Of a stretch of 64,000 bases of DNA, positions 1 through 64,000 are shown piece after piece. Position 1 is the stretch's first letter. Every line of letters begins with the position of its first letter. The position numbers and the translations under genes were made by a program. This DNA comes from Promethearchaeota archaeon (GTDB taxonomy: Archaea > Asgardarchaeota > Lokiarchaeia > Sigyniarchaeales > SOKP01), in the NCBI GenBank assembly GCA_019894975.1, contig JAGXNO010000008.1, positions 1-64,000 of the forward strand, read 5' to 3'. The notes beneath the pieces are model-generated. The model did not search any database, was not told the origin of the DNA, and saw only the letters and a program-made list of their open reading frames with translations.

Positions 1-1
1 G

Positions 2-139
2 GGTTTACCCGTATATGTAGAAACTAATACCGAAAAGGCTATGTCAATTTACCAGAAATATGGATTCGAAATACTTAAGCATGAGATAATCCCTGAAACT
101 CCTGTACCTCTTTGGTGTATGCTAAGAAAACCAAAGTAA
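2..139 (+). CDS. GNAT family N-acetyltransferase, C-terminal fragment (runs off window start)
   Basis: Frame 2 reads GLPVYVETNTEKAMSIYQKYGFE...LWCMLRKPK*, the typical GNAT C-terminal motif. Confidence 0.7.
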   Translation, partial: GLPVYVETNTEKAMSIYQKYGFEILKHEIIPETPVPLWCMLRKPK

Positions 140-187
140 GTTTGATTTTTGGAATCATGACCTCAAATCACATAGGCTTTTGCAATT

Positions 188-688
188 TTATTGCCATTTA
201 ATTCTATTCGCCTTAAAATTCCTTAATTCTTTATTCAACTCACCGATATGATGTGCAGCATGTCTGATAGAATATATGTGTCTTTCTAAATTCGACGTAA
301 AGGTACCGAAATCATCCTTAGATAAAAAATAATCATCGGATTTTTCTTTTAATTTTATGTGCCAACTATCTCTAATCTCATCAATAAACTCCCTAACTAA
401 TTCCTTTGGTATTTTTGCCATTTTTTCTAAAGACTTGACCCCGTTATCTTTTTCCCAGTTTATATCTGCACGTTCACCCCACACCATCCCCTTGGGATCG
501 TCAAGAGTATAATAAAAGATTCCTTCTACCACATGAAATGAGTTCCACGCATAACCCCACATGTTTTTAAAGTACTTCCATACATCATCCGAAGCATTAT
601 CAATGGCATCGAACATCATTTCCCAAATTTTATCATATTGTGTTGCGATTGCTTCCCCGATTGACGTATTTTTAGTTTTTTCATTCAT
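188..688 (-). CDS. DinB/YfiT-like four-helix metalloprotein
   Basis: 166 aa; N-terminal His (FHVV) and C-terminal RHAAHHIGEL motif. Confidence 0.7.
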   Translation of the reverse strand: MNEKTKNTSIGEAIATQYDKIWEMMFDAIDNASDDVWKYFKNMWGYAWNSFHVVEGIFYYTLDDPKGMVWGERADINWEKDNGVKSLEKMAKIPKELVREFIDEIRDSWHIKLKEKSDDYFLSKDDFGTFTSNLERHIYSIRHAAHHIGELNKELRNFKANRIKWQ

Positions 689-844
689 ATTCTAAAATCT
701 CCCTATTTCCTATTTTAACATTAGTTAATTATTTAAGATTTAATAGCTCGCTGGTTTATTTAAAATAAATAATTTAATCAATAACATTATTCTTAAATGT
801 AAAAACTATTATGACTATTTTTCATTAATCTTAATGCAAATACC

Positions 845-2713
845 ATGAAAAAAGTCTACTTAGTTGATTACGATCTATGCAATTTGCGTTTTTGTGGACG
901 GCAATGCATCAAAAAATGTCCGATAACGCTCAGTAATGCAAGATTAAATCCTAACAAGAAAAAAAAAGAAGTTCCAGTTTGGCTTCAAAAATCAACAAAA
1001 AAAATTAGGATCAATGACGAGGGTTGCCTAAAATGTGGGATATGTGCTAATATGTGCCCCCCAAAGGCCATTTACATTAAATATCAGTTAGAAGAACCCA
1101 CAAACCTAATTCCAACACATAAATATCCTAACAGTGGAGAAAAGACGGGATTTAGGCTTTATAATCTCCCTACATTAATATCCGGAAAGGTTACAGGTTT
1201 ATGTGGTCCAAATGGAATCGGTAAGACGACGGTGCTTAATATTATCTCAGGTAATTTGATCCCTAATTTAGGTCAAGTAGATTTAAATACTAATAAGATC
1301 CAATGGGAAACTGTTATTAAAAACATCAGAGAAAGCGAAATGAGAAACCATTTTACAGCTCTTTCTCAAAAAGATTGCAAAATTGCCTACAAGCGTCAAG
1401 TTTTACGCGTGCTTTTTGACAAGTATAAAGGAAAGCGTGTAATGGATATTTTAAAGGCTGAAAATGAAGTAAGTTTACTTTTTTTTCAACAGATCAGTGA
1501 TTATTTAGATTTACATGCCATTGCTGATAGATTTTTGAATGAGTGCTCAGGCGGGGAACTACAACGCTTTGCCATTGCGTCTGTTCTTATTAAAGAAGCA
1601 GATATCTATATTATAGATGAACCATGCACTTTTCTTGATGTTCAGAAGAGAATGAAGTTGGCCCAATTATTTCGGGCTCGTGCTCAAGGATTTGACAGGG
1701 AAAAACCGTGCCCTGTATTAATTGTAGAACACGATTTAGCTGTATTAGATTACGTTTCAGATATTATTCAACTTTTTTACGGTGCACCACATCAATTCGG
1801 GATTATTTCAAACCCTTTAACAACAAAAAAAGGAATTAATTCTTATTTAGATGGGTATTTAAAATCAGAAAATATTGAATTTCGAGAAACTAAATATGGT
1901 TTTAAACGTTCGTCTAGCGGTCGCACTTGGAGTAACGCAAAAATATTTGCTCAATATGAAAAAATTTCAAAAACATTCAAATCCTTTCGTTTAGACGTAG
2001 ATCCCGGAACCATTTATGCCTCTGAAATTTTAGGTATTGTTGGTGAGAATGGATGTGGAAAATCTACGTTCGCAAAAATCTTAGCAGGTGAGCTTAAACC
2101 TGATGAAGAGTCAAAATTTGAGGGAATACAGGCAAGAGTGTCATATAAACCTCAATATATTACTCAAGATACAACTCAAACAGTCCGGGACTTCATCATA
2201 GAAAGATCATATAATTACAATTTTTCGGAAGAAATGCTGCGCGTCTTATATAGGCCTTTAGGAGTCAATAAATTACTGAATAGATCGATTGCAGATCTCT
2301 CTGGTGGAGAACTACAGAGGGCCTATATTTGTGCGTGTTTAGCAAAATCCGCTGATCTTTATGTTCTCGATGAACCTTCCGCTTATCTCGATGTTGAGGA
2401 ACGCATTCATATTGGACAAATCATACGTACGATTGCCAAAAGGAACGCAGCAGTGGCAATCTGTATTGAACACGACATTCAAATAGCAGACGCCTTAATA
2501 GATCGTCTTTTATTATTTACAGGAAAACCGGGAATTCTGGGAAAAACTATTGGTCCCCTAAATAAACGCGATGGAATGAATTTATTTTTGGAAACGATCG
2601 ACGTGACCTTTCGTCGCGACCCAAAAACGGGTAGAGCTAGATTAAACAAGAAAGGATCACAACTCGATAAAGCCCAGAGAGCGTCTGGGCAATTATGGGG
2701 TGTAAAACATTAG
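845..2713 (+). CDS. ABCE1/RLI-family Fe-S ABC ATPase (divergent)
   Basis: Eight N-terminal Cys (CNLRFCGRQCIKKCP...CLKCGICANMCP); two NBDs (GPNGIGKT, GENGCGKS; SGGELQR twice); C-terminal TFRRD hinge. Confidence 0.9.
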   Translation: MKKVYLVDYDLCNLRFCGRQCIKKCPITLSNARLNPNKKKKEVPVWLQKSTKKIRINDEGCLKCGICANMCPPKAIYIKYQLEEPTNLIPTHKYPNSGEKTGFRLYNLPTLISGKVTGLCGPNGIGKTTVLNIISGNLIPNLGQVDLNTNKIQWETVIKNIRESEMRNHFTALSQKDCKIAYKRQVLRVLFDKYKGKRVMDILKAENEVSLLFFQQISDYLDLHAIADRFLNECSGGELQRFAIASVLIKEADIYIIDEPCTFLDVQKRMKLAQLFRARAQGFDREKPCPVLIVEHDLAVLDYVSDIIQLFYGAPHQFGIISNPLTTKKGINSYLDGYLKSENIEFRETKYGFKRSSSGRTWSNAKIFAQYEKISKTFKSFRLDVDPGTIYASEILGIVGENGCGKSTFAKILAGELKPDEESKFEGIQARVSYKPQYITQDTTQTVRDFIIERSYNYNFSEEMLRVLYRPLGVNKLLNRSIADLSGGELQRAYICACLAKSADLYVLDEPSAYLDVEERIHIGQIIRTIAKRNAAVAICIEHDIQIADALIDRLLLFTGKPGILGKTIGPLNKRDGMNLFLETIDVTFRRDPKTGRARLNKKGSQLDKAQRASGQLWGVKH

Positions 2714-2784
2714 AAATAATAAATTTATTTCTGATATCCTGATTTTTTTACTTATTTATAGGGTTGAAACTTCATCCTATAGTT

Positions 2785-3609
2785 TTATTGAGCGTGTTCA
2801 GCCAGATGCTCAAGCAAAAGACGAGTTATCAGTTCAGGCTCCATTTGAAGTGCAAAATTACGCGCAATTTTGAGGATCTCGAATCGATACGGCCCCTCTA
2901 CAAAATGTGCATTCGCCTCAGCCGCTTCTTGGGATACATTACCCGCCTTTGGGGGCCAGATGTACAGAGTGGGCATAGCAACCGGTTTTAATGGTTGTAG
3001 TTTAAGAGCCCGATACCAGTTATATACAGCTCGAAGCGCTTCTTCGCTGCTGAGCGCCTCACGGTATGGGTCGGTCTCCTCGGCAGGTAAATCCATACGT
3101 TTAAGAGCTAACTCAAACCACTTCAATTCATTGCCCTCTATTCTTGACTCAAGGATATAACTCATCTTTTGTCGTTGTTTATCAGCCGTCTCTGTGGTCA
3201 TCACCTCGATAAATGCACCCGGATGTGGAATGTTGATGCAAGCCAGCGTCGCTACGCGCTGAGGATGCTCTCCAGCAAGACGCCATGCAACCACAGATCC
3301 GATACTGGTAGCCATAAGATGAAAGGGACGATCCCCCCATCCAAGCTGATCTGCAATTGCCAGGATATCTTCCACAAACTCATTTTCAACGTATTGATCC
3401 ACACCTTCAGGTCGCGCACCTGGACAGTAACCTCTCAGATCAGGCGCAACAGCTCGAAATCCAGCTTCGGCTAATTTCGGTAGCTGATGGTGCCACTCCC
3501 AGCTCGTTCGGGGTAAACCATGCAGTAACAGTATCAACGGTCCCTCTTTTGGTCCAGCTGACCAGGCATCAAACGTGAATCCACGAGCTTTAATTTGGAT
3601 ACGGTTCAT
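2785..3609 (-). CDS. alpha/beta hydrolase, epoxide hydrolase-like
   Basis: LLHGLP (HGxP), APDLRGY, nucleophile elbow ATSIG, NWYRA; GC visibly above background. Confidence 0.85.
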   Translation of the reverse strand: MNRIQIKARGFTFDAWSAGPKEGPLILLLHGLPRTSWEWHHQLPKLAEAGFRAVAPDLRGYCPGARPEGVDQYVENEFVEDILAIADQLGWGDRPFHLMATSIGSVVAWRLAGEHPQRVATLACINIPHPGAFIEVMTTETADKQRQKMSYILESRIEGNELKWFELALKRMDLPAEETDPYREALSSEEALRAVYNWYRALKLQPLKPVAMPTLYIWPPKAGNVSQEAAEANAHFVEGPYRFEILKIARNFALQMEPELITRLLLEHLAEHAQ

Positions 3610-3675
3610 AATCCTCCTTATGTAACATCATTTTTATAGTATTTTACCTAATATTGCATAAAACGTTATTCAATG

Positions 3676-3712
3676 TTCCTTTAAAGTAAATTCAGAGTCT
3701 GATTTTAATGAA
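3676..3712. repeat. 37-bp dispersed palindromic element, copy 1
   Basis: 32/37 identical to 20741-20777; core TCAGA-G-TCTGA inverted repeat. Confidence 0.6.
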
Positions 3713-3815
3713 TAATCGGAGGAAAAACTTTTAGAAAACTTATAATTCTGACAATCTAGAATGTTACTAATAAGAGGATAATGGACATTATTATGATTTT
3801 ACGATTTATAGGGTT

Positions 3816-4151
3816 ATGAAGAACTGCGAGAACTGCGGTGCAAAACTAGGGGATCACTATGAAATTTGTCCTTTTTGCTTTGTTGCCTTAGTTTCTGATC
3901 CGGAGATCGAAGAGAAACGAAAGAAAAGGAAAAAATCTAAGAAAATAAAGCTATTTTCAATTATAATCTCCTACTCATTATTAATTGGGAGTACGATATT
4001 ATGGATAATGATAAGTGTTGAATGTTTTAATAGTTATAATCGTATCTGTTATACTACTACTCTGATCCTGATGATCTTATCTTGGATTTTTGCCTGTGTA
4101 GCTCCTGTTTTACTTGGAGAAGAATTACCAAAAAGGGGAAAAAAAAAGTAA
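3816..4151 (+). CDS. zinc-ribbon membrane protein
   Basis: CENC..CPFC, Lys-rich linker, two hydrophobic helices. Confidence 0.7.
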   Translation: MKNCENCGAKLGDHYEICPFCFVALVSDPEIEEKRKKRKKSKKIKLFSIIISYSLLIGSTILWIMISVECFNSYNRICYTTTLILMILSWIFACVAPVLLGEELPKRGKKK

Positions 4152-4188
4152 AAATTCCATCTTACTTAGGATAAAGTGTCATTTTTTT

Positions 4189-4503
4189 TTATGAAGAGCC
4201 TGAGCTCCGTGAAGACATTAAATCAAGCAAGGACTCGGAGGTTATTACAGAATCGCATTTCGAACAAGAGTGGACTATTACAGGTATGGCTCCAATTCGA
4301 TCTAAATATTGGTCAACAAATTTTAGACTATATTTTGCCATTCTTTTTATCATCTTTCCCCCAAATGGGACAACTTCGGCTTGAATTTCTATGAAATTTT
4401 CGTAAGCTTGTATTAGATCACTTTTAAACTTATCATTGATAGATGTTGGGTTTATTTCGAGTTTTAATTCGAGGTTTTCTTTACAATATGGGCATTTTGA
4501 CAT
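4189..4503 (-). CDS. hypothetical protein with split zinc finger
   Basis: CPYC at N-terminus, CSKC near C-terminus. Confidence 0.6.
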   Translation of the reverse strand: MSKCPYCKENLELKLEINPTSINDKFKSDLIQAYENFIEIQAEVVPFGGKMIKRMAKYSLKFVDQYLDRIGAIPVIVHSCSKCDSVITSESLLDLMSSRSSGSS

Positions 4504-4654
4504 TCAAAATCACATTATACCTAATTTAATTATTGAATTTCTGCAATATAGTTAATCATTCTATTTAAAGGGTAGAACAATCTCACTAATAATAGTATTA
4601 AAGCAATGGTTTTGTGAATATTTACAAGAAAAAAAATTAAAAAAAAAAAGAATG

Positions 4655-5404
4655 TTAGCTAATCTCTGAACCACATAAAAAACAATATTTTGCTGGTCCA
4701 GATAATTTGGCACCGCAGCTTGGGCAAAAATTGATGTTTCGTTCAAGGTTGTTTATTGGTTGAGGTTTAGGTAAGGTCGTTTGCAGTTCTAAAGATTCTG
4801 GGGCGTTATAAGTTGACAATTTGTTTAATGCTGCGAGCATAAAATAGCCTTTCACCTGATAGATAAAGCCGATGATTGCGGGAACGATTAAAAACCATAA
4901 TGAACTTAAGAGTGTACCTTTTTTTAGTTTATCACACCCTTCAATTGCCTCTTTAGATATATTAGCGGGAAACATCTTAAAATTATTCTCAAAAAATAGT
5001 TTCAGGTTTTTCCACGCTTTCATTTCAGCTGCTACACCTACATATATAAACACTATACCCGATATCATAAGAATTATAGGTATAGAGAGCGAGACATATA
5101 TAGGAAATGGGGTTGAGATAAAGAAAAATAATGCAAGGTTAACTCCTCCGGCAATCAAGACGACCATACCACATATTCTTGATATAATTCCCCTGATGTA
5201 CTTTGAGCGAAATTCATGTAACCATGAGTTATTCAAAGTGTTATTTACCCTTTTAAGACTTCCCATTGCAATAAAAACAAAAATCATTGCTATAATACTA
5301 GCTATTCCTGCGGTGATGCTTACAATCGTTAAAATTGCAGCAATTCGCATATATTTTCCAAATTCATGGAATTCTTCTTTAACAGTTATATTTGACATTT
5401 TCAT
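4655..5404 (-). CDS. membrane protein with C-terminal zinc ribbon (DUF973/DUF996-like)
   Basis: Several TM segments; FCPSCG...YCFLCG. Confidence 0.65.
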   Translation of the reverse strand: MKMSNITVKEEFHEFGKYMRIAAILTIVSITAGIASIIAMIFVFIAMGSLKRVNNTLNNSWLHEFRSKYIRGIISRICGMVVLIAGGVNLALFFFISTPFPIYVSLSIPIILMISGIVFIYVGVAAEMKAWKNLKLFFENNFKMFPANISKEAIEGCDKLKKGTLLSSLWFLIVPAIIGFIYQVKGYFMLAALNKLSTYNAPESLELQTTLPKPQPINNLERNINFCPSCGAKLSGPAKYCFLCGSEIS

Positions 5405-5504
5405 TTTCGAATTTAATTATTTAGGTATTTATCATATTCATCTCAAAGACAATTGATTAAAGAGTGGGAGTCCATTAATTGCTATTTTTTATATCAATCT
5501 AATA

Positions 5505-5536
5505 AAAGCATCACCTCAATTCGAGGGAAATGCTTT
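5505..5536. terminator. intergenic stem-loop, possible terminator or RNA element
   Basis: AAAGCAT-CA-CCTC-AATTC-GAGG-GAA-ATGCTTT, downstream of the minus-strand serine hydrolase. Confidence 0.3.
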
Positions 5537-5620
5537 CCATTGTTTCCACTAATCTCTATTTAAGCCATGCAGACTTTCTTGGCAAGATGATCAAGACTCA
5601 CATCTAGAGAAGCGTAGAAA

Positions 5621-7132
5621 TTATAGTTGCCCAAGCGATTTATAGACTGCTAGGGCAAGGTTATTAGCGCGTGTATCTGAAATCATACTATTTTTTTTAG
5701 TTTCTTCGGGGGTTTGAACTCTCATTCGATTCATAACATACGCAAATGACATTTTGTTTTTTTGGTCCATAATTACTCTGCTTCCTCCCATTCCCCCCCA
5801 ATTACAGACTTGGTCATTCGGAAATTGCCTTCTTTCGCTTTTTAATCCTAGACCCATACCATAACGTTCCAATCCGCCGTTTACGACGTCAATTCCTTTA
5901 AATTGTTCTTTCATGAGTACGTCTGTACATGTATGGTTTGATAAAAACCTTATTCCCTCCACTTCTCCTTGACACGCGATTATGGAGCCTATTTTTGCTG
6001 TAGACCGGGCATTACCATGTCCATTTACCGCCGGTATCTCTGCTGATTTCCAAGCCCAGTCTGATGTTGGTCTTCTTAGAGACATTGCATTCAAGTACAT
6101 TTTCATACCGATACTCCCCTTTTTCATAGCATCAGTTATAATATATTTAAAGATTCGTCTTAATTTGGCAACATATTCTGGTTTACACTCAATTTGTAAA
6201 TTCTGGTTTTCAAATTCGGGAGTTTCTTTTATATGGGGAAACAATAAGAATATCATGTTAGAACGGTTCTTTGGAGTCCTAAATACACCATCGGGATTTT
6301 CAGCTTTTCCTTCCTCAAAAAACAACTCACTGTTATGAGTTTTTAAATAACAGACATCTTCTCCTCCCGCTTTGATTTGGAACTTTTTATCCCATTCTCC
6401 GATTTCTTCTTTAACCATATTAGATTTATTAGCAAGACCTGCAATAATTTGAAACATTCCAAGGAAGGATCCTCCTGGCTGCTGCGGGTCTGTGACTAAA
6501 TCGGCTACCCGATTATCGTCTTTTTTTAGCAACCCAATATGGAAATCCGCTTTCAAAGGTTCTGTAATTTCTTCTCGAAAAAAAGTTCCAAGTGACTTAC
6601 CGGTAATCCTTTTGATTAATTCTCCGATTAGATAACCATGAGTAGTTGCATGGTAACCTGCTGTTGTTCCTGGTACCCACCATGGCTTTTGTTCTGCCAG
6701 TAATTTTGTTATTTTTCCCCAATCATAATAATCTTCTGCAGATATTACCTCCTCTATACCCGCAAGACCTGACATGTGAGCGAATATGTATTTCACGGGC
6801 ATTTTTTCCTTCCCATTTTGGGCAAATTCTGGCCAGTATTTAGATACGGGTGCTTCAAAATCCAGTAAACCTCTATCTGATAAGAGTAACCCACAAAGAA
6901 CGGCCATTACTTTCGTTGTTGAGTATGTACATACAATTGTATCTTTTTCCCAGGGTATTGTGTGAGCTTCATCAGCATATCCCGCCCATAAATCTACGAC
7001 AAATTTCCCGTTCATTGTAACTGCAAATGATGCACCATCCTCCCAATCCTTTTTGAAGTGGGACATAAACGTTTTTTTTACTTCTTCAAACTGAGGTTCA
7101 CAAAATCCTTCTATTTTAATTTCTTCACTCAT
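5621..7132 (-). CDS. serine hydrolase (class C beta-lactamase/family VIII esterase fold) with SCP2-like insertion
   Basis: SxxK (STTK), LxxHxSGL-like, GYH, WGGMGGS; ~115-aa insertion at aa ~222-335. Confidence 0.85.
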   Translation of the reverse strand: MSEEIKIEGFCEPQFEEVKKTFMSHFKKDWEDGASFAVTMNGKFVVDLWAGYADEAHTIPWEKDTIVCTYSTTKVMAVLCGLLLSDRGLLDFEAPVSKYWPEFAQNGKEKMPVKYIFAHMSGLAGIEEVISAEDYYDWGKITKLLAEQKPWWVPGTTAGYHATTHGYLIGELIKRITGKSLGTFFREEITEPLKADFHIGLLKKDDNRVADLVTDPQQPGGSFLGMFQIIAGLANKSNMVKEEIGEWDKKFQIKAGGEDVCYLKTHNSELFFEEGKAENPDGVFRTPKNRSNMIFLLFPHIKETPEFENQNLQIECKPEYVAKLRRIFKYIITDAMKKGSIGMKMYLNAMSLRRPTSDWAWKSAEIPAVNGHGNARSTAKIGSIIACQGEVEGIRFLSNHTCTDVLMKEQFKGIDVVNGGLERYGMGLGLKSERRQFPNDQVCNWGGMGGSRVIMDQKNKMSFAYVMNRMRVQTPEETKKNSMISDTRANNLALAVYKSLGQL

Positions 7133-7155
7133 TATTACTCAACCTAAAGCTTCTA

Positions 7156-8325
7156 TTAGTCATTAACTTTGGCAAGAAATTCCTTTGAAGGAACTTCTCC
7201 GTAAGCAAACATGTTCACTACTTGCTCCCTAAACTCTGAATCTGTTTCCGATAGCGAAAGTATTTTATTAAGATTTTTACCCTTATTCTCGTAAAAGAAG
7301 TTAATCATTGAACGTTTTAATTTGAAATTCCTGATTATTTCTTTGATTTCAAGGTTAGTTCTATACTTTTTTAAAATAGCTTTTGAATAATCCTCTTCTT
7401 GCAGCGCTTCTATAGCTGTTTCTGCAGCAACCTTGCCAGAAACTACAGCTGTCTGAATTCCTTCGCCACTTATAGGAGAGACAAATCCTCCTGTATCTCC
7501 TATAAGCATTAAATTATCGGAATAAAGACTTTTTTCCAAAACTCCTTCTGCTGGAAAAGAATAGGCTCCTTTCCAAATAATCTTATAATTCGAATTTGGA
7601 ATATAGTTTTTAATATGGGGATTTGTAATAAACTCTTGATATATTTTAAGCACATTGTATTTACTGTTATCAGAACCAAACGTAAACACTCCAATATTAA
7701 ACCTATTTCTGCTTAATGGAAAGATCCATCCATACCCCTGATATGGCATAAAGTATACATATACAAGTTCCTCATCTAAATTGTGAGTTCCTTCCATTAT
7801 AGCACATTTACCAATTGCAAGTTCGTTGATTTTCCATTTCGATCTTAATCCCGATTTGAAAGCTAACTTAGAACTCATACCATCAGCAATAACTATTATA
7901 TTTCCTTGATATTCCTTGATACCAGTAGGAGATTTTGTCTTTATCCCTATTTTTTTCTGATTTTTTATGAGTAGATCGAAAGATATATTATTATCAAAAA
8001 GATCTGCCCCAGCATCAACAGCAGCATCTCTCATCAAATTATCAAGTTTTAACCTGTCCATTATTATTGAATATTCATTCCCAGCACCTTTAAATTGTAA
8101 TTTATGATAATCTGCCGAATGCATAACAACTCCCACAATTTTTGAAATATCGAATTTCTTTATCTGTGGATAGAGATCCAAAACGCTAGAATGAACAGCC
8201 CCACCACACGGCTTTCGCCAATTGGTATTCTTTTCTATTAACGCAACATTATACCCAGCTTTAGCTATAACTTCAGCACATTGGGAGCCTGAAGGTCCTG
8301 CCCCAGAGATTACTACATCATACAT
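7156..8325 (-). CDS. geranylgeranyl reductase family FAD oxidoreductase
   Basis: GAGPSG, KPCGG, ADG, GYGWIFP, GDTGGFVSPISGEGI. Confidence 0.9.
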   Translation of the reverse strand: MYDVVISGAGPSGSQCAEVIAKAGYNVALIEKNTNWRKPCGGAVHSSVLDLYPQIKKFDISKIVGVVMHSADYHKLQFKGAGNEYSIIMDRLKLDNLMRDAAVDAGADLFDNNISFDLLIKNQKKIGIKTKSPTGIKEYQGNIIVIADGMSSKLAFKSGLRSKWKINELAIGKCAIMEGTHNLDEELVYVYFMPYQGYGWIFPLSRNRFNIGVFTFGSDNSKYNVLKIYQEFITNPHIKNYIPNSNYKIIWKGAYSFPAEGVLEKSLYSDNLMLIGDTGGFVSPISGEGIQTAVVSGKVAAETAIEALQEEDYSKAILKKYRTNLEIKEIIRNFKLKRSMINFFYENKGKNLNKILSLSETDSEFREQVVNMFAYGEVPSKEFLAKVND

Positions 8326-8479
8326 GATAAAAACCTTTAAATATGTAAACCTCCTTCATTTAAAAATTAATTCATTGAAACAATTCCATTACTCACTCAC
8401 AATTCCGTTGAAATTGGTTTGGAAAGGTAAAGATTTATTTATATCTTTAATGCTAAATAATTGTTTAGGGTTAAAATAA

Positions 8480-11257
8480 ATGATTAAAATGAAAGGGAAT
8501 AAGAATAATTATCTCATTAAGCTTGGTGAGGATGATTCAACTGATATTACTGCTGTAGGTGGTAAGGGTGCAAGTCTGGGTAAGTTAGTCAAAGCGGGTT
8601 TTCCTGTTCCTTCAGGATTTGTGGTTACAACACATGCATACATGGAATTTCTTCATGCAAATAACCTTAAGGAAATAATAGAAAAGATTTTGAGTGGACT
8701 TGATTATGGTAACCTTGATGAGCTGGAGAAAAAGACAGCAAAGATCAGGGATCTGATCTCCACTTCTATCCTTCCAGATGGTCTTACCCAGGAGATCATT
8801 CAAACTTATAAGGAGCTTGGAGGGAATAAGGTATATGTAGCGGTTCGTTCTTCAGCAACAGCAGAAGATTTAGAGGGATCATCCTTTGCGGGGCAATATG
8901 ATACATATCTGGATGTGAAGGGAGAAAACGCACTATTAGAAGCAGTACAACGATGTTGGGCATCAATGTGGACAGCACGTGTCGCCGCTTATCGTCATAA
9001 CAAGAGTTTCGATCACAATGCTATTGGTATTGCGGTTGTAGTCCAAGATATGATTGAGCCTAATGTTGCTGGAGTGATGTTTGTCGGGAATCCTATAAAT
9101 GCCGGAGCCGATGAAATCGTAATCAACGCGAGTTGGGGACTCGGTGAGGCTGTAGTAGCAGGTATCATTACACCAGATGAATTTATTGTTGCTCGAGATT
9201 CCCTTAAAATCAAACGTTGCAATATGGGTTCGAGGAAGCTTCGGGTTGTTAGGAACCAATTGGCAGGGATTGGTACGATTGAGGAGCCCGTACCCAATGA
9301 TCTTCAGAATTCTTACACCCTTTCAGACGATCAGATAAAGGAACTTTCAGAGTTGGGTCGAAAAGTCACAAACTATTATGATGGGTTACCCCAGGACATC
9401 GAATGGGCACAGAGGGGTAATTCTTTTTTCCTACTCCAGTCCCGACCTGTTACCGGTGTAGAATTTAAATGGGAGGAAGATCTTGACCTGTGGCCGTCAC
9501 TCCCAGAAGACGACGATATCATTTGGACCAGAGCATGGGCAGACGAGGTGTGGACCGGCGCAGTCACGCCTTTGATGTGGTCGGTCCGCGGTCGTTGGAT
9601 GCGTGATGGCGGCTCTGCTAACTATCGGTACTTTGAAATGGGAGATCTCGCTGAGCTTCGAGCGTATAAGTATCATCATGGCACCGTTTATTACAACACA
9701 AGAGCAGATGAATTAATTGCCGAATACAGTCTTCCACCAAATCTTAGGAAACACTTTCTCAGTCGGCTTCACCCATCGCAGCTAGAAAAAGCTATAAATG
9801 CCCCCTTCGATCTTTGGCGGACTCTGAAGAGGTTCATTAGGATAGAGGAAACGCAACCTGGAATGGGTATAGGTAATTTTTCTATAGGGAATAAAGTGTT
9901 AACACAGAAGCCTAAGAGTGTGAAAAAATACAACGTAAGGCGCTCGATAGTAAAAGCAGCATTTCCTGATCTTAACCAAATTAAACAAGAGATCCGAGCC
10001 CTGAAAGACGAGGATTTGAGACCACGAGTAATGAGATATAACCAAGTCTTCGCGACTGGTGTTGCGAGGGGTTCTTGGGGTATCATTCATATCTACGCAC
10101 CCGTTATTCGTGCCCTTCTTGATGGTGTATTGCAGTACTGGTATAATGGTGACAATCCAAATGCATTTATAGAAGTGCTTAGTGGACTTCCTGAATAAAC
10201 TCAACAGTATAATGACGATTACGCTTTTTGGGAACTTGCGGAAATTATCAGGCATTCCAAGAAGCTTCGTACGCTATTTGAGGAATTCAATGGAGCTGCG
10301 TTCTTTGAGGAACTCAAGAATCATGAGGAAGGATGTTCTTTCCTTGCCAAATACGAGGAATTCTTAGAGGTGGCTTTTTACCGGGGTCATGCTGATCGAG
10401 ATATTTACTTTGACCGACGTATTGAAGATCCATCCCTTGATTATGAAGCTTTACGAGTGCTTTTAAAATCGGAGGAAATCGTCTCACCGGAAGAAAGGGA
10501 AGAAAAATTGAACCAAAGACGAGAATTCGCAACTATTGAAGTGATCGAGAATCTCTCCAAGCAACCACTGGGTGATATAAAGGTATTTATCTTCAGGTTT
10601 CTATTGAATTATAGTTTGAGATTCTTCACAGGACGTGATGACTCACGACCGATGTCCGATATTGTAACCTACCAAAAGAAGATAGTGCTCCTCGAATACG
10701 GTCACAGAACGGTGTCTCGAGGTCTTCTAGAGGGAGATCGTGATTTTTATTTCCTTTCGATAGATGAACTTGACAGACTGCTAAAGGGCACCGAGACGAA
10801 GGCACTATCTAAGGCTAAGATCTCCGCCCGTAGGAGAGCTTTTGATCGTTTTGTTACACATGAGGAGGATCCCCCTCTATTTCTCAAGGGAAATATGCCT
10901 ATGGAAGATGCTGAACCTAGGAGTGCTGATAGAAAAGATGTTCTGAAAGGTCACGGAACTAGTCGCGGAGTAACAACCGGAAGAGCCCGAATTATTCCCA
11001 CACTTAAAGATATAGGCCGTCTGGAAAAAGGGGATATCCTAGTTTGCCATGGTACGGACCCTGGTTGGACATCAGCTTTCAGTATTGTCAGTGGGGTGGT
11101 CGCACAGACGGGTGGTATGCTTGCTCACTTTTCGTGCCTCTCGCGGGAGTATGGTTTACCCGCGGTATCACTTCCAAATGCCATAAAACTTATCAGAGAT
11201 GGATCCATCATTACGGTGAATGGCGACAGTGGTGAAATCCGGGTGGTTTCGGAGTAA
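8480..11257 (+). pseudogene. PEP-utilising phosphotransferase (rifampicin phosphotransferase/PigC-like architecture), interrupted by one in-frame TAA at 10196-10198
   Basis: ATP-grasp (VGGKG, AVRSSATAED, SFAGQY, DIEWA, LQSRP) and C-terminal phospho-His domain (TDPGWT, GGMLAHFSCLSREYGLP); ORFs 8480-10198 and 10370-11257 share a frame and the stretch between them is open. Confidence 0.8.
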
Positions 11258-11326
11258 GTCAGATTTTTTGGATTTTATAAAAAAAAATTAGATAAAAAAA
11301 GTTTTTTAAATTGCCCATTTAAGAGG

Positions 11327-12160
11327 TTATTCCACAATCGCATAAGCATTGCTTATTACAATGCTTTTTTCTGTATGTGCTTGAATAATATACCGTCCAT
11401 TTTCTTTCCAACCTTCTGTAGTAATTGTTTCACCTGGATAAACGGGTAGAGAAAATCTTGCGCTATATTCCTTAAACCGATTCACATCACCGTCACAAGC
11501 ACCATACAATATTGCTCGAGCAGTAAAACCATACGTACATAATCCATGAAGAATAGGTTCATTAAATCTACCACTCAATTTAGCATAGCTAGGATCTAGG
11601 TGTAAAGGATTGAGATCACCGTTAAGTCTATATATAGCTGCTTGATTCTCAGTGGTTTTATATGATATGCTAAAATCAGGCTTAACTCCTTCTGGAGGTT
11701 TCAAAGATTTGGCTTTTGGCCCAGATTCTCCACCAAATCCTCCCGCATCTAATAAAACATGTACCCATTTTGCATCAAATATATGTTCTCCTTTCTCATT
11801 AAATCCTTGCCTTATTGAATGAATAATTGCATTTTTCCCCTTATCGTAAATATTAGTTATTGTTCCCTTCCTTGTTATTTTTCCTTGCGACGGAAAGGGA
11901 CGATAAAGCTTTATATATTGCTCTCCATGAATAAGTTTCGCCCAATTAACGTTTCCAAGTTTTTCAAAGGGAGCAGCACCATCTCCAGCAATAACCGCAT
12001 AGCTAGGGAATACCTTTACTCCTCCTTGTGTTCTTTCATAAAGGAAAGGTAATTCATTGGTTTGAGCTCCAATTCCTAAAGCATAAAGAATTACATCCTT
12101 CCAATCATATTCAAAAACGCTTTCTCTTGTTTGACCTATTGCGTTTAAATCTATTGACAT
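11327..12160 (-). CDS. MaoC/hydratase-2-type (R)-enoyl-CoA hydratase, double hot-dog fold
   Basis: LYALGIG, IHGEQ, YRLNGDLNPLHLDP, PILHGLCTYG. Confidence 0.9.
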   Translation of the reverse strand: MSIDLNAIGQTRESVFEYDWKDVILYALGIGAQTNELPFLYERTQGGVKVFPSYAVIAGDGAAPFEKLGNVNWAKLIHGEQYIKLYRPFPSQGKITRKGTITNIYDKGKNAIIHSIRQGFNEKGEHIFDAKWVHVLLDAGGFGGESGPKAKSLKPPEGVKPDFSISYKTTENQAAIYRLNGDLNPLHLDPSYAKLSGRFNEPILHGLCTYGFTARAILYGACDGDVNRFKEYSARFSLPVYPGETITTEGWKENGRYIIQAHTEKSIVISNAYAIVE

Positions 12161-12350
12161 ACTTAATCTTCCTTATATAATGATGTATTAAAACATGAAA
12201 TATATTTAAAAAATCTTTTTTAATTGGAAAGTTACCACAAGGGTCGAGTCTTTTTAAATCTCATTGGGATAGATAGGTAAACTTTCATGGAAAAAAAAAT
12301 TGTAAAACAATATAAAAATATTGAGGTAACCATTATCTATATGTGTTGAA

Positions 12351-13784
12351 ATGGAATTAACTCCTGATTATATTGAAGAGCATTTATCTGAAATTGGGAA
12401 AAATGAGGCTCAAAATTTATTAAGAGAGATCATAAGCAGTTCGAATGATTCGGGTATACGCGTGAAGGCATTGAAAACGTTTGGAAGTATAGATGAGGGT
12501 ACTAATTTTTCATTTTTTGAACAGTTATTCCTTTCTGATGAGAATCTTGCTATGAGATTGTTTGCAGGAGAGATTCTAAAAGAAATTTATTCCAAGCATA
12601 AAAAAATCGTCCGACTACTTGATTATACTCTAAAGAAAGTAGATAATATAGAACAGAAAATCTTTTCAGTCAAGACTTTAAACTCAATAGAGAATATGAA
12701 AGCAGGTAAGATCCTTACAGAATATCTCAAAGATTTTTTCAAGAAAAAAGCAACTGAGAAGTCTTCTGATCTACAATTGAGCGCTGACTTAACTCACCCT
12801 ATCCCTGAGATGATTATTAATAAATGGATTAACTTGATTTTAGGTGATTATTACAAAAATAAATGTGGATATCTTATTACACTAAAAAAGGGAAAGATTG
12901 TTGCATTAAATTGTGAAGGTTCTGATTTGAGAAATGTTTCAGACATTTATGGATTTAACTTACTAACGGATTTAGAATATCTCTCAATCCAGAGAAATTT
13001 CCTGCAAAAAATATCCAATCTTCAACATTTAACCCAATTAAAAGCATTGAATTTCTCGCACAATAAGTTAAAGAAAATTGAAAATTTAGAGAGTTTAAAT
13101 AATTTAGAAGAATTAAATCTGTCGAATAATAAAATTGGGAAGATAGAAAGCTTAGAATCTCTAATAAATTTAAAAAAGTTAACCCTTAGTGATAATTCGA
13201 TTACATCGATACAAAATTTACATTCGTTATCACATTTAGAAGCTTTAGATTTAAGTCATAATAATATAATAGATATAAAAAATATGGATAAATTGGAGAA
13301 TTTAAACCGATTAAACCTTTCCTCTAATAAAATTGAAAGGATGGAAGGATTTACGCAATTGACAAATTTGATGTGGTTATATTTAAATGACAATAAGATC
13401 GTACAAATTGAAGGCTTATTGACCCTACATAAATTGAAAGGATTATATCTTTCAAATAATCAAATCACCAGGATTAGTTGTCTAGATAATCTATTAAGCC
13501 TAAAAAAGTTGGAGTTGTCGAATAATAAAATTACCAAACTTGATGGTTTACAAAACCTAGTAGAGCTTCAAGAATTATACCTAGATAATAATTTTATTAC
13601 AATTTTTGAAGGTTTGGAAGGTTTAAATAATTTAATAATGTTACATATTGGAAGAAATAAAATAGTTGAATTCAGGAGGGAATATGTTATTCATCTGAGA
13701 AACTTGAATTTTTTATTTCTTAATGAAAACCCATTAAATCAGAAGAGCTTTATGGAATACCAGAAAAGGATTAAATTTCCTTAA
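12351..13784 (+). CDS. leucine-rich repeat protein (SDS22-like) with N-terminal HEAT-like helices
   Basis: Many LxxLxLxxNxIxxIxxL repeats; N-terminal HEAT-like segment. Confidence 0.9.
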   Translation: MELTPDYIEEHLSEIGKNEAQNLLREIISSSNDSGIRVKALKTFGSIDEGTNFSFFEQLFLSDENLAMRLFAGEILKEIYSKHKKIVRLLDYTLKKVDNIEQKIFSVKTLNSIENMKAGKILTEYLKDFFKKKATEKSSDLQLSADLTHPIPEMIINKWINLILGDYYKNKCGYLITLKKGKIVALNCEGSDLRNVSDIYGFNLLTDLEYLSIQRNFLQKISNLQHLTQLKALNFSHNKLKKIENLESLNNLEELNLSNNKIGKIESLESLINLKKLTLSDNSITSIQNLHSLSHLEALDLSHNNIIDIKNMDKLENLNRLNLSSNKIERMEGFTQLTNLMWLYLNDNKIVQIEGLLTLHKLKGLYLSNNQITRISCLDNLLSLKKLELSNNKITKLDGLQNLVELQELYLDNNFITIFEGLEGLNNLIMLHIGRNKIVEFRREYVIHLRNLNFLFLNENPLNQKSFMEYQKRIKFP

Positions 13785-13794
13785 GAGTATTAGG

Positions 13795-14364
13795 TTATTT
13801 ATTGTGATTTAAATAATCTTCAATCCAGATCTCCATTAGAACCTCGTCATAATATGTAGCATCCATATAGAATTGTTTTTTTCTTACTCCAACCTCTCTA
13901 AATCCCATGGTTTTATAGAGAGATAGTGCTCTTTCATTTGTAGCAAAACAACTTAATACTATTTTTTCTTTATTGTTCAATTTTTTAGATTCTCGCAGGG
14001 CGGTGTCAATTAACGCAGCACCGATCCCTAAATCTCGGTATTTTATATTCACAATAATTCCTAAAACCCCCACATGTAGCCCCGCATCCCAGTCAGAATT
14101 AGAGATTTCACATTGCCCAATGATGTTGTAGGGAGATTTTAACTTTCGAGCTTCAGCTACGATACAAATTTCCTTTTCATTTTTAACCTTATGATACCAA
14201 GAATCTTTTTCTAACCGAGATCTAACGGGAAAAATTACAGGTAAATACATACCTTCTTCTACTACTTCGTTGAAGTTATTCCAAACACCCTCAACATCCA
14301 CCTTACTCAAATGTCTTATGAGTATTTTTTCCCCGGTACTTAATTCCAAAGTTTGATTCATCAC
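13795..14364 (-). CDS. GNAT family N-acetyltransferase
   Basis: YRDLGIG, NERALSLYKTMGF. Confidence 0.85.
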   Translation of the reverse strand: MMNQTLELSTGEKILIRHLSKVDVEGVWNNFNEVVEEGMYLPVIFPVRSRLEKDSWYHKVKNEKEICIVAEARKLKSPYNIIGQCEISNSDWDAGLHVGVLGIIVNIKYRDLGIGAALIDTALRESKKLNNKEKIVLSCFATNERALSLYKTMGFREVGVRKKQFYMDATYYDEVLMEIWIEDYLNHNK

Positions 14365-14405
14365 TTAAATATAACTTTTTATAATTAAATTCCTTTGGTA
14401 ATAGT

Positions 14406-14822
14406 ATGGATAATAAAGATGAACAAGAAGAAAAACAAAGCTCTGATATTAAAAAAAAGCTTGTTGCTAAGGATCTTGTTACTTTAAAACATGTAGAAGT
14501 AAAAAAACAGGAAATTAGTCCCGAGACAAGAGACTTGGCACAAACTCTAAAAGAGAGTTATATCGAACACGATCAATTTGAAAGACTTACTAATGATGAA
14601 CTCACAATATTAGAAACTTTCATGGGGAAACGCTTATTTTTAGAACGAATTGCGATTATTGTTAATCAATCAAGAATCCCTTTAGGAATTCCAGGTTTTA
14701 AAAAAGCAGAATTGGAAAAAATTATAGAAGACCTTATCACAAAAGGATATATGGAGTTTAATTTAGTAGGAGAGAAGAAAGTATTCTATCTTTCAGAAAG
14801 AGGTAAATACCGGGTTCAATAG
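14406..14822 (+). CDS. hypothetical protein with C-terminal winged helix
   Basis: LEKIIEDLITKGYM...FYLSERG wHTH pattern. Confidence 0.55.
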   Translation: MDNKDEQEEKQSSDIKKKLVAKDLVTLKHVEVKKQEISPETRDLAQTLKESYIEHDQFERLTNDELTILETFMGKRLFLERIAIIVNQSRIPLGIPGFKKAELEKIIEDLITKGYMEFNLVGEKKVFYLSERGKYRVQ

Positions 14823-14893
14823 GAGAACTTGTCATTATATTGAATAATTATAAGAGAACAATAGAAAAAAAACCGATATCTTAAATTGGTAGA

Positions 14894-15196
14894 TTAATCC
14901 TTTTTTAAGATCAACTTATTTATTGGAATATCTTGATATTCTCCATGGGGATACTCACGTCTAATGGTTAACGGTAAGATTCTCGCTTTTAGTTCTAGCT
15001 TGGCAATCTTAATTGGGTCAATAACCTCCTTAGGTTTCTCGATAAGCATAGGTGCACCATAAGACAATTGTAATGCTCGTGCCCCAACAATCCGCGCTTT
15101 CTCGTACCTAGTTAAAAAGATTGGGCCAATTTTGACATATTCTCTGACTTCTTTATATTGTTTGCGTAATTCTCGAGATTCTAGAAAACTAGACAT
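14894..15196 (-). CDS. rpoK: DNA-directed RNA polymerase subunit K (Rpo6)
   Basis: LTRYEKARIVGARALQLSYGAP, LPLTIRR; ATG at 15196 preferred over upstream TTG. Confidence 0.95.
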   Translation of the reverse strand: MSSFLESRELRKQYKEVREYVKIGPIFLTRYEKARIVGARALQLSYGAPMLIEKPKEVIDPIKIAKLELKARILPLTIRREYPHGEYQDIPINKLILKKD

Positions 15197-15283
15197 GGTT
15201 AAGCTAACCAAAAAATAAGTAATTAGATTTTTAAATGTAGGATATGATATAACTTTTTCGATAATGAAGGTAAAAATAAGGAA

Positions 15284-15418
15284 TGCGCGAGGAGGGAAAT
15301 GTTCAAACCGAAACAGTTTTTCGGAATTTTGAACCCCCGACCTTCGTGATTTATATTTTACATTAATATAAATTTACACGGTGTGAGCGTGTCGTTATAG
15401 CCACTAAACCACTCGCGC
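15284..15418 (-). tRNA. tRNA-Val(CAC) with two non-canonical introns: 15343-15374 (position 44/45, 32 nt) and 15299-15328 (position 58/59, 30 nt)
   Basis: Acceptor GCGCGAG/CTCGCGC+A; anticodon arm ACACG-CTCACAC-CGTGT; BHB cuts give variable loop AGGTC, T-loop TTCAATT and a 73-nt mature tRNA. Confidence 0.9.
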
Positions 15419-15607
15419 ATGGTTGTACTTAAGAATAATGAGCTATTTGAAATAAATCTTTTTCTGCTCACTAATTACAAAGTGTTTATTAAAATATTAG
15501 TAATTCGATTTAAGAACATAAATACATTTTATTGATCTTGTTAAGTCTTATGGTTTATATATTCCATATCAATTCTTTACACAATATGATATTGAGATTT
15601 TATTCTG

Positions 15608-17920
15608 GTGATTACGTTCTCAACAAATGAAGATTTTATTTCTCATCCCCTTATTAAGAAAGATTTTGTTTCACGAAGAGAATACCAAGAAATCATTTTT
15701 ATAAATTGTTTAAATCAGAATTGTTTAGTGGTGATTCCTACTGGTTTGGGTAAGACAATTATTGCGTTAATGCTTTCGGTATATAGATTGTCAGAACTAC
15801 CAAAATCAAAAGTAATTTTTTTAGCACCTACAAAACCCTTAATAGAACAGCATCATAAATCTTTCTTGGATCTTACGTTACTTCCCCCAGAATCATTACA
15901 ATCTCTTACAGGAACGATTCTCCCTAAAAAGAGAAAAGAAATCTGGACTCAAATACAAGTTGCTTTTATGACCCCTCAGGTCCTACAAAATGACCTAATT
16001 TCTGGCTTATATTCGCTTGAAGATGTCTCTCTTATTATATTTGATGAATGCCATCGAGCAGTTGGAGATTATGCCTATGTTTTTATCGCGAAAAAATATA
16101 CAAGTGCCTCTAAAGGGCATCAAATTTTAGGCCTTACGGCGAGCCCAGGGTCCACTCAAGAGAAAATAAATGAAATTAAAGAAAATTTGTTTATCAATCA
16201 TATAGAGATTAGAACTGATAAAGATAGTGATGTAAAAAAGTATGTTCAGAAAGTCGATACTGAATGGATTAAAATTTCTTTGCCTGATGAATTCTTGGAG
16301 ATTAAAAGGATATTAGAAGAAAAATTAAAAGAAATCTACAAATGGCTAAAAGAAAAAGATTTGCTTAACTCATTTGACATCAATAAAATTACCCGTAAAG
16401 ATTTACTGAAATTAAACAATACAATTAATGGGAGAATCTCAGCATCGCGAAACGATGATGAAAAATACGATATGTTTTATGCGAAAAAATGTCAAGCTAA
16501 TGCGATTAGGATATCTCACATGTCAGAGCTCCTTGAAACACAGGGAATTAATGCGTTAAAAGATTACCTGGAAAAAAATGAAGAGAAAATTAAGAATAAC
16601 ACAGCTAATAAATCCCTTAAGGAATTGTTTGTTGACAAGAATTTTAGAAAGGTAAAACAATTAACATATGAGATTCAAGCTCAAGGAGTTGTTCACCCAA
16701 AACTTGAGAAATTGAGAGAGATATTGACAACTCAATTACAAGCAAATTCCGAATCAAGAATTTTAGTTTTTGCTCATTTTCGTGACTCTGTAAATAATAT
16801 TGTAAGATATCTCAAGGAAGACAGTATTATTAAACCACACAAGTTCATTGGACAAGCACATAAAGGATCTGATAAAGGATTAACACAAAAAGAACAGATT
16901 AGACTACTTGAAGATTTCAAAGAAGGAACTTATAACACACTTGTAGGCACAAGTGTTGCAGAAGAAGGTTTAGATATTGCTGAATGTGATTTGGTTGTGT
17001 TTTACGACGTTGTTCCAAGCGCTATTCGCTCTATTCAGAGACGGGGTCGAACAGGTCGTAAAAAAGAAGGGAATGTTTTTGTATTAATGGCTGAAGGTAC
17101 AAGAGATGAGGGGTATTATTGGGCTGAGAAAGCTAAAGAAAAGAATATGAGGGACAGCTTGAAAAAAATAAAATCATCTCAGAATGGTCCTAAAAAAGAA
17201 CAAGCAAACCTTCTGAACTTTATTGAAAAAGCTAAAAACAATAGTGTTTCAGAGCAAAAATTAGCTGGTGCGGAACTAATTGAAATAGCGTGTGATAATA
17301 GGGAAACCGCCTCTTCAGTGGTCAGAAACCTTTCATTAATGGGAGTTAATCTAAGATTGGAACAATTATCAGTAGGGGATTATATAATTTCAAAACGAGT
17401 TGGTATTGAAAGAAAAAGCTCACAAGATTTTACAGATTCGATAAAGGACGGTAGGCTCTTTAAAGAATTAAAGAATTTAACAGATAATTATGAAAGGGCT
17501 ATATTAATACTTGAAGAAGATCCCTTTGAAAATTCGAGTCTTGACGAAAATGCTATCTATGGTGCAATATCTTCAATAATTCTAAATTTAGGTGTTTCAA
17601 TTTATAAAACTAAAGATGCTAAAGAAACAGCAATGTTTTTATATCAATTGGCTAAAAAAGAACAGTCAGAAAGTAAATCTTCCCTAAAACTCAGATTTGG
17701 TAAAGCTCCAATTGAAACTTCTCGTCTTTTAGAATATGTTATAGCCGGAATTCCTGGAGTAAATACACTTCGAGCAAAGAATTTATTAAAAGAGTTTCAA
17801 ACTTTGCAAAATATTTTCTTGGCAGATATACCAGACTTAACAAAAATTGAAAATATTGGCAAAAAAATTGCCCAAGAAATTTATAAAATTAGCAGATACA
17901 AATATAAGAACGATCACTAG
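15608..17920 (+). CDS. hef: Hef helicase/nuclease (FANCM/ERCC4 family)
   Basis: PTGLGKT, DECH, GLTASPG, QRRGRTGR, GDY..ERKS nuclease motif, C-terminal HhH. Confidence 0.95.
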   Translation: MITFSTNEDFISHPLIKKDFVSRREYQEIIFINCLNQNCLVVIPTGLGKTIIALMLSVYRLSELPKSKVIFLAPTKPLIEQHHKSFLDLTLLPPESLQSLTGTILPKKRKEIWTQIQVAFMTPQVLQNDLISGLYSLEDVSLIIFDECHRAVGDYAYVFIAKKYTSASKGHQILGLTASPGSTQEKINEIKENLFINHIEIRTDKDSDVKKYVQKVDTEWIKISLPDEFLEIKRILEEKLKEIYKWLKEKDLLNSFDINKITRKDLLKLNNTINGRISASRNDDEKYDMFYAKKCQANAIRISHMSELLETQGINALKDYLEKNEEKIKNNTANKSLKELFVDKNFRKVKQLTYEIQAQGVVHPKLEKLREILTTQLQANSESRILVFAHFRDSVNNIVRYLKEDSIIKPHKFIGQAHKGSDKGLTQKEQIRLLEDFKEGTYNTLVGTSVAEEGLDIAECDLVVFYDVVPSAIRSIQRRGRTGRKKEGNVFVLMAEGTRDEGYYWAEKAKEKNMRDSLKKIKSSQNGPKKEQANLLNFIEKAKNNSVSEQKLAGAELIEIACDNRETASSVVRNLSLMGVNLRLEQLSVGDYIISKRVGIERKSSQDFTDSIKDGRLFKELKNLTDNYERAILILEEDPFENSSLDENAIYGAISSIILNLGVSIYKTKDAKETAMFLYQLAKKEQSESKSSLKLRFGKAPIETSRLLEYVIAGIPGVNTLRAKNLLKEFQTLQNIFLADIPDLTKIENIGKKIAQEIYKISRYKYKNDH

Positions 17921-18046
17921 ATTAATATTGATATATTATCTCTAATTGAATAATACGATAAAAAAGATTTTTAACGTTTTTAATTATTATTAATTATATT
18001 ATAGATTTTAATATATGAAACAAATATCACTTGAGCATTAGAACAT

Positions 18047-18631
18047 ATGATAAAATTTAAGGTCGTTGTCGCGGGGGCTAAAAATGTTGGTAAAACTTCG
18101 CTCCTTCGGCGTTTTGCGACAGGAAAATTTGAAGTATCCACCTTATCTACAATTGGGGTCGATTTTGAAACAAAAAAAATCATTATTGATGACACTGAAA
18201 TTTTATTAAATATTTGGGACTTCGCAGGAGAGAAGAAGTTTAGACTCCTTTTCCCCTCATATGTATCTGGAGCTTCTGGAGCTTTATTGCTCTATGACGT
18301 TTCGAATAGGGATTCTTTAAACGATCTTTATGATTGGATAAATGTAATCTCTTCTGTTCCTAATTCACCTAAAACCCGGATTTTAATTGAAGCAAAAATT
18401 GATTTGAAAAGGAAAATAAAAGAAGAAGAAGCACAAGAAATATTCGAAAAATATAATTTTCAGGGAGAAATAATAAGTACCTCATCAAAAACGGGGGAAA
18501 ATGTCGAAAAAGCGTTTCAGATGTTAGGACGTGAGATATTGAAAAATTCTTTGCAGAAATGTACGAATTGTGGAAAAATGTATCCAATTGAACTAAAATT
18601 CTGTCAATACTGTGGTTCAAAAACAGCTTAA
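18047..18631 (+). CDS. Rab/Ras-like small GTPase with C-terminal zinc ribbon
   Basis: GAKNVGKTS, TIGVDF, WDFAG, SSKTG; CTNC...CQYC tail. Confidence 0.9.
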   Translation: MIKFKVVVAGAKNVGKTSLLRRFATGKFEVSTLSTIGVDFETKKIIIDDTEILLNIWDFAGEKKFRLLFPSYVSGASGALLLYDVSNRDSLNDLYDWINVISSVPNSPKTRILIEAKIDLKRKIKEEEAQEIFEKYNFQGEIISTSSKTGENVEKAFQMLGREILKNSLQKCTNCGKMYPIELKFCQYCGSKTA

Positions 18632-18703
18632 ATATTTTGTTTAGTTAAGAATTTACTCTCTTTCTTTTCTTATGATTGGAATTATCTGAAATTAAGAAAA
18701 AGA

Positions 18704-18722
18704 GGAGTAAAAAGTTTACTCC
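18704..18722. terminator. perfect hairpin between convergent genes
   Basis: GGAGTAAA-AAG-TTTACTCC. Confidence 0.3.
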
Positions 18723-18863
18723 CGAAAATTGTTATCGATCTCTAAAATGAGGGAAAGAAAAAGTAAGTGAAAATAGTGATCACCTGTTTTTTTTGCTTGA
18801 AGTATTTAAATCTCGCTATTTTGATTCAGCTTGTGGGTTATTTTGAATATTTCTAGAGAATGT

Positions 18864-19106
18864 TTATTTTATTTGTTTGTCTAGAAATCTCTCTACTTTT
18901 AGAATTAAATCCTCCCGAAGCTTAGGATCGGCCCAATCTTCATCTTCAAAAAGTCTTTCTTCTTTTGCTCTGCGCTGTAATCCGATCTTGGCGATAATAT
19001 AATGTGCTTTCAGGTAAAGATCAGCAGAGGGGGGAACGTTTCGAAGCTCCTGTACCAAACAATTGATAGATTCTTTTCTTTTTAATTCCATTTCCTGACT
19101 TGTCAT
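18864..19106 (-). CDS. hypothetical protein
   Basis: 80-aa ATG ORF filling an intergenic gap. Confidence 0.55.
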   Translation of the reverse strand: MTSQEMELKRKESINCLVQELRNVPPSADLYLKAHYIIAKIGLQRRAKEERLFEDEDWADPKLREDLILKVERFLDKQIK

Positions 19107-19296
19107 CAGTAAATAACACTAGGGGTGGTCTTATATATTGTTCAAGAGACTGACTAAATTCTATTAATACCTCAATTCATAGATTTATAACTCCTAATTC
19201 TCATATTATCACAACTAAAATTTTTATGTGGATAGAAAAATGAAAAGAAGCATAATAGTAAAGATAGCGTTAATTTTTAGCCTTATATTCATGGGT

Positions 19297-19902
19297 TCAT
19301 TTGGTATGAAAAATTCTTAATTCATAATTACAATTATAACAATGTAACGGTTTTGAATTGAATTCAGTCCCACATTGGGGGCATTTTGTCCTTATTGATT
19401 CAACGATATGCTGAAGTTCATCAAGTTGATTTTTATGTGTTGGTTTTTTAAAGGCATTTAATAGTAGAACAAGCCCAACCGAAAAGAATATAATGACAAT
19501 CCCAAGAATTATTGTCTTAATAATTAAAATCAGGAATTTTGCATTAAAATATGGTTGGTAATATTTATATAAAAAAGCATAGAAAAAGAAATTAGAGAAA
19601 AAGAATGTTAATAAGTTCATTGCATAGACTTTTTTATAGTTATCATAAATCAGAACAGGAATTAAAGAAATAAAAAGCCAAATAGAATAAATAAGAATCG
19701 CATCCTTCAATGTATTATACATTACATACCTAACCAACCATTCAATTACAATAATTTGTTCTTCAGTAGTTTTTAAAGGTTTTGGATAATATTGAAGATT
19801 TAATTCATAGCTATACCTGAAGCTAGATATTAATGCAATTAGAAATGATATCTGCAATACAAAAACAATAGTCCTACTTTCTATAACTTTTTTTAGATTC
19901 AC
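19297..19902 (-). CDS. membrane protein with C-terminal zinc ribbon
   Basis: TM helices; CPQC...CYNC. Confidence 0.7.
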   Translation of the reverse strand: MNLKKVIESRTIVFVLQISFLIALISSFRYSYELNLQYYPKPLKTTEEQIIVIEWLVRYVMYNTLKDAILIYSIWLFISLIPVLIYDNYKKVYAMNLLTFFFSNFFFYAFLYKYYQPYFNAKFLILIIKTIILGIVIIFFSVGLVLLLNAFKKPTHKNQLDELQHIVESIRTKCPQCGTEFNSKPLHCYNCNYELRIFHTK

Positions 19903-20237
19903 ATTAACAATTATAATTTTTAATTAGATTTCATGTTGTGTTAAGAAACCCTATAATATAAATACATATTTGTCTATTTTTCCATCTGGAGTTGGTGTGC
20001 TTGATTATATTAAAAACTATTTCAATAAACTCCCAATCACTGGTTTTATATATGAATTCTTGAGTTTCAATAAATATGACGAAGTCGTTCTAGGTAATTC
20101 TCTTTCTATATGGTCAGTTAAGAACCAATAAATAACTTAAGAGTCTTCGTTGAGGGATCGTATCTCATAATTTCAATAACTAAATCTTCGATACCGTGTC
20201 CTTCTTAATAAAAATTAAGATTAATCATTTACCAATT

Positions 20238-20615
20238 CTAAGTTCTTCGGGTATGATGGTGCTTATCATACCTTTCCGGGTATTGCTCGGTTCGCTTCAC
20301 TACGGTAGTGGTACCTTTATCATCACTTGTTCTTGGGCTTTTAGGTGCAGATTTTCTCCCCCATGTTTTTACTTCTCTATGTTTAGTATATACTACTCCA
20401 TACAAAATCCAACTTATTGAAGCAATAAAAATAATAGACCAGAAAAAAATGGCTATATACAAGGAAGTCCAATTTGAAATGGAACTATGATGATAAGAGG
20501 CATGAAGATAGGTTATTCTTAAACAGATTATACCAACTATAATAAAAATTGAAGTTATAACTATACTTATTATATCAAAAATTAAATGTATTCTTTCATC
20601 CTTAGCTTTATCCAT
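20238..20615 (-). CDS. hypothetical two-TM membrane protein
   Basis: Two hydrophobic helices, basic tail. Confidence 0.5.
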   Translation of the reverse strand: MDKAKDERIHLIFDIISIVITSIFIIVGIICLRITYLHASYHHSSISNWTSLYIAIFFWSIIFIASISWILYGVVYTKHREVKTWGRKSAPKSPRTSDDKGTTTVVKRTEQYPERYDKHHHTRRT

Positions 20616-20740
20616 TTCGCTAATTCTCTTAATTTTGTTCTACTATAATATTATATATCATTTGAGCTTAAATTTTTATTGGAGTAATAAATTAACTTTT
20701 TATAATAATATAACATTTTTGTAAAATTTAAATAAAAATC

Positions 20741-20777
20741 TTCCTGAAAGGTAAAATCAGAGTCTGATTTCAATGAA
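20741..20777. repeat. 37-bp dispersed palindromic element, copy 2
   Basis: AAATCAGA-G-TCTGATTT core; 32/37 identical to 3676-3712. Confidence 0.6.
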
Positions 20778-20899
20778 AATTTATATTATTAACTTATTCT
20801 CCTCCCATAATATAACTCTCAATTTTTATCAAGATTCTCATAATCATAAAAAAACCTGAAATGTTTTTGTTTAAGGTACTCTAGCAAATTTTCAAACGA

Positions 20900-22717
20900 T
20901 TATCTTCTGATATAGGGACTCCACGAATGGTCAGAACGTATTATAGACCTTGCTTCTTTTTTAATTTTAAGATTAGTTTTAAATGGTGGAAGAACTGGGA
21001 ATATTTTATAAAAGAGAAAAATTACGATTCGGAGACCTATAATTGATAGAGAAATAAGGAAAATTGTGAGATAGATGAATTGTTGATTAGCAAAAAATGT
21101 AATCCAGAATGACATTATCCAGAACGAAAGAATATAAAGGATACTAGTGATCAAACCCCATTTAAAAATTCTATTTTCTGAGTGAATTTCATCAATCACA
21201 TAATGATCTCTATACTTACTAAAGAAGAAAACTCGTAATTCAAAGGTTAAAATTACAAATATCCATGCAATGGGCAAAAAAGTTAACAGTGCAAAGAATG
21301 AAATGAAAAATTTATCTGTGGCAACATATAATAGAACAGGTGCGAGTACTGCGATTGTTTGAAGAGGTAGCAATAAAATTAATTTTGCGTTTGCGCGTTC
21401 CCGCGGATTGATAGGTAGCGATGCTAAAACGGATTTCCCACTACTTTCTGTACTAAGTAATCCATAAACTAGCATACCAGAGATTATTGGATTAAAAATC
21501 AACATTCCAACCCAATTATAAAAAAGATCTTCTTCTAATAGAGCTGTACTTCCAATATTACCAATATTAAAAGAGAAGGAAAAAATACAGGAAAGGATTA
21601 TTGGCATTATCATCGACAGAAGTGTTTTAAGATCGTGAGTGGCTGCTGATAAATCTTTATGTAAGTAGGCCTTAATTGGAGAACGAGTCTTGATCCTTAC
21701 GTGAATTTTATGTACGGCTAAATCTGAAGGATATTTTTTTTGAATATTTGTAATTTTCCCATCTGTAATTTTTCTAACTGTTTTTGATGCTTTTAGATGA
21801 GTCCACCATGTGAGCATGATAAATAACCCTAAACCAATAAAAATGTTAACCCAGGATTCCATTGAGTCTTGACTTAAAGCAATACTATTTGAGAGTAAAT
21901 AACTTGGATTAAATGGATATGGGATAACGCTAAGAATAAAGTTTACCATAGAAGGATTTTCAAGCCCCAGCATTATTCGAAAAATTTCATCAATCGAATT
22001 TAATGCCCATTGCGTTGTGTAGACGCTTCCAAGAATTACGACTAAATAACTAAGAATATGAAACAGCCTAATAATTGAAGCTCTTTTCGAGCTACCTTCG
22101 TTAGAATTTAATACTCGATTAAGTCTCCCTCCTATAATAATGAGTAAATTAAAAGAAAAGATAATATTTAGGATTGAAATGCCTAAAGATACAAAAAAAA
22201 CAAAGATATTTTGAGTACCTATAAACATTGTAATTGGAAATCCTAGTATAATCACTATTATTGGAATATCAAAACTTCGAAATATTGTTAAGTAAGTTAA
22301 CTTATGTAATTTGTCTCGGGAAATTGGTAAGGTTTCAAACCAACGAAAGATCACGCCAGACATTATTATCCCAGATTCTAATAACCCCATTAGAAAAAAA
22401 TTAAAAAATTGTAGAGTAAAATACATAGTAAAGAAGATACTTCCTATTAAGATTATACTTTCGGTCGCGACAGGATTTACGCTAAGATTTTCGACTATCT
22501 GAAAATATGTGAGTAAGGGCATTATTGGTAGAATACCAAATATGAAGGCATAAATTATTTTAGAAACGATTGCTTTAATTTTGAGTGTTCGTTCCTTACC
22601 TTGGTAGCTCTCTAAAATCCCAGATAGATATATCCCTTTTGATTGAAGTGAAGCTTCAAGTAAAAGTTCCTTGTTAGTATATTTCGCAAGAGAGAATATA
22701 TTTAATTTTTTCCGCAT
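20900..22717 (-). CDS. polytopic membrane protein, ABC-2/exporter permease-like
   Basis: More than 10 TM helices; internally repeated LPI motifs (ETLPISR, ASLPINP); YLHKDL motif. Confidence 0.65.
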   Translation of the reverse strand: MRKKLNIFSLAKYTNKELLLEASLQSKGIYLSGILESYQGKERTLKIKAIVSKIIYAFIFGILPIMPLLTYFQIVENLSVNPVATESIILIGSIFFTMYFTLQFFNFFLMGLLESGIIMSGVIFRWFETLPISRDKLHKLTYLTIFRSFDIPIIVIILGFPITMFIGTQNIFVFFVSLGISILNIIFSFNLLIIIGGRLNRVLNSNEGSSKRASIIRLFHILSYLVVILGSVYTTQWALNSIDEIFRIMLGLENPSMVNFILSVIPYPFNPSYLLSNSIALSQDSMESWVNIFIGLGLFIMLTWWTHLKASKTVRKITDGKITNIQKKYPSDLAVHKIHVRIKTRSPIKAYLHKDLSAATHDLKTLLSMIMPIILSCIFSFSFNIGNIGSTALLEEDLFYNWVGMLIFNPIISGMLVYGLLSTESSGKSVLASLPINPRERANAKLILLLPLQTIAVLAPVLLYVATDKFFISFFALLTFLPIAWIFVILTFELRVFFFSKYRDHYVIDEIHSENRIFKWGLITSILYILSFWIMSFWITFFANQQFIYLTIFLISLSIIGLRIVIFLFYKIFPVLPPFKTNLKIKKEARSIIRSDHSWSPYIRR

Positions 22718-23082
22718 ACAACATGTTCCTTTTAATTTTGGATTTTATTTTTTCTTAATCACCGTAATTACAGCTTCAAATAGCTTGAAGTATATCCACA
22801 CATTTACCACATAAAGCGCAAAAGTTCATACTAAAATCATCGAATTGAATATATTGGATCAGATGCTTAATCTTATCAAAAATAATATTTAAACCTAAGC
22901 ATTTTACTTCTTCATTTCTCATAAGCTAATTAGAATTGTTGCAGAAAAAAGGTGTTATCTAAATTAAACCTAGGAAAAGGAGAAGTAGAAGCCATTAATC
23001 TATGCTTTGAAATTAAAGCCCCATTATTACTTATTGATGAAAAAAAAGGCAGGAATATTGCTCAATCTTATAAATTATCAGC

Positions 23083-23475
23083 TTGGATTTATCAAAAAAT
23101 AATGGTAAAACTGAGTTTCTAGGATATAAAGTCAATTTTCCTAATCCAAATCAGCTTAAAATTTATAATGGAAAAATGAGATTTGATGGTTTTGCAAGAA
23201 TAAAAATAAATGGAAAAACAATCCAAATTGCATTTGAGTATAATGGCAAGCAACACTATGAATTTCCAAATTATTGGTTTGAAAATTCTGATCGGGGATA
23301 TAAGGCATGGTTAGAGTATATTGAAAGAGATCAGATTAAGAAAGAAATTTGCAAATTGAATAAAATATACTTGATAGAAATACCCTTCTATATAGATCTT
23401 GCGTTAGAACACCCAAAAAAAATCCAATCTTATATCATAAATCAATTTGAATTAATTTCTGGTATAAAATTATAA
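23083..23475 (+). CDS. PD-(D/E)xK/Vsr-like endonuclease domain, probably N-terminally truncated
   Basis: RFDGF...IAFEYNGKQHY...RDQIKKEICKLNKIYLIEIP. Confidence 0.65.
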   Translation: MDLSKNNGKTEFLGYKVNFPNPNQLKIYNGKMRFDGFARIKINGKTIQIAFEYNGKQHYEFPNYWFENSDRGYKAWLEYIERDQIKKEICKLNKIYLIEIPFYIDLALEHPKKIQSYIINQFELISGIKL

Positions 23476-23613
23476 CAAATCTATACCTCAATTAATAGGA
23501 AATTGAAATTATGATTAAATATCCTTTTTCCTGTGTTTAAATTATTTCACAAATTTAATTAAATCATGAAAATTTAATAAAAACATTACAACTCTTAATA
23601 AGAGGAGAATCTT

Positions 23614-24706
23614 ATGGTTTATGACATTAAAAGTGATATTACTGAAATAATAAATCGCATTGAAAAAGAAAATATCTCATTAAAAGATAAGACAGTTTTA
23701 GTAACGGGGGGCGCTGGCTTCTTAGGTTCATGGGTCTGTGATGTCCTAGTTGAACAAGGGGCTTATTGTATATGTTTAGATAATTTGACGTCTGGTCAAC
23801 CAAAAAATGTTCAACATTTAATGGAGAAAGATAATTTTAGGTTTATTAATCACGATATCTCGTACCCTATATATTTTGGAATGAGTTACCATCCATTAGG
23901 TATTTGCATTGGTGATATTAAAAAAATTGATATTGTTATGCATATGGCAAGTAGAGCCTCACCATTTGAATTTCAGAAAGATCCTATAGCGATTCTTAGG
24001 AGCAATACGTTAGGAACATTAAATTCGCTAGGAATAGCAAAATTCCATAATTCGATATTTTTCTATACGAGCACTTCTGAGGTTTATGGAAACCCACCGA
24101 ATGAAGAGATACCATCTCCAGAGACTTACTTTGGGCACGTAATTCTTGTATAAGGATTCCTACAAGAGCGTATACCCAGTAGGTCCAAGGAGCTGTTATG
24201 ATGAGTCTAAGAGGGCGGGGGAAGCTTTCATTAAGGCATATGAACTACAACATCAAATGAGAACAAAGATTGTAAGAATTTTTAACACTTCTGGGCCAAG
24301 AATACGTCATGGACCTGAGTTTGGCAGAGTTGTTCCAAATTTTATACATCAAGCGGTAAACGATGAAGATATTACTATTTTTGGGGATGGATCACAAACA
24401 AGGTCTTTTATTTATGTGGTAGATGAGATCGAAGGAATCCTAAAAATGGTGTTTAATGATGAAGCAAATGGAGAGGTTATTAATTTAGGCAATGATAAAG
24501 AATATACCATATTAGAGTTAGCGAATATCATAAAAGATTTAGCAGGTTCTAATTCAAAAATAGTTTATAAACCACTACCTATTGATGACCCCGTACGTCG
24601 ATGCCCCGATATCACGAAAGCAAAAAAAATCTTAAATTGGGAACCTACAACTTCCTTGGAAGAAGGACTTAAAAAAACCATTGCATGGTTCAAAGATAAT
24701 GAATAA
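23614..24706 (+). CDS. UDP-glucuronate decarboxylase-like NAD-dependent epimerase/dehydratase; join(23614..24142,24174..24706), 353 aa after splicing
   Basis: VTGGAGFLGS, HMASRASP, TSTSEVYG; spliced junction GHVNPVGPRSCYDESKR; RIFNT, GDGSQTRSF, DDPVRRCPDI. Confidence 0.9.
24143..24173 (+). other. putative BHB/BHL-type mRNA intron (31 nt)
   Basis: TGGG-C-ACGT-AA^T-TCTTGTA-loop-TACAAGA-GCGT-AT^A-CCCA; removal restores the frame and the conserved Asn. Confidence 0.8.
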
Positions 24707-25217
24707 TACAACCGATAAGGATCAACATAGGAATTTTAAATCCAGTTTAAAAGAATTTGATACATTACTCAAGATCTGTTTAGTTATTGGAATTGTAGTT
24801 ATTTCGGGTTTTGTTATCTACCATGCTTTAAAACCAGAACCAGGTTTTGTTACGTTTGGAATTTTAAACGAGAACCAAGAAGCGGAAAATTATCCTACCG
24901 AGGCTGCTATGAGTGAGAATATTTCCTTTTATCTTACTGTTGAAAATTATTTAGAAAGAGATTTTGCATTTAATGTGAAAATCAAGAAAGGGGATAATAA
25001 TACCGTTCTAAGTTCTACAGGCTCAAATGGAACATTTGCATTTATGATTAATGGTTCCTTAAACCATAAGGAACTTTGGAAGTCTAGTAAATTAAATATT
25101 TCATTTTCTCAAATTGGTGCGAATCAAATAATTATCGCAGAATTATGGCAAGGTTTCGAAAGTAAACCTGAAGAATTCTATAACATACTGTGGTTGCGTT
25201 TAAATATTACTTCTTAA
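24699..25217 (+). CDS. DUF1616-family membrane-anchored protein
   Basis: One TM, then FVTFGILNE..AENYP, FYLTVEN, LWLRLNI; ATG at 24699 overlaps the end of the upstream gene. Confidence 0.7.
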   Translation: MNNTTDKDQHRNFKSSLKEFDTLLKICLVIGIVVISGFVIYHALKPEPGFVTFGILNENQEAENYPTEAAMSENISFYLTVENYLERDFAFNVKIKKGDNNTVLSSTGSNGTFAFMINGSLNHKELWKSSKLNISFSQIGANQIIIAELWQGFESKPEEFYNILWLRLNITS

Positions 25218-26590
25218 TTCAGGCCCCCTATTATTTGGACATTCTCTACTCTAACATAGGGTGCGTGAAGTGAACCATAGATTTTAAATTCTTTTGAAAT
25301 GGAACTTATATTCTTATATAAATCTAAAAGATTAATCCCTATCATCGTTTCATTTAAAGGCTCTTTAATTTCCCCATTAAGTATTAAATTTCCATGTAAT
25401 ATCAAGCCCGAGAAATCACCCGTTGAAATATTAGGATTATCTCCAGTGTAATCAAATAAAATTCCTTCTTTTACATCCTTTATCATTTCTGTTAAAGGTG
25501 TATCACCATTTCGCATAATTAGGTTTGTAGATCCTATGGAAGGTATAGAACTATAGGAACTTCTCGCAGCATTACCTGTGCTCTCTATACCTTCTTTACC
25601 CGCTGTATAGCTATTATGCAATAATCCTGTCTTTAGGAATTTTCCTTTTTCAATAATTTTCTTATTTTTGCAAGGCACACCTTCCCCATCAAATATTGCA
25701 GATCCAACAGCACCATCAATTAACCCATTATCTTCAATATTTAATAACTTTGAGCCAATTTGTTCATCCCTTTTATCTACAAGGAAATTTCGTTTATATT
25801 GGAAAGATTCCCCATTTATAGCCGAAGCAAGGGGTCTTAATATTAATTGTATGGCTCCTTTTGGTGATAAAATGAGAGGAACTTTCATATTACTTATTTT
25901 TTTTCTATGCAAATTTCTTTTAGCTTCTAATAGGGCAGTATTAACTACGTTTAATGCATTTAGAGCTTTTATAGAACGTTCAGATTGCCATTCGTAACCG
26001 AATGAGGTTTCCTTATTTGTTTTATCCTCTACAATGATGTGTGAAGAAAGCGAACAACTCGTCTCTTTTCCTGATACTTCTAACCCATTAGTATTAAAAA
26101 TATTTGTTTTGGAATAATTTGAAATAAAACTTCCCGATTGAGAGATTGCAAGCTCATCATTATCACATACTTCGATTAAAGTGTTGATATAATCCAGGGA
26201 ATCTTCTAATTGGAGAGCTTTCAATTCTTTATCGTATAAACCATTTACTAGTGGATAATTTTGAAAAGAACTGGGTAGATCATGAAAATCAGGGTCAGGA
26301 GTGCCAACATTCATCATTTTTAAAGCTGTTTTACAAAGATTATCCATAGTTTTTTTTTCTAATTTATTCGAAAATGCAAAACCGAGAGCACCTTGATTGT
26401 TAATAACTCGGATAGATACTCCATTATCCTCTCCAGTTTCACTATTTTTTACAGAATTTTCCTCAATTTCTATGCTGATATAAGTATTTTTTTCAAAAAA
26501 AAACTCAGCACATTTTAAATCATGAGAATTTTGCTCGATCAATTTCAAACCATAGTTTGCTAAAGAATATATATCTGAGTTGATTTCCAT
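25214..26590 (-). CDS. pmbA: TldE/PmbA family protein
   Basis: FDGEGVP, STGNAAR, NISTGDFSG; follows tldD. Confidence 0.85.
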   Translation of the reverse strand: MEINSDIYSLANYGLKLIEQNSHDLKCAEFFFEKNTYISIEIEENSVKNSETGEDNGVSIRVINNQGALGFAFSNKLEKKTMDNLCKTALKMMNVGTPDPDFHDLPSSFQNYPLVNGLYDKELKALQLEDSLDYINTLIEVCDNDELAISQSGSFISNYSKTNIFNTNGLEVSGKETSCSLSSHIIVEDKTNKETSFGYEWQSERSIKALNALNVVNTALLEAKRNLHRKKISNMKVPLILSPKGAIQLILRPLASAINGESFQYKRNFLVDKRDEQIGSKLLNIEDNGLIDGAVGSAIFDGEGVPCKNKKIIEKGKFLKTGLLHNSYTAGKEGIESTGNAARSSYSSIPSIGSTNLIMRNGDTPLTEMIKDVKEGILFDYTGDNPNISTGDFSGLILHGNLILNGEIKEPLNETMIGINLLDLYKNISSISKEFKIYGSLHAPYVRVENVQIIGGLN

Positions 26591-28036
26591 TTAATTTAAA
26601 CCCCCTACAGTAATATCATCGATACGAATATAAGGTCCACCATCACAAACTCTAATACTTTGACCTCCTTTCCCACACATCCCATCAGAGTAATTTATCT
26701 CTTTACCAATAGCAGAAATTTTGTTTAATACTTCGAGAATCATACCGCTTAAGGATACATCTCTCATTAACTCTCTTTTTTCTCCATTTTCAATTTTATA
26801 TGAAAATTTACACTTAAACTGAAAATTCCCTGTAGAGGGATCAGTATATCCATACTGGAAATCCTCACATAGAATTCCCTTTTTAGTATCCTTAATTATT
26901 TCCTCTGTACTCCAGTCACCCGGTTCTAAAAAGGTGAAACCCATACGTACTTGAGGTCTAGCAGAAAAAGATGAGGATCGTCCATGTCCGTTTGGAACCG
27001 TATCCAACCTTGAGGACGTTTCTAAGTTATGTAAGTAATTTTTTAAGATTCCATTCTTAATTATTGTGGTTTTTTGTGAAGGGATTCCCTCATCATCTAC
27101 AAAATAACAACCAAATAGTTCATAAGGTACGCCAAACTTTTTACCTTGATTCATAGTTGGATTATCTATGATATTAACTGCTTCAGAAGCAACTTTTTCA
27201 TTAATTTTATCTTTCAATATGCTATCATTGTTAAGTACTAGATCTGCTTCACATGCATGACCAAAAGCTTCATGTATCATGGTACCTGTTAGCTTGGGAT
27301 CAACAATGATTGTAAACTTGCCACCAATGGGAGATTTTGCTTTTAGTAGATCCACTGCCTCTTTTGCAGATTTTTCACTTAAATTTTCAGCCTTTTCTGT
27401 ATTGATAATTTCATATCCTCCAATACCTCCTACAGAATTAATAGCTCTCTGAAGTACTCCTTCTTCTTGAGTATATACTAAGCTGAATAATCGTAAAAAT
27501 GATAAATCCTGAGTGATGTTATTATGAAAGGAGTTTATTAATATACTGTTAGCATGGCCATCAATATAGAGAGTATGAGTGTTCTTCACTTTTGAAGAGT
27601 AATCGGAAGCAACCTTTTCATGGTGTTTAACAAGTAGTATTTTTTCTTCGATGTCAATATCCTCTAACTTTTGTTGGATTTGGGCATTGAAGCTTTTTAT
27701 GAGTGGATCCCTTTCATCAATTTTAAATTTATGTTTACATAAAGACTCTGATAACCTAGCCAACGTGATCGCTTTCTGAAATCCGGTTAGTATTGCTTTT
27801 CGATTGAGATCTTTTAAAACACAGAAACCCCAACCGCCGTTAATGAAAGCTCTGATTCCACATTCAGTAATATAATGAGAAGAAATTTCTTTACTTTTTA
27901 AATCTGTAAAGTCTATTGTTGCCCCATGACTTACTCCAGATCTAACATCCCAATATTCTACTTTATCTCTTGCGATATTGTGTAACTCTTTTATTAATTT
28001 ATCATCTATTTCCTTTAAATCATCGTCGAATTCCAT
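26591..28036 (-). CDS. tldD: TldD metalloprotease
   Basis: HEAFGHACEAD, DDEG, NGHGR, MCGKGGQ..V.DGGP. Confidence 0.9.
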   Translation of the reverse strand: MEFDDDLKEIDDKLIKELHNIARDKVEYWDVRSGVSHGATIDFTDLKSKEISSHYITECGIRAFINGGWGFCVLKDLNRKAILTGFQKAITLARLSESLCKHKFKIDERDPLIKSFNAQIQQKLEDIDIEEKILLVKHHEKVASDYSSKVKNTHTLYIDGHANSILINSFHNNITQDLSFLRLFSLVYTQEEGVLQRAINSVGGIGGYEIINTEKAENLSEKSAKEAVDLLKAKSPIGGKFTIIVDPKLTGTMIHEAFGHACEADLVLNNDSILKDKINEKVASEAVNIIDNPTMNQGKKFGVPYELFGCYFVDDEGIPSQKTTIIKNGILKNYLHNLETSSRLDTVPNGHGRSSSFSARPQVRMGFTFLEPGDWSTEEIIKDTKKGILCEDFQYGYTDPSTGNFQFKCKFSYKIENGEKRELMRDVSLSGMILEVLNKISAIGKEINYSDGMCGKGGQSIRVCDGGPYIRIDDITVGGLN

Positions 28037-28185
28037 ATCTATTACTCAGCTTGAATTTAGTTTCAATATATTAATTAGGGGTATTGGTTAAAGATGTTTT
28101 ATAAAAGAATTGTAGAAAACTATCTTAAATACCTTTGTTTTTTAATATATCTACTTGATTTTGACCACACATTTAAAAAGAAGCT

Positions 28186-28383
28186 TCAAGGATTAGTCTT
28201 CAGTTCTTTAATAATAAATATTGCTCCCTTTGTTGTACACTTTTTAGAAAACTTGGTAGAATTTTTAAAGGTAAACGAATGATTACATTTCCAACATTTT
28301 TTAGTTTTAATAACTCGGTTTGTATAATACCACTCCCCACATCGATAACATCTATAAAAAAAGTATTTTTGTGTGTTGGACAT
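28186..28383 (-). CDS. small zinc-ribbon protein (DUF1922-like)
   Basis: RCYRCG...KKCWKC. Confidence 0.6.
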   Translation of the reverse strand: MSNTQKYFFYRCYRCGEWYYTNRVIKTKKCWKCNHSFTFKNSTKFSKKCTTKGAIFIIKELKTNP

Positions 28384-28596
28384 ATAACAAGGATTAAATC
28401 AATAAAAAAATATAAGTTAATTTAGCGAGAAGATTTACTAATTTTTAAACATTAGAGTAATAATAAGACCTAATTCTACTTATTATAAAATGAATTTACT
28501 CTTAACCTATTCAAATTATTTTATCTTAAATAAAATAAGATATAAGTTTTGATGAATCATTATTTTAATTATAAGCAATAAAAAATAGTAGAAATT

Positions 28597-29955
28597 ATGG
28601 GTCATAAATTTATTCATCCAATTGAAACAAGATATAGAACGGAGATTGCAGATTTATTTACAGAAGAAAAAAAGTTGGAAAATTGGTTAAAGGTAGAAGC
28701 TGTATTAGCAGAAGTACACGCAGAATTAGGTAATATTCCTAAAGAGGCAGCAAAAGAAATACAAAAAAAGGCTAACTTAAATTACGTTAAATTGGAAAGG
28801 GTGAAGGAAATTGATAAAGAAATTCATCATGATTTAATGGCAATGGTTAAAGGCTTAGCAGAGCAATGTGATGAGGGTGCGGGTAAATACATACATCTTG
28901 GTGCCACTAGCTATGATATTGAAGACTCTGCTACAGCCTTACAATTAAAAGAAGCTTTAAATTATATTAGAAGTGCTTTATTAGAACTACTGATGACTCT
29001 GATTAAATTAACAGAGGAAAAAAAAGATCTGGTATGTATTGGGAGAACACATGGACAACATGCAATTCCTACAACATTTGGGATGAGATTTGGGGTATGG
29101 GCTTATGAAATAGATAGGCATCTCGATCGGATATCCGAAGTTCTAGAACGCATATCTTTTGGGAAAATGTCTGGTGCTGTCGGTACGATGGCAGGTTTTG
29201 AAGATAAGGGGATGGAGATACAAAAACGTGTAATGGAGAAGCTCAATTTAAGTCCAGTTCTAATCGCCAACCAAGTAGTACAGAGAGATCGTCATGCTGA
29301 AGTTATCTTTTTGACTTCATTAATAGGTCAGACCTTAGCAAAAATCGCAAGAGAAAATCGAGTTCTTCAACGAACTGAAATAGCTGAGATGTTTGAACCA
29401 TTCAAAAAATCACAGGTGGGAAGTAGTACTATGCCGCATAAAAGAAATCCCCACAAGTCTGAAAGAATTTGCAGCTTAGCAAGAATACTTAAATCAAATG
29501 TTATACCTGCTTTAGATAATATCGTTTTAGAAGATGAAAGAGACATGACTAACTCTGCCTCTGAAAGAATAATTTTTGGAGAAAATTTTGTTATATTGGA
29601 TTATATGATCAAAGGATTATTGAAAAATCTTCAAGGAATTAAATTTGACACAGTAAAAATTGAAGAAAATTTAAACCTTACAAAAGGTGCATGTTTAACT
29701 GAAAAAGTAATGGTTCAGCTTGTTAATAAAGGAATTGGGAGACAAGAGGGACATGAATTATTAAGACAATCAGCTATATTAGCCCGTAAAGAGAACCGTT
29801 ATATGAAAGATATTCTGTTTGAAAATAATAAAATTACTAATCTATTCTCAAAAGAAGAGGTAACTGAATTATTTGATCCACATAAATATATAGGAAAAGC
29901 AGTTGATCAAGTAGAGAATTTAGTTAAATTTCTTAAAAATAAATATAACTGCTAG
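28597..29955 (+). CDS. purB: adenylosuccinate lyase
   Basis: HLGATS, GRTHGQHA, GSSTMPHKRNP. Confidence 0.95.
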   Translation: MGHKFIHPIETRYRTEIADLFTEEKKLENWLKVEAVLAEVHAELGNIPKEAAKEIQKKANLNYVKLERVKEIDKEIHHDLMAMVKGLAEQCDEGAGKYIHLGATSYDIEDSATALQLKEALNYIRSALLELLMTLIKLTEEKKDLVCIGRTHGQHAIPTTFGMRFGVWAYEIDRHLDRISEVLERISFGKMSGAVGTMAGFEDKGMEIQKRVMEKLNLSPVLIANQVVQRDRHAEVIFLTSLIGQTLAKIARENRVLQRTEIAEMFEPFKKSQVGSSTMPHKRNPHKSERICSLARILKSNVIPALDNIVLEDERDMTNSASERIIFGENFVILDYMIKGLLKNLQGIKFDTVKIEENLNLTKGACLTEKVMVQLVNKGIGRQEGHELLRQSAILARKENRYMKDILFENNKITNLFSKEEVTELFDPHKYIGKAVDQVENLVKFLKNKYNC

Positions 29956-29964
29956 CTAACAAAA

Positions 29965-31146
29965 ATGGCTGATAATAAAAATATTTATTCCAAATTAGGT
30001 GTTTCTTCTAAAAAAGAAGATGTTCATAAAGCGATTGAAAAATTGGATAAAGGTCTCTTCCCTGGTTCATTTTGTAAAATTGTAAAAGATGTAAACAATC
30101 GTAAGGATTATTGCTCTGTTTTCCATGCTGATGGCGCAGGAACGAAATCAAGTTTAGCTTATATGTACTATAAGGAGATTGGGGATATCGATGTTTTTAG
30201 AGGTGTTGTAAGAGATGCTATTATCATGAATGTCGATGATATTTTATGCGTTGGTGCGACTGATAACATGTTTCTATCTAATAACATCGGAAGAAATAGT
30301 AATAATATCTCAGGAGATATCCTCGCTACAATTATAGATGAATATTATTCATATAGTAACAAGTTAACGGAACTTGGTTTGAATGTAATTATGTGTGGAG
30401 GAGAAACCGCTGATGTTGGGGATGTAGTAAAAACAGTCCTCCTAGATGCATCTGTATTCACCAGCATGAAGAGAGCGGAAGTCATAAACGCGGAAGACAT
30501 TCAGAATGATGATGTAATTATAGGACTTGCTAGTTCTGGTAAAGCAATATATGAGGAAGAATATAATAGTGGAATCGGTAGTAATGGATTAACACTAGCA
30601 AGGCATGGTATCCTCTCTCATGATTATTATAACAAATATCCTGAATGTTATGATCACAGTATAGATGAGGAACTACTATTTTTTGGTAAATATCATCTTA
30701 CAGATCCTTTAAAAGGTCTTAATTTAACAGTTGGGAAGGCTTTATTATCACCTACAAGAACATATAGCCCCATTTTAATAGAAGTTTTAAATAAGTACAG
30801 GTCAAAGATACATGGAATAATCCATAATACAGGAGGAGGTCAAACCAAGAATCTAAATTATGGTAGAAGTATTAAATATATCAAAAATAATCTATTCTCT
30901 TTACCACAAATATTTGAACTTATTCAAAATTCATCAGAAATTCAATGGAAAGAAATGTTTAGTGTTTTTAATATGGGGCATAGAATGGAATTGTATTGTG
31001 AAGAAGGAGTTGCAAAAGAGATAATCAAGATTGCTACAAAGTATAACGTCGAATCTAAAATTATTGGACATTGTGAGAAATCACCCGATAAGAATAAAAA
31101 TGTTGTCGAGATTAATTCTGAATTTGGTTCTTTCAATTATAGATAA
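29965..31146 (+). CDS. purM: phosphoribosylaminoimidazole (AIR) synthetase, long form
   Basis: HADGAGTK, MNVDD, GGETAD, GSNG, HNTGGG, FNMG. Confidence 0.85.
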   Translation: MADNKNIYSKLGVSSKKEDVHKAIEKLDKGLFPGSFCKIVKDVNNRKDYCSVFHADGAGTKSSLAYMYYKEIGDIDVFRGVVRDAIIMNVDDILCVGATDNMFLSNNIGRNSNNISGDILATIIDEYYSYSNKLTELGLNVIMCGGETADVGDVVKTVLLDASVFTSMKRAEVINAEDIQNDDVIIGLASSGKAIYEEEYNSGIGSNGLTLARHGILSHDYYNKYPECYDHSIDEELLFFGKYHLTDPLKGLNLTVGKALLSPTRTYSPILIEVLNKYRSKIHGIIHNTGGGQTKNLNYGRSIKYIKNNLFSLPQIFELIQNSSEIQWKEMFSVFNMGHRMELYCEEGVAKEIIKIATKYNVESKIIGHCEKSPDKNKNVVEINSEFGSFNYR

Positions 31147-31157
31147 AACGAATAGAG

Positions 31158-32108
31158 TTGATGAAAATTTTTGATGTTATTTGTATTGGAGCCGCTCTTG
31201 TTGATATGGTTGCTCGAGTTGAGAGGTATCCTGAACAGGACGACGAAGTTTTTGTTTCCAATTTAACCTTATTTTCTGGAGGAGCTGCTGCTAATACGGT
31301 TTATGCATGTGCAAAATTAGGACTTAAAACTGCATTCATTGGGAAATTGGGGAGAAATGATGTATTTGGATCAAAAATCTTAAATGATTTTAATGAAGTA
31401 AACGTTGAAACTAAATTTCTAAAATATTCAGATGAGTTTAACACCGGTTCTGCCTACGTTGCATTAAGTAAAGAAGGAGAAAGGAAAATTTACGCATATA
31501 GTGGGGCTGCGAATTATCTTTCGAAGGCAGATATAATCGAAGAGGAGGTATCTCAGACCAATCTTCTTTATTTAAGCAGTTTAAAAAATATGGAACCTTT
31601 TATCCAAGCTGCTGTAATTGGGAGAAAACGTAAGATCCCTATTATTTTAAATCCAGGAATGTTGATTGTTGAGCAAGGATTAGCTAAAATTGAGAGTCTT
31701 TTGAGAAAAATAGACGTTTTAATAATATCCCAAAGAGAATTTACTGTGCTTAACGGTTTCGAACAAGAAAAAATAGATCTTGAAAGGTTTAAAAAAGAAT
31801 CATATAAAATTTTTTCTTTTGGAGTAAGGGTTCTTATTATAACGATGGGTAAGAAAGGAGCTTTAATACTAACACAGAATAATGCCCAAGTTGTTCCACC
31901 CATAGAAACGGATAATGTTGTCGACACTACAGGGGCAGGAGACGCCTTTTCTGCGGGTTTCATATATGGATTTATTCAAAATTCAAGCTTTAAATTTGAA
32001 GATCTTACAAATAATGTTAGGATTGGGAATTTTATAGCGGGTAAATGCATTGAGAAGTTAGGCGCAAGAAATGGAATACCGGAAAAGGGAGACATTGAAT
32101 TAGAATAA
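31158..32108 (+). CDS. PfkB family carbohydrate/nucleoside kinase
   Basis: GGAAAN, DTTGAGDAF. Confidence 0.9.
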   Translation: MMKIFDVICIGAALVDMVARVERYPEQDDEVFVSNLTLFSGGAAANTVYACAKLGLKTAFIGKLGRNDVFGSKILNDFNEVNVETKFLKYSDEFNTGSAYVALSKEGERKIYAYSGAANYLSKADIIEEEVSQTNLLYLSSLKNMEPFIQAAVIGRKRKIPIILNPGMLIVEQGLAKIESLLRKIDVLIISQREFTVLNGFEQEKIDLERFKKESYKIFSFGVRVLIITMGKKGALILTQNNAQVVPPIETDNVVDTTGAGDAFSAGFIYGFIQNSSFKFEDLTNNVRIGNFIAGKCIEKLGARNGIPEKGDIELE

Positions 32109-32180
32109 TTAATGGGAGTAATCAAAAAGTTTTTAATTTTTCAAATCAATAATTTTTTATCTTAAAGTGAGTGAATAGCT

Positions 32181-33254
32181 ATGTTTTATCCAAAAGCAAA
32201 GAAAAATACTGCAAAAAGGAGGTTTTCTTTTTTTCTTTATGATGTTGCATTAGTATTTGTTTTCTTATTCGTCCTTCTTATAATACCTTTATTTATTATA
32301 CCGTTAGTTGTTGAGGAAGTATCTGCTTTATACGGAGTTATTTTCTACGCTGTGAGGGCAGTTATGGTTTTAGTGGGTATTCCCGCTATATTATATTTAA
32401 CTAATCTAATATTCGAGTTTCAGAAAAAAAAAGTTATCATTCATGAGGATATATCTCCCGCAACAAGTCATCTAAAGTTATTTACAATCAGTAAAAAAAA
32501 TTATAAATATCAGATTCTATACGGATTCTTAATTTTCTTTTTAGTTTTCCTCCCCATAGATTTCTTTACCTTCTTACTTCTTCCTGATACAGTCGTTTAC
32601 CAAGCATTGGTTCTTGGAGTGAGATCTACTAATATCTATTTATCTCCTCTAACAGATAGTTACTTAGTCTTTTTAATTTCTGCAATTGCAATTCAAATAT
32701 CTGTTGCCGTGACCGAAGAAACAATTGCGAGAGGGTTTTTAGCGAAACGAGGAAGCGAATATTTCCCTAAAATGTCAGCAGTTATGATATCATCACTTTA
32801 TTTTGGATTAGGTCATTTAGCATACATTCTTGATCTTTATTCATGGTATCCTGTTCTCTGGTTTGTTCAAGCATTTATAATTGGTATTATCCTATCGTTA
32901 TTTGTGTTAAGAAAAATGTGGATTCTTCCTGTAATATTGGCCCACACACTAAATAATATTGTCTCTGCGCATACAATTTGGAGTTTTTGGCACGGAATCA
33001 GTTTTAAAATATTGGTATTTGTGATCTATATTCCTTTGTTCATTGTTGGTATTTTGTTTATTGTCGTTTGTGTATTATTAGTGTGGCCATTATCAAATGT
33101 AAAACGGGGATTTTCAAATGGTTTTGAACTCTTTAGGTCCTATTTTAAGAAAGAGAAAGAAGAAAAATCTGTAGGAGATAGCTTATTCCGTGTGTTTTTT
33201 GATATTTTAATTGGCTGTCTAATTTTCCTTATGGGGATGTTAATTGCCATTTAA
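32181..33254 (+). CDS. CPBP (Abi/CAAX) intramembrane glutamic protease
   Basis: EETIARG, FGLGH, HTLNN. Confidence 0.85.
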   Translation: MFYPKAKKNTAKRRFSFFLYDVALVFVFLFVLLIIPLFIIPLVVEEVSALYGVIFYAVRAVMVLVGIPAILYLTNLIFEFQKKKVIIHEDISPATSHLKLFTISKKNYKYQILYGFLIFFLVFLPIDFFTFLLLPDTVVYQALVLGVRSTNIYLSPLTDSYLVFLISAIAIQISVAVTEETIARGFLAKRGSEYFPKMSAVMISSLYFGLGHLAYILDLYSWYPVLWFVQAFIIGIILSLFVLRKMWILPVILAHTLNNIVSAHTIWSFWHGISFKILVFVIYIPLFIVGILFIVVCVLLVWPLSNVKRGFSNGFELFRSYFKKEKEEKSVGDSLFRVFFDILIGCLIFLMGMLIAI

Positions 33255-33269
33255 AGGAGTGTCGTTTTA

Positions 33270-33788
33270 ATGAAGTTAGGAATAATTTCTGACACTCATA
33301 TAACCTCTATTACCAAGAAGGATCAAGTTGATTCTCTTATCAATCAAATAAAGAATGTATTCAAAGATGTCGATAAAATTATCCATGCTGGAGATGTCAG
33401 TGAACTTTTTTTTTTAAGAGAGCTTGAAAGTATTGCTCCTGTGACTGCTGTAAAAGGAGATGTTGAAGATATCGAAACCTTGCCACAATATGCAAATATT
33501 TCCGTTGGTCAGTATAATATTGGAATAATCCATATATTACCAGAAAATCTTGAAGAATTCATGAAAAATAATAATCTACAGATTCTTATTAATGGACACA
33601 CTCATATCCCTCTTATAAAAGGTACCGAGTTTAATACTCTCCTATTAAATCCGGGTTCCCCTACAAAACCAAACGTACCCCCTCAAAAGCCAGGATTCCT
33701 CAAGCCTGTAGCAAGACCTACGGTTATAACATTAAATGTTGATGAGAATGATATTTTATCTACCTTTATTATAACCCTAAAGCTTTAA
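33270..33788 (+). CDS. YfcE/Vps29-like metallophosphoesterase
   Basis: ISDTH, HAGD, GHTH, LNPGS. Confidence 0.85.
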   Translation: MKLGIISDTHITSITKKDQVDSLINQIKNVFKDVDKIIHAGDVSELFFLRELESIAPVTAVKGDVEDIETLPQYANISVGQYNIGIIHILPENLEEFMKNNNLQILINGHTHIPLIKGTEFNTLLLNPGSPTKPNVPPQKPGFLKPVARPTVITLNVDENDILSTFIITLKL

Positions 33789-34003
33789 GGAATATTGTCA
33801 TTAGTAAGTTTCATCAAATTATTTAATACATTTGTAGAAATAAGATAGGAAAGTAAATGTAATTTGAATTAACAGAATTATGATAATTCAAATAATTTTA
33901 AATATTATTTAATTCATATTAATTATACATAGAAAGTTTATGCGTAAGTGTTAGATTTAGATAATTATTACTCTATTATTACTAAAAAATTAAGTATTTA
34001 GGG

Positions 34004-34414
34004 GTGTTCGTTAAATTGGTAAGTAAACTCGGTTTAGTACTAAAAGAACTTAATGAAAATGGAAATTTTCGTGCTTCACTTTTTGCTACATCAGCAGGTC
34101 TAGTACTTGCCTCCCAAAAAGAAGAAAAAATAGATGAACGCGTAGTTGCCGCTATGGGGTCTTTATTAAGTGATGCTGCATATAAGGCTGCAGAGGAAAT
34201 GGACTTAACTGAAGTAACAAGTATGAAAATTAAATACAAAGATGACTATATAATAATGAGAAACATCATTATGGGTGAAGATAAAACTCAATTTCTTTTA
34301 GCGATTCTAACGAAACTCCCTGAAAGCGAAGAAATTGAAAAATATATTGATCAATTACTAGATTGGGCAGAAGAAAATAGTAAAGGAGACCTGGAAAAAC
34401 TCTCTTCGCTTTAA
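34004..34414 (+). CDS. Roadblock/LC7 domain protein
   Basis: ATSAGLVLAS...VVAAMGSLL pattern and size; exact start uncertain. Confidence 0.8.
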   Translation: MFVKLVSKLGLVLKELNENGNFRASLFATSAGLVLASQKEEKIDERVVAAMGSLLSDAAYKAAEEMDLTEVTSMKIKYKDDYIIMRNIIMGEDKTQFLLAILTKLPESEEIEKYIDQLLDWAEENSKGDLEKLSSL

Positions 34415-34435
34415 TATTATCCCTATCTTTATTAT

Positions 34436-35062
34436 TTAGAAGTTACCTAAAAATTTCAATACTTCCGTAGCAACTTGCTCTTCATAACCCCCGTAAAAAT
34501 GGTCTGTATCAAGGATAAGACTTGTTTTTGGATCCGAATAAGATTCATAATTCTCTAGAAATTGGTCAAATTGAGCTACTTGATCCCTGTTTCCTTGAAT
34601 AAATAATTTAGGCTTAGAAGTTTGAGAATTTTGCTTATAGTTCTCCATAAATCCCCACGGAAAGGCTATAGAGATGAATCCAATTATTTTATCTGAATAG
34701 TTCACTGTTGAACATCCTATCGCTGCCCCATATGAATATCCACATACTACTATTCTCTCAAAACCTTCTTTTATTAAAAAATCAATGCAAGCATGAACGT
34801 CACTCACTTCTCCTGTCCCATTTGAATGAGAACCTGTAGAACTTCCAACACCTCTAAAATTGAACCTTAAACAGGAACAATCATGTTCTATTAACTTTTT
34901 AAATACTCCGGAGACAACATTATTATACATGTTACCCCCATATTGAGGATGGGGATGACATATTAATGTAATAGGTTTAATTTTACCTAAACTCGATTGG
35001 AAAGATTCTGCTTCTAGTTTATTTTCATCATTAGGTATGAAAAATTTATCAACAGCTACCAT
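34436..35062 (-). CDS. alpha/beta hydrolase
   Basis: CHPHPQYGGNM, RFNFRGVG, GYSYG, DHFY. Confidence 0.9.
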   Translation of the reverse strand: MVAVDKFFIPNDENKLEAESFQSSLGKIKPITLICHPHPQYGGNMYNNVVSGVFKKLIEHDCSCLRFNFRGVGSSTGSHSNGTGEVSDVHACIDFLIKEGFERIVVCGYSYGAAIGCSTVNYSDKIIGFISIAFPWGFMENYKQNSQTSKPKLFIQGNRDQVAQFDQFLENYESYSDPKTSLILDTDHFYGGYEEQVATEVLKFLGNF

Positions 35063-35124
35063 ATAGTTTATTTAATTTAAAAATTAAATAAACTTGATCA
35101 ATGAATGTGCGAGATTTGTGAGAT

Positions 35125-35979
35125 ATGAGTCATTATAATCGGTTAATTATTCAAAAAAAACTTAAAGAATTTATTGAGGAGGATTGTAATTTTGCAGATG
35201 TCTCCTCAAGTGTCATACCTGAAAATGCTGAAACAACAGCAAAAATTATTACCAAAAGTGCAGGGTACATTTCAGGATTAAAAGAAATAGAAATATTATT
35301 TGACATATTAAATGTCTCTACAGTTTTTAAAAAAAAAGAGGGAGAAGAATTTAAGGAGGGGGATTTGATAACTGAATTACATGGAAAAACTAGAGATATT
35401 TTACTAGGAGAAAGAGTCGGACTTAATCTTTTAACTCATATGAGTGCAATAACCTCAACAACTAAAAAGTTCGTGGAAATTATAAAAAATGCCGGGAAAA
35501 ATGTAAAAATTGCGTGTACACGGAAAACTACACCAGGATTACGAATTTTTGAAAAAAAAGCGGTTGAAATTGGGGGAGGAGATCCACATAGGTTTTCCTT
35601 GGATGAGGTTCTACTAAAAGATACTCACTTAAGGTTTTATAAAGGAGATATTGAAAAATTACTAGGAGATATTAAGAAAAAGGTAAGCTTCACTAAAAAA
35701 ATTGAACTCGAGATTGAAGAAATAGGAGATGTCTTAATCGCTGCAAAAAATGGAGCAGATATTATTATGCTTGATAATTTTACTCCTGATCAAGTAGAGG
35801 ATGCTATCAATTTATTAAAGCAAAATAACCTTCGTGAAAAGATTATTATTGAAGTTTCTGGGGGAATAACTCCAGAAAATCTTGTAGATTATTTACTTTC
35901 AGATCCTGATGTTATTAGTTCAGGCCAAATAACTCAATTTCCATCCGAACAGGTAGATTTTTCACTCCGATTTGATTGA
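35125..35979 (+). CDS. nadC: quinolinate phosphoribosyltransferase
   Basis: TRKTTPGLR, HRFSL, IMLDN, EVSGGI. Confidence 0.92.
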   Translation: MSHYNRLIIQKKLKEFIEEDCNFADVSSSVIPENAETTAKIITKSAGYISGLKEIEILFDILNVSTVFKKKEGEEFKEGDLITELHGKTRDILLGERVGLNLLTHMSAITSTTKKFVEIIKNAGKNVKIACTRKTTPGLRIFEKKAVEIGGGDPHRFSLDEVLLKDTHLRFYKGDIEKLLGDIKKKVSFTKKIELEIEEIGDVLIAAKNGADIIMLDNFTPDQVEDAINLLKQNNLREKIIIEVSGGITPENLVDYLLSDPDVISSGQITQFPSEQVDFSLRFD

Positions 35980-35986
35980 AGGGGTA

Positions 35987-36379
35987 TTAATCGATAATTA
36001 TTTCACGAATAGAACAGATTACATCTTTAATTTTTGCTAATTCTCTATATAAGTCTTTAATTATCTCAACTTCGCCTACTAATAAAACTATTTCAATTTT
36101 TTTCTCCACTATCCGCCAATCTGTTATAGTTTTTATAATTTGGTGAAATCGTGAATATAAATCTGAAATTTGATTAATAGTAACCTCCTTGAAGGGATAA
36201 ACAAGACTTATCGTCATTATTTTATATCCTTCTAAATTATCAAAATTTTCATTTTTTTCAATAAAATTAACAATTGAATCCCTCAAAGCTTCACTTTTAG
36301 AATTAAAACCACTTTGATTTCTAACTTTTTCAAATCTCTCTAATAAATCATCACTAATTTGCAATGAAATGATTGGCAT
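35987..36379 (-). CDS. NikR-like ribbon-helix-helix regulator
   Basis: ISLQISDDLLERF...SKSEALRDSI plus ACT-like C-domain. Confidence 0.75.
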   Translation of the reverse strand: MPIISLQISDDLLERFEKVRNQSGFNSKSEALRDSIVNFIEKNENFDNLEGYKIMTISLVYPFKEVTINQISDLYSRFHQIIKTITDWRIVEKKIEIVLLVGEVEIIKDLYRELAKIKDVICSIREIIID

Positions 36380-36430
36380 GATAAGATCACTAAAATAATA
36401 TTAAATATAATTTTTTTACTTATTTCTATT

Positions 36431-37261
36431 TTAGAGAAATTTGTTTATAAAATTAATACTCTGAGCTAGATCTTTTGCGGTAGATAATTCAATAATAATT
36501 GGTCCTTGATAATTATGATTATTCATAACTTGAAAGATTTCATGAAAATTCACTTTTCCCGTTCCTAACGGTGGATGAGTGTCTGAATCTTTACTGAAAT
36601 TATCGACAATATGAACATTTTTAATTATTTTATCGAAATAATCCCATAATTTATTAATGTCCCCGTCACAGGTATAAAAGTGGCTTGTATCATACGTAAT
36701 ATAAAGATCTTTGCGATTAATTTTGGAAAGCGTATTTTTTATGTCATTTTCATCAAGCATTATATGGCAATTTTTGGGCATATTTTCCAAACAAATCCTC
36801 ACATCTGAGGTATTCATTGAACTTAACAACTTTTGAATTGATTGGGCTAATTTATTTTTATTATACTCTCTAATTGAATTTATTAGAAAGTTCGCTAGTC
36901 CCGGATGAATAGTCAGTAGATTGACACCAATTTCCCTACAAATTTTTATGGTTTTTAAATAAGACTCAACTGATGCGTTAGAAATGATATCATTATGTGT
37001 ACACAGATTTACATCGATAAAAGGCCCATGAATCTGTTTTTTTAGTGAAAAGGAGTTAACAAGGTTTATGAACCGGGTTTTATGTTCTTCTTTAATAACT
37101 TCGGGGGGATCAAGAACTAACTCAACAGTTTCTATATTATTATTTTCAGCAAAAATAAGACAATCCTCAGAAGCCTTGAGTACTAAATCGGCTAGGTCTT
37201 CATACTTATTAGAAAGTCCGTATTCAATAATAAATCCTAAAGAACTTATTCCTAATTCCAT
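36431..37261 (-). CDS. sugar phosphate isomerase/epimerase (xylose-isomerase-like TIM barrel)
   Basis: HGPF, TIHPG, LENMP, DTSH, HIVDN, HPPLGTG, IIE. Confidence 0.85.
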   Translation of the reverse strand: MELGISSLGFIIEYGLSNKYEDLADLVLKASEDCLIFAENNNIETVELVLDPPEVIKEEHKTRFINLVNSFSLKKQIHGPFIDVNLCTHNDIISNASVESYLKTIKICREIGVNLLTIHPGLANFLINSIREYNKNKLAQSIQKLLSSMNTSDVRICLENMPKNCHIMLDENDIKNTLSKINRKDLYITYDTSHFYTCDGDINKLWDYFDKIIKNVHIVDNFSKDSDTHPPLGTGKVNFHEIFQVMNNHNYQGPIIIELSTAKDLAQSINFINKFL

Positions 37262-37278
37262 GATTCTACACCGTATTT

Positions 37279-37968
37279 TTATATATTATTCTTTTTTTCC
37301 CGCATGCTGCGAGGGTAATTCGCAAATAAGCTTTGATATAATTTTTCAAATCTACCAAGATGTTCATTTGAGATAATTTCTGGTTCTCCTATTTGTAAAG
37401 CACCCCAGTATATTTTAGCTAATTTTTCTACTAATTCTGCAAATTTAATGGCATGATCAATTGATTTACCACAGACTATAACACCATGGCTAGCCAATAA
37501 AGCAGCATTTTTCATACCGAGTGCATTGAGTGCTACTTGTCCGATTTCTTCTGTATGAGCTTCTCCAAAGGCTGATATGTCAATTGTTCCCCCTAAGAAA
37601 ATATACATCTCTTCCATTATAATGGGTATATTTTTCCGAATTGTCGAGAACATAGATGCAAAAGTTGAATGGGTATGTATTACCGACTGGACTTTTGGTC
37701 GGGATTTATAAATCGCAATATGCATTTTTGCTTCTGTGGAGGGTAATTTTCCAGCGCTTAATGGGTTTCCTTCGAAGTCTAAATGTACGATTTCCTCCTT
37801 TTTGAGTGTAGAATATTGGTTAAATGAGGGTGTAATAAAAAATTCTTCTTTCTTACCATTTCGAATACTAACATTACCCTCACCTGTTTCTACTAATCCT
37901 TTAGAGAAAATAGCTTTTGCTCCTTCGACTACGTCTACTCGAAGCTCATCTTCTTTTGTCAATGACAT
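37279..37968 (-). CDS. class II aldolase (fuculose-1-phosphate aldolase-like)
   Basis: GNVS, ITPS, PSTE..MH, HTHS, SHG. Confidence 0.88.
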   Translation of the reverse strand: MSLTKEDELRVDVVEGAKAIFSKGLVETGEGNVSIRNGKKEEFFITPSFNQYSTLKKEEIVHLDFEGNPLSAGKLPSTEAKMHIAIYKSRPKVQSVIHTHSTFASMFSTIRKNIPIIMEEMYIFLGGTIDISAFGEAHTEEIGQVALNALGMKNAALLASHGVIVCGKSIDHAIKFAELVEKLAKIYWGALQIGEPEIISNEHLGRFEKLYQSLFANYPRSMREKKNNI

Positions 37969-38141
37969 AATTTAAATAATTAAGAATGGATTAAAAACCT
38001 ATTTCGAATTGAGAATAAATGCTAGAATCCAAAATAACGCTCTTCTATAAAAATTCAAAATACTCTATTCTTATATATAAAATCTAACGATATCAAAGAT
38101 GTTAAAGAAATATATTAATTACAGATAAAACCTCTTAAAAT

Positions 38142-39233
38142 ATGAACCGACTGATACTCCATTGTGATTTAGATTGCTTTTTTGCTGCTGTAGAGATAAG
38201 AGACAATCCCCAATATCAAAAAAAACCAGTGATTATAGGAGCGGATCCAAAAAATGGAAAAGGGAGAGGGGTCGTATCGACATGTTCTTATGAAGCAAGA
38301 GAATTTGGTCTTCATTCTGGAATGCCGATATCTCAAGCGTATCTCAGGTGTCCTCATGGTATCTATTTAAGACCAAATATCGAAAAGTATCATAAAGCCT
38401 CGAAAGAAGTAATGGAAATATTAAATAGTTATTCAAATGATTTCCAACAAATAGGAAGTGATGAGGCATATTTGGAACTTACAGAGATATGTAGTGATTA
38501 TAAGGAAGCCAAGGAAATTGCATTCCAAATTCAGAAAGAGGTTATGGAGTGTGTACGATTGACAATATCAATTGGGATAGCCCCAACAAAATCTCTTGCA
38601 AAAATTGCATCGGATTGCAATAAACCAAATGGTGTAAGTGTTTTTGAACCAAATAATTTTAAAGAATTACTAAAAGATATGGATATCACCCGTGTTCCCG
38701 GTATTGGTAAAAAAACAAAGGTCTATTTCTATAAGAAAGGGATTAGAACGATTGGTGATATCCTTAATCTTACGTTAGCGAAGATGGTTTCCTTATTTGG
38801 GGAACATGGTAAATGGATCTGGAATGTAGTAAATGGTTTTGATAATCGAAAAGTCAAGGAATTTCACGAAGGAAGGAAGTCTATCAGTGCAGAAAGAACT
38901 TTTTTTGAAGATACAGATGATTTCAATTCAATTTTATCAAAATTGGAGGATATTAATGAAAGGATTCATAAATCAATTATGAAAAATCATATAACATACA
39001 AAACTGTTTCATTGAAAATAAGATTTGAAGGCTATCAAACATATACTCGTGCGAAAACCCTCCCTTTTCATATTCAAAACAAGCAAAGAGTAATCGAAGT
39101 GATTTTAGATTTAATGAAAGAATTTACGAAAAATATGAAGAAAGTAAGGTTGGTTGGGATTAAATTATCCAATTTGGAGAGAAATGGTAAAATTCGACAG
39201 ACTGGAATTCTGAATTATGCATATATTACCTAA
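38142..39233 (+). CDS. dinB: Y-family DNA polymerase IV
   Basis: HCDLDCFFAAVE, SYEAR, SDEAYL, LAKIAS..NKPNG. Confidence 0.95.
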   Translation: MNRLILHCDLDCFFAAVEIRDNPQYQKKPVIIGADPKNGKGRGVVSTCSYEAREFGLHSGMPISQAYLRCPHGIYLRPNIEKYHKASKEVMEILNSYSNDFQQIGSDEAYLELTEICSDYKEAKEIAFQIQKEVMECVRLTISIGIAPTKSLAKIASDCNKPNGVSVFEPNNFKELLKDMDITRVPGIGKKTKVYFYKKGIRTIGDILNLTLAKMVSLFGEHGKWIWNVVNGFDNRKVKEFHEGRKSISAERTFFEDTDDFNSILSKLEDINERIHKSIMKNHITYKTVSLKIRFEGYQTYTRAKTLPFHIQNKQRVIEVILDLMKEFTKNMKKVRLVGIKLSNLERNGKIRQTGILNYAYIT

Positions 39234-40158
39234 ATAATTCAGGTAAGTACTCTTTAATTTGTCTTAAGATCTCCTTGTGAAGCAGCCCATTAGAAGAAAT
39301 AATCCCTGGTTTAGTGAAAATGCTTTTACTTTCTTTATATCTTAAAGGTGTACCATCTATATCGGTTACCTTACCTCCTGCTTCTCTGACAATTAAATCT
39401 CCAGGTAAAAAGTCCCATGTAAACGAACGTTCCAAGTTTATCGGTTTTATATAAAGATCTGCTGTTCCATCAGCGACCATTGCAAATTTAACCATACTAT
39501 CAACTTGAATAAAATTAATTATCCCTATATTTCTTGCGAATTTTATTATCCAAGGTTTATCATAATGTAATGAATGACAGAAACGGAAATCATTTAATTT
39601 GTTAATTTGACTTACTTTAGTTGGTATGAAATTATTGGTATCATAGGAAACGTGAGTACCATATCCTTGCTCAGCTGAAAAGATAGCTAATGATTTACCG
39701 TGGTAGTTGGGGGTCGCAATTGCACACGCCTTGGGGACGGAGTTCACCATTAATCCTACACCTACAGCATAGAATAATCCTTTTTGAAAACCGATAGTTC
39801 CATCGATTGGATCTACAGTCCATTGTCGTTTCGATGATTTCCCACGATATTCAATGTAATCTTTTACGTTATTTATTCCCTCTATATTTAATTCATTGAA
39901 ACATTGTTTAACAGAATTTTCTGCTTTTTTGCCAAAATAAGTCAAGTTTTCTTCTTCAGCGATTATCTGATCATCTGAAAAATGATTTTGTAACTCAGAC
40001 ACAATAAATATTTGAGAAGCAAAGTCAGCTAAAGTTACTGGAGACTGGTCAGCTTTTAAAAATGATTTGAATCCTTTGCTTCGAAACCATTCGGTAATTT
40101 CAGTAGCTTTCTTTACTAGATTTACTGCTAAAGTTAATTCTTTGTTATACCTTGTCAT
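39226..40158 (-). CDS. inositol monophosphatase superfamily, 3'(2'),5'-bisphosphate nucleotidase-like
   Basis: SPVTLAD, AEE, DPIDGT, WD...EAGG. Confidence 0.85.
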   Translation of the reverse strand: MTRYNKELTLAVNLVKKATEITEWFRSKGFKSFLKADQSPVTLADFASQIFIVSELQNHFSDDQIIAEEENLTYFGKKAENSVKQCFNELNIEGINNVKDYIEYRGKSSKRQWTVDPIDGTIGFQKGLFYAVGVGLMVNSVPKACAIATPNYHGKSLAIFSAEQGYGTHVSYDTNNFIPTKVSQINKLNDFRFCHSLHYDKPWIIKFARNIGIINFIQVDSMVKFAMVADGTADLYIKPINLERSFTWDFLPGDLIVREAGGKVTDIDGTPLRYKESKSIFTKPGIISSNGLLHKEILRQIKEYLPELFR

Positions 40159-40213
40159 AAAAAAATGGACGATTTAATTGATATGAATTTGATCTTTACC
40201 TTAAAATTTATCT

Positions 40214-42310
40214 TTACCTTAAAATCGCTTTTATTTCAAATAGATAATTATCTAAAGAGGCTGAAGCCTTGTTTGAAAGATCAAGCTGATTCACCTTCTT
40301 TTTTAATTCTGATTCGAAATTATATTGGTTTAGAAGCCATAATAATTTATGAATCTCGATTTTTTTCTTAAAGTCATTATCAATTTTAAAATGATTTGAA
40401 TATGTATTATAAAATGCATCATTAAAAGAAGGTATGTTTAAAGGTTTTAAAATTAAATAATCAATTTTTATAAAATCTTGAGCTCTACTTCCAATATACC
40501 AATTATCGAAATCTACTAATCCGTTCAGATGAATTGCACCCTGATCCTCTTTTACAATAACATTTTGACTATGAAAATCATTGTGTAATACCACAAATTC
40601 ATTTTCTTCTTCAATCAATGCTTGATTATCGTTATAATAATCTCTTATTTCTTTCCCAAGATCAATTTTATACTTTTTAGCTTCCTGAATCTCATTTTCT
40701 AATTGATTATTAAAATATTCTGAATAGCTTTTCTTATTTTTTTCCCCAATTTGACTAATGTTTTTATAAAAAGATTTAAATTTAATATTGTGCAGATTTC
40801 CTAAATGTTCACCTAGATTTTCAAAAATATTTATAAACTTTTTAGAATCCAAGTTCTTTCCTTCAGTGATATATTTATTTATGATTTGAAATAATGGTTT
40901 TCCTCGAATATACTCTTGTACTGAGAAAATATAGGGAATAATTTCTTTACTCTCATCATAGTAGATTAAATTGCTTACAGGCATAATTGGGGGTTTTTCT
41001 TTCTCAAAAATATATGATCCTGTTTTGGAACTAATTATCTCTTTTACTTTTTCTCTTAAATCTGGCTCATCAGGTAGTAGAGTTTTGTCTAAAAGAGGAA
41101 AGAGTAGTTTTTCTTTGACCAAATTTTCATATTGAAAGAATTTACTAGTTCGAAATCTGAATACTAATTGACTTTTTTCAAATTTAACCCTATATATCGT
41201 GTTTACATCAGCAATATAAGGTCCCTTAATTTTCATAACTTTTCCTTGATGAACTAAAACATCAATTTTTGAAAAAATATCTATAATATCTTGAAATTGG
41301 TAAAGGTCCTTTGTTCCTATATAATACAGTTGATAAATTTGTTTATTGTTAAGCAATGAATTAACAGTGGCTTCTATTCGTTCTTTACTTATTGTTTCAA
41401 TTTCATTTTGAAGCGTAGTAGTGAGATTATTAACTTCTTCATTCGTTGTTGATATTAAATCTCTATATAAATGCAGAAACGCATATTTTAATCCACGTTT
41501 TTCTTGGTCTACTTCAGCTTTAATATCATAAATGTTAGTTCTGATATCGTTAATTTGTTCTTGCAATTGTAGAAGTTCTAAGAGATTATCTTCTAACGCA
41601 TAATAGTAGAGTTTTGAAAACATATTGACCAAGTTACTTATACTCGATACAATCCCACTATTTTTTCTTTGGTTCAAGGGGATAAGTTGAAAGAAATTTT
41701 GAGAGTTTTCTTCGAGTCCACAGAAAACTGAAAAATTCTCGTTTAGTAACTCAAGATAAGATTTACACATCTTGATATTATAGAAAGAATCATTTAAACC
41801 TCTTAAAGATGTGAATTCAGTTAATTTTTTTAACGAAGCAGGGTCAATCTCATTTCTAGCACTTTGAGGAGGATTATTATATAAATAGATCTTATTTTTA
41901 GGATTAATAGAGCCTAAAATGTTTTCAAAATATGAATTTATTTCATCTGCTGGAAGTTTTTCCAAAGCGGGAGGAGAAATCATGTAATTAAGATCTTCAT
42001 ATTTACGACCTAAACTTTCAATTTGGTTAATTACATCATTAGCAGAATCACCATGGATTCCGATAAGGACTGGAATTCTATTTTCAGAAAAATTCAATGT
42101 TAAATCGATAAGTTTAGACATTTCTTCAAGATTATTTAAAAAAAGTCTCCCGTCCCCCATTCTACCAAACAGCAAGATTGCGTTGGCATCATTTGTTAAG
42201 ATATGACGTATAAGAAGTGAATTTAAATTTTCTAAAATTTCACCATTCCTATTGAAAAAAGTTAAAGCATCACAGATAACCCCGTTGATTGGAGACATTT
42301 TAAATTTCAC
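40214..42310 (-). CDS. fusion of degenerate DHDPS/NAL-family aldolase domain and APH/choline-kinase-like phosphotransferase
   Basis: N-half: YLYNNP, GLNDS; C-half: LHNDFHSQN, LVDFD. Confidence 0.75.
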   Translation of the reverse strand: MKFKMSPINGVICDALTFFNRNGEILENLNSLLIRHILTNDANAILLFGRMGDGRLFLNNLEEMSKLIDLTLNFSENRIPVLIGIHGDSANDVINQIESLGRKYEDLNYMISPPALEKLPADEINSYFENILGSINPKNKIYLYNNPPQSARNEIDPASLKKLTEFTSLRGLNDSFYNIKMCKSYLELLNENFSVFCGLEENSQNFFQLIPLNQRKNSGIVSSISNLVNMFSKLYYYALEDNLLELLQLQEQINDIRTNIYDIKAEVDQEKRGLKYAFLHLYRDLISTTNEEVNNLTTTLQNEIETISKERIEATVNSLLNNKQIYQLYYIGTKDLYQFQDIIDIFSKIDVLVHQGKVMKIKGPYIADVNTIYRVKFEKSQLVFRFRTSKFFQYENLVKEKLLFPLLDKTLLPDEPDLREKVKEIISSKTGSYIFEKEKPPIMPVSNLIYYDESKEIIPYIFSVQEYIRGKPLFQIINKYITEGKNLDSKKFINIFENLGEHLGNLHNIKFKSFYKNISQIGEKNKKSYSEYFNNQLENEIQEAKKYKIDLGKEIRDYYNDNQALIEEENEFVVLHNDFHSQNVIVKEDQGAIHLNGLVDFDNWYIGSRAQDFIKIDYLILKPLNIPSFNDAFYNTYSNHFKIDNDFKKKIEIHKLLWLLNQYNFESELKKKVNQLDLSNKASASLDNYLFEIKAILR

Positions 42311-42589
42311 TTCTTAAAGTATGGAAGTAATATGAATTTTTATAATGTTATAAGTATATCAACTTTAAAGAGTTAATATGGTTTTTATATAAAATATTTT
42401 TAAAATTATAGCTCATATTTTATAACTCTCTTATTAATAATTACTTATTTAATTTAAATAGATTTGATAAACCTTTTAAAGAAAGGGTTAATGTTTTCTG
42501 TAAAATTGACGGTATTAGTTTATTGATCGTATCCATTGGCACTTTTAGTTATGTAGAAAACAAAAAGAATATTTTTTTTAATGATCCTT

Positions 42590-44275
42590 CTAGATTTTCT
42601 TAGATTCTTTAAAAATTTCAAAAATGTCTTTTTCATAATCTATTGTGTCTTCTGGTAATAGGCTTGGATCTTTAACCAGTTTAGCCAAATAATAGATTTT
42701 TGCCCCTCTTTCAAGGTATTGTAGAACTGTATAAGCGCCTTCTAAGTGGCTTCCGCAACATAAGTTACCGTGATTAGAGAGTAAAACTGCATTTCTTTCA
42801 TCCAAGTCCTTTATGACGGTTTCTGCTAATTCTTCTGTGCCCGCTTCTTCATATTTTGCACATAATACTTCACCACCTATATAGGGAACTAATTCTTCCA
42901 TTAACGGAGGGAGGGAGAGATTTAAGGTGCTAAGAACAGTGGAATAAATACTATGAGCATGTATAATCGCATTTATATCTTCTCGCTCCTTATACACACT
43001 TAAATGCATTTGCTTCTCTACTGAAGGATTTCTGTCACCATCAATAACTTTACCTCCCATATCAATGATAAGAATGTCTTCTGGTTTCATCTCAATGTAA
43101 TTAACATTACTTGGTGTGATTAGCACATATTCAGAATCATCGTCTTTTACTCTGACACTTACATTCCCTGCAGAACCGATCACATGCTTGTCTTTTAACA
43201 GAATTTTACAAAAATCGACTATTTTCTTTCTCAAATCATTAATATCTAGGTTGGAAATGACTTTTTTATCTGTTAAAACTTCGGGATTCATAATGTTTCT
43301 TGGTATCTTATTGTTTAACCACAATTTGATATCCTCTAAGAGCATTTGAGATTGACGTTCAATTACTTCTTTTGTATCACCCCCAATATGGGGTGAAATG
43401 ATGGTATTTGAGAATTTTAGAAATTTATTGTCCTCATCAATAGGTTCTAAGGGGAAGACATCTAAAGCTGCTCCTGCTATTTTTTTCTGTTCTAATGCTT
43501 TCTCTAACGCTTCATAATCAACTAAACTTCCCTTGGCAGTATTTATTAAATAAGCCGTCTTTTTCATTGATTCTAATCTTTTTTCATTGATAAGATTATC
43601 ATTCTCATCTGTGGCAGTAGCATGAATAGTTATAAAATCAGAATTTCGTACAAGAAAATCTATATCGACTATATCCCCATATTCATTTGCAACTGTTTTT
43701 GGTACGAAGGGATCGTAAATAAGGAATTTTACTCCAAAGGCTTTTAATCTTTTTGCTACTCTTATTCCAATTTGACCAAAACCAATAATCCCAACCGTTT
43801 TTCCTCCTAATTCAGTACCTTTAAATTGCACAAAATAATCTACCCAGTTTTCAAAATCTATAACTTCGAACTTTTCAGAATGAAGAATTCTTTCTACTTC
43901 AGGGATTTTACGAGCAAGCATTAATATATAACAAACGGTTAAATCGGCGACAGCATCAACATTCCTAAAAGGTGTATTAAGGACAGGTAATCCTTTCTCT
44001 GTTGCAGCAATGAGGTTAACATTAAACGGATCTCCTCTGCATGAGATGAGTAATTTTATATTAGTTAACTCATAAAATTCCTTTTTTTTAACATCATCAG
44101 TCTCCGTAATAAAAATATCTATACCTTCTAGTTTTTCTGCCAATTCTTTAGCATCAAAATATATTTCTCGAGTTTGAACCCATGGTTCATAAACAACTTC
44201 CATTAATTTTCTTAATTCGTTTAGAACCTCGGGACTTAAACTTGCGGTTACCAAAGCCTTCATATTCATCATCAC
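42590..44275 (-). CDS. fusion of D-2-hydroxyacid dehydrogenase (SerA-like) and class II aldolase
   Basis: GFGQIG, DVFPLEP, SPHIGG; GNVS, PSVE..MH, HAHS, NHG. Confidence 0.85.
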   Translation of the reverse strand: MMMNMKALVTASLSPEVLNELRKLMEVVYEPWVQTREIYFDAKELAEKLEGIDIFITETDDVKKKEFYELTNIKLLISCRGDPFNVNLIAATEKGLPVLNTPFRNVDAVADLTVCYILMLARKIPEVERILHSEKFEVIDFENWVDYFVQFKGTELGGKTVGIIGFGQIGIRVAKRLKAFGVKFLIYDPFVPKTVANEYGDIVDIDFLVRNSDFITIHATATDENDNLINEKRLESMKKTAYLINTAKGSLVDYEALEKALEQKKIAGAALDVFPLEPIDEDNKFLKFSNTIISPHIGGDTKEVIERQSQMLLEDIKLWLNNKIPRNIMNPEVLTDKKVISNLDINDLRKKIVDFCKILLKDKHVIGSAGNVSVRVKDDDSEYVLITPSNVNYIEMKPEDILIIDMGGKVIDGDRNPSVEKQMHLSVYKEREDINAIIHAHSIYSTVLSTLNLSLPPLMEELVPYIGGEVLCAKYEEAGTEELAETVIKDLDERNAVLLSNHGNLCCGSHLEGAYTVLQYLERGAKIYYLAKLVKDPSLLPEDTIDYEKDIFEIFKESKKI

Positions 44276-44307
44276 ACAAACATTATGAAAAATTAATTAA
44301 AAAATAT

Positions 44308-44658
44308 TTAGAAAAGTAAGCTCTTTAATTTTAGTAAGTTCCTTATTTTCCCTTCAACTACTTTTATTTGACCAGAGCTATATGCTTTCACAGCTCCAAT
44401 TTCTTTATTAAACAATCCAATTAGGGTCTTTTCAGTAGTAAATTCTATTTTGACAGGTATATCTTTATTTCCAGAATTATTTTCTATTTTAATTCCTTTA
44501 TCTCCATTTACCAAAATAATGAACGAATATCCACTATCCAAAAAGGTAACTTGGATTGGATCATTGTAATTTACTAATTTTCTTCTAACTTTTTCAGTAT
44601 TATTATAACGATCTTCAATTTCTTTTAAACAACCTGCAATATCTTCGAATTTTGACAT
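44308..44658 (-). CDS. SCP2 sterol/lipid-binding domain protein
   Basis: AVKAYSSGQIKVVEG..LLKL SCP2 C-terminal motif. Confidence 0.75.
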   Translation of the reverse strand: MSKFEDIAGCLKEIEDRYNNTEKVRRKLVNYNDPIQVTFLDSGYSFIILVNGDKGIKIENNSGNKDIPVKIEFTTEKTLIGLFNKEIGAVKAYSSGQIKVVEGKIRNLLKLKSLLF

Positions 44659-44771
44659 TACTTTAATATCCCCATTTTATTTTTTACTCTTTTCAATATT
44701 TCATATAAGTGTTGAATGAGTATTAAAGAATTCTTGGCAGTAATTTGATTATAAAATATAGAAAAAAATAA

Positions 44772-44875
44772 CGGGCTATGAGGGATGTGTTCAGAAAACG
44801 CTCAATGCGAGTCCCGTTGAACCCCCGACCTGCCGGTTAAGAGCCGGTTGCGCTACCTGCCTGCGCCAATAGCCC
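44772..44875 (-). tRNA. tRNA-Lys(CTT) with non-canonical 58/59 intron (44787-44816, 30 nt)
   Basis: GGGCTAT/ATAGCCC+G; loop CT-CTT-AA; BHB GTTC-AA^C-GGGA...TTCT-GAAC-AC^A-TCCC gives T-loop TTCAAAT. Confidence 0.9.
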
Positions 44876-44902
44876 ATTTTATATTAAAATCAATCATCAA
44901 AA

Positions 44903-45004
44903 CGCAGATGGAGGGATTCGAACCCCCGAGCGCTTATGCGCACTGGCTCACTTGGTTGTATAATACACTCAAGGCCAGCGTCTTACCAACTAGGCTACAT
45001 CTGC
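44903..45004 (-). tRNA. tRNA-Ser(TGA) with canonical 37/38 intron (44949-44967, 19 nt)
   Basis: GCAGATG/CATCTGC+G; long variable arm; BHB CTTG-AG^T...CAAG-TG^A. Confidence 0.9.
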
Positions 45005-45140
45005 TATTTTATTGACATCGATTGATCAAATTAGATTATGTTTACTCTAATAAAATTTTTTTTCTTTTTCATTGCTTTTTGCTTAATTCTCTCTTGAATT
45101 TAAAGAAAAATATAAATTTTATGCTACATAGGGTATTAAT

Positions 45141-45629
45141 ATGAGTGGGGCAAAAGATTTTCGTTATTTAATACCTGAAAGTTTGTTTAAGGAAATAACT
45201 CAAAAGGCGGCGGAAGAATATCCTCAAATTTGCCACGGCTGGTTATTTGCTGATAGAAAAGAAAATTTCGGAATCTGTACTCAATTCACCATGAATTCCG
45301 ATTTACGCAGAACAAAAATACATGTAAAACCAAGAAGCTGGATGAGATATAAGAAATCTAAAATCTATAACATGCGGAAGTTTAAACAAGAGATGGCGAC
45401 GGATATTGTATGGCAGTGGCACTCCCATCCTTCCGGTAGTGATAAGCTACACGCTATAGATAAGCGGATCTTAAAATATTTATCAAATGGAGTTATGATA
45501 ATCGTTGTACCAGAAGTACCAAATAGAGAACCAGAACAAAAAGCACATCTTGTCGGTTGGTATTATGACAAACGCTATACAAAGAAGCCTATCATTGAAA
45601 AAATGGTTTTCGAAATAATCTCCGAATAA
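45141..45629 (+). CDS. MPN/JAB domain protein
   Basis: WHSHP...D JAMM-like motif. Confidence 0.7.
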   Translation: MSGAKDFRYLIPESLFKEITQKAAEEYPQICHGWLFADRKENFGICTQFTMNSDLRRTKIHVKPRSWMRYKKSKIYNMRKFKQEMATDIVWQWHSHPSGSDKLHAIDKRILKYLSNGVMIIVVPEVPNREPEQKAHLVGWYYDKRYTKKPIIEKMVFEIISE

Positions 45630-45758
45630 TTTATTTCAGGTTTATTTCTTCTTTTTATTCTTCTAATCTTTTTTTCAAACAATTTTGTTATATAATAAAA
45701 TATTAAAATTTTGAATCGTTATATTGAAAGTATACCTTATCAAATCTTTAGCAATTAT

Positions 45759-45841
45759 GCAATCGTTGCCTAGCCTGGTACGGCGCTGGTCTGCTAAACC
45801 AGTATCCTACGGATGCGTGGGTTCGAATCCCACCGATTGCG
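45759..45841 (+). tRNA. tRNA-Ser(GCT)
   Basis: GCAATCG/CGATTGC+G; CTGGT-CTGCTAA-ACCAG; long variable arm; GTTCGAATC. Confidence 0.95.
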
Positions 45842-45850
45842 CTTAATTAA

Positions 45851-45926
45851 GGGCCAGTGGTCTAGTGGTGATGACGCCTCGCTTACACCGAGGAAATCGG
45901 GAGTTCAAACCTCTCCTGGCCCACCA
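45851..45926 (+). tRNA. tRNA-Val(TAC), CCA encoded
   Basis: GGGCCAG/CTGGCCC+A+CCA; CCTCG-CTTACAC-CGAGG. Confidence 0.95.
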
Positions 45927-45932
45927 TTTCTT

Positions 45933-46727
45933 TTATTTAGACAATCTTCTCATTCTTTTTGGCAACAATACACCAAATTTACAATTTTCTAAGTCTTTTC
46001 CAATACGAGATATGATCCCCGGGGCATTAGAATCCTGTTTCAAAAGTATTAGATTTTCTAAAAAACCAAATCTCTTTACGGTAATTATATCCCTAAAATG
46101 ACCCTTTCTCACAATTACTTTCTTAAATTGCCCCTTAGTCTCTCCGCTTAAGAAGATAGCCTCGAGATTCTCATCCATAATCTTTTTAAAGATATCTATT
46201 GTACTTTGGGCTATTTCTCCTTGGATTTCATGCTTTTCTTTATCTATTTTTAGAATTTTCACTTCAATTGGGAAATGATCGATAAAATCATAAGCTTCAA
46301 TTATCTCTGGCAAAGATTTTTCACGTCCTTTACATAATTGATCTCTGAGAGAGTGTAAATTAATTAGTACATCAACCGGAGGGTTCATAATTGCACAATC
46401 TACAAATATACCGAACCCAACGCCCCCTACTTCGACAAGCGTTCCTTTATAAATTCCGCCTTCTTTAATCTCCTTAAATTCTTTAACAAAACCAATTTCG
46501 TTCTTTAATATATTAGATACAAAGACTTCTTCAGACCCACTAATCGTAATTTCAAATCGTTTATCAAAATCTCGTAGTTTTTTTATTTTCAGTGAAGTAT
46601 CTGGAAAACCTTTTACCTTTTCTCCTAAGTATTTTAAATATCTCAAGAAGATATCTTCCTTTTGCTTCTTCTTAGAAACAAAATAGATTTTGTCAAATAA
46701 AACCAAATTTTTAACCATAGTGAACAC
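45933..46727 (-). CDS. DUF2110 family protein
   Basis: YKGTLVEVGGVGFGIFVD, GFLE, APGIISRIG. Confidence 0.7.
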   Translation of the reverse strand: MFTMVKNLVLFDKIYFVSKKKQKEDIFLRYLKYLGEKVKGFPDTSLKIKKLRDFDKRFEITISGSEEVFVSNILKNEIGFVKEFKEIKEGGIYKGTLVEVGGVGFGIFVDCAIMNPPVDVLINLHSLRDQLCKGREKSLPEIIEAYDFIDHFPIEVKILKIDKEKHEIQGEIAQSTIDIFKKIMDENLEAIFLSGETKGQFKKVIVRKGHFRDIITVKRFGFLENLILLKQDSNAPGIISRIGKDLENCKFGVLLPKRMRRLSK

Positions 46728-46893
46728 AATGTAGCTAGAGGTTAAGAGAAGTTATGTAGTTTAATATTTTAAAGGTAAAATACTTTTCCTATATATTAAG
46801 GACCTATTTTTTTGGTTCTAAAAAGACTTAAATTTCTAAGTTATTATCTTTCATTTAACTAAATACAGATTTTAATTAGAAGTTGAAAAAATT

Positions 46894-47265
46894 ATGGAAG
46901 AGCAAAGATTTCAAGTATTAGTCAAGACTTTACAAGAACAAGAAGGCATAGAAGAAATTTTTCTGTTAAATAAAGGTGGGGAGGTCGTCTATAAATCAGC
47001 AGATTTTCAGCTATCAAACGAAGAAGCAGGTGCACTTCTTACTGCATGGAAAACAAAAGAACCTGCAATTATGTTTCAAAACTATAGATTTGCCGTTTTA
47101 AAAAATGAGGAAATCCAACTTGCTGCCAGAAACATTAGTGGTGGAAAAGGAAATATCGTTGGTTCAGTTACAAAGGAAGGAGATTATCTAGTAGCGCATA
47201 CTAGGGATGAAGGGCTTATCATTTTAGAGTGGTCAATATTTATAAATAAAGTTGCGTGGTCGTAG
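46894..47265 (+). CDS. profilin-like protein
   Basis: 123 aa; LLNKGGEVVYKS, AW, FQNYRFAVLK...LAARN..GKGNIVG pattern of Asgard profilins. Confidence 0.65.
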   Translation: MEEQRFQVLVKTLQEQEGIEEIFLLNKGGEVVYKSADFQLSNEEAGALLTAWKTKEPAIMFQNYRFAVLKNEEIQLAARNISGGKGNIVGSVTKEGDYLVAHTRDEGLIILEWSIFINKVAWS

Positions 47266-47516
47266 CTCCTTTCAAAAAAAGATAAATAAAACCTTCTCTA
47301 CATTCTTTTTTCACTCAAAATTTATCCTTTTTTTAAATTATTTAAACAAAATATTTATTTTAGAATTTATTACTACAATTTAACTAAGTAAAACAAAAAA
47401 ATAATATAAAAAATAGAATTAATTAAGATTTAAAATTTAAGAGTATTAACCTATTTGGTTAAACTCTTTAGGTTTTTAAAAAACATATTAAATAGAACTA
47501 AGGAGGATATGCAAAA

Positions 47517-48242
47517 ATGTTTCAGCAAGCAGGACGTGGATATGATATGGCTATCACGCAGTTTTCACCTGAAGGACGACTTTTTCAAGTTGAGTATGCA
47601 ATAGAAGCTGTTCGAAGAGGTACTACTGCTGTTGTATGTAGGAATAAAAATTCTGTAGTATTTGCGGTTGAGAAGAAAAGTTCTGAACTTCAAGAAATTA
47701 GTATGAGTTCAGAAAAAATATTTAAGATTGATAACCATATTGGAGTTGCAATAGCCGGTCTAACCGCAGATGCACGTGTGTTGATTGATAGGGCTCGTAT
47801 TCAAGCTCAGGTAAATTTATTGAATTATGATGAAAAAATCTCTGTAAAGGATAGCACTTTAAATATTTGTGAATATAAGCAAGTATTCACCCAGAACGCA
47901 GGTGTGAGACCTTTCGGCGTCTCTTTTCTAGTTGCTGGAATTGATTCGAATGGCCCCTCCTTGTTTCTAACCGATCCTAGTGGTGCATTTTGGGCTTATA
48001 AAGCCTTCGCAATAGGATCTGGTGCCACTGAAGCAAGGGCTTACCTTGAAGAACATTATAAAGAAGATATGAGTGATGAGGAATTAAAATTATTACCCTT
48101 ACGAGCTCTCAAGGAGATAATGGGTGATAATCTAAATAAAGACACATGTGATATAGCTTTTATATTGAAAGAAGATAAAACGTTTAAACTTCTAAGTTTA
48201 GATGAAGAGGAAGAGTTGTTAAATAAATTAGCAACTTCCTAA
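47517..48242 (+). CDS. psmA: proteasome subunit alpha
   Basis: GYDMAITQFSPEGRLFQVEYA, RPFGVS; AAGGAGG Shine-Dalgarno at 47500-47506. Confidence 0.97.
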   Translation: MFQQAGRGYDMAITQFSPEGRLFQVEYAIEAVRRGTTAVVCRNKNSVVFAVEKKSSELQEISMSSEKIFKIDNHIGVAIAGLTADARVLIDRARIQAQVNLLNYDEKISVKDSTLNICEYKQVFTQNAGVRPFGVSFLVAGIDSNGPSLFLTDPSGAFWAYKAFAIGSGATEARAYLEEHYKEDMSDEELKLLPLRALKEIMGDNLNKDTCDIAFILKEDKTFKLLSLDEEEELLNKLATS

Positions 48243-48359
48243 AACCATATATATGAAATCAAGGTTACGGCCCATTATATTTATCAATTAACGCAAAGAC
48301 AAAAGTTAGGAAAAAAAGAAATTAAGGTAAATTAAGTTACGTTACTGTGAGACTATATT

Positions 48360-49163
48360 ATGATCGATCGACCAACTGACCGAGCAAGAATTGATTTAGG
48401 GGGCTTTATAGTAGGACGAATTGAGAAATCTGGAAGACAATTCGAAATGCTTATGGATCCAGAAAAAGCTTGGGAAGCCAAGAAAACGATTAGAGAAGAA
48501 ATTGATAACCGTCTCAAAGAAGGAGCAGAAAAATCGCGACTCACCGTAGACGATATTATTAATAGTAATAAAATAGATCTAGAGCTCATTTTTGAAACAT
48601 TTACAGTTTTTGAAGATTTGAGAAGAGGCAAAAAGGCGACAGACGGTGATATGGAAGCGGTTTTTGATACGACAGAAGGTATGAGAATAGCTGGACACGT
48701 TCTACTTGAAGGAGAAATACACTGGACAAAAACGCAAAGAGAAGAGGAAAGAACAAAGAGATTAAAGCAAATAATAACTATTATCAGTAAAAATGCGATT
48801 AATCCCCAGAATAAGAAACCACATCCTTCTCAGAGAATAGAGAAAGCAATTGAAGAAGCAAATGTTAAGATCGATTTAATGAGGAACGCTGAAGAACAGG
48901 TTGACGATGTAGTAAAAAGTATTCGAGTTATCATTCCAATTCGTATGGAACAAGTAGAAATGGCAATAAAAATACCTTCGGCTTTTACAGCTAAAGGGTA
49001 CAATATCGTAGCTCAACTTGCCCAAATCAAGAATGAAGAATGGCAATCTGATGGTTCTTGGGTGTCTGTTGTTAGTTTACCTGCAGGTTTACAAATGGAA
49101 ATGATTGATAAATTGAATAAATTAACTCATGGAAGAGTTCAAACCAAACTTTTAAAATCCTAA
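48360..49163 (+). CDS. ribosome maturation factor SBDS/Sdo1
   Basis: INPQNKKPHPSQRIEKAIEE, EEWQSDGSW; lies in the exosome operon. Confidence 0.9.
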   Translation: MIDRPTDRARIDLGGFIVGRIEKSGRQFEMLMDPEKAWEAKKTIREEIDNRLKEGAEKSRLTVDDIINSNKIDLELIFETFTVFEDLRRGKKATDGDMEAVFDTTEGMRIAGHVLLEGEIHWTKTQREEERTKRLKQIITIISKNAINPQNKKPHPSQRIEKAIEEANVKIDLMRNAEEQVDDVVKSIRVIIPIRMEQVEMAIKIPSAFTAKGYNIVAQLAQIKNEEWQSDGSWVSVVSLPAGLQMEMIDKLNKLTHGRVQTKLLKS

Positions 49164-49253
49164 CCAGTATAATTTTAATTAATTCTGATTTATGTTATTT
49201 TTTTGGCAATGGTTAGGTAATATAATAAAATTAATAAAAGAGTGTGAGTAATT

Positions 49254-50144
49254 TTGGAGAATGAAACAAATAATGAGAATTTCGACAATACCGAAGAGAG
49301 AGAAGAAAAAATTGATGGTGAGTTCGAAGATTTTGAAGATGTCGAAGATACAAGAGAAGTAGTTGTACCTGGAGAGGTATTGACTGAAGATACGAAGAAT
49401 TTTCTGCCAGGACGAGGTACGATTTATAATAAGAAGAGGACGCAGATAATTTCTTTAAATATAGGATTAAAACAGATAAAAAAGAATTATATAAATGTGA
49501 TCCCTCTTAGAGGTTTTTATACTCCTCGACCTGGAGATAAAGTTATAGCTCTTGTTGTTGATAAGAATCCTGTGAAATATAGATGTGATATTAATGCGAA
49601 AGATTTTGGTACATTGAAGCCAAAAAATACAATAAAAAGAGGAAGAATGGGATCATTCAGAGGCGGTGGTGATCGTGGTGGTAGTCGTGGTGGTGATCGT
49701 GGTGGTAGTCGTGGTGGTGATCGTGGTGGCAGTCGTGGTGGAGGTTATTCTCGAGATGATAGCAACGCGGAAGTATTCGATATTGGGGATATCTTGATTG
49801 TAAAGATTTTGTCAGCTGATCGTTTAAATAAACCTGAACTAACAACTGTAGGAAAATATTTGGGTAAAAGAAATAACGGTGTTGTAATTACAATTGATCC
49901 CCCTAAAATTCCTCGCGTTATCGGTCGCGATGGCTCAATGATTAAAATGTTAAAAGACTTAACGAAGACTAATATTTTTGTAACTCAAAATGGACGCATA
50001 TGGATAAAAGGTGAAGATATCGCTCATGAACGGCTACTTATCGAATCAATACAAAAAATAGCGATGGAAGCACATACAGTAGGTTTAACTGACCGAATGC
50101 AGGAATATGTAATTAAAGAAAAAAAAAAAAGAGGTATAGATTAA
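49254..50144 (+). CDS. rrp4: exosome RNA-binding subunit Rrp4 (with RGG insert)
   Basis: VVPGE, S1 domain, KH motif IPRVIGRDGSMI, NGRIW. Confidence 0.92.
   Translation: MENETNNENFDNTEEREEKIDGEFEDFEDVEDTREVVVPGEVLTEDTKNFLPGRGTIYNKKRTQIISLNIGLKQIKKNYINVIPLRGFYTPRPGDKVIALVVDKNPVKYRCDINAKDFGTLKPKNTIKRGRMGSFRGGGDRGGSRGGDRGGSRGGDRGGSRGGGYSRDDSNAEVFDIGDILIVKILSADRLNKPELTTVGKYLGKRNNGVVITIDPPKIPRVIGRDGSMIKMLKDLTKTNIFVTQNGRIWIKGEDIAHERLLIESIQKIAMEAHTVGLTDRMQEYVIKEKKKRGID
49665..49736 (+). repeat. 3 x 24-bp tandem repeat encoding (GGDRGGSR)3
   Basis: GGTGGTGATCGTGGTGGTAGTCGT x3 with one substitution. Confidence 0.95.
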
Positions 50145-50900
50145 ATGCCATTGATTATTAAAGATGAGTATCCTGAAAAGTTATTCCGTGAAGACGGTAA
50201 GCGTCTTGATGGAAGGGATGCAAATGAAGTAAGACCAATTAAAATGGAAGTTGGAGTTATTAAGAGTGCTGATGGTTCTGCTTATTTAGAATGGGGTAAT
50301 AATAAAATCTTTGCTGCGGTCTATGGGCCAAGAGAAGTTCATCCACATCATTTAGCAAAACCAGATCGAGGGATTCTAAGAGTATTTTATAGAATGGCTA
50401 CTTATTCTGTTTTTGATAGAAAAAGACCAGCTCCCGGACGCAGAGAAAAAGAAATATCGATGATTGTATCAGATTGTTTAGAGCCAATCCTCTTTCTTGA
50501 ACTGTATCCAGGTACGAGTTTTGAAGTTTTTATTGAGGTAATAGATGCAGATGGAGGTACTAGATGCGCTAGTACTACAGTAGCAGCTTTAGCCTTAGCA
50601 GATGCTGGAATTCCTATGAAAAGCTTAGTTTCTGCGATCGCAGTAGGTAAGATTGACGGTAAACTAGTGGTAGACCTTTCAGGGATTGAAGATAAAGCTG
50701 GTGATGCGGATTTACCGATTGCAATCACATGGTATAATGAAGAATTATCATTACTTCAATTTGATGGAGATATGACTTTAGATGAAATGAATGAATTTTT
50801 AGATATGGCAAAAGAGTCATTAGGTAAAGTCTATCAAATGCAATTAGAAGCTTTAAAAAGGAAATATATTACTCCAACAAACGAGGAGGGTGAAAAATAA
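50145..50900 (+). CDS. rrp41: exosome subunit Rrp41
   Basis: RLDGR, GSAYLE, YGPRE, DGGTR. Confidence 0.95.
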   Translation: MPLIIKDEYPEKLFREDGKRLDGRDANEVRPIKMEVGVIKSADGSAYLEWGNNKIFAAVYGPREVHPHHLAKPDRGILRVFYRMATYSVFDRKRPAPGRREKEISMIVSDCLEPILFLELYPGTSFEVFIEVIDADGGTRCASTTVAALALADAGIPMKSLVSAIAVGKIDGKLVVDLSGIEDKAGDADLPIAITWYNEELSLLQFDGDMTLDEMNEFLDMAKESLGKVYQMQLEALKRKYITPTNEEGEK

Positions 50901-50902
50901 AG

Positions 50903-51730
50903 ATGATGGACGTAAAAAGAATAATTTCACGCATAGAAAAAAATTACATTTTATCAAACTTGAAAAAAGAAGAGCGTGTTGACGGTAGAGGTTTATGGGA
51001 TTATCGAGATTTTAGTATAACAAGTGACGTTGTTGCATCAGCCGAAGGTTCTGCCGATGTATCATTAGGAGACACAAGGTTAATTACAGGATTAAAATAT
51101 GATATCGGACCCCCTTTTGATGATTTACCCGATGAAGGAGTCTGCACTGTTATGGCAGAGCTACTTCCGTTAGCATCTCCTTTGTTTGAAAGAGGTCCTC
51201 CCGATGAACAATCTATCGAATTAGCGAGAGTCGTAGATCGTGGAATTAGACATGCAGATTGCATTCAAACCAAGAAACTATGTATTAAAGAAAAAGAAGC
51301 AGTCTATATTCTATTCGTTGATATGTATGTTATAAACCATGATGGTAATTTGATTGATGCCGGGGGAGTAAGTGCTTTAACCACTTTACTTTCAGCACAT
51401 CTTCCTGAAGGGAGAATTGGAGATAATGGTCTTGAATGGACAGGAAAATATTTGACAGGAGACGATTTAATCAAAGAATTGCCGTTTGTTATAACTTATG
51501 GAAAAATTGATGATATTATTTTCTTAGATCCTAATTTACCCGAAGAATTAATCTGTGAAGGTAAAATCTCAATCTCAGTGACAGAGAAAAATATTACATC
51601 TATTCAAAAAAGTGGAGCGGCTACATTTTCGATTGACGATATTAAAATGTTAGGAAAGAAATCTTTAGAAATTGGTCAAAAACTAAGAAAAGAGTTAAAT
51701 CTTTTGCAGTATAAAAGTTCAAATAAATAA
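50903..51730 (+). CDS. rrp42: exosome subunit Rrp42
   Basis: RVDGR, AEGSA, ELARVVDRGIR, DGNLIDA. Confidence 0.95.
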   Translation: MMDVKRIISRIEKNYILSNLKKEERVDGRGLWDYRDFSITSDVVASAEGSADVSLGDTRLITGLKYDIGPPFDDLPDEGVCTVMAELLPLASPLFERGPPDEQSIELARVVDRGIRHADCIQTKKLCIKEKEAVYILFVDMYVINHDGNLIDAGGVSALTTLLSAHLPEGRIGDNGLEWTGKYLTGDDLIKELPFVITYGKIDDIIFLDPNLPEELICEGKISISVTEKNITSIQKSGAATFSIDDIKMLGKKSLEIGQKLRKELNLLQYKSSNK

Positions 51731-51917
51731 ATTTTTTTAAATCATTTTTTATTATTTTGTTTAGGTTTTCTTATTATAAACAGATAATTTCTTTTGTAAT
51801 TTCACTCTAGTAAAAATGAAAAATCCAATGTAATTTTCTATCGCTATTTAGAAAAATTTATAGTTTATCCTAAGTTTTAATATATCATCAATTATTAAAA
51901 ACTATTTTTGAGATAAA

Positions 51918-52199
51918 ATGGGAAAGCGAACTGGAATTACCGGTAAATACGGTGCTCGTTATGGGAGCACATTACGTAAAAGAACTCGTTTAATTTTGGA
52001 AAAAATGAAAGGAGACGCGAAATGCCCTAGGTGTGAAACTAGAGGATCTATACATAGGATATCAACGGGGATTTGGCATTGTAAAAAATGTGATGCTCGT
52101 TTTACTGGAGGGGCGTATTTTCTTGAAACTCCTAGGGGAGCTGAATCCTTCCGGATTGCAAAACGTAAGCAAAGAGAAGTTGAAACAGTTGAAGAATAA
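51918..52199 (+). CDS. rpl37ae: 50S ribosomal protein L37ae (eL43)
   Basis: GKYGARYG, CPRC, GIWHCKKC, FTGGAY. Confidence 0.95.
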   Translation: MGKRTGITGKYGARYGSTLRKRTRLILEKMKGDAKCPRCETRGSIHRISTGIWHCKKCDARFTGGAYFLETPRGAESFRIAKRKQREVETVEE

Positions 52200-52471
52200 T
52201 GAACCAAACAACTCTTTTTACTATTGAATCAACTATAGAATTACTTTTTGAGAATTCTCACCTGAGAGATATTTCGTATAACTCTTTTATCCCTGAAATT
52301 AAAAAGCTGCAAACAAATAGATCAAAGATTTTTGTTGAGAAAAAAAATCAACATCAACTAGTCTTTCAGATTGAAAGTAATGATATCACCGCTTTTCGAG
52401 CCTCTATGAATGAAATTGTTAGTTTTGGTAAAATAATTGAAAATACTGTACAACTACATAAAATTTCTTAA
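52199..52471 (+). CDS. pcc1: KEOPS complex subunit Pcc1
   Basis: DITAFRASMN motif; conserved operon position. Confidence 0.8.
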   Translation: MNQTTLFTIESTIELLFENSHLRDISYNSFIPEIKKLQTNRSKIFVEKKNQHQLVFQIESNDITAFRASMNEIVSFGKIIENTVQLHKIS

Positions 52472-52535
52472 AATAATATAAAATTATAATAATTCAATTA
52501 AAAAATAAATTATAGAAAAGGAAGAAGGTCGAAGA

Positions 52536-52898
52536 ATGTCAATTAATTTAAATAATCTTGATGAAGAACAAAGAAATAAAATTCAAAACCTTGCAAATTT
52601 ACAGCAAACCTATGAAATAATAAATACTCAAAGAAATCAGATGGAGTCTCATTTAAGAGAAACAGAGTTTGCTATTGAAGAATTGGAAAAAACTAGCGAA
52701 GAAAATGCCGTTTATAAATCAATAGGAGGAATCTTAGTAAAAAGTGAGCGAAATAAACTGCTTGATGAGAAAAAAAGTTTAAAAGTTACTCTCGAAATGA
52801 GATTGAAAACATTAGATCAGAAGAAATCAAGATTAGAAAATCAAATTACTACATTAAGTACTTCAATTCAAGAGGATCTCAAAAATCAAAATATCTAG
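52536..52898 (+). CDS. pfdB: prefoldin beta subunit
   Basis: Coiled coils around VYKSIGGILVK. Confidence 0.9.
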   Translation: MSINLNNLDEEQRNKIQNLANLQQTYEIINTQRNQMESHLRETEFAIEELEKTSEENAVYKSIGGILVKSERNKLLDEKKSLKVTLEMRLKTLDQKKSRLENQITTLSTSIQEDLKNQNI

Positions 52899-52906
52899 AC
52901 GAATTC

Positions 52907-53911
52907 ATGTTATATTCTAAATATGAAGATTTTTTATCTTTTTTACAGTATAAAAAGATTCTTATCACCACTCATGATTTAGTCGATATTGATGGATTTG
53001 CTTCATGTTTTGCTCTAAAATTCTTTTTATGTGAACGTTTTAACAAATCACCCTCAATCTTTTTTTCAGAACTCTCAAAAGCAACTAAAAATTTTATGAA
53101 TAAGTTTTTAATTAAATTTCCAGAATTTAAATTCGATTATGAAACTGAGGTAAATCTTGCCAACTATGATGTATGCTTAATAATTGATACAAATGATTTG
53201 AGTCAAATACATTTTAATAGTAGTAAAAGCTCTAAATTAGATATACCATATATCTTAATTGATCATCACCATTATGGCAAAACTGAGCTTGAAAACCGCA
53301 ATATTTCTTCATTAAATTTAATAAATGACGATATTTCTTCATCAGCAGAAATAATTTTAGACTTAATTGAATCTCAAAACCAAGATTTGCCAACTAGATA
53401 CAGATATCTGATGGCTGCTGCTATTTTAGTAGATTCAGGATTCTTTAGATATGGAAATAATGGTACGATTAGAAAATTTAGTAGATTACTAGATGAAAAG
53501 GTAAACTACCAACATCTTCTAAATATGTTGCAAAATGAAACGGACATCTCCGAGAAAATCGCCAAAATTAAAGGCTTACAGAGAGTAGAGTTAATACGTA
53601 AAGGAGATTATTTAATTGGAGTCAGCAATGTAAGTAGTTTTGGTGCCAATGTTGCTTCGATGTTGATAAAAAATGGTTTTGATGTAGGGATTGTCTATTC
53701 TGTGGAAAAAAATAGGAAGAATATTAATAGTAGAGCAAAAAAAAGCGTCTGTTTAAATACAGGATTACATTTAGGTAAAATTTTAGAAGAATTATCAAAA
53801 TACGCTGACGGAAGTGGTGGAGGTCATGATGGAGCAGCTTCTATAGCATTTAATGCTGAGTTAAAACAGGTTCTTTCTAAGTTTATCGAGAAAATAAAAC
53901 ATTTTTTATAA
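52907..53911 (+). CDS. DHH/DHHA1 family phosphoesterase
   Basis: THDLVDIDG, IDHH, GGGHDGAA. Confidence 0.88.
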   Translation: MLYSKYEDFLSFLQYKKILITTHDLVDIDGFASCFALKFFLCERFNKSPSIFFSELSKATKNFMNKFLIKFPEFKFDYETEVNLANYDVCLIIDTNDLSQIHFNSSKSSKLDIPYILIDHHHYGKTELENRNISSLNLINDDISSSAEIILDLIESQNQDLPTRYRYLMAAAILVDSGFFRYGNNGTIRKFSRLLDEKVNYQHLLNMLQNETDISEKIAKIKGLQRVELIRKGDYLIGVSNVSSFGANVASMLIKNGFDVGIVYSVEKNRKNINSRAKKSVCLNTGLHLGKILEELSKYADGSGGGHDGAASIAFNAELKQVLSKFIEKIKHFL

Positions 53912-53974
53912 TCTAAATTTTAAATAATTAAACATTATTATACTTCAAAACTGAATGTAGGATTCAAAATAAGA

Positions 53975-54820
53975 ATGGATTTAGTAAGGTTTGAAGGTTT
54001 TTCTTTTCGTTATAAAGGAAATGAAGTTTATGCTTTAGATAACATTAATTTAAGGATAGAAGAAAATAAATTTATTTTATTGTGCGGAGAAACAGGTTCA
54101 GGAAAAACTACGTTAATTAGATGTATGAATGGATTAATTCCTCAATTTTATTCGGGTTTTTATAAAGGTAAAGTTTATGTGCATGGAATGGACACGACAA
54201 ATACATCAATAGCAAATTTATCTACTGAAGTTGGAATAGTTTTCCAAAATCCAGAGAATCAGTTAATTGCAATGAATGTAGAGCATGAGATTGCGTTTGG
54301 ATTAGAAAATCTAGGAGTTCCACCAAAAGAAATATCAAAAAGAATACAAGAAAGTGCTTCACTAACCGAAATTGAACATATTTTAGATAAAGCACCCTTT
54401 GAATTAAGTGGGGGGGAACAACAACGAGTTGCTATTGCTTCAATCTTAGTTTTAAAACCCAAATTTCTCATTTTGGATGAACCTACAGCATTATTAGATC
54501 CTTATATGGCTAAGAAAATTATAACATTATTGAAGGAAATACAACTAGATAGAAATCTTTCGATTATGATAAGTGAACATCGATTAGATCTAGTCATCCC
54601 TTTTGCAGAAGAGATAGTCTTAATGAAAGATGGGAGAATTATAGAACATGATTCTCGTGATAACGTTCTCAACGGATTAAAATTTCAAAACTTAAAGTTA
54701 AACAAACCCGTATTATATACAATATTTAATGAACTTAGGAAAAGAAACTTGATTAAGGGAAATATACCTGCTTCGATTCCTGCTGCTTTAGATTTGATTA
54801 AAAAATTCCAACACGAATAA
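53975..54820 (+). CDS. ecfA1: ECF transporter ATPase A1
   Basis: GETGSGKT, VFQNPENQ, LSGGEQQR, LDEPT. Confidence 0.9.
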   Translation: MDLVRFEGFSFRYKGNEVYALDNINLRIEENKFILLCGETGSGKTTLIRCMNGLIPQFYSGFYKGKVYVHGMDTTNTSIANLSTEVGIVFQNPENQLIAMNVEHEIAFGLENLGVPPKEISKRIQESASLTEIEHILDKAPFELSGGEQQRVAIASILVLKPKFLILDEPTALLDPYMAKKIITLLKEIQLDRNLSIMISEHRLDLVIPFAEEIVLMKDGRIIEHDSRDNVLNGLKFQNLKLNKPVLYTIFNELRKRNLIKGNIPASIPAALDLIKKFQHE

Positions 54821-54830
54821 GGTTGCTTAT

Positions 54831-55694
54831 ATGATGAAAGAATTACCATTAATTATTATAGATGGTGTTGATTACATTTATCCAAATGGTACTGCTGCTT
54901 TAAAAAATATTAGTTTAACTATCCATAAGGGGGAGATGATAGCAATTATGGGTAAAAATGGAGCAGGTAAGACAACTCTAATCCGAACTTTGAATGGTTT
55001 AATTAGACCGACAGCAGGTGATATTTTTATCAATTATGAAAATATTAATATGAAAAGTATAGCAGAATTATCGCAGAGGGTCGGTTTAATTTTTCAAAAT
55101 CCCTCTCATCAATTATTTGCTAATTCTGTAGAAGAAGAAATTAAGTTTTCCTTAAAAAACTTATATCAAGACAATGAAGAACTTCAATTAAAGACAGATT
55201 ATGTCTTAAAGAGTTTTAATCTTGAAAAATATCGAGAGAGATCTCCCTTAAACTTATCGGGAGGGGAATCAAAAAAGTTAGCCATTGCTTCTATTATGTG
55301 CAGAGATCCGGAGGTTCTAGTATTTGATGAGCCTACTCTAGGTCAGGACGCTAATGAGATTGAATCATTCATTAAATTAATTGATAAAGAAAAGAAAAAA
55401 GAAAAAACTGTAATAATAATAACCCATAATGTTGAATTTGCATTTGAATTTATCCCTAGAACAATTTTAATGGCAGAAGGACAAATTATTGCTGATGGTC
55501 CTACTCTAAATATTTTAAGTAGTAATTTTTTAACAGAAAGATCATCATTAGTCCTTCCCCAAACTCGGCAATTATCTTTAGCATTATCCAAGGCAGGATT
55601 CCAAGAACTCACCAATATAACTTCAAGACATGAAATCACAGAATATCTAATGAAAATTTTGGAGAATAAAATTACTTCAATCAAGGAGGAGTAA
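54831..55694 (+). CDS. ecfA2: ECF transporter ATPase A2
   Basis: GKNGAGKT, FQNPSHQLF, LSGGE, FDEPT. Confidence 0.9.
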   Translation: MMKELPLIIIDGVDYIYPNGTAALKNISLTIHKGEMIAIMGKNGAGKTTLIRTLNGLIRPTAGDIFINYENINMKSIAELSQRVGLIFQNPSHQLFANSVEEEIKFSLKNLYQDNEELQLKTDYVLKSFNLEKYRERSPLNLSGGESKKLAIASIMCRDPEVLVFDEPTLGQDANEIESFIKLIDKEKKKEKTVIIITHNVEFAFEFIPRTILMAEGQIIADGPTLNILSSNFLTERSSLVLPQTRQLSLALSKAGFQELTNITSRHEITEYLMKILENKITSIKEE

Positions 55695-55700
55695 AATTAA

Positions 55701-56468
55701 ATGTCTTTAGAATTTCTCAATGCTTTTAAATTTATGAAAAAAGAATCTTTTCTACATAATCTAGATCCAAGAACCAAGTTAGTACTTGCATTGATTTATA
55801 CGATAGGTGCATTACTATACAATCAAATTATGCCATTACTCTTTATTTTCTTGAGTTTACTTCCAATAGTTGTATTTGGTAAAATTTTAAAACAATGGGT
55901 AAAGAGCATTCGTGGTTTATCATTCTTAGTAATTTTTATCATAATATTAAACACTTTATTCATTTCATTATCATTTGCTATAGCAATGGTATTGAGAATT
56001 TGTATAATGGTTTCAGCTTTTTCAATCTTTTTTTTAACTGTAGATCCAAATGACTTAGCCCTTTCTTTGATCTCTATGAAGGTTCCTTATGAATTTGCTT
56101 TTTCCTTCTCATTAGCATTTAGGTTCGTACCAACAATTGCTACTGAAGCCCAAAATATAATGGATGCTCAACAAAGTAGAGGTTACGAGATGCAAAAAAA
56201 AGGAATCATTAGTCAAATTAAAAACCTCTTTCCTTTATTAATCCCATTAATCATATGTTCAATAAAGAGAGCCTTTAATGTAGCAGAAGCTTTAGAATCA
56301 AGAGCCTTTGGAAGCAATAAAGAACGTTCATATTATTATACCATCAAATTCTCAAAAAAAGATTGGATTTTTACGATTTATCTAATTTTATTTCTTATAA
56401 CACTAATCTTGATAAGAATTCAATTCAATTCAATGCCAGATTGGTTTTTATGGAGACTCCCAGTATGA
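55701..56468 (+). CDS. ecfT: ECF transporter transmembrane component T
   Basis: LDPRTK, RFVP, AQQSRG, ALESRAF. Confidence 0.9.
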   Translation: MSLEFLNAFKFMKKESFLHNLDPRTKLVLALIYTIGALLYNQIMPLLFIFLSLLPIVVFGKILKQWVKSIRGLSFLVIFIIILNTLFISLSFAIAMVLRICIMVSAFSIFFLTVDPNDLALSLISMKVPYEFAFSFSLAFRFVPTIATEAQNIMDAQQSRGYEMQKKGIISQIKNLFPLLIPLIICSIKRAFNVAEALESRAFGSNKERSYYYTIKFSKKDWIFTIYLILFLITLILIRIQFNSMPDWFLWRLPV

Positions 56469-57154
56469 TTACAAGAGAATTCTATATTAAACAATTGGAA
56501 CTAAGATATTTTGTGGCTATAAATCAATTTAACCTTGATTTAAATCATCTATTAGAAAGAAATAAAATAACTAGTGAAGAAAAAGTTTTAGATCATCTAT
56601 TTAAAACATTACAAGAAATCCAAGATAACAATAAAGAATCAGTAATACAGATAATCTGTGATAAATTTATTCTAAACCAGGATCATATTTATATTGCCTG
56701 TTATTATATGCAAAAAGCATTTTTTCGTAAAACAAATATATCTAATACGAAAAACATTGAACTAATGCTCTATTTATCAACTTATAGGCAAATTAGCAAA
56801 GCTATTGAAACCGTTGGTATTAATTCCCATGATCTAAAAGCAGGAAATATAATAATCTGTATCATCTCTCCAATTGATAATACCCCCAAAATTAACGAGG
56901 AGATCTTACAGATTCTTAATGCCAATGAGACGGAGTTAACACTAAATAACATGACGAGTGAAAAAATTAAAAAAATCATTGAGAACTATAACATTTTAGA
57001 TTCTCAAATAAAACCGGTTTTAAACTCATATCTTAACAAAGAAAAGAGTAAAAATGATGTAGATAATGAAGTAGAAATCTTATCTTCTGCTGTGTTTGAT
57101 TTAATTTGCGAAAAAATGGCACTTCTGAATTTAGAAAAAATAAAGTCGCGTTAA
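56465..57154 (+). CDS. cgi121: KEOPS complex subunit Cgi121 (extended)
   Basis: IELMLYLSTYRQISKAIETVG, EKMALL; ATGA overlap with the ecfT stop. Confidence 0.75.
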   Translation: MITREFYIKQLELRYFVAINQFNLDLNHLLERNKITSEEKVLDHLFKTLQEIQDNNKESVIQIICDKFILNQDHIYIACYYMQKAFFRKTNISNTKNIELMLYLSTYRQISKAIETVGINSHDLKAGNIIICIISPIDNTPKINEEILQILNANETELTLNNMTSEKIKKIIENYNILDSQIKPVLNSYLNKEKSKNDVDNEVEILSSAVFDLICEKMALLNLEKIKSR

Positions 57155-57165
57155 TGTTCTTTTTT

Positions 57166-57681
57166 TTAATTTCCTAATCGAATAGTATCATTTGGAGCAA
57201 GAAAAGAAATACCGCAATAATTTCCTAATACCTCAATCCTAATAACTATATCAGGGTTTTCAAGATCGACTTTATAATCTAGGCCACTTGCGATCCGATC
57301 AATTAAGTTATCTCTTTCTATGCCTTCATGCCTTCTTCTTTTTAGCACTATTTTAAAAGAATCTCCTTCATTCATAAATTTCTTATGATTTTCATGTATT
57401 AGATTAGACATTACTTTAATTTTGGTTTCACAAATATAATCAATCGGGATAATTTTTAGGATAAACTGAAAAAAATTGGGATTTTTTTTCAATATTTGTT
57501 GAATCTTATGGATTATTTTTTTAGCCTCTATATTACTTAAAGCACCAATTAACCCAGAAAACGATAACTTGGAAATAATTGGATAGTTATCACCACACAT
57601 TAATAGAGTAAACCACAACTCTGTGGAAGCATTCGTTTCATTAAATCGAGAAGTCGAAATTAATAAATTTAAGTTTTTCGT
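57166..57681 (-). CDS. THUMP domain protein (Tan1-like), probable ACG start
   Basis: LKIIPID, VDLENPD..IRIEVLG; frame open up to ACG at 57681 behind an AGGTGA Shine-Dalgarno-like site. Confidence 0.8.
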   Translation of the reverse strand, partial: TKNLNLLISTSRFNETNASTELWFTLLMCGDNYPIISKLSFSGLIGALSNIEAKKIIHKIQQILKKNPNFFQFILKIIPIDYICETKIKVMSNLIHENHKKFMNEGDSFKIVLKRRRHEGIERDNLIDRIASGLDYKVDLENPDIVIRIEVLGNYCGISFLAPNDTIRLGN

Positions 57682-57691
57682 GTGATCACCT

Positions 57692-58354
57692 TTATTTAAT
57701 AGATAAAAACTCTACAATCTGTTCTTCTGATATGCTGCCAATTCTTAAAAATTTTGGTTCTTGAGAAGTGCAGTCAACTATAGTCGTTGAAAGTCGTGAT
57801 TTAGATTTGCCACTATCAAGAATTAAATCGATGGGACTTAAAATTTTCTTAGCGACTTCCTCTCCACTAATACAGGGAGGTTCACCGGAATAATTTGCTG
57901 AAGTTCCAATTAAAATCCCAAGATGTCCCTCATTTTTTAATAGGTTCAAAATACTTAAGATAATTTCGTTCTCAGGAACCCGGACACCTATTGTATTTTT
58001 AAAAGCAGTTATTTCCGGTGGTATGACACTATGGTCCTTTTTTTTTAGTATTAGAGTTACTTGTCCCGGCCAATACCGGTTTGCTAATTTTATCGCTAAG
58101 TCATTAAATTCTGCTATCTTGAGAACTTCTTCAAAATCCGAAGCGAGTAGTAGAAAACCTTTGTCTCTATCCCGGTATTTAATATCATATATTCTGTTAA
58201 TCACATCTAAATTTAAGGGATTTCCTCCAATCCCATAAACCGAATTAGTTGGAAAAGCAATAATTTTTCCCTCGATTATAGTTTCCACTGCAATTTTTAG
58301 ATATAGTTCAATTTCTTCTAGTGTTTTCCCACCTAACTTTACTAAGAATCCCAT
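57692..58354 (-). CDS. sua5: L-threonylcarbamoyladenylate synthase (TsaC/Sua5)
   Basis: FPTNSVYGIG, IKYR, WPG, TSANYSG, STTIVD. Confidence 0.9.
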   Translation of the reverse strand: MGFLVKLGGKTLEEIELYLKIAVETIIEGKIIAFPTNSVYGIGGNPLNLDVINRIYDIKYRDRDKGFLLLASDFEEVLKIAEFNDLAIKLANRYWPGQVTLILKKKDHSVIPPEITAFKNTIGVRVPENEIILSILNLLKNEGHLGILIGTSANYSGEPPCISGEEVAKKILSPIDLILDSGKSKSRLSTTIVDCTSQEPKFLRIGSISEEQIVEFLSIK

Positions 58355-58414
58355 TTGATATTGAATAAAAATTTAAGCGTATAATACAAAAAGAGTATTG
58401 AATAAATTTAAAGA

Positions 58415-59356
58415 TTATTTTGGGTATTGGTCTTGACAGCTTAATTCAACATTAATTCGTTCCCAATTATGATCTAATTGTTCTTGAAGCTCTATTATTT
58501 CTTTTTCAGAGACTTGTGAGAATCGTTTTTGTTTGGAAAGATAATCAACTAATGGAGCTCTCTTTGAAGCATCTATTAAGGCTTTACTCTTTTTAGATAA
58601 TGTCATAATACCGTTTTCAACCTCAAATAATATCCACGAACCTGATTTTACAGCTAAACGTGCCACTTCTATTGATTCTTCGCTTTGATATCCCCAACCA
58701 GGAGGGCAAGGAGCTAAAATATGGATATATTTACAACCTTTAATTGATTGAGCTTTTTTAAATTTATCATATAAATCAAGGGGTTCGCTTATACTACAGG
58801 TTGCAACATAAGGTATATCATGTGCCGCTAAAATAGCTGGGAGGTTTTTCTTAAACCTTTCTTTTCCAAGAGTTGTGGTTGTAGTGAACGCCCCATGAGG
58901 TGTGCTTGAAGAACGTTGAATTCCGGTATTCATATATGCCTCGTTATCATAACAACAATATATGATATTTGTATTCCTTTCTGCAGCACCACTTAGACCT
59001 TGAATACCTATGTCTGCTGTACCTCCATCTCCTGCAAATACCAATGATGTTATTTCGTCCCATCCTCTATTTGGGAACTTATGAGCTTTTGCATCGAACG
59101 CAGCTTTCATACCTGTTGCTGCTGCTGCTCCGGCCGCAAATGCCATATTAGTAAATGGAAAATTTGGTGCCGTTTTAGGCCATAACCCAATAACAACATT
59201 TAAACATGAAGCAGGAGTTACAAGTGCTGTATTAGGGCCTAAAGCTTTCATTGCCCATCTAAGTGCAATTTCAAGACCACAACCAGCACAGCAAGAATTT
59301 CCCGGGAGGAAAAACTCTTCCTGACATGATTCTAACGCTTCTTTTAGTTTTACCAT
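58415..59356 (-). CDS. porB: pyruvate/2-oxoacid:ferredoxin oxidoreductase beta subunit
   Basis: CAGCG, GDGG...DNEAYMNTG TPP motif, PCPPGW. Confidence 0.9.
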   Translation of the reverse strand: MVKLKEALESCQEEFFLPGNSCCAGCGLEIALRWAMKALGPNTALVTPASCLNVVIGLWPKTAPNFPFTNMAFAAGAAAATGMKAAFDAKAHKFPNRGWDEITSLVFAGDGGTADIGIQGLSGAAERNTNIIYCCYDNEAYMNTGIQRSSSTPHGAFTTTTTLGKERFKKNLPAILAAHDIPYVATCSISEPLDLYDKFKKAQSIKGCKYIHILAPCPPGWGYQSEESIEVARLAVKSGSWILFEVENGIMTLSKKSKALIDASKRAPLVDYLSKQKRFSQVSEKEIIELQEQLDHNWERINVELSCQDQYPK

Positions 59357-59359
59357 CTC

Positions 59360-60616
59360 TTATTCAACCTCCAATAAACCATCCCAGAAAGTCCCATGTA
59401 TAATATCCTTTGGTAACTCCCCGGTTTCTTCTAATTTTATCAAAAATTTTAATTGATTTTTTTGTTGTTCGAGAGAAACCTCTCTTCCTCCTAATCCATT
59501 GATGATTGGTAAAATTTTAGTTTTCACTTCTGTACCATGCAAAGCTGACTTTACCTCACAACTGACAGGACCTCCAGTTTGAGAACCAAATGCTGTTGCT
59601 CTGTCAATAACTCCAATGACATTAACTTTTTTGACAGATTCTATTATATCTTCTACTGGAAACGGTCGAAAATGCCTCAACTTTACCATACCTACCTTAT
59701 ATCCTTCTTCCCTCAAATCATCAATAGCTTGCTCCATTTGCAAGGCTAAATCTCCATAAATTACCACGCCAGCTTTAGCATCATTCATATGATATTCTTG
59801 AATTAACCCGTTTCCATAATTTCTCCCAAATTTCTTTTCAAACTCAACGGCAACTTCCTTAATTTTTTCCTTTGCTCTTATGAAGGCTTCCTGAATTTTC
59901 ATCCTAAATTCATAATAAAATCCCGAGGGCATTATAAGATTTCCAAACATCATAGGTCTTTTAGGATCCATCCATATATGAGGCCATCCCTCTTCACCTG
60001 GCAAAGGGGGCAAAAATTCATCTACACGATCTTGGTCCTCGATTATAACTGGTTTTGAAGTGTGAGATAGAATAAAACCACCATATGCGACAAATTTTGG
60101 AAGCAATATATCGTAATCTTCACACACTTTATAAGACATTAAAATTTCGTCATAAATTTCTTGATGAGAAGCACAAAATGAACTCATCCATCCTGTGTCC
60201 CTTTGACTTAGCACATCAGTAAAGTCTGCCCAAATATTCCAAGGAGGCGCTGGAGCTCTAGAAGCAATCGCAACGACAATTGGGAGTCTGGCGCCTGCGG
60301 CCCAATGAATCATTTCATGTGCATAAAATATACCTTGACCGGATGTTGCGGTAAAAGTTCTGGTACCCGCTTTACTAGCACCAATTACTGCAGCAAAAAC
60401 ACTATGCTCTGATTCCATTTTAATATATTGAGTTCCTGGCATTTCTCCTTTATCTGCAAATTCCGATAGCTTCTCCACGACTGTTGTTTGAGGGGTTATT
60501 GGATATGCGCTAATTACTTGCACCCGGGATGATTTTGCAGCATACGCAGCTGCGACATTCCCTTTAATAATAATAGTTTCGCGTTCCTGTATAAAGTCAT
60601 TTTGAGCTTCAACCAT
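59360..60616 (-). CDS. porA: pyruvate/2-oxoacid:ferredoxin oxidoreductase alpha subunit
   Basis: AYPITPQT, ESEHS, TATSGQG, RPFP, GLGGR. Confidence 0.9.
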   Translation of the reverse strand: MVEAQNDFIQERETIIIKGNVAAAYAAKSSRVQVISAYPITPQTTVVEKLSEFADKGEMPGTQYIKMESEHSVFAAVIGASKAGTRTFTATSGQGIFYAHEMIHWAAGARLPIVVAIASRAPAPPWNIWADFTDVLSQRDTGWMSSFCASHQEIYDEILMSYKVCEDYDILLPKFVAYGGFILSHTSKPVIIEDQDRVDEFLPPLPGEEGWPHIWMDPKRPMMFGNLIMPSGFYYEFRMKIQEAFIRAKEKIKEVAVEFEKKFGRNYGNGLIQEYHMNDAKAGVVIYGDLALQMEQAIDDLREEGYKVGMVKLRHFRPFPVEDIIESVKKVNVIGVIDRATAFGSQTGGPVSCEVKSALHGTEVKTKILPIINGLGGREVSLEQQKNQLKFLIKLEETGELPKDIIHGTFWDGLLEVE

Positions 60617-60953
60617 CTACATCACTCTCTCTTTTCATTTCAATATTATTTGAAGGGCATTCTTTGGCACAAATACCACAACCTTTACAATAATCTAAAT
60701 TTATCTCAAAAGAACCGTCTTCTTTCTTTTTAATTACTCCTTCAGGACAATACATCCAACAGATGCCACATTGATTACATCCTTCCAAGATTATGGGTCT
60801 AAATGTTCTCCAGTCACCTGTTGTACCGATACTTCCATCAATTGGCAAAGATATAGGAATAGGGGGTAGTTCTTCCCAATTTTTATATTCTTGGAGTTTT
60901 GGACGTTCTTCAACAGACTTATTAATTTTCTCCCATTTTTTAGATTTTGTCAT
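60609..60953 (-). CDS. porD: pyruvate/2-oxoacid:ferredoxin oxidoreductase delta subunit
   Basis: TGDWRTFRP; two CxxCxxCxxxCP motifs. Confidence 0.9.
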   Translation of the reverse strand: MTKSKKWEKINKSVEERPKLQEYKNWEELPPIPISLPIDGSIGTTGDWRTFRPIILEGCNQCGICWMYCPEGVIKKKEDGSFEINLDYCKGCGICAKECPSNNIEMKRESDVDG

Positions 60954-60955
60954 TA

Positions 60956-61534
60956 TTATACCTCCTTTACCGTTTCAAATGCTTCCTTTGCCACACTCAT
61001 ATTTTTTTCTAATCTCCCCTCTCCAAATTCCTTTTTTATGACTTTTTCCATAGTTTCAAGATTGTAATAACCTGTAATCTTTCCAAATGCTCCTAACATA
61101 GGAATATTTAGAATGGGCCCACTAGAATGCATAAAATCTTTTCGGATACAAATTCCTGTTGCATCAACAATGTAAATTTTAATATTTTGAGGAAGGTTTG
61201 AGTTATCGATAGGTTCTGCACTATTAGCAATTAAAGTCGTGCCTTCCTTTATAGAATCTTTTATTTTTGGTATATCCAATAATGAGGTATCAAACATTAA
61301 AATATAATCCGGATTTACAACACTATCATATGTTTTAATAGTTTTACTTCTTGATATTTTCGAAAATGCTTGTATGGGGGCACCTCTTCTCTCGGCACCG
61401 ATTATAGGGATTGCTATTGTATCCTGAAAACCTTCTTCAAATGCCATTTCAGAGAGTAATTGACTCGCGGTTATGCATGTTTGACCACCTCTACAGTGCA
61501 TCGAGATTTCTACAATTTTTTGTTCTTGAGACAA
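60956..61534 (-). CDS. porG: pyruvate/2-oxoacid:ferredoxin oxidoreductase gamma subunit
   Basis: RGGQ, GAERRGAP, VDAT, N.PMLGA. Confidence 0.9.
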   Translation of the reverse strand: MSQEQKIVEISMHCRGGQTCITASQLLSEMAFEEGFQDTIAIPIIGAERRGAPIQAFSKISRSKTIKTYDSVVNPDYILMFDTSLLDIPKIKDSIKEGTTLIANSAEPIDNSNLPQNIKIYIVDATGICIRKDFMHSSGPILNIPMLGAFGKITGYYNLETMEKVIKKEFGEGRLEKNMSVAKEAFETVKEV

Positions 61535-61776
61535 ATTTAACCAACTTATTAATTTTGATTTCTTCTATTACAAATGAACTAGAATTCTTATGATTTTTCT
61601 CTAATAATTGCAATATTAAACAATAATATAGAGTTTTTAATTATAATTATTATATCTAAAAATAAGGTTCTAATAAATAGTTTATTTTCTAAATTCCGTT
61701 AATTTGAATTAATGTAGAGAAACATTAAAATAGTATAAGATTAATTTTATGCTTAATTATTTTTTATATCATTCTT

Positions 61777-62346
61777 ATGACTGAAGAAAACAGGAATAGC
61801 GAAACTGTATATTCATTTAAATGCCCTTCATGTGAATTAGGTACGATTAATGTAGTAAAGAGTATATATGATCTATCTGATGGGGATCAAATGCTCATAA
61901 TAAAATTCGAATGCGATCATTGCAGCTTTCACAAAAATGATGTGATTCCTTTGACAACTAATACAGAGCCAGGATTAAAAACCTTAAAAGTGACTAATGA
62001 GGAAGATCTTAAATCAAAGATTTATCGTTCTCCTGTAGGAAAATTAGAAATTCCTGAGCTTGAAGTAATGGTTGAACCAGGACCTAGAGCAGATTTTTAT
62101 TATACTAATGTAGAAGGCATATTATATAGATTTGAAAGTGCAGTTTTAATATATAGAAATAGTCTCGAAGAAGGTGACCCAGAAATTCCTGGAATTGAAG
62201 AAATACTAAATAATTTAAGCAAAGCATTAGTAGGCAAGTTTGAATTTACATTGAAAATAACTGATTTTGGTGGAGGGAGTTATATAATCCCTAAGGATAA
62301 ATCAAAATATAAATTTGAAAAACTTGAGACTGAAGAATCAGAATAA
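61777..62346 (+). CDS. ZPR1-type zinc finger protein
   Basis: CPSC..CDHC, IPEL..EPG, TNVEG. Confidence 0.88.
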   Translation: MTEENRNSETVYSFKCPSCELGTINVVKSIYDLSDGDQMLIIKFECDHCSFHKNDVIPLTTNTEPGLKTLKVTNEEDLKSKIYRSPVGKLEIPELEVMVEPGPRADFYYTNVEGILYRFESAVLIYRNSLEEGDPEIPGIEEILNNLSKALVGKFEFTLKITDFGGGSYIIPKDKSKYKFEKLETEESE

Positions 62347-62406
62347 AGATAAAATATAATTTTATCATAATAGTTTATTATTAAACAAAGTCATATTCTA
62401 AAATTA

Positions 62407-63570
62407 GTGATAGGCATGGGAAACCAAATTAAAAAAATTGGAATTTTAACTGGAGGGGGAGATTGCCCTGGATTAAATTCCGTGCTCTATGGAATTATGT
62501 TAAAGGCTTATGATGCAGGGATTGAGTGTATTGGTATCCTTAAAGGATGGAAAGGATTTATAGACAATGAGTTCATTAAACTTGACATCGCAGATCATGA
62601 TGATTTGCATACTGTTGGGGGAACTATTTTATATACCAGTAGGACAAACCCTTTTGAAGGTGCAGATTCAAAAGAAGAGAGGGCTAAAGAACTTACAAAG
62701 AAATTTGAGGATTTGGGAATAGATGCTTTAATTGCTATAGGAGGTGACGATAGTCTTGGGGTAGCTAGTATGCTCTATCAATTTGCGGATGCAAAAGTAG
62801 TTGGGTGCCCAAAAACAATTGATAACGATCTGGCAGGAACCCATTATACATTTGGGTTCTGGAGTGCTGTTCAATTAGCTTCTAATGCAATGGATAATCT
62901 AACAACAACAGCCCGTTCACATCAGAGAGTATTTGTAGTAGAGGTTATGGGAAGAGATGCCGGTTTTTTGGCTATGTATAGTGGCATTTCTGCGGGAGCA
63001 GATATTATTTTAATCCCCGAAACTCCGTTTGATTTAGAAAAGGATGTTATTGACGTTCTAAAAAAAAGAGTTAATGCGGGATATAGCTATCATATTATAG
63101 CTACATCTGAAGGCGCTTACCCAAATGCAGAGTCTTTAGATAGAGATTTTAAGACTATATCAAAAAAAAAAATAGATAAGTTGCCTAAAGACACTTTCGG
63201 TAATCCTTTATTGGCAAAATTAAGTATGTCTAAAATAATTGTTGATGAATTGAATTTGAGAGATGACTTAAAACAAGAGTTTCAGAGGAACGGGGTGGTA
63301 TTTGAATGTCGGAACGTAGTACTTGGCCATACTATGCGTGCGGGAACACCAAATTCATTTGACAGGATATTAGGCTTAAGATTTGGGTTAGCAGCTATGA
63401 AACTTGTGTTGGAGGGTAAATTTGGGAATATGGTATCACTCCAGGGAAACAAAATAGAAACAATTCCTCTTTCAGAAGGAGTAAAAAAGAAACATATTAC
63501 CCCAGAAAACGATAAAATGGAATTACGTGATTTACTTGTAAAAATAAGATATCTTAGCAAACAAAAATAA
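62407..63570 (+). CDS. PfkA-family phosphofructokinase, PPi-dependent signature
   Basis: TGGGDCPGLN, GGDDS, PKTIDND, MGR; start GTG 62407 or ATG 62416. Confidence 0.9.
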   Translation: MIGMGNQIKKIGILTGGGDCPGLNSVLYGIMLKAYDAGIECIGILKGWKGFIDNEFIKLDIADHDDLHTVGGTILYTSRTNPFEGADSKEERAKELTKKFEDLGIDALIAIGGDDSLGVASMLYQFADAKVVGCPKTIDNDLAGTHYTFGFWSAVQLASNAMDNLTTTARSHQRVFVVEVMGRDAGFLAMYSGISAGADIILIPETPFDLEKDVIDVLKKRVNAGYSYHIIATSEGAYPNAESLDRDFKTISKKKIDKLPKDTFGNPLLAKLSMSKIIVDELNLRDDLKQEFQRNGVVFECRNVVLGHTMRAGTPNSFDRILGLRFGLAAMKLVLEGKFGNMVSLQGNKIETIPLSEGVKKKHITPENDKMELRDLLVKIRYLSKQK

Positions 63571-63591
63571 TTAACTAAAGTGATTTAGCTT

Positions 63592-63852
63592 ATGGGTGAA
63601 ATAAAAGGGATTCTTTTTGCTATTACTGTAGGAAAAGGGTCAAGATCGGAAGGACCTAAATATTTTATTAAACCATTAGATGATTATAAAAACAGATGGT
63701 CAGAAATCCTCGTTAGGAAAAAGACGCATATGTGGGAGAATGATCCTGAATTGCATAAGTATCTCGATAAAGAAGTGTTGATATCTGGGGATATAATCGA
63801 GACCAAGAGCACAATTACAATTGACTATTCGAATGTGAAAGCATTAGAATAA
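63592..63852 (+). CDS. hypothetical protein
   Basis: 86-aa ATG ORF; GSRSEGPKYF. Confidence 0.6.
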   Translation: MGEIKGILFAITVGKGSRSEGPKYFIKPLDDYKNRWSEILVRKKTHMWENDPELHKYLDKEVLISGDIIETKSTITIDYSNVKALE

Positions 63853-63894
63853 ATCATCATTAGAAAAAATCTAATAAAAGGTGGAAATACTCAA

Positions 63895-64000
63895 TTGCAT
63901 AAGCAAATTCAGAATTTAGCTCACAAAATTTTAGAGTTAAATCCCGAACCTATTCCAAAATATTTAATATTACGAGATATCTTAGAAAAAGATCCCAAGC
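63895..64000 (+). CDS. N-terminal fragment of an ORF running off the window end
   Basis: TTG start, MHKQIQNLAHKILELNPEPIPKYLILRDILEKDPK, open to the window end. Confidence 0.4.
   Translation, partial: MHKQIQNLAHKILELNPEPIPKYLILRDILEKDPK

What the first reader, a model, noticed from the sequence alone, without database searches (positions are those of the whole stretch)
24143..24173. Candidate BHB-type intron inside a protein-coding (UDP-glucuronate decarboxylase-like) gene
Seen: the gene appears as two overlapping ORFs because of a 31-nt insertion in ...GGG CAC GTA A[TTCTTGTATAAGGATTCCTACAAGAGCGTAT]AC CCA GTA GGT CCA AGG. The RNA folds with a 4-bp central helix (ACGU/GCGU), a 3-nt bulge AAU, a perfect 7-bp intron stem (UCUUGUA/UACAAGA), a 3-nt AUA on the other strand and an exon helix UGGG/CCCA with one extra C (relaxed BHB/BHL). 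Cutting after the second nucleotide of each bulge, the rule for archaeal splicing endonuclease EndA, gives GHVNPVGPRSCYDESKR, the family consensus. Shifting the deletion by one base gives Ile or Tyr instead of the conserved Asn, so fold and protein conservation independently pick the same junction. Unspliced, a TAA at 24151-24153 truncates the protein just before the catalytic YxxxK. Known: the established archaeal mRNA intron of this type is in crenarchaeal cbf5. Inference: this Asgard lineage splices a metabolic mRNA with its tRNA-splicing machinery, possibly as a regulatory switch, and other 'frameshifted pseudogenes' in such genomes may be spliced genes.
Basis: partly seen in the sequence, partly recalled or inferred. 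Interest (0 to 1): 0.95.

Follow-up and report, generated by a model that had tools for sequence, protein, structure and literature searches.

The report
tRNA-type mini-intron in Asgard sugar-enzyme gene
A 31-base insert that breaks a sugar-nucleotide enzyme gene of a Loki-type Asgard archaeon has the shape cut by the tRNA-splicing enzyme. Related species keep it while the protein stays under strong selection. So it is very probably spliced out of the mRNA, which published work confirms for only one archaeal protein gene (cbf5).

Summary
A 31-nt insert (24143-24173) splits a single-copy UXS-like SDR gene between the first and second bases of a conserved Asn codon.

- **Boundaries.** 19 same-genus and 70 species-level intronless orthologues fix the boundaries to the nucleotide. 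They coincide with the cut sites of a near-canonical bulge-helix-bulge (BHB) fold.
- **Not an artefact or repeat.** The insert is identical in three other metagenome assemblies that differ by SNPs. It is unique in the genome.
- **Conserved and selected.** 7 other species genomes and 15 metagenome contigs carry a homologous 30-31-nt insert at the same site. In all 8 species the joined ORF is intact, and dN/dS is 0.03-0.09 in both exons. The intron diverges far less than 4-fold sites (0.23 vs 0.60).
- **Rivals fail.** One lineage has a 30-nt version, which rules out frameshifting, hopping and a two-piece protein.
- **Machinery.** The host has two EndA paralogues and RtcB, and its only EF-1alpha gene carries a similar 30-nt insert.

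Caveats:
- There is no RNA-level evidence.
- The fourth pair of the central helix is not conserved.
- Covariation is not significant.
- The BHB motif alone is not enriched genome-wide.

The regulatory-switch idea has no support. This scan has already reported such mRNA mini-introns in other genes of this genome and in other Asgard genomes.

The parts
23614..24142 (+). Exon 1 of the UXS-like extended-SDR gene. It holds the Rossmann GxxGxxG motif and the TSTSEVYG motif, and ends with the first base of the Asn codon.
   Evidence: ORF list and Pfam profile positions 1-143. Orthologue alignment.
24143..24173 (+). 31-nt BHB-type mini-intron.
   Evidence: Absent from 19 + 70 orthologues, with flanks exactly contiguous. 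Homologous 30-31-nt inserts at the same site in L035, L036, L037, L043, L072, L080, L086 and in 15 metagenome loci. Unique in the genome.
24174..24706 (+). Exon 2. It starts with bases 2-3 of the Asn codon, then PVGPRSCYDESKR with the catalytic YxxxK, and runs to the stop codon.
   Evidence: Pfam profile positions 146-332. dN/dS in exon 2 is as low as in exon 1.
24132..24135 (+). 5' strand of the outer (exon-exon) helix h. It pairs with 24175-24178. The C at 24136 is an extra unpaired base.
   Evidence: MFE fold. GGG:CCC is invariant or compensated (G-C to A-U in L086).
24137..24140 (+). 5' (exon) strand of the central helix H (ACGU). It pairs with 24168-24171 (GCGU) in the intron.
   Evidence: Three inner pairs are conserved, with one compensatory C-G to U-A change in L080. 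The outer A:U pair is kept in only 6 of 15 sequences.
24141..24143 (+). 5' three-nucleotide bulge (AAU). The predicted cut is 24142|24143.
   Evidence: The boundary is fixed by orthologues. The bulge reads AA(A/U) in all 15 sequences.
24144..24167 (+). Intron hairpin h': a 7-bp stem (24144-50 with 24161-67) and a 10-nt loop.
   Evidence: Five stem pairs are conserved in 13-15 of 15 sequences.
24151..24153 (+). In-frame TAA that ends translation of unspliced mRNA after 179 residues.
   Evidence: The same intron codon is TAA, TAG or TGA in all 15 homologous introns.
24168..24171 (+). 3' (intron) strand of the central helix H'.
24172..24174 (+). 3' three-nucleotide bulge (AUA). The predicted cut is 24173|24174.
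24175..24178 (+). 3' strand of the outer helix h (CCCA).

Best explanation
The 31 nt at 24143-24173 are an archaeal bulge-helix-bulge (BHB) intron inside the coding sequence of a UXS-like NDP-sugar enzyme gene.

Proposed mechanism:
- In the pre-mRNA, exon bases 24132-24140 pair with the 3' end of the intron and the start of exon 2. This forms helix, 3-nt bulge, short central helix, 3-nt bulge, helix.
- The host's two-paralogue splicing endonuclease (EndA) cuts after the second base of each bulge.
- RtcB joins the exons, which recreates the Asn codon AAC and a 353-residue enzyme. The intron is released, probably as a circle.
- Unspliced mRNA yields only a 179-residue fragment that lacks the catalytic Tyr/Lys.

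Shown: the anatomy, the exact boundaries, conservation of the insert, selection on the joined ORF, and presence of the enzymes.

Inferred: the cleavage and ligation themselves.

Among lineages, the intron appears to be gained or lost by short-patch homologous recombination.
For: 1. **Boundaries.** Boundaries defined independently by 19 + 70 intronless orthologues coincide to the base with the BHB cut sites. In the window and in L086 they cannot slide.
2. **Real DNA.** The insert is identical in three other assemblies that differ by 9-13 SNPs per 6.5 kb.
3. **Selection.** 7 more species and 15 metagenome contigs hold a homologous insert at the same site.
   - The joined ORF is intact (353-358 aa) in all 8 species.
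   - dN/dS is 0.03-0.09 in both exons, the same as in intronless pairs, with dS 0.6 to above 2.
4. **Intron conservation.** Mean p-distance is 0.23 in the intron against 0.60 at 4-fold sites.
5. **Length variant.** L086/L141 carry a 30-nt version with the same boundaries. There the exon-2 frame has no start codon before codon 34, which lies past YDESK.
6. **Stop codon.** An in-frame stop is kept at the same intron codon as TAA, TAG or TGA.
7. **Flanking codons.** The synonymous codons that build the exon half of the motif (GGG CAC GTA A|AC CC) are shared by intron bearers at three separate places on the gene tree. Only 1 of 68 intronless genes has that context.
8. **Compensatory changes.** Two double changes keep pairs intact.
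9. **Machinery.** The genome has two EndA paralogues; the better-scoring one (202 aa) matches PDB entries 3p1z_B/3ajv_B best, the other (200 aa) matches 1a79_A best. It also has RtcB.
10. **tRNA introns.** The genome has tRNA introns of 28-31 nt at non-canonical sites.
11. **Second case.** The only EF-1alpha gene has a 30-nt BHB-like insert with two in-frame TAA inside DAPGH..DFVKNM.
Against: - There is no RNA-level evidence. No joined protein above 86% identity to the window's exon 1 (93% at best to any intron-bearer's joined product) was found among the full-length hits listed.
- The motif is relaxed. There is one extra unpaired C, and the outermost pair of the central helix is A:U in only 6 of 15 sequences (A.C, A.A or A.G in the rest).
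- 4 of 15 MFE folds do not give the BHB.
- Covariation measures are not above the shuffles.
- BHB-like motifs of this quality are as common as a wrong-handed control across the genome, so the fold alone proves nothing.
Confidence: 0.85

Rival explanations
1. Gene fission: the two halves are made as separate polypeptides that assemble into an active enzyme. The N-terminal half ends at the stop in the insert. The C-terminal half starts at the TTG inside the insert.
For: Both halves are under purifying selection. In the 31-nt versions a conserved TTG (24146) is in frame with exon 2 and lies just upstream of the exon-1 stop, like a coupled gene pair.
Against: - In the 30-nt version (L086 and the independent contig L141) the TTG is out of frame. 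The first possible start is codon 34, after the catalytic YDESK.
- This model gives no reason for the conserved BHB geometry, the fixed synonymous codons in the flanks, or the invariant A..A(C/T) that rebuilds Asn.
- 70 + 19 orthologues are single polypeptides.
Confidence: 0.05
2. The insert is excised from the RNA, but not by EndA. Another nuclease or a self-cleaving activity does it, and the BHB likeness is incidental.
For: The selection data demand removal of the insert but do not name the enzyme. The central helix is only 3 conserved pairs and covariation is weak.
Against: At 31 nt the insert is too small for a group I or II intron or any known ribozyme class, and there is no Rfam match. 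The cut sites fall after base 2 of both 3-nt bulges, which is the EndA rule (PMC2738675). The insert has the same size class and bulge sequences as this genome's tRNA introns.
Confidence: 0.05
3. Translational recoding: the ribosome bypasses the insert by hopping (as in T4 gene 60) or shifts frame by +1 inside it.
For: The window has GUA before the insert and GUA near its end (a CGTA repeat), and a hairpin right after the take-off codon.
Against: - The matched GUA landing codon is absent in L036, L037, L072, L080, L129 and L148.
- Hopping would give Tyr instead of the universally conserved Asn.
- The 30-nt variant needs no frameshift but still has an in-frame stop.
- A frameshift would insert about 10 residues into the active-site loop.
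Confidence: 0.02
4. Dead gene or artefact: a pseudogene broken by a random hairpin insertion or a MITE, or an assembly error.
For: The gene is called as two ORFs. BHB-like motifs are common by chance in this AT-rich genome.
Against: - The insert is identical in 4 assemblies with SNP differences.
- It is a single copy in the genome, so no MITE family.
- There is no other defect in 8 species, despite dS up to saturation and dN/dS 0.03-0.09.
- The intron itself is conserved.
Confidence: 0.01

Closest known systems
BHB intron in the cbf5 (pseudouridine synthase) pre-mRNA of Crenarchaeota (Desulfurococcales, Sulfolobales; Yokobori et al. 2009, PMC2738675, and the work cited there)
   Same: - A short BHB-type intron inside a protein-coding sequence.
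- It splits a codon for a conserved active-site-region residue.
- The motif is 'unconventional/relaxed', with cuts between bases 2 and 3 of the bulges.
- The host has a two-subunit, broad-specificity EndA.
- Patchy gain and loss among related species.
   Different: - A different gene: a metabolic NDP-sugar SDR enzyme rather than an RNA-modification enzyme.
- A different phylum: Promethearchaeota (Asgard).
- The introns are not homologous.
- Splicing has been shown by cDNA for cbf5 but not here.
- Here there is evidence that a roughly 50-nt exon patch moves with the intron.
Non-canonical BHB introns of archaeal tRNA genes, including the heavily interrupted tRNA genes of Asgard archaea (bioRxiv 10.64898/2026.10.13.758758)
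   Same: - Same size class: 28-31 nt in this genome.
- Same bulge-helix-bulge layout, with similar bulge sequences (AA|N and AU|N).
- Same presumed enzymes. That preprint finds two EndA paralogues in 44 of 60 Asgard genomes, as found here.
   Different: [quoted passage not shown] Removal must restore a reading frame, and the intron carries an in-frame stop. That preprint treats tRNA genes only.
BHB motif processed by EndA in a Haloferax volcanii mRNA 5' UTR
   Same: EndA acting on an mRNA rather than on a tRNA or rRNA.
   Different: That site is in an untranslated leader, not inside the coding sequence. It does not rebuild a codon.

Membership tests
Archaeal BHB (EndA-dependent) intron | Two 3-nt bulges on opposite strands, each 3' of a 4-bp central helix and flanked by helices (hBHBh'), or an accepted relaxed form. 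| tested here: met
   The window's MFE fold gives 3-nt bulge, 4 bp (one G-U), 3-nt bulge, a 7-bp inner stem and a 4-bp outer helix with one extra C. In relatives the form is relaxed: 3 conserved central pairs plus a variable fourth. 11 of 15 MFE folds keep the layout.
Archaeal BHB (EndA-dependent) intron | Cutting between bases 2 and 3 of each bulge yields the correct mature sequence. | tested here: met
   The cuts 24142|24143 and 24173|24174 give exactly the sequence of 89 intronless orthologues (A|AC = Asn). The boundaries cannot slide in the window.
Archaeal BHB (EndA-dependent) intron | The host encodes a splicing endonuclease able to cut non-canonical substrates, and an RtcB-type ligase. 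| tested here: met
   Two EndA-family genes (202 and 200 aa); the stronger Pfam match has PDB 3p1z_B/3ajv_B as its best hits, the other has 1a79_A. RtcB is present. The subunit arrangement and its specificity are inferred, not tested.
Archaeal BHB (EndA-dependent) intron | Base pairs of the motif are maintained by compensatory change. | tested here: inconclusive
   There are two double changes (C-G to U-A in L080; G-C to A-U in L086) and six G-U to A-U changes. The whole-structure measures are not above the shuffles, and one central pair is often unpaired.
Archaeal BHB (EndA-dependent) intron | The intron is actually excised and the exons ligated in RNA (spliced transcript, circular intron, EndA cleavage in vitro). 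| not testable with these tools
   No joined product close to an intron-bearing lineage was found in the protein database. No transcriptome was available.
UDP-glucuronate decarboxylase-like extended SDR (NDP-sugar epimerase/dehydratase superfamily) | N-terminal Rossmann GxxGxxG, a Ser/Thr and YxxxK catalytic residues, and a full-length match to the Epimerase / GDP_Man_Dehyd profiles. | tested here: met
   Pfam PF01370 and PF16363 cover both halves contiguously. GGAGFLGS and TSTSE lie in exon 1 and YDESK in exon 2. Sources name full-length orthologues 'UDP-glucuronic acid decarboxylase family protein'. No NCBIfam equivalog cut-off is reached by the halves, so the exact substrate is not established.
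MITE / insertion element | Multiple copies in the genome, with terminal inverted repeats and a target-site duplication. | tested here: not met
   The insert is a single copy at up to 3 mismatches. There are no related copies by blastn-short or by a stem pattern search.
Programmed ribosomal bypass / frameshift site | Conserved matched take-off and landing codons, or a slippery site, with an insert length tied to one frame. | tested here: not met
   The landing GUA is absent in several homologues. Both 30-nt and 31-nt versions exist.

The most novel reading that the evidence does not exclude
This intron is one of a population of about 30-nt BHB mini-introns in protein-coding genes of Promethearchaeota (Asgard). 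EndA and RtcB splice them out of mRNAs. Short-patch recombination passes them between lineages or erases them. If so, routine mRNA splicing, with intron presence/absence polymorphism, exists in the closest archaeal relatives of eukaryotes and uses the tRNA-splicing machinery.
Probability: 0.7. Interest if true: 0.9.

Novelty: new member of a known kind. Interest (0 to 1): 0.78.

Why it matters
In the papers I could search, splicing of an archaeal coding sequence by the tRNA endonuclease is confirmed only for crenarchaeal cbf5 (PMC2738675). The recent Asgard intron census covers tRNA genes only (10.64898/2026.10.13.758758).

- **Wider scope.** A conserved, selected BHB intron in an ordinary metabolic gene, together with one in the only EF-1alpha gene of the same genome, suggests that mRNA splicing is part of normal gene expression in Lokiarchaeia-type Asgard archaea.
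- **Annotation.** Such genes are now called as two fragments or as pseudogenes. This distorts metabolic reconstructions of uncultured Asgard archaea.
- **Evolution.** It gives a testable system for how introns enter and leave protein genes in the lineage nearest to eukaryotes. Here there is a visible recombination patch around the intron.

Tried and rejected
- **Genome-wide BHB motif scan with a wrong-handed mirror control**. There was no enrichment: 136,823 vs 137,098 hits; ORF-fusing 574 vs 520; high-quality 80 vs 76.
  - The scan is too noisy to count CDS introns. It also missed the EF-1alpha intron, which lies too near the gene start for my 70-codon filter.
  - It therefore shows neither presence nor absence of further cases.
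- **Exact intron search in metagenome and species-genome collections.** Nothing was found. A degenerate pattern then found 15 true loci among 80, the rest being chance.
- **Search for a joined (spliced) product in the protein database.** None is closer than 86% to the window's exon 1 (93% at best to any bearer's joined product), and those hits are intronless orthologues.
- **Rfam.** No match.
- **Other copies of the intron in the genome.** None. A look-alike at C22:65593 lies inside an uninterrupted sugar-kinase ORF and is chance.
- **A 'second intron site' in L092.** It is a scaffold gap of N with duplicated flanks.
- **L109.** This is only a 125-residue N-terminal fragment copy.
- **Covariation statistics.** Not significant.
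- **Single origin of the intron on the gene tree.** Rejected by the AU test (p = 0.0014). The gene is mosaic, so the tree is not a clean history.

Full report
**1. What is in the window**

The plus strand carries an ORF at 23614-24153 (179 aa) and an overlapping ORF in another frame at 24146-24706.
- Both belong to the NAD-dependent epimerase/dehydratase (extended SDR) superfamily.
- The GDP_Man_Dehyd profile is matched at positions 1-143 by the first ORF and 146-332 by the second. The gene is therefore complete apart from the join.
- Deleting 24143-24173 (31 nt) gives GGG CAC GTA A|AC CCA, read as G-H-V-N-P-V-G-P-R-S-C-Y-D-E-S-K.
- Moving the deletion one base either way gives Tyr or Ile instead of Asn.
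- Full-length orthologues are named 'UDP-glucuronic acid decarboxylase family protein' by their sources. NCBIfam equivalog cut-offs are not reached by the halves, so I call the gene UXS-like.
- The genome has no close paralogue. The next SDR is at most 34% identical.

**2. The fold**

| Element | Coordinates |
|---|---|
| Outer helix | 24132-35 with 24175-78 |
| Extra unpaired C | 24136 |
| Central helix, 4 bp | 24137-40 with 24168-71 (A-U, C-G, G-C, U-G) |
| 5' bulge, 3 nt | 24141-43 |
| Inner stem, 7 bp | 24144-50 with 24161-67 |
| 3' bulge, 3 nt | 24172-74 |

The handedness is the one EndA uses: each bulge lies 3' of its strand of the central helix. Cuts after base 2 of each bulge give exactly 24143-24173. 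PMC2738675 states the same rule for cbf5.

**3. How much is chance**

I scanned the whole 3.9-Mb genome for this motif, with a mirror-image (wrong-handed) motif as control.
- The counts do not differ: 136,823 vs 137,098 for the loose motif, and 80 vs 76 at the quality seen here.
- An ORF-fusion filter does not separate them either: 574 vs 520.
- The fold alone is therefore weak evidence.
- What is not chance is the coincidence with independently defined boundaries. The probability of such a motif at one given position and length is about 3e-7, or about 2e-4 for the loosest form.

**4. The boundaries come from orthologues**

In 40 related genomes the gene is present in 38 of 40.
- All 19 same-genus loci I read are contiguous exactly at A|A(T/C) of the Asn codon.
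- In the window the first intron base (T) differs from the first exon-2 base (A). The last intron base (T) differs from the last exon-1 base (A). The boundaries therefore cannot slide.

**5. Not an artefact, not a repeat**

- The truncated 179-aa product is encoded on contigs from three other metagenome assemblies (ERZ27271168, ERZ27271183, ERZ27271186).
- These differ from the window by 9-13 SNPs per 6.5 kb and carry the identical insert.
- The two SNPs inside the gene are at third codon positions.
- The insert is unique in the genome at up to 3 mismatches. It has no relatives by blastn-short or by a stem pattern search.
- There is no Rfam match.

**6. The intron is conserved in other species**

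A protein search limited to short lengths returned many 176-186-aa N-terminal fragments at 72-91% identity, on long contigs. I then fetched loci from species-representative genomes, all Promethearchaeota MAGs.
- 70 orthologues have no insert.
- 7 have a 30-31-nt insert at the same site: L035, L036 (Loki_b32), L037, L043, L072, L080 and L086.
- A degenerate pattern found 15 more such loci in metagenomes.
- In all 8 species the joined ORF is intact at 353-358 aa.
- Pairwise dN/dS among intron bearers is 0.03-0.09, in exon 1 and in exon 2 alike. Intronless pairs give 0.04-0.06. dS runs from 0.6 to saturation.
- A gene dead since the insertion would not look like this.
- The intron itself is conserved. 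Its mean p-distance is 0.23 against 0.60 at 4-fold degenerate sites of the same gene pairs.

**7. Discriminating between mechanisms**

L086, and the independent contig L141, carry a 30-nt version with the same boundaries.
- Inserts of 30 and 31 nt cannot both be handled by one frameshift.
- The 30-nt insert still has an in-frame TAA.
- After that stop, the exon-2 frame has no ATG, GTG or TTG until codon 34, beyond the catalytic YDESK. Exon 2 cannot be a separate functional polypeptide there, yet it remains under selection.
- The GUA...GUA repeat that could serve ribosome hopping in the window is absent in six homologues. Hopping would also give Tyr instead of the conserved Asn.
- All 15 introns keep an in-frame stop at the same codon, but as TAA, TAG or TGA. 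This suggests selection for stopping translation of unspliced RNA.
- Only excision at the RNA level fits all versions.

**8. Structure across homologues**

On the 15-sequence alignment A1, I counted the following.
- The outer GGG:CCC helix, three central pairs and five inner-stem pairs are kept.
- The 5' bulge is AA(A/U) throughout.
- Two pairs show double compensatory changes. C-G becomes U-A in L080, where the exon side is a synonymous CAC-to-CAT change. G-C becomes A-U in L086, where both sides are synonymous codon positions.
- The U-G pair becomes U-A in six sequences.

Against this:
- The outermost central pair is A:U in only 6 of 15 sequences.
- The whole-structure covariation measures are not above the shuffles.
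- 4 of 15 MFE folds differ.

The conserved form is therefore a relaxed BHB: a 3-bp core, a 3-nt 5' bulge and a 3-4-nt 3' loop. PMC2738675 also describes most cbf5 introns as unconventional.

**9. Exon codons serve the motif, or travel with the intron**

- Intron bearers share GGG CAC GTA A|AC CCA GTA GGT.
- Their intronless sisters read GGR CAT GTN AAT CCT GTT GGA. Only 1 of 68 intronless genes has the bearer context.
- On the protein tree the bearers fall in four places. Holding them together costs 122 log-likelihood units (AU p = 0.0014).
- The gene is mosaic, though. L043 (intron) and L059 (no intron) differ at 22 of 564 sites over codons 153-360. Around the junction (codons 176-192) they differ at 10 of 51 sites, and all 10 are synonymous. 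Fisher p is 1e-4, for a window chosen after seeing the data.
- In that patch L043 is closest to other bearers and L059 to intronless genes.
- The simplest reading is gain or loss of the intron by short-patch homologous recombination. Selection on synonymous sites for pairing may add to it.

**10. The machinery and the genomic habit**

- The genome has two EndA-family genes of 202 and 200 aa. For the first the best solved relatives are 3p1z_B/3ajv_B; for the second, 1a79_A.
- From memory, 3p1z and 3ajv are the Aeropyrum pernix heterotetramer. I did not check this here.
- RtcB is present.
- ARAGORN finds only 16 tRNAs. Removing single BHB candidates in silico reveals 6 more, with 28-31-nt introns in the T-arm and elsewhere. 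The mirror control reveals 2.
- A 2026 preprint reports heavy tRNA intron loads and two EndA paralogues in most Asgard genomes, but treats tRNA genes only.
- Following a lead from this scan's notes, I checked the only EF-1alpha gene (C107:20216-21535, minus strand). It is read through two TAA codons. A 30-nt insert sits between DAPGH-AD and FVKNM and folds as helix, 3-nt bulge, short helix, 3-nt bulge, helix. An essential single-copy gene with such an insert argues that this organism splices mRNAs.

**11. What is missing**

I found no RNA evidence.
- Among the 120 best full-length relatives listed, none is more than 86% identical to the window's exon 1.
- None is more than 93% identical to any bearer's joined product.

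**12. Comparison and novelty**

The closest known case is the cbf5 pre-mRNA intron of Crenarchaeota.
- PMC2738675 states that splicing had been confirmed for no other archaeal protein gene, and that introns in others were only predicted.
- My four literature searches found no report of BHB introns in Asgard coding sequences.
- This case works like cbf5 but is a different, non-homologous intron in a different gene and phylum. I file it as a new member of a known kind.
- This scan has already reported the same kind of intron in at least eight other genes of this genome and in other Asgard genomes. Of these I tested only EF-1alpha myself.

**Verdict**

This is very probably (about 0.85) a genuine EndA/RtcB-spliced mRNA intron. 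It still needs a spliced transcript or an in vitro cleavage experiment.

Noticed in passing
G000:C107:20216-21535 (minus strand; outside the window; locus L214): The only EF-1alpha gene over the TIGR00483 cut-off is read through two TAA codons. A 30-nt insert between DAPGH-AD and FVKNM folds as a BHB-like helix, 3-nt bulge, helix, 3-nt bulge, helix.
   Followed up: partly
window about 44771-44876 (minus strand), intron about 44787-44816: A tRNA-Lys(CTT) becomes detectable by ARAGORN only after a 30-nt BHB intron in the T-arm region is removed. The coordinates were converted from the reverse strand of contig C164 (92,897 nt).
   Followed up: partly
G000 whole genome: ARAGORN finds only 16 tRNA genes in a 95%-complete 3.9-Mb genome, including a tRNA-SeC. 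Most tRNA genes are probably hidden by one or more non-canonical introns of 28-31 nt.
   Followed up: partly
L043 vs L059, codons 153-360 of the UXS-like gene: The two species' genes are about 96% identical in the 3' two-thirds but only 73-84% identical in the 5' third. They differ by a cluster of 10 synonymous changes around the intron site. The gene is a recombination mosaic among Promethearchaeota lineages.
   Followed up: partly
L109 (NJBH01000025.1, Loki_b32), 1501-1869: A second contig of the Loki_b32 MAG holds only the first 125 residues of this gene (83% identity), with nothing following. It is a fragment copy, separate from the intron-bearing full gene on L036.
   Followed up: no
L092 2157-2259: An apparent break in this orthologue is a run of N with the flanking 54 nt duplicated. 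It is a scaffolding artefact, not an intron.
   Followed up: yes
window 24681-25217 and 25214-26590: Directly downstream lie a DUF1616-family membrane protein gene, overlapping the end of the UXS-like gene, and a convergent PmbA/TldD pair. Gene order is the same in the three other assemblies.
   Followed up: no
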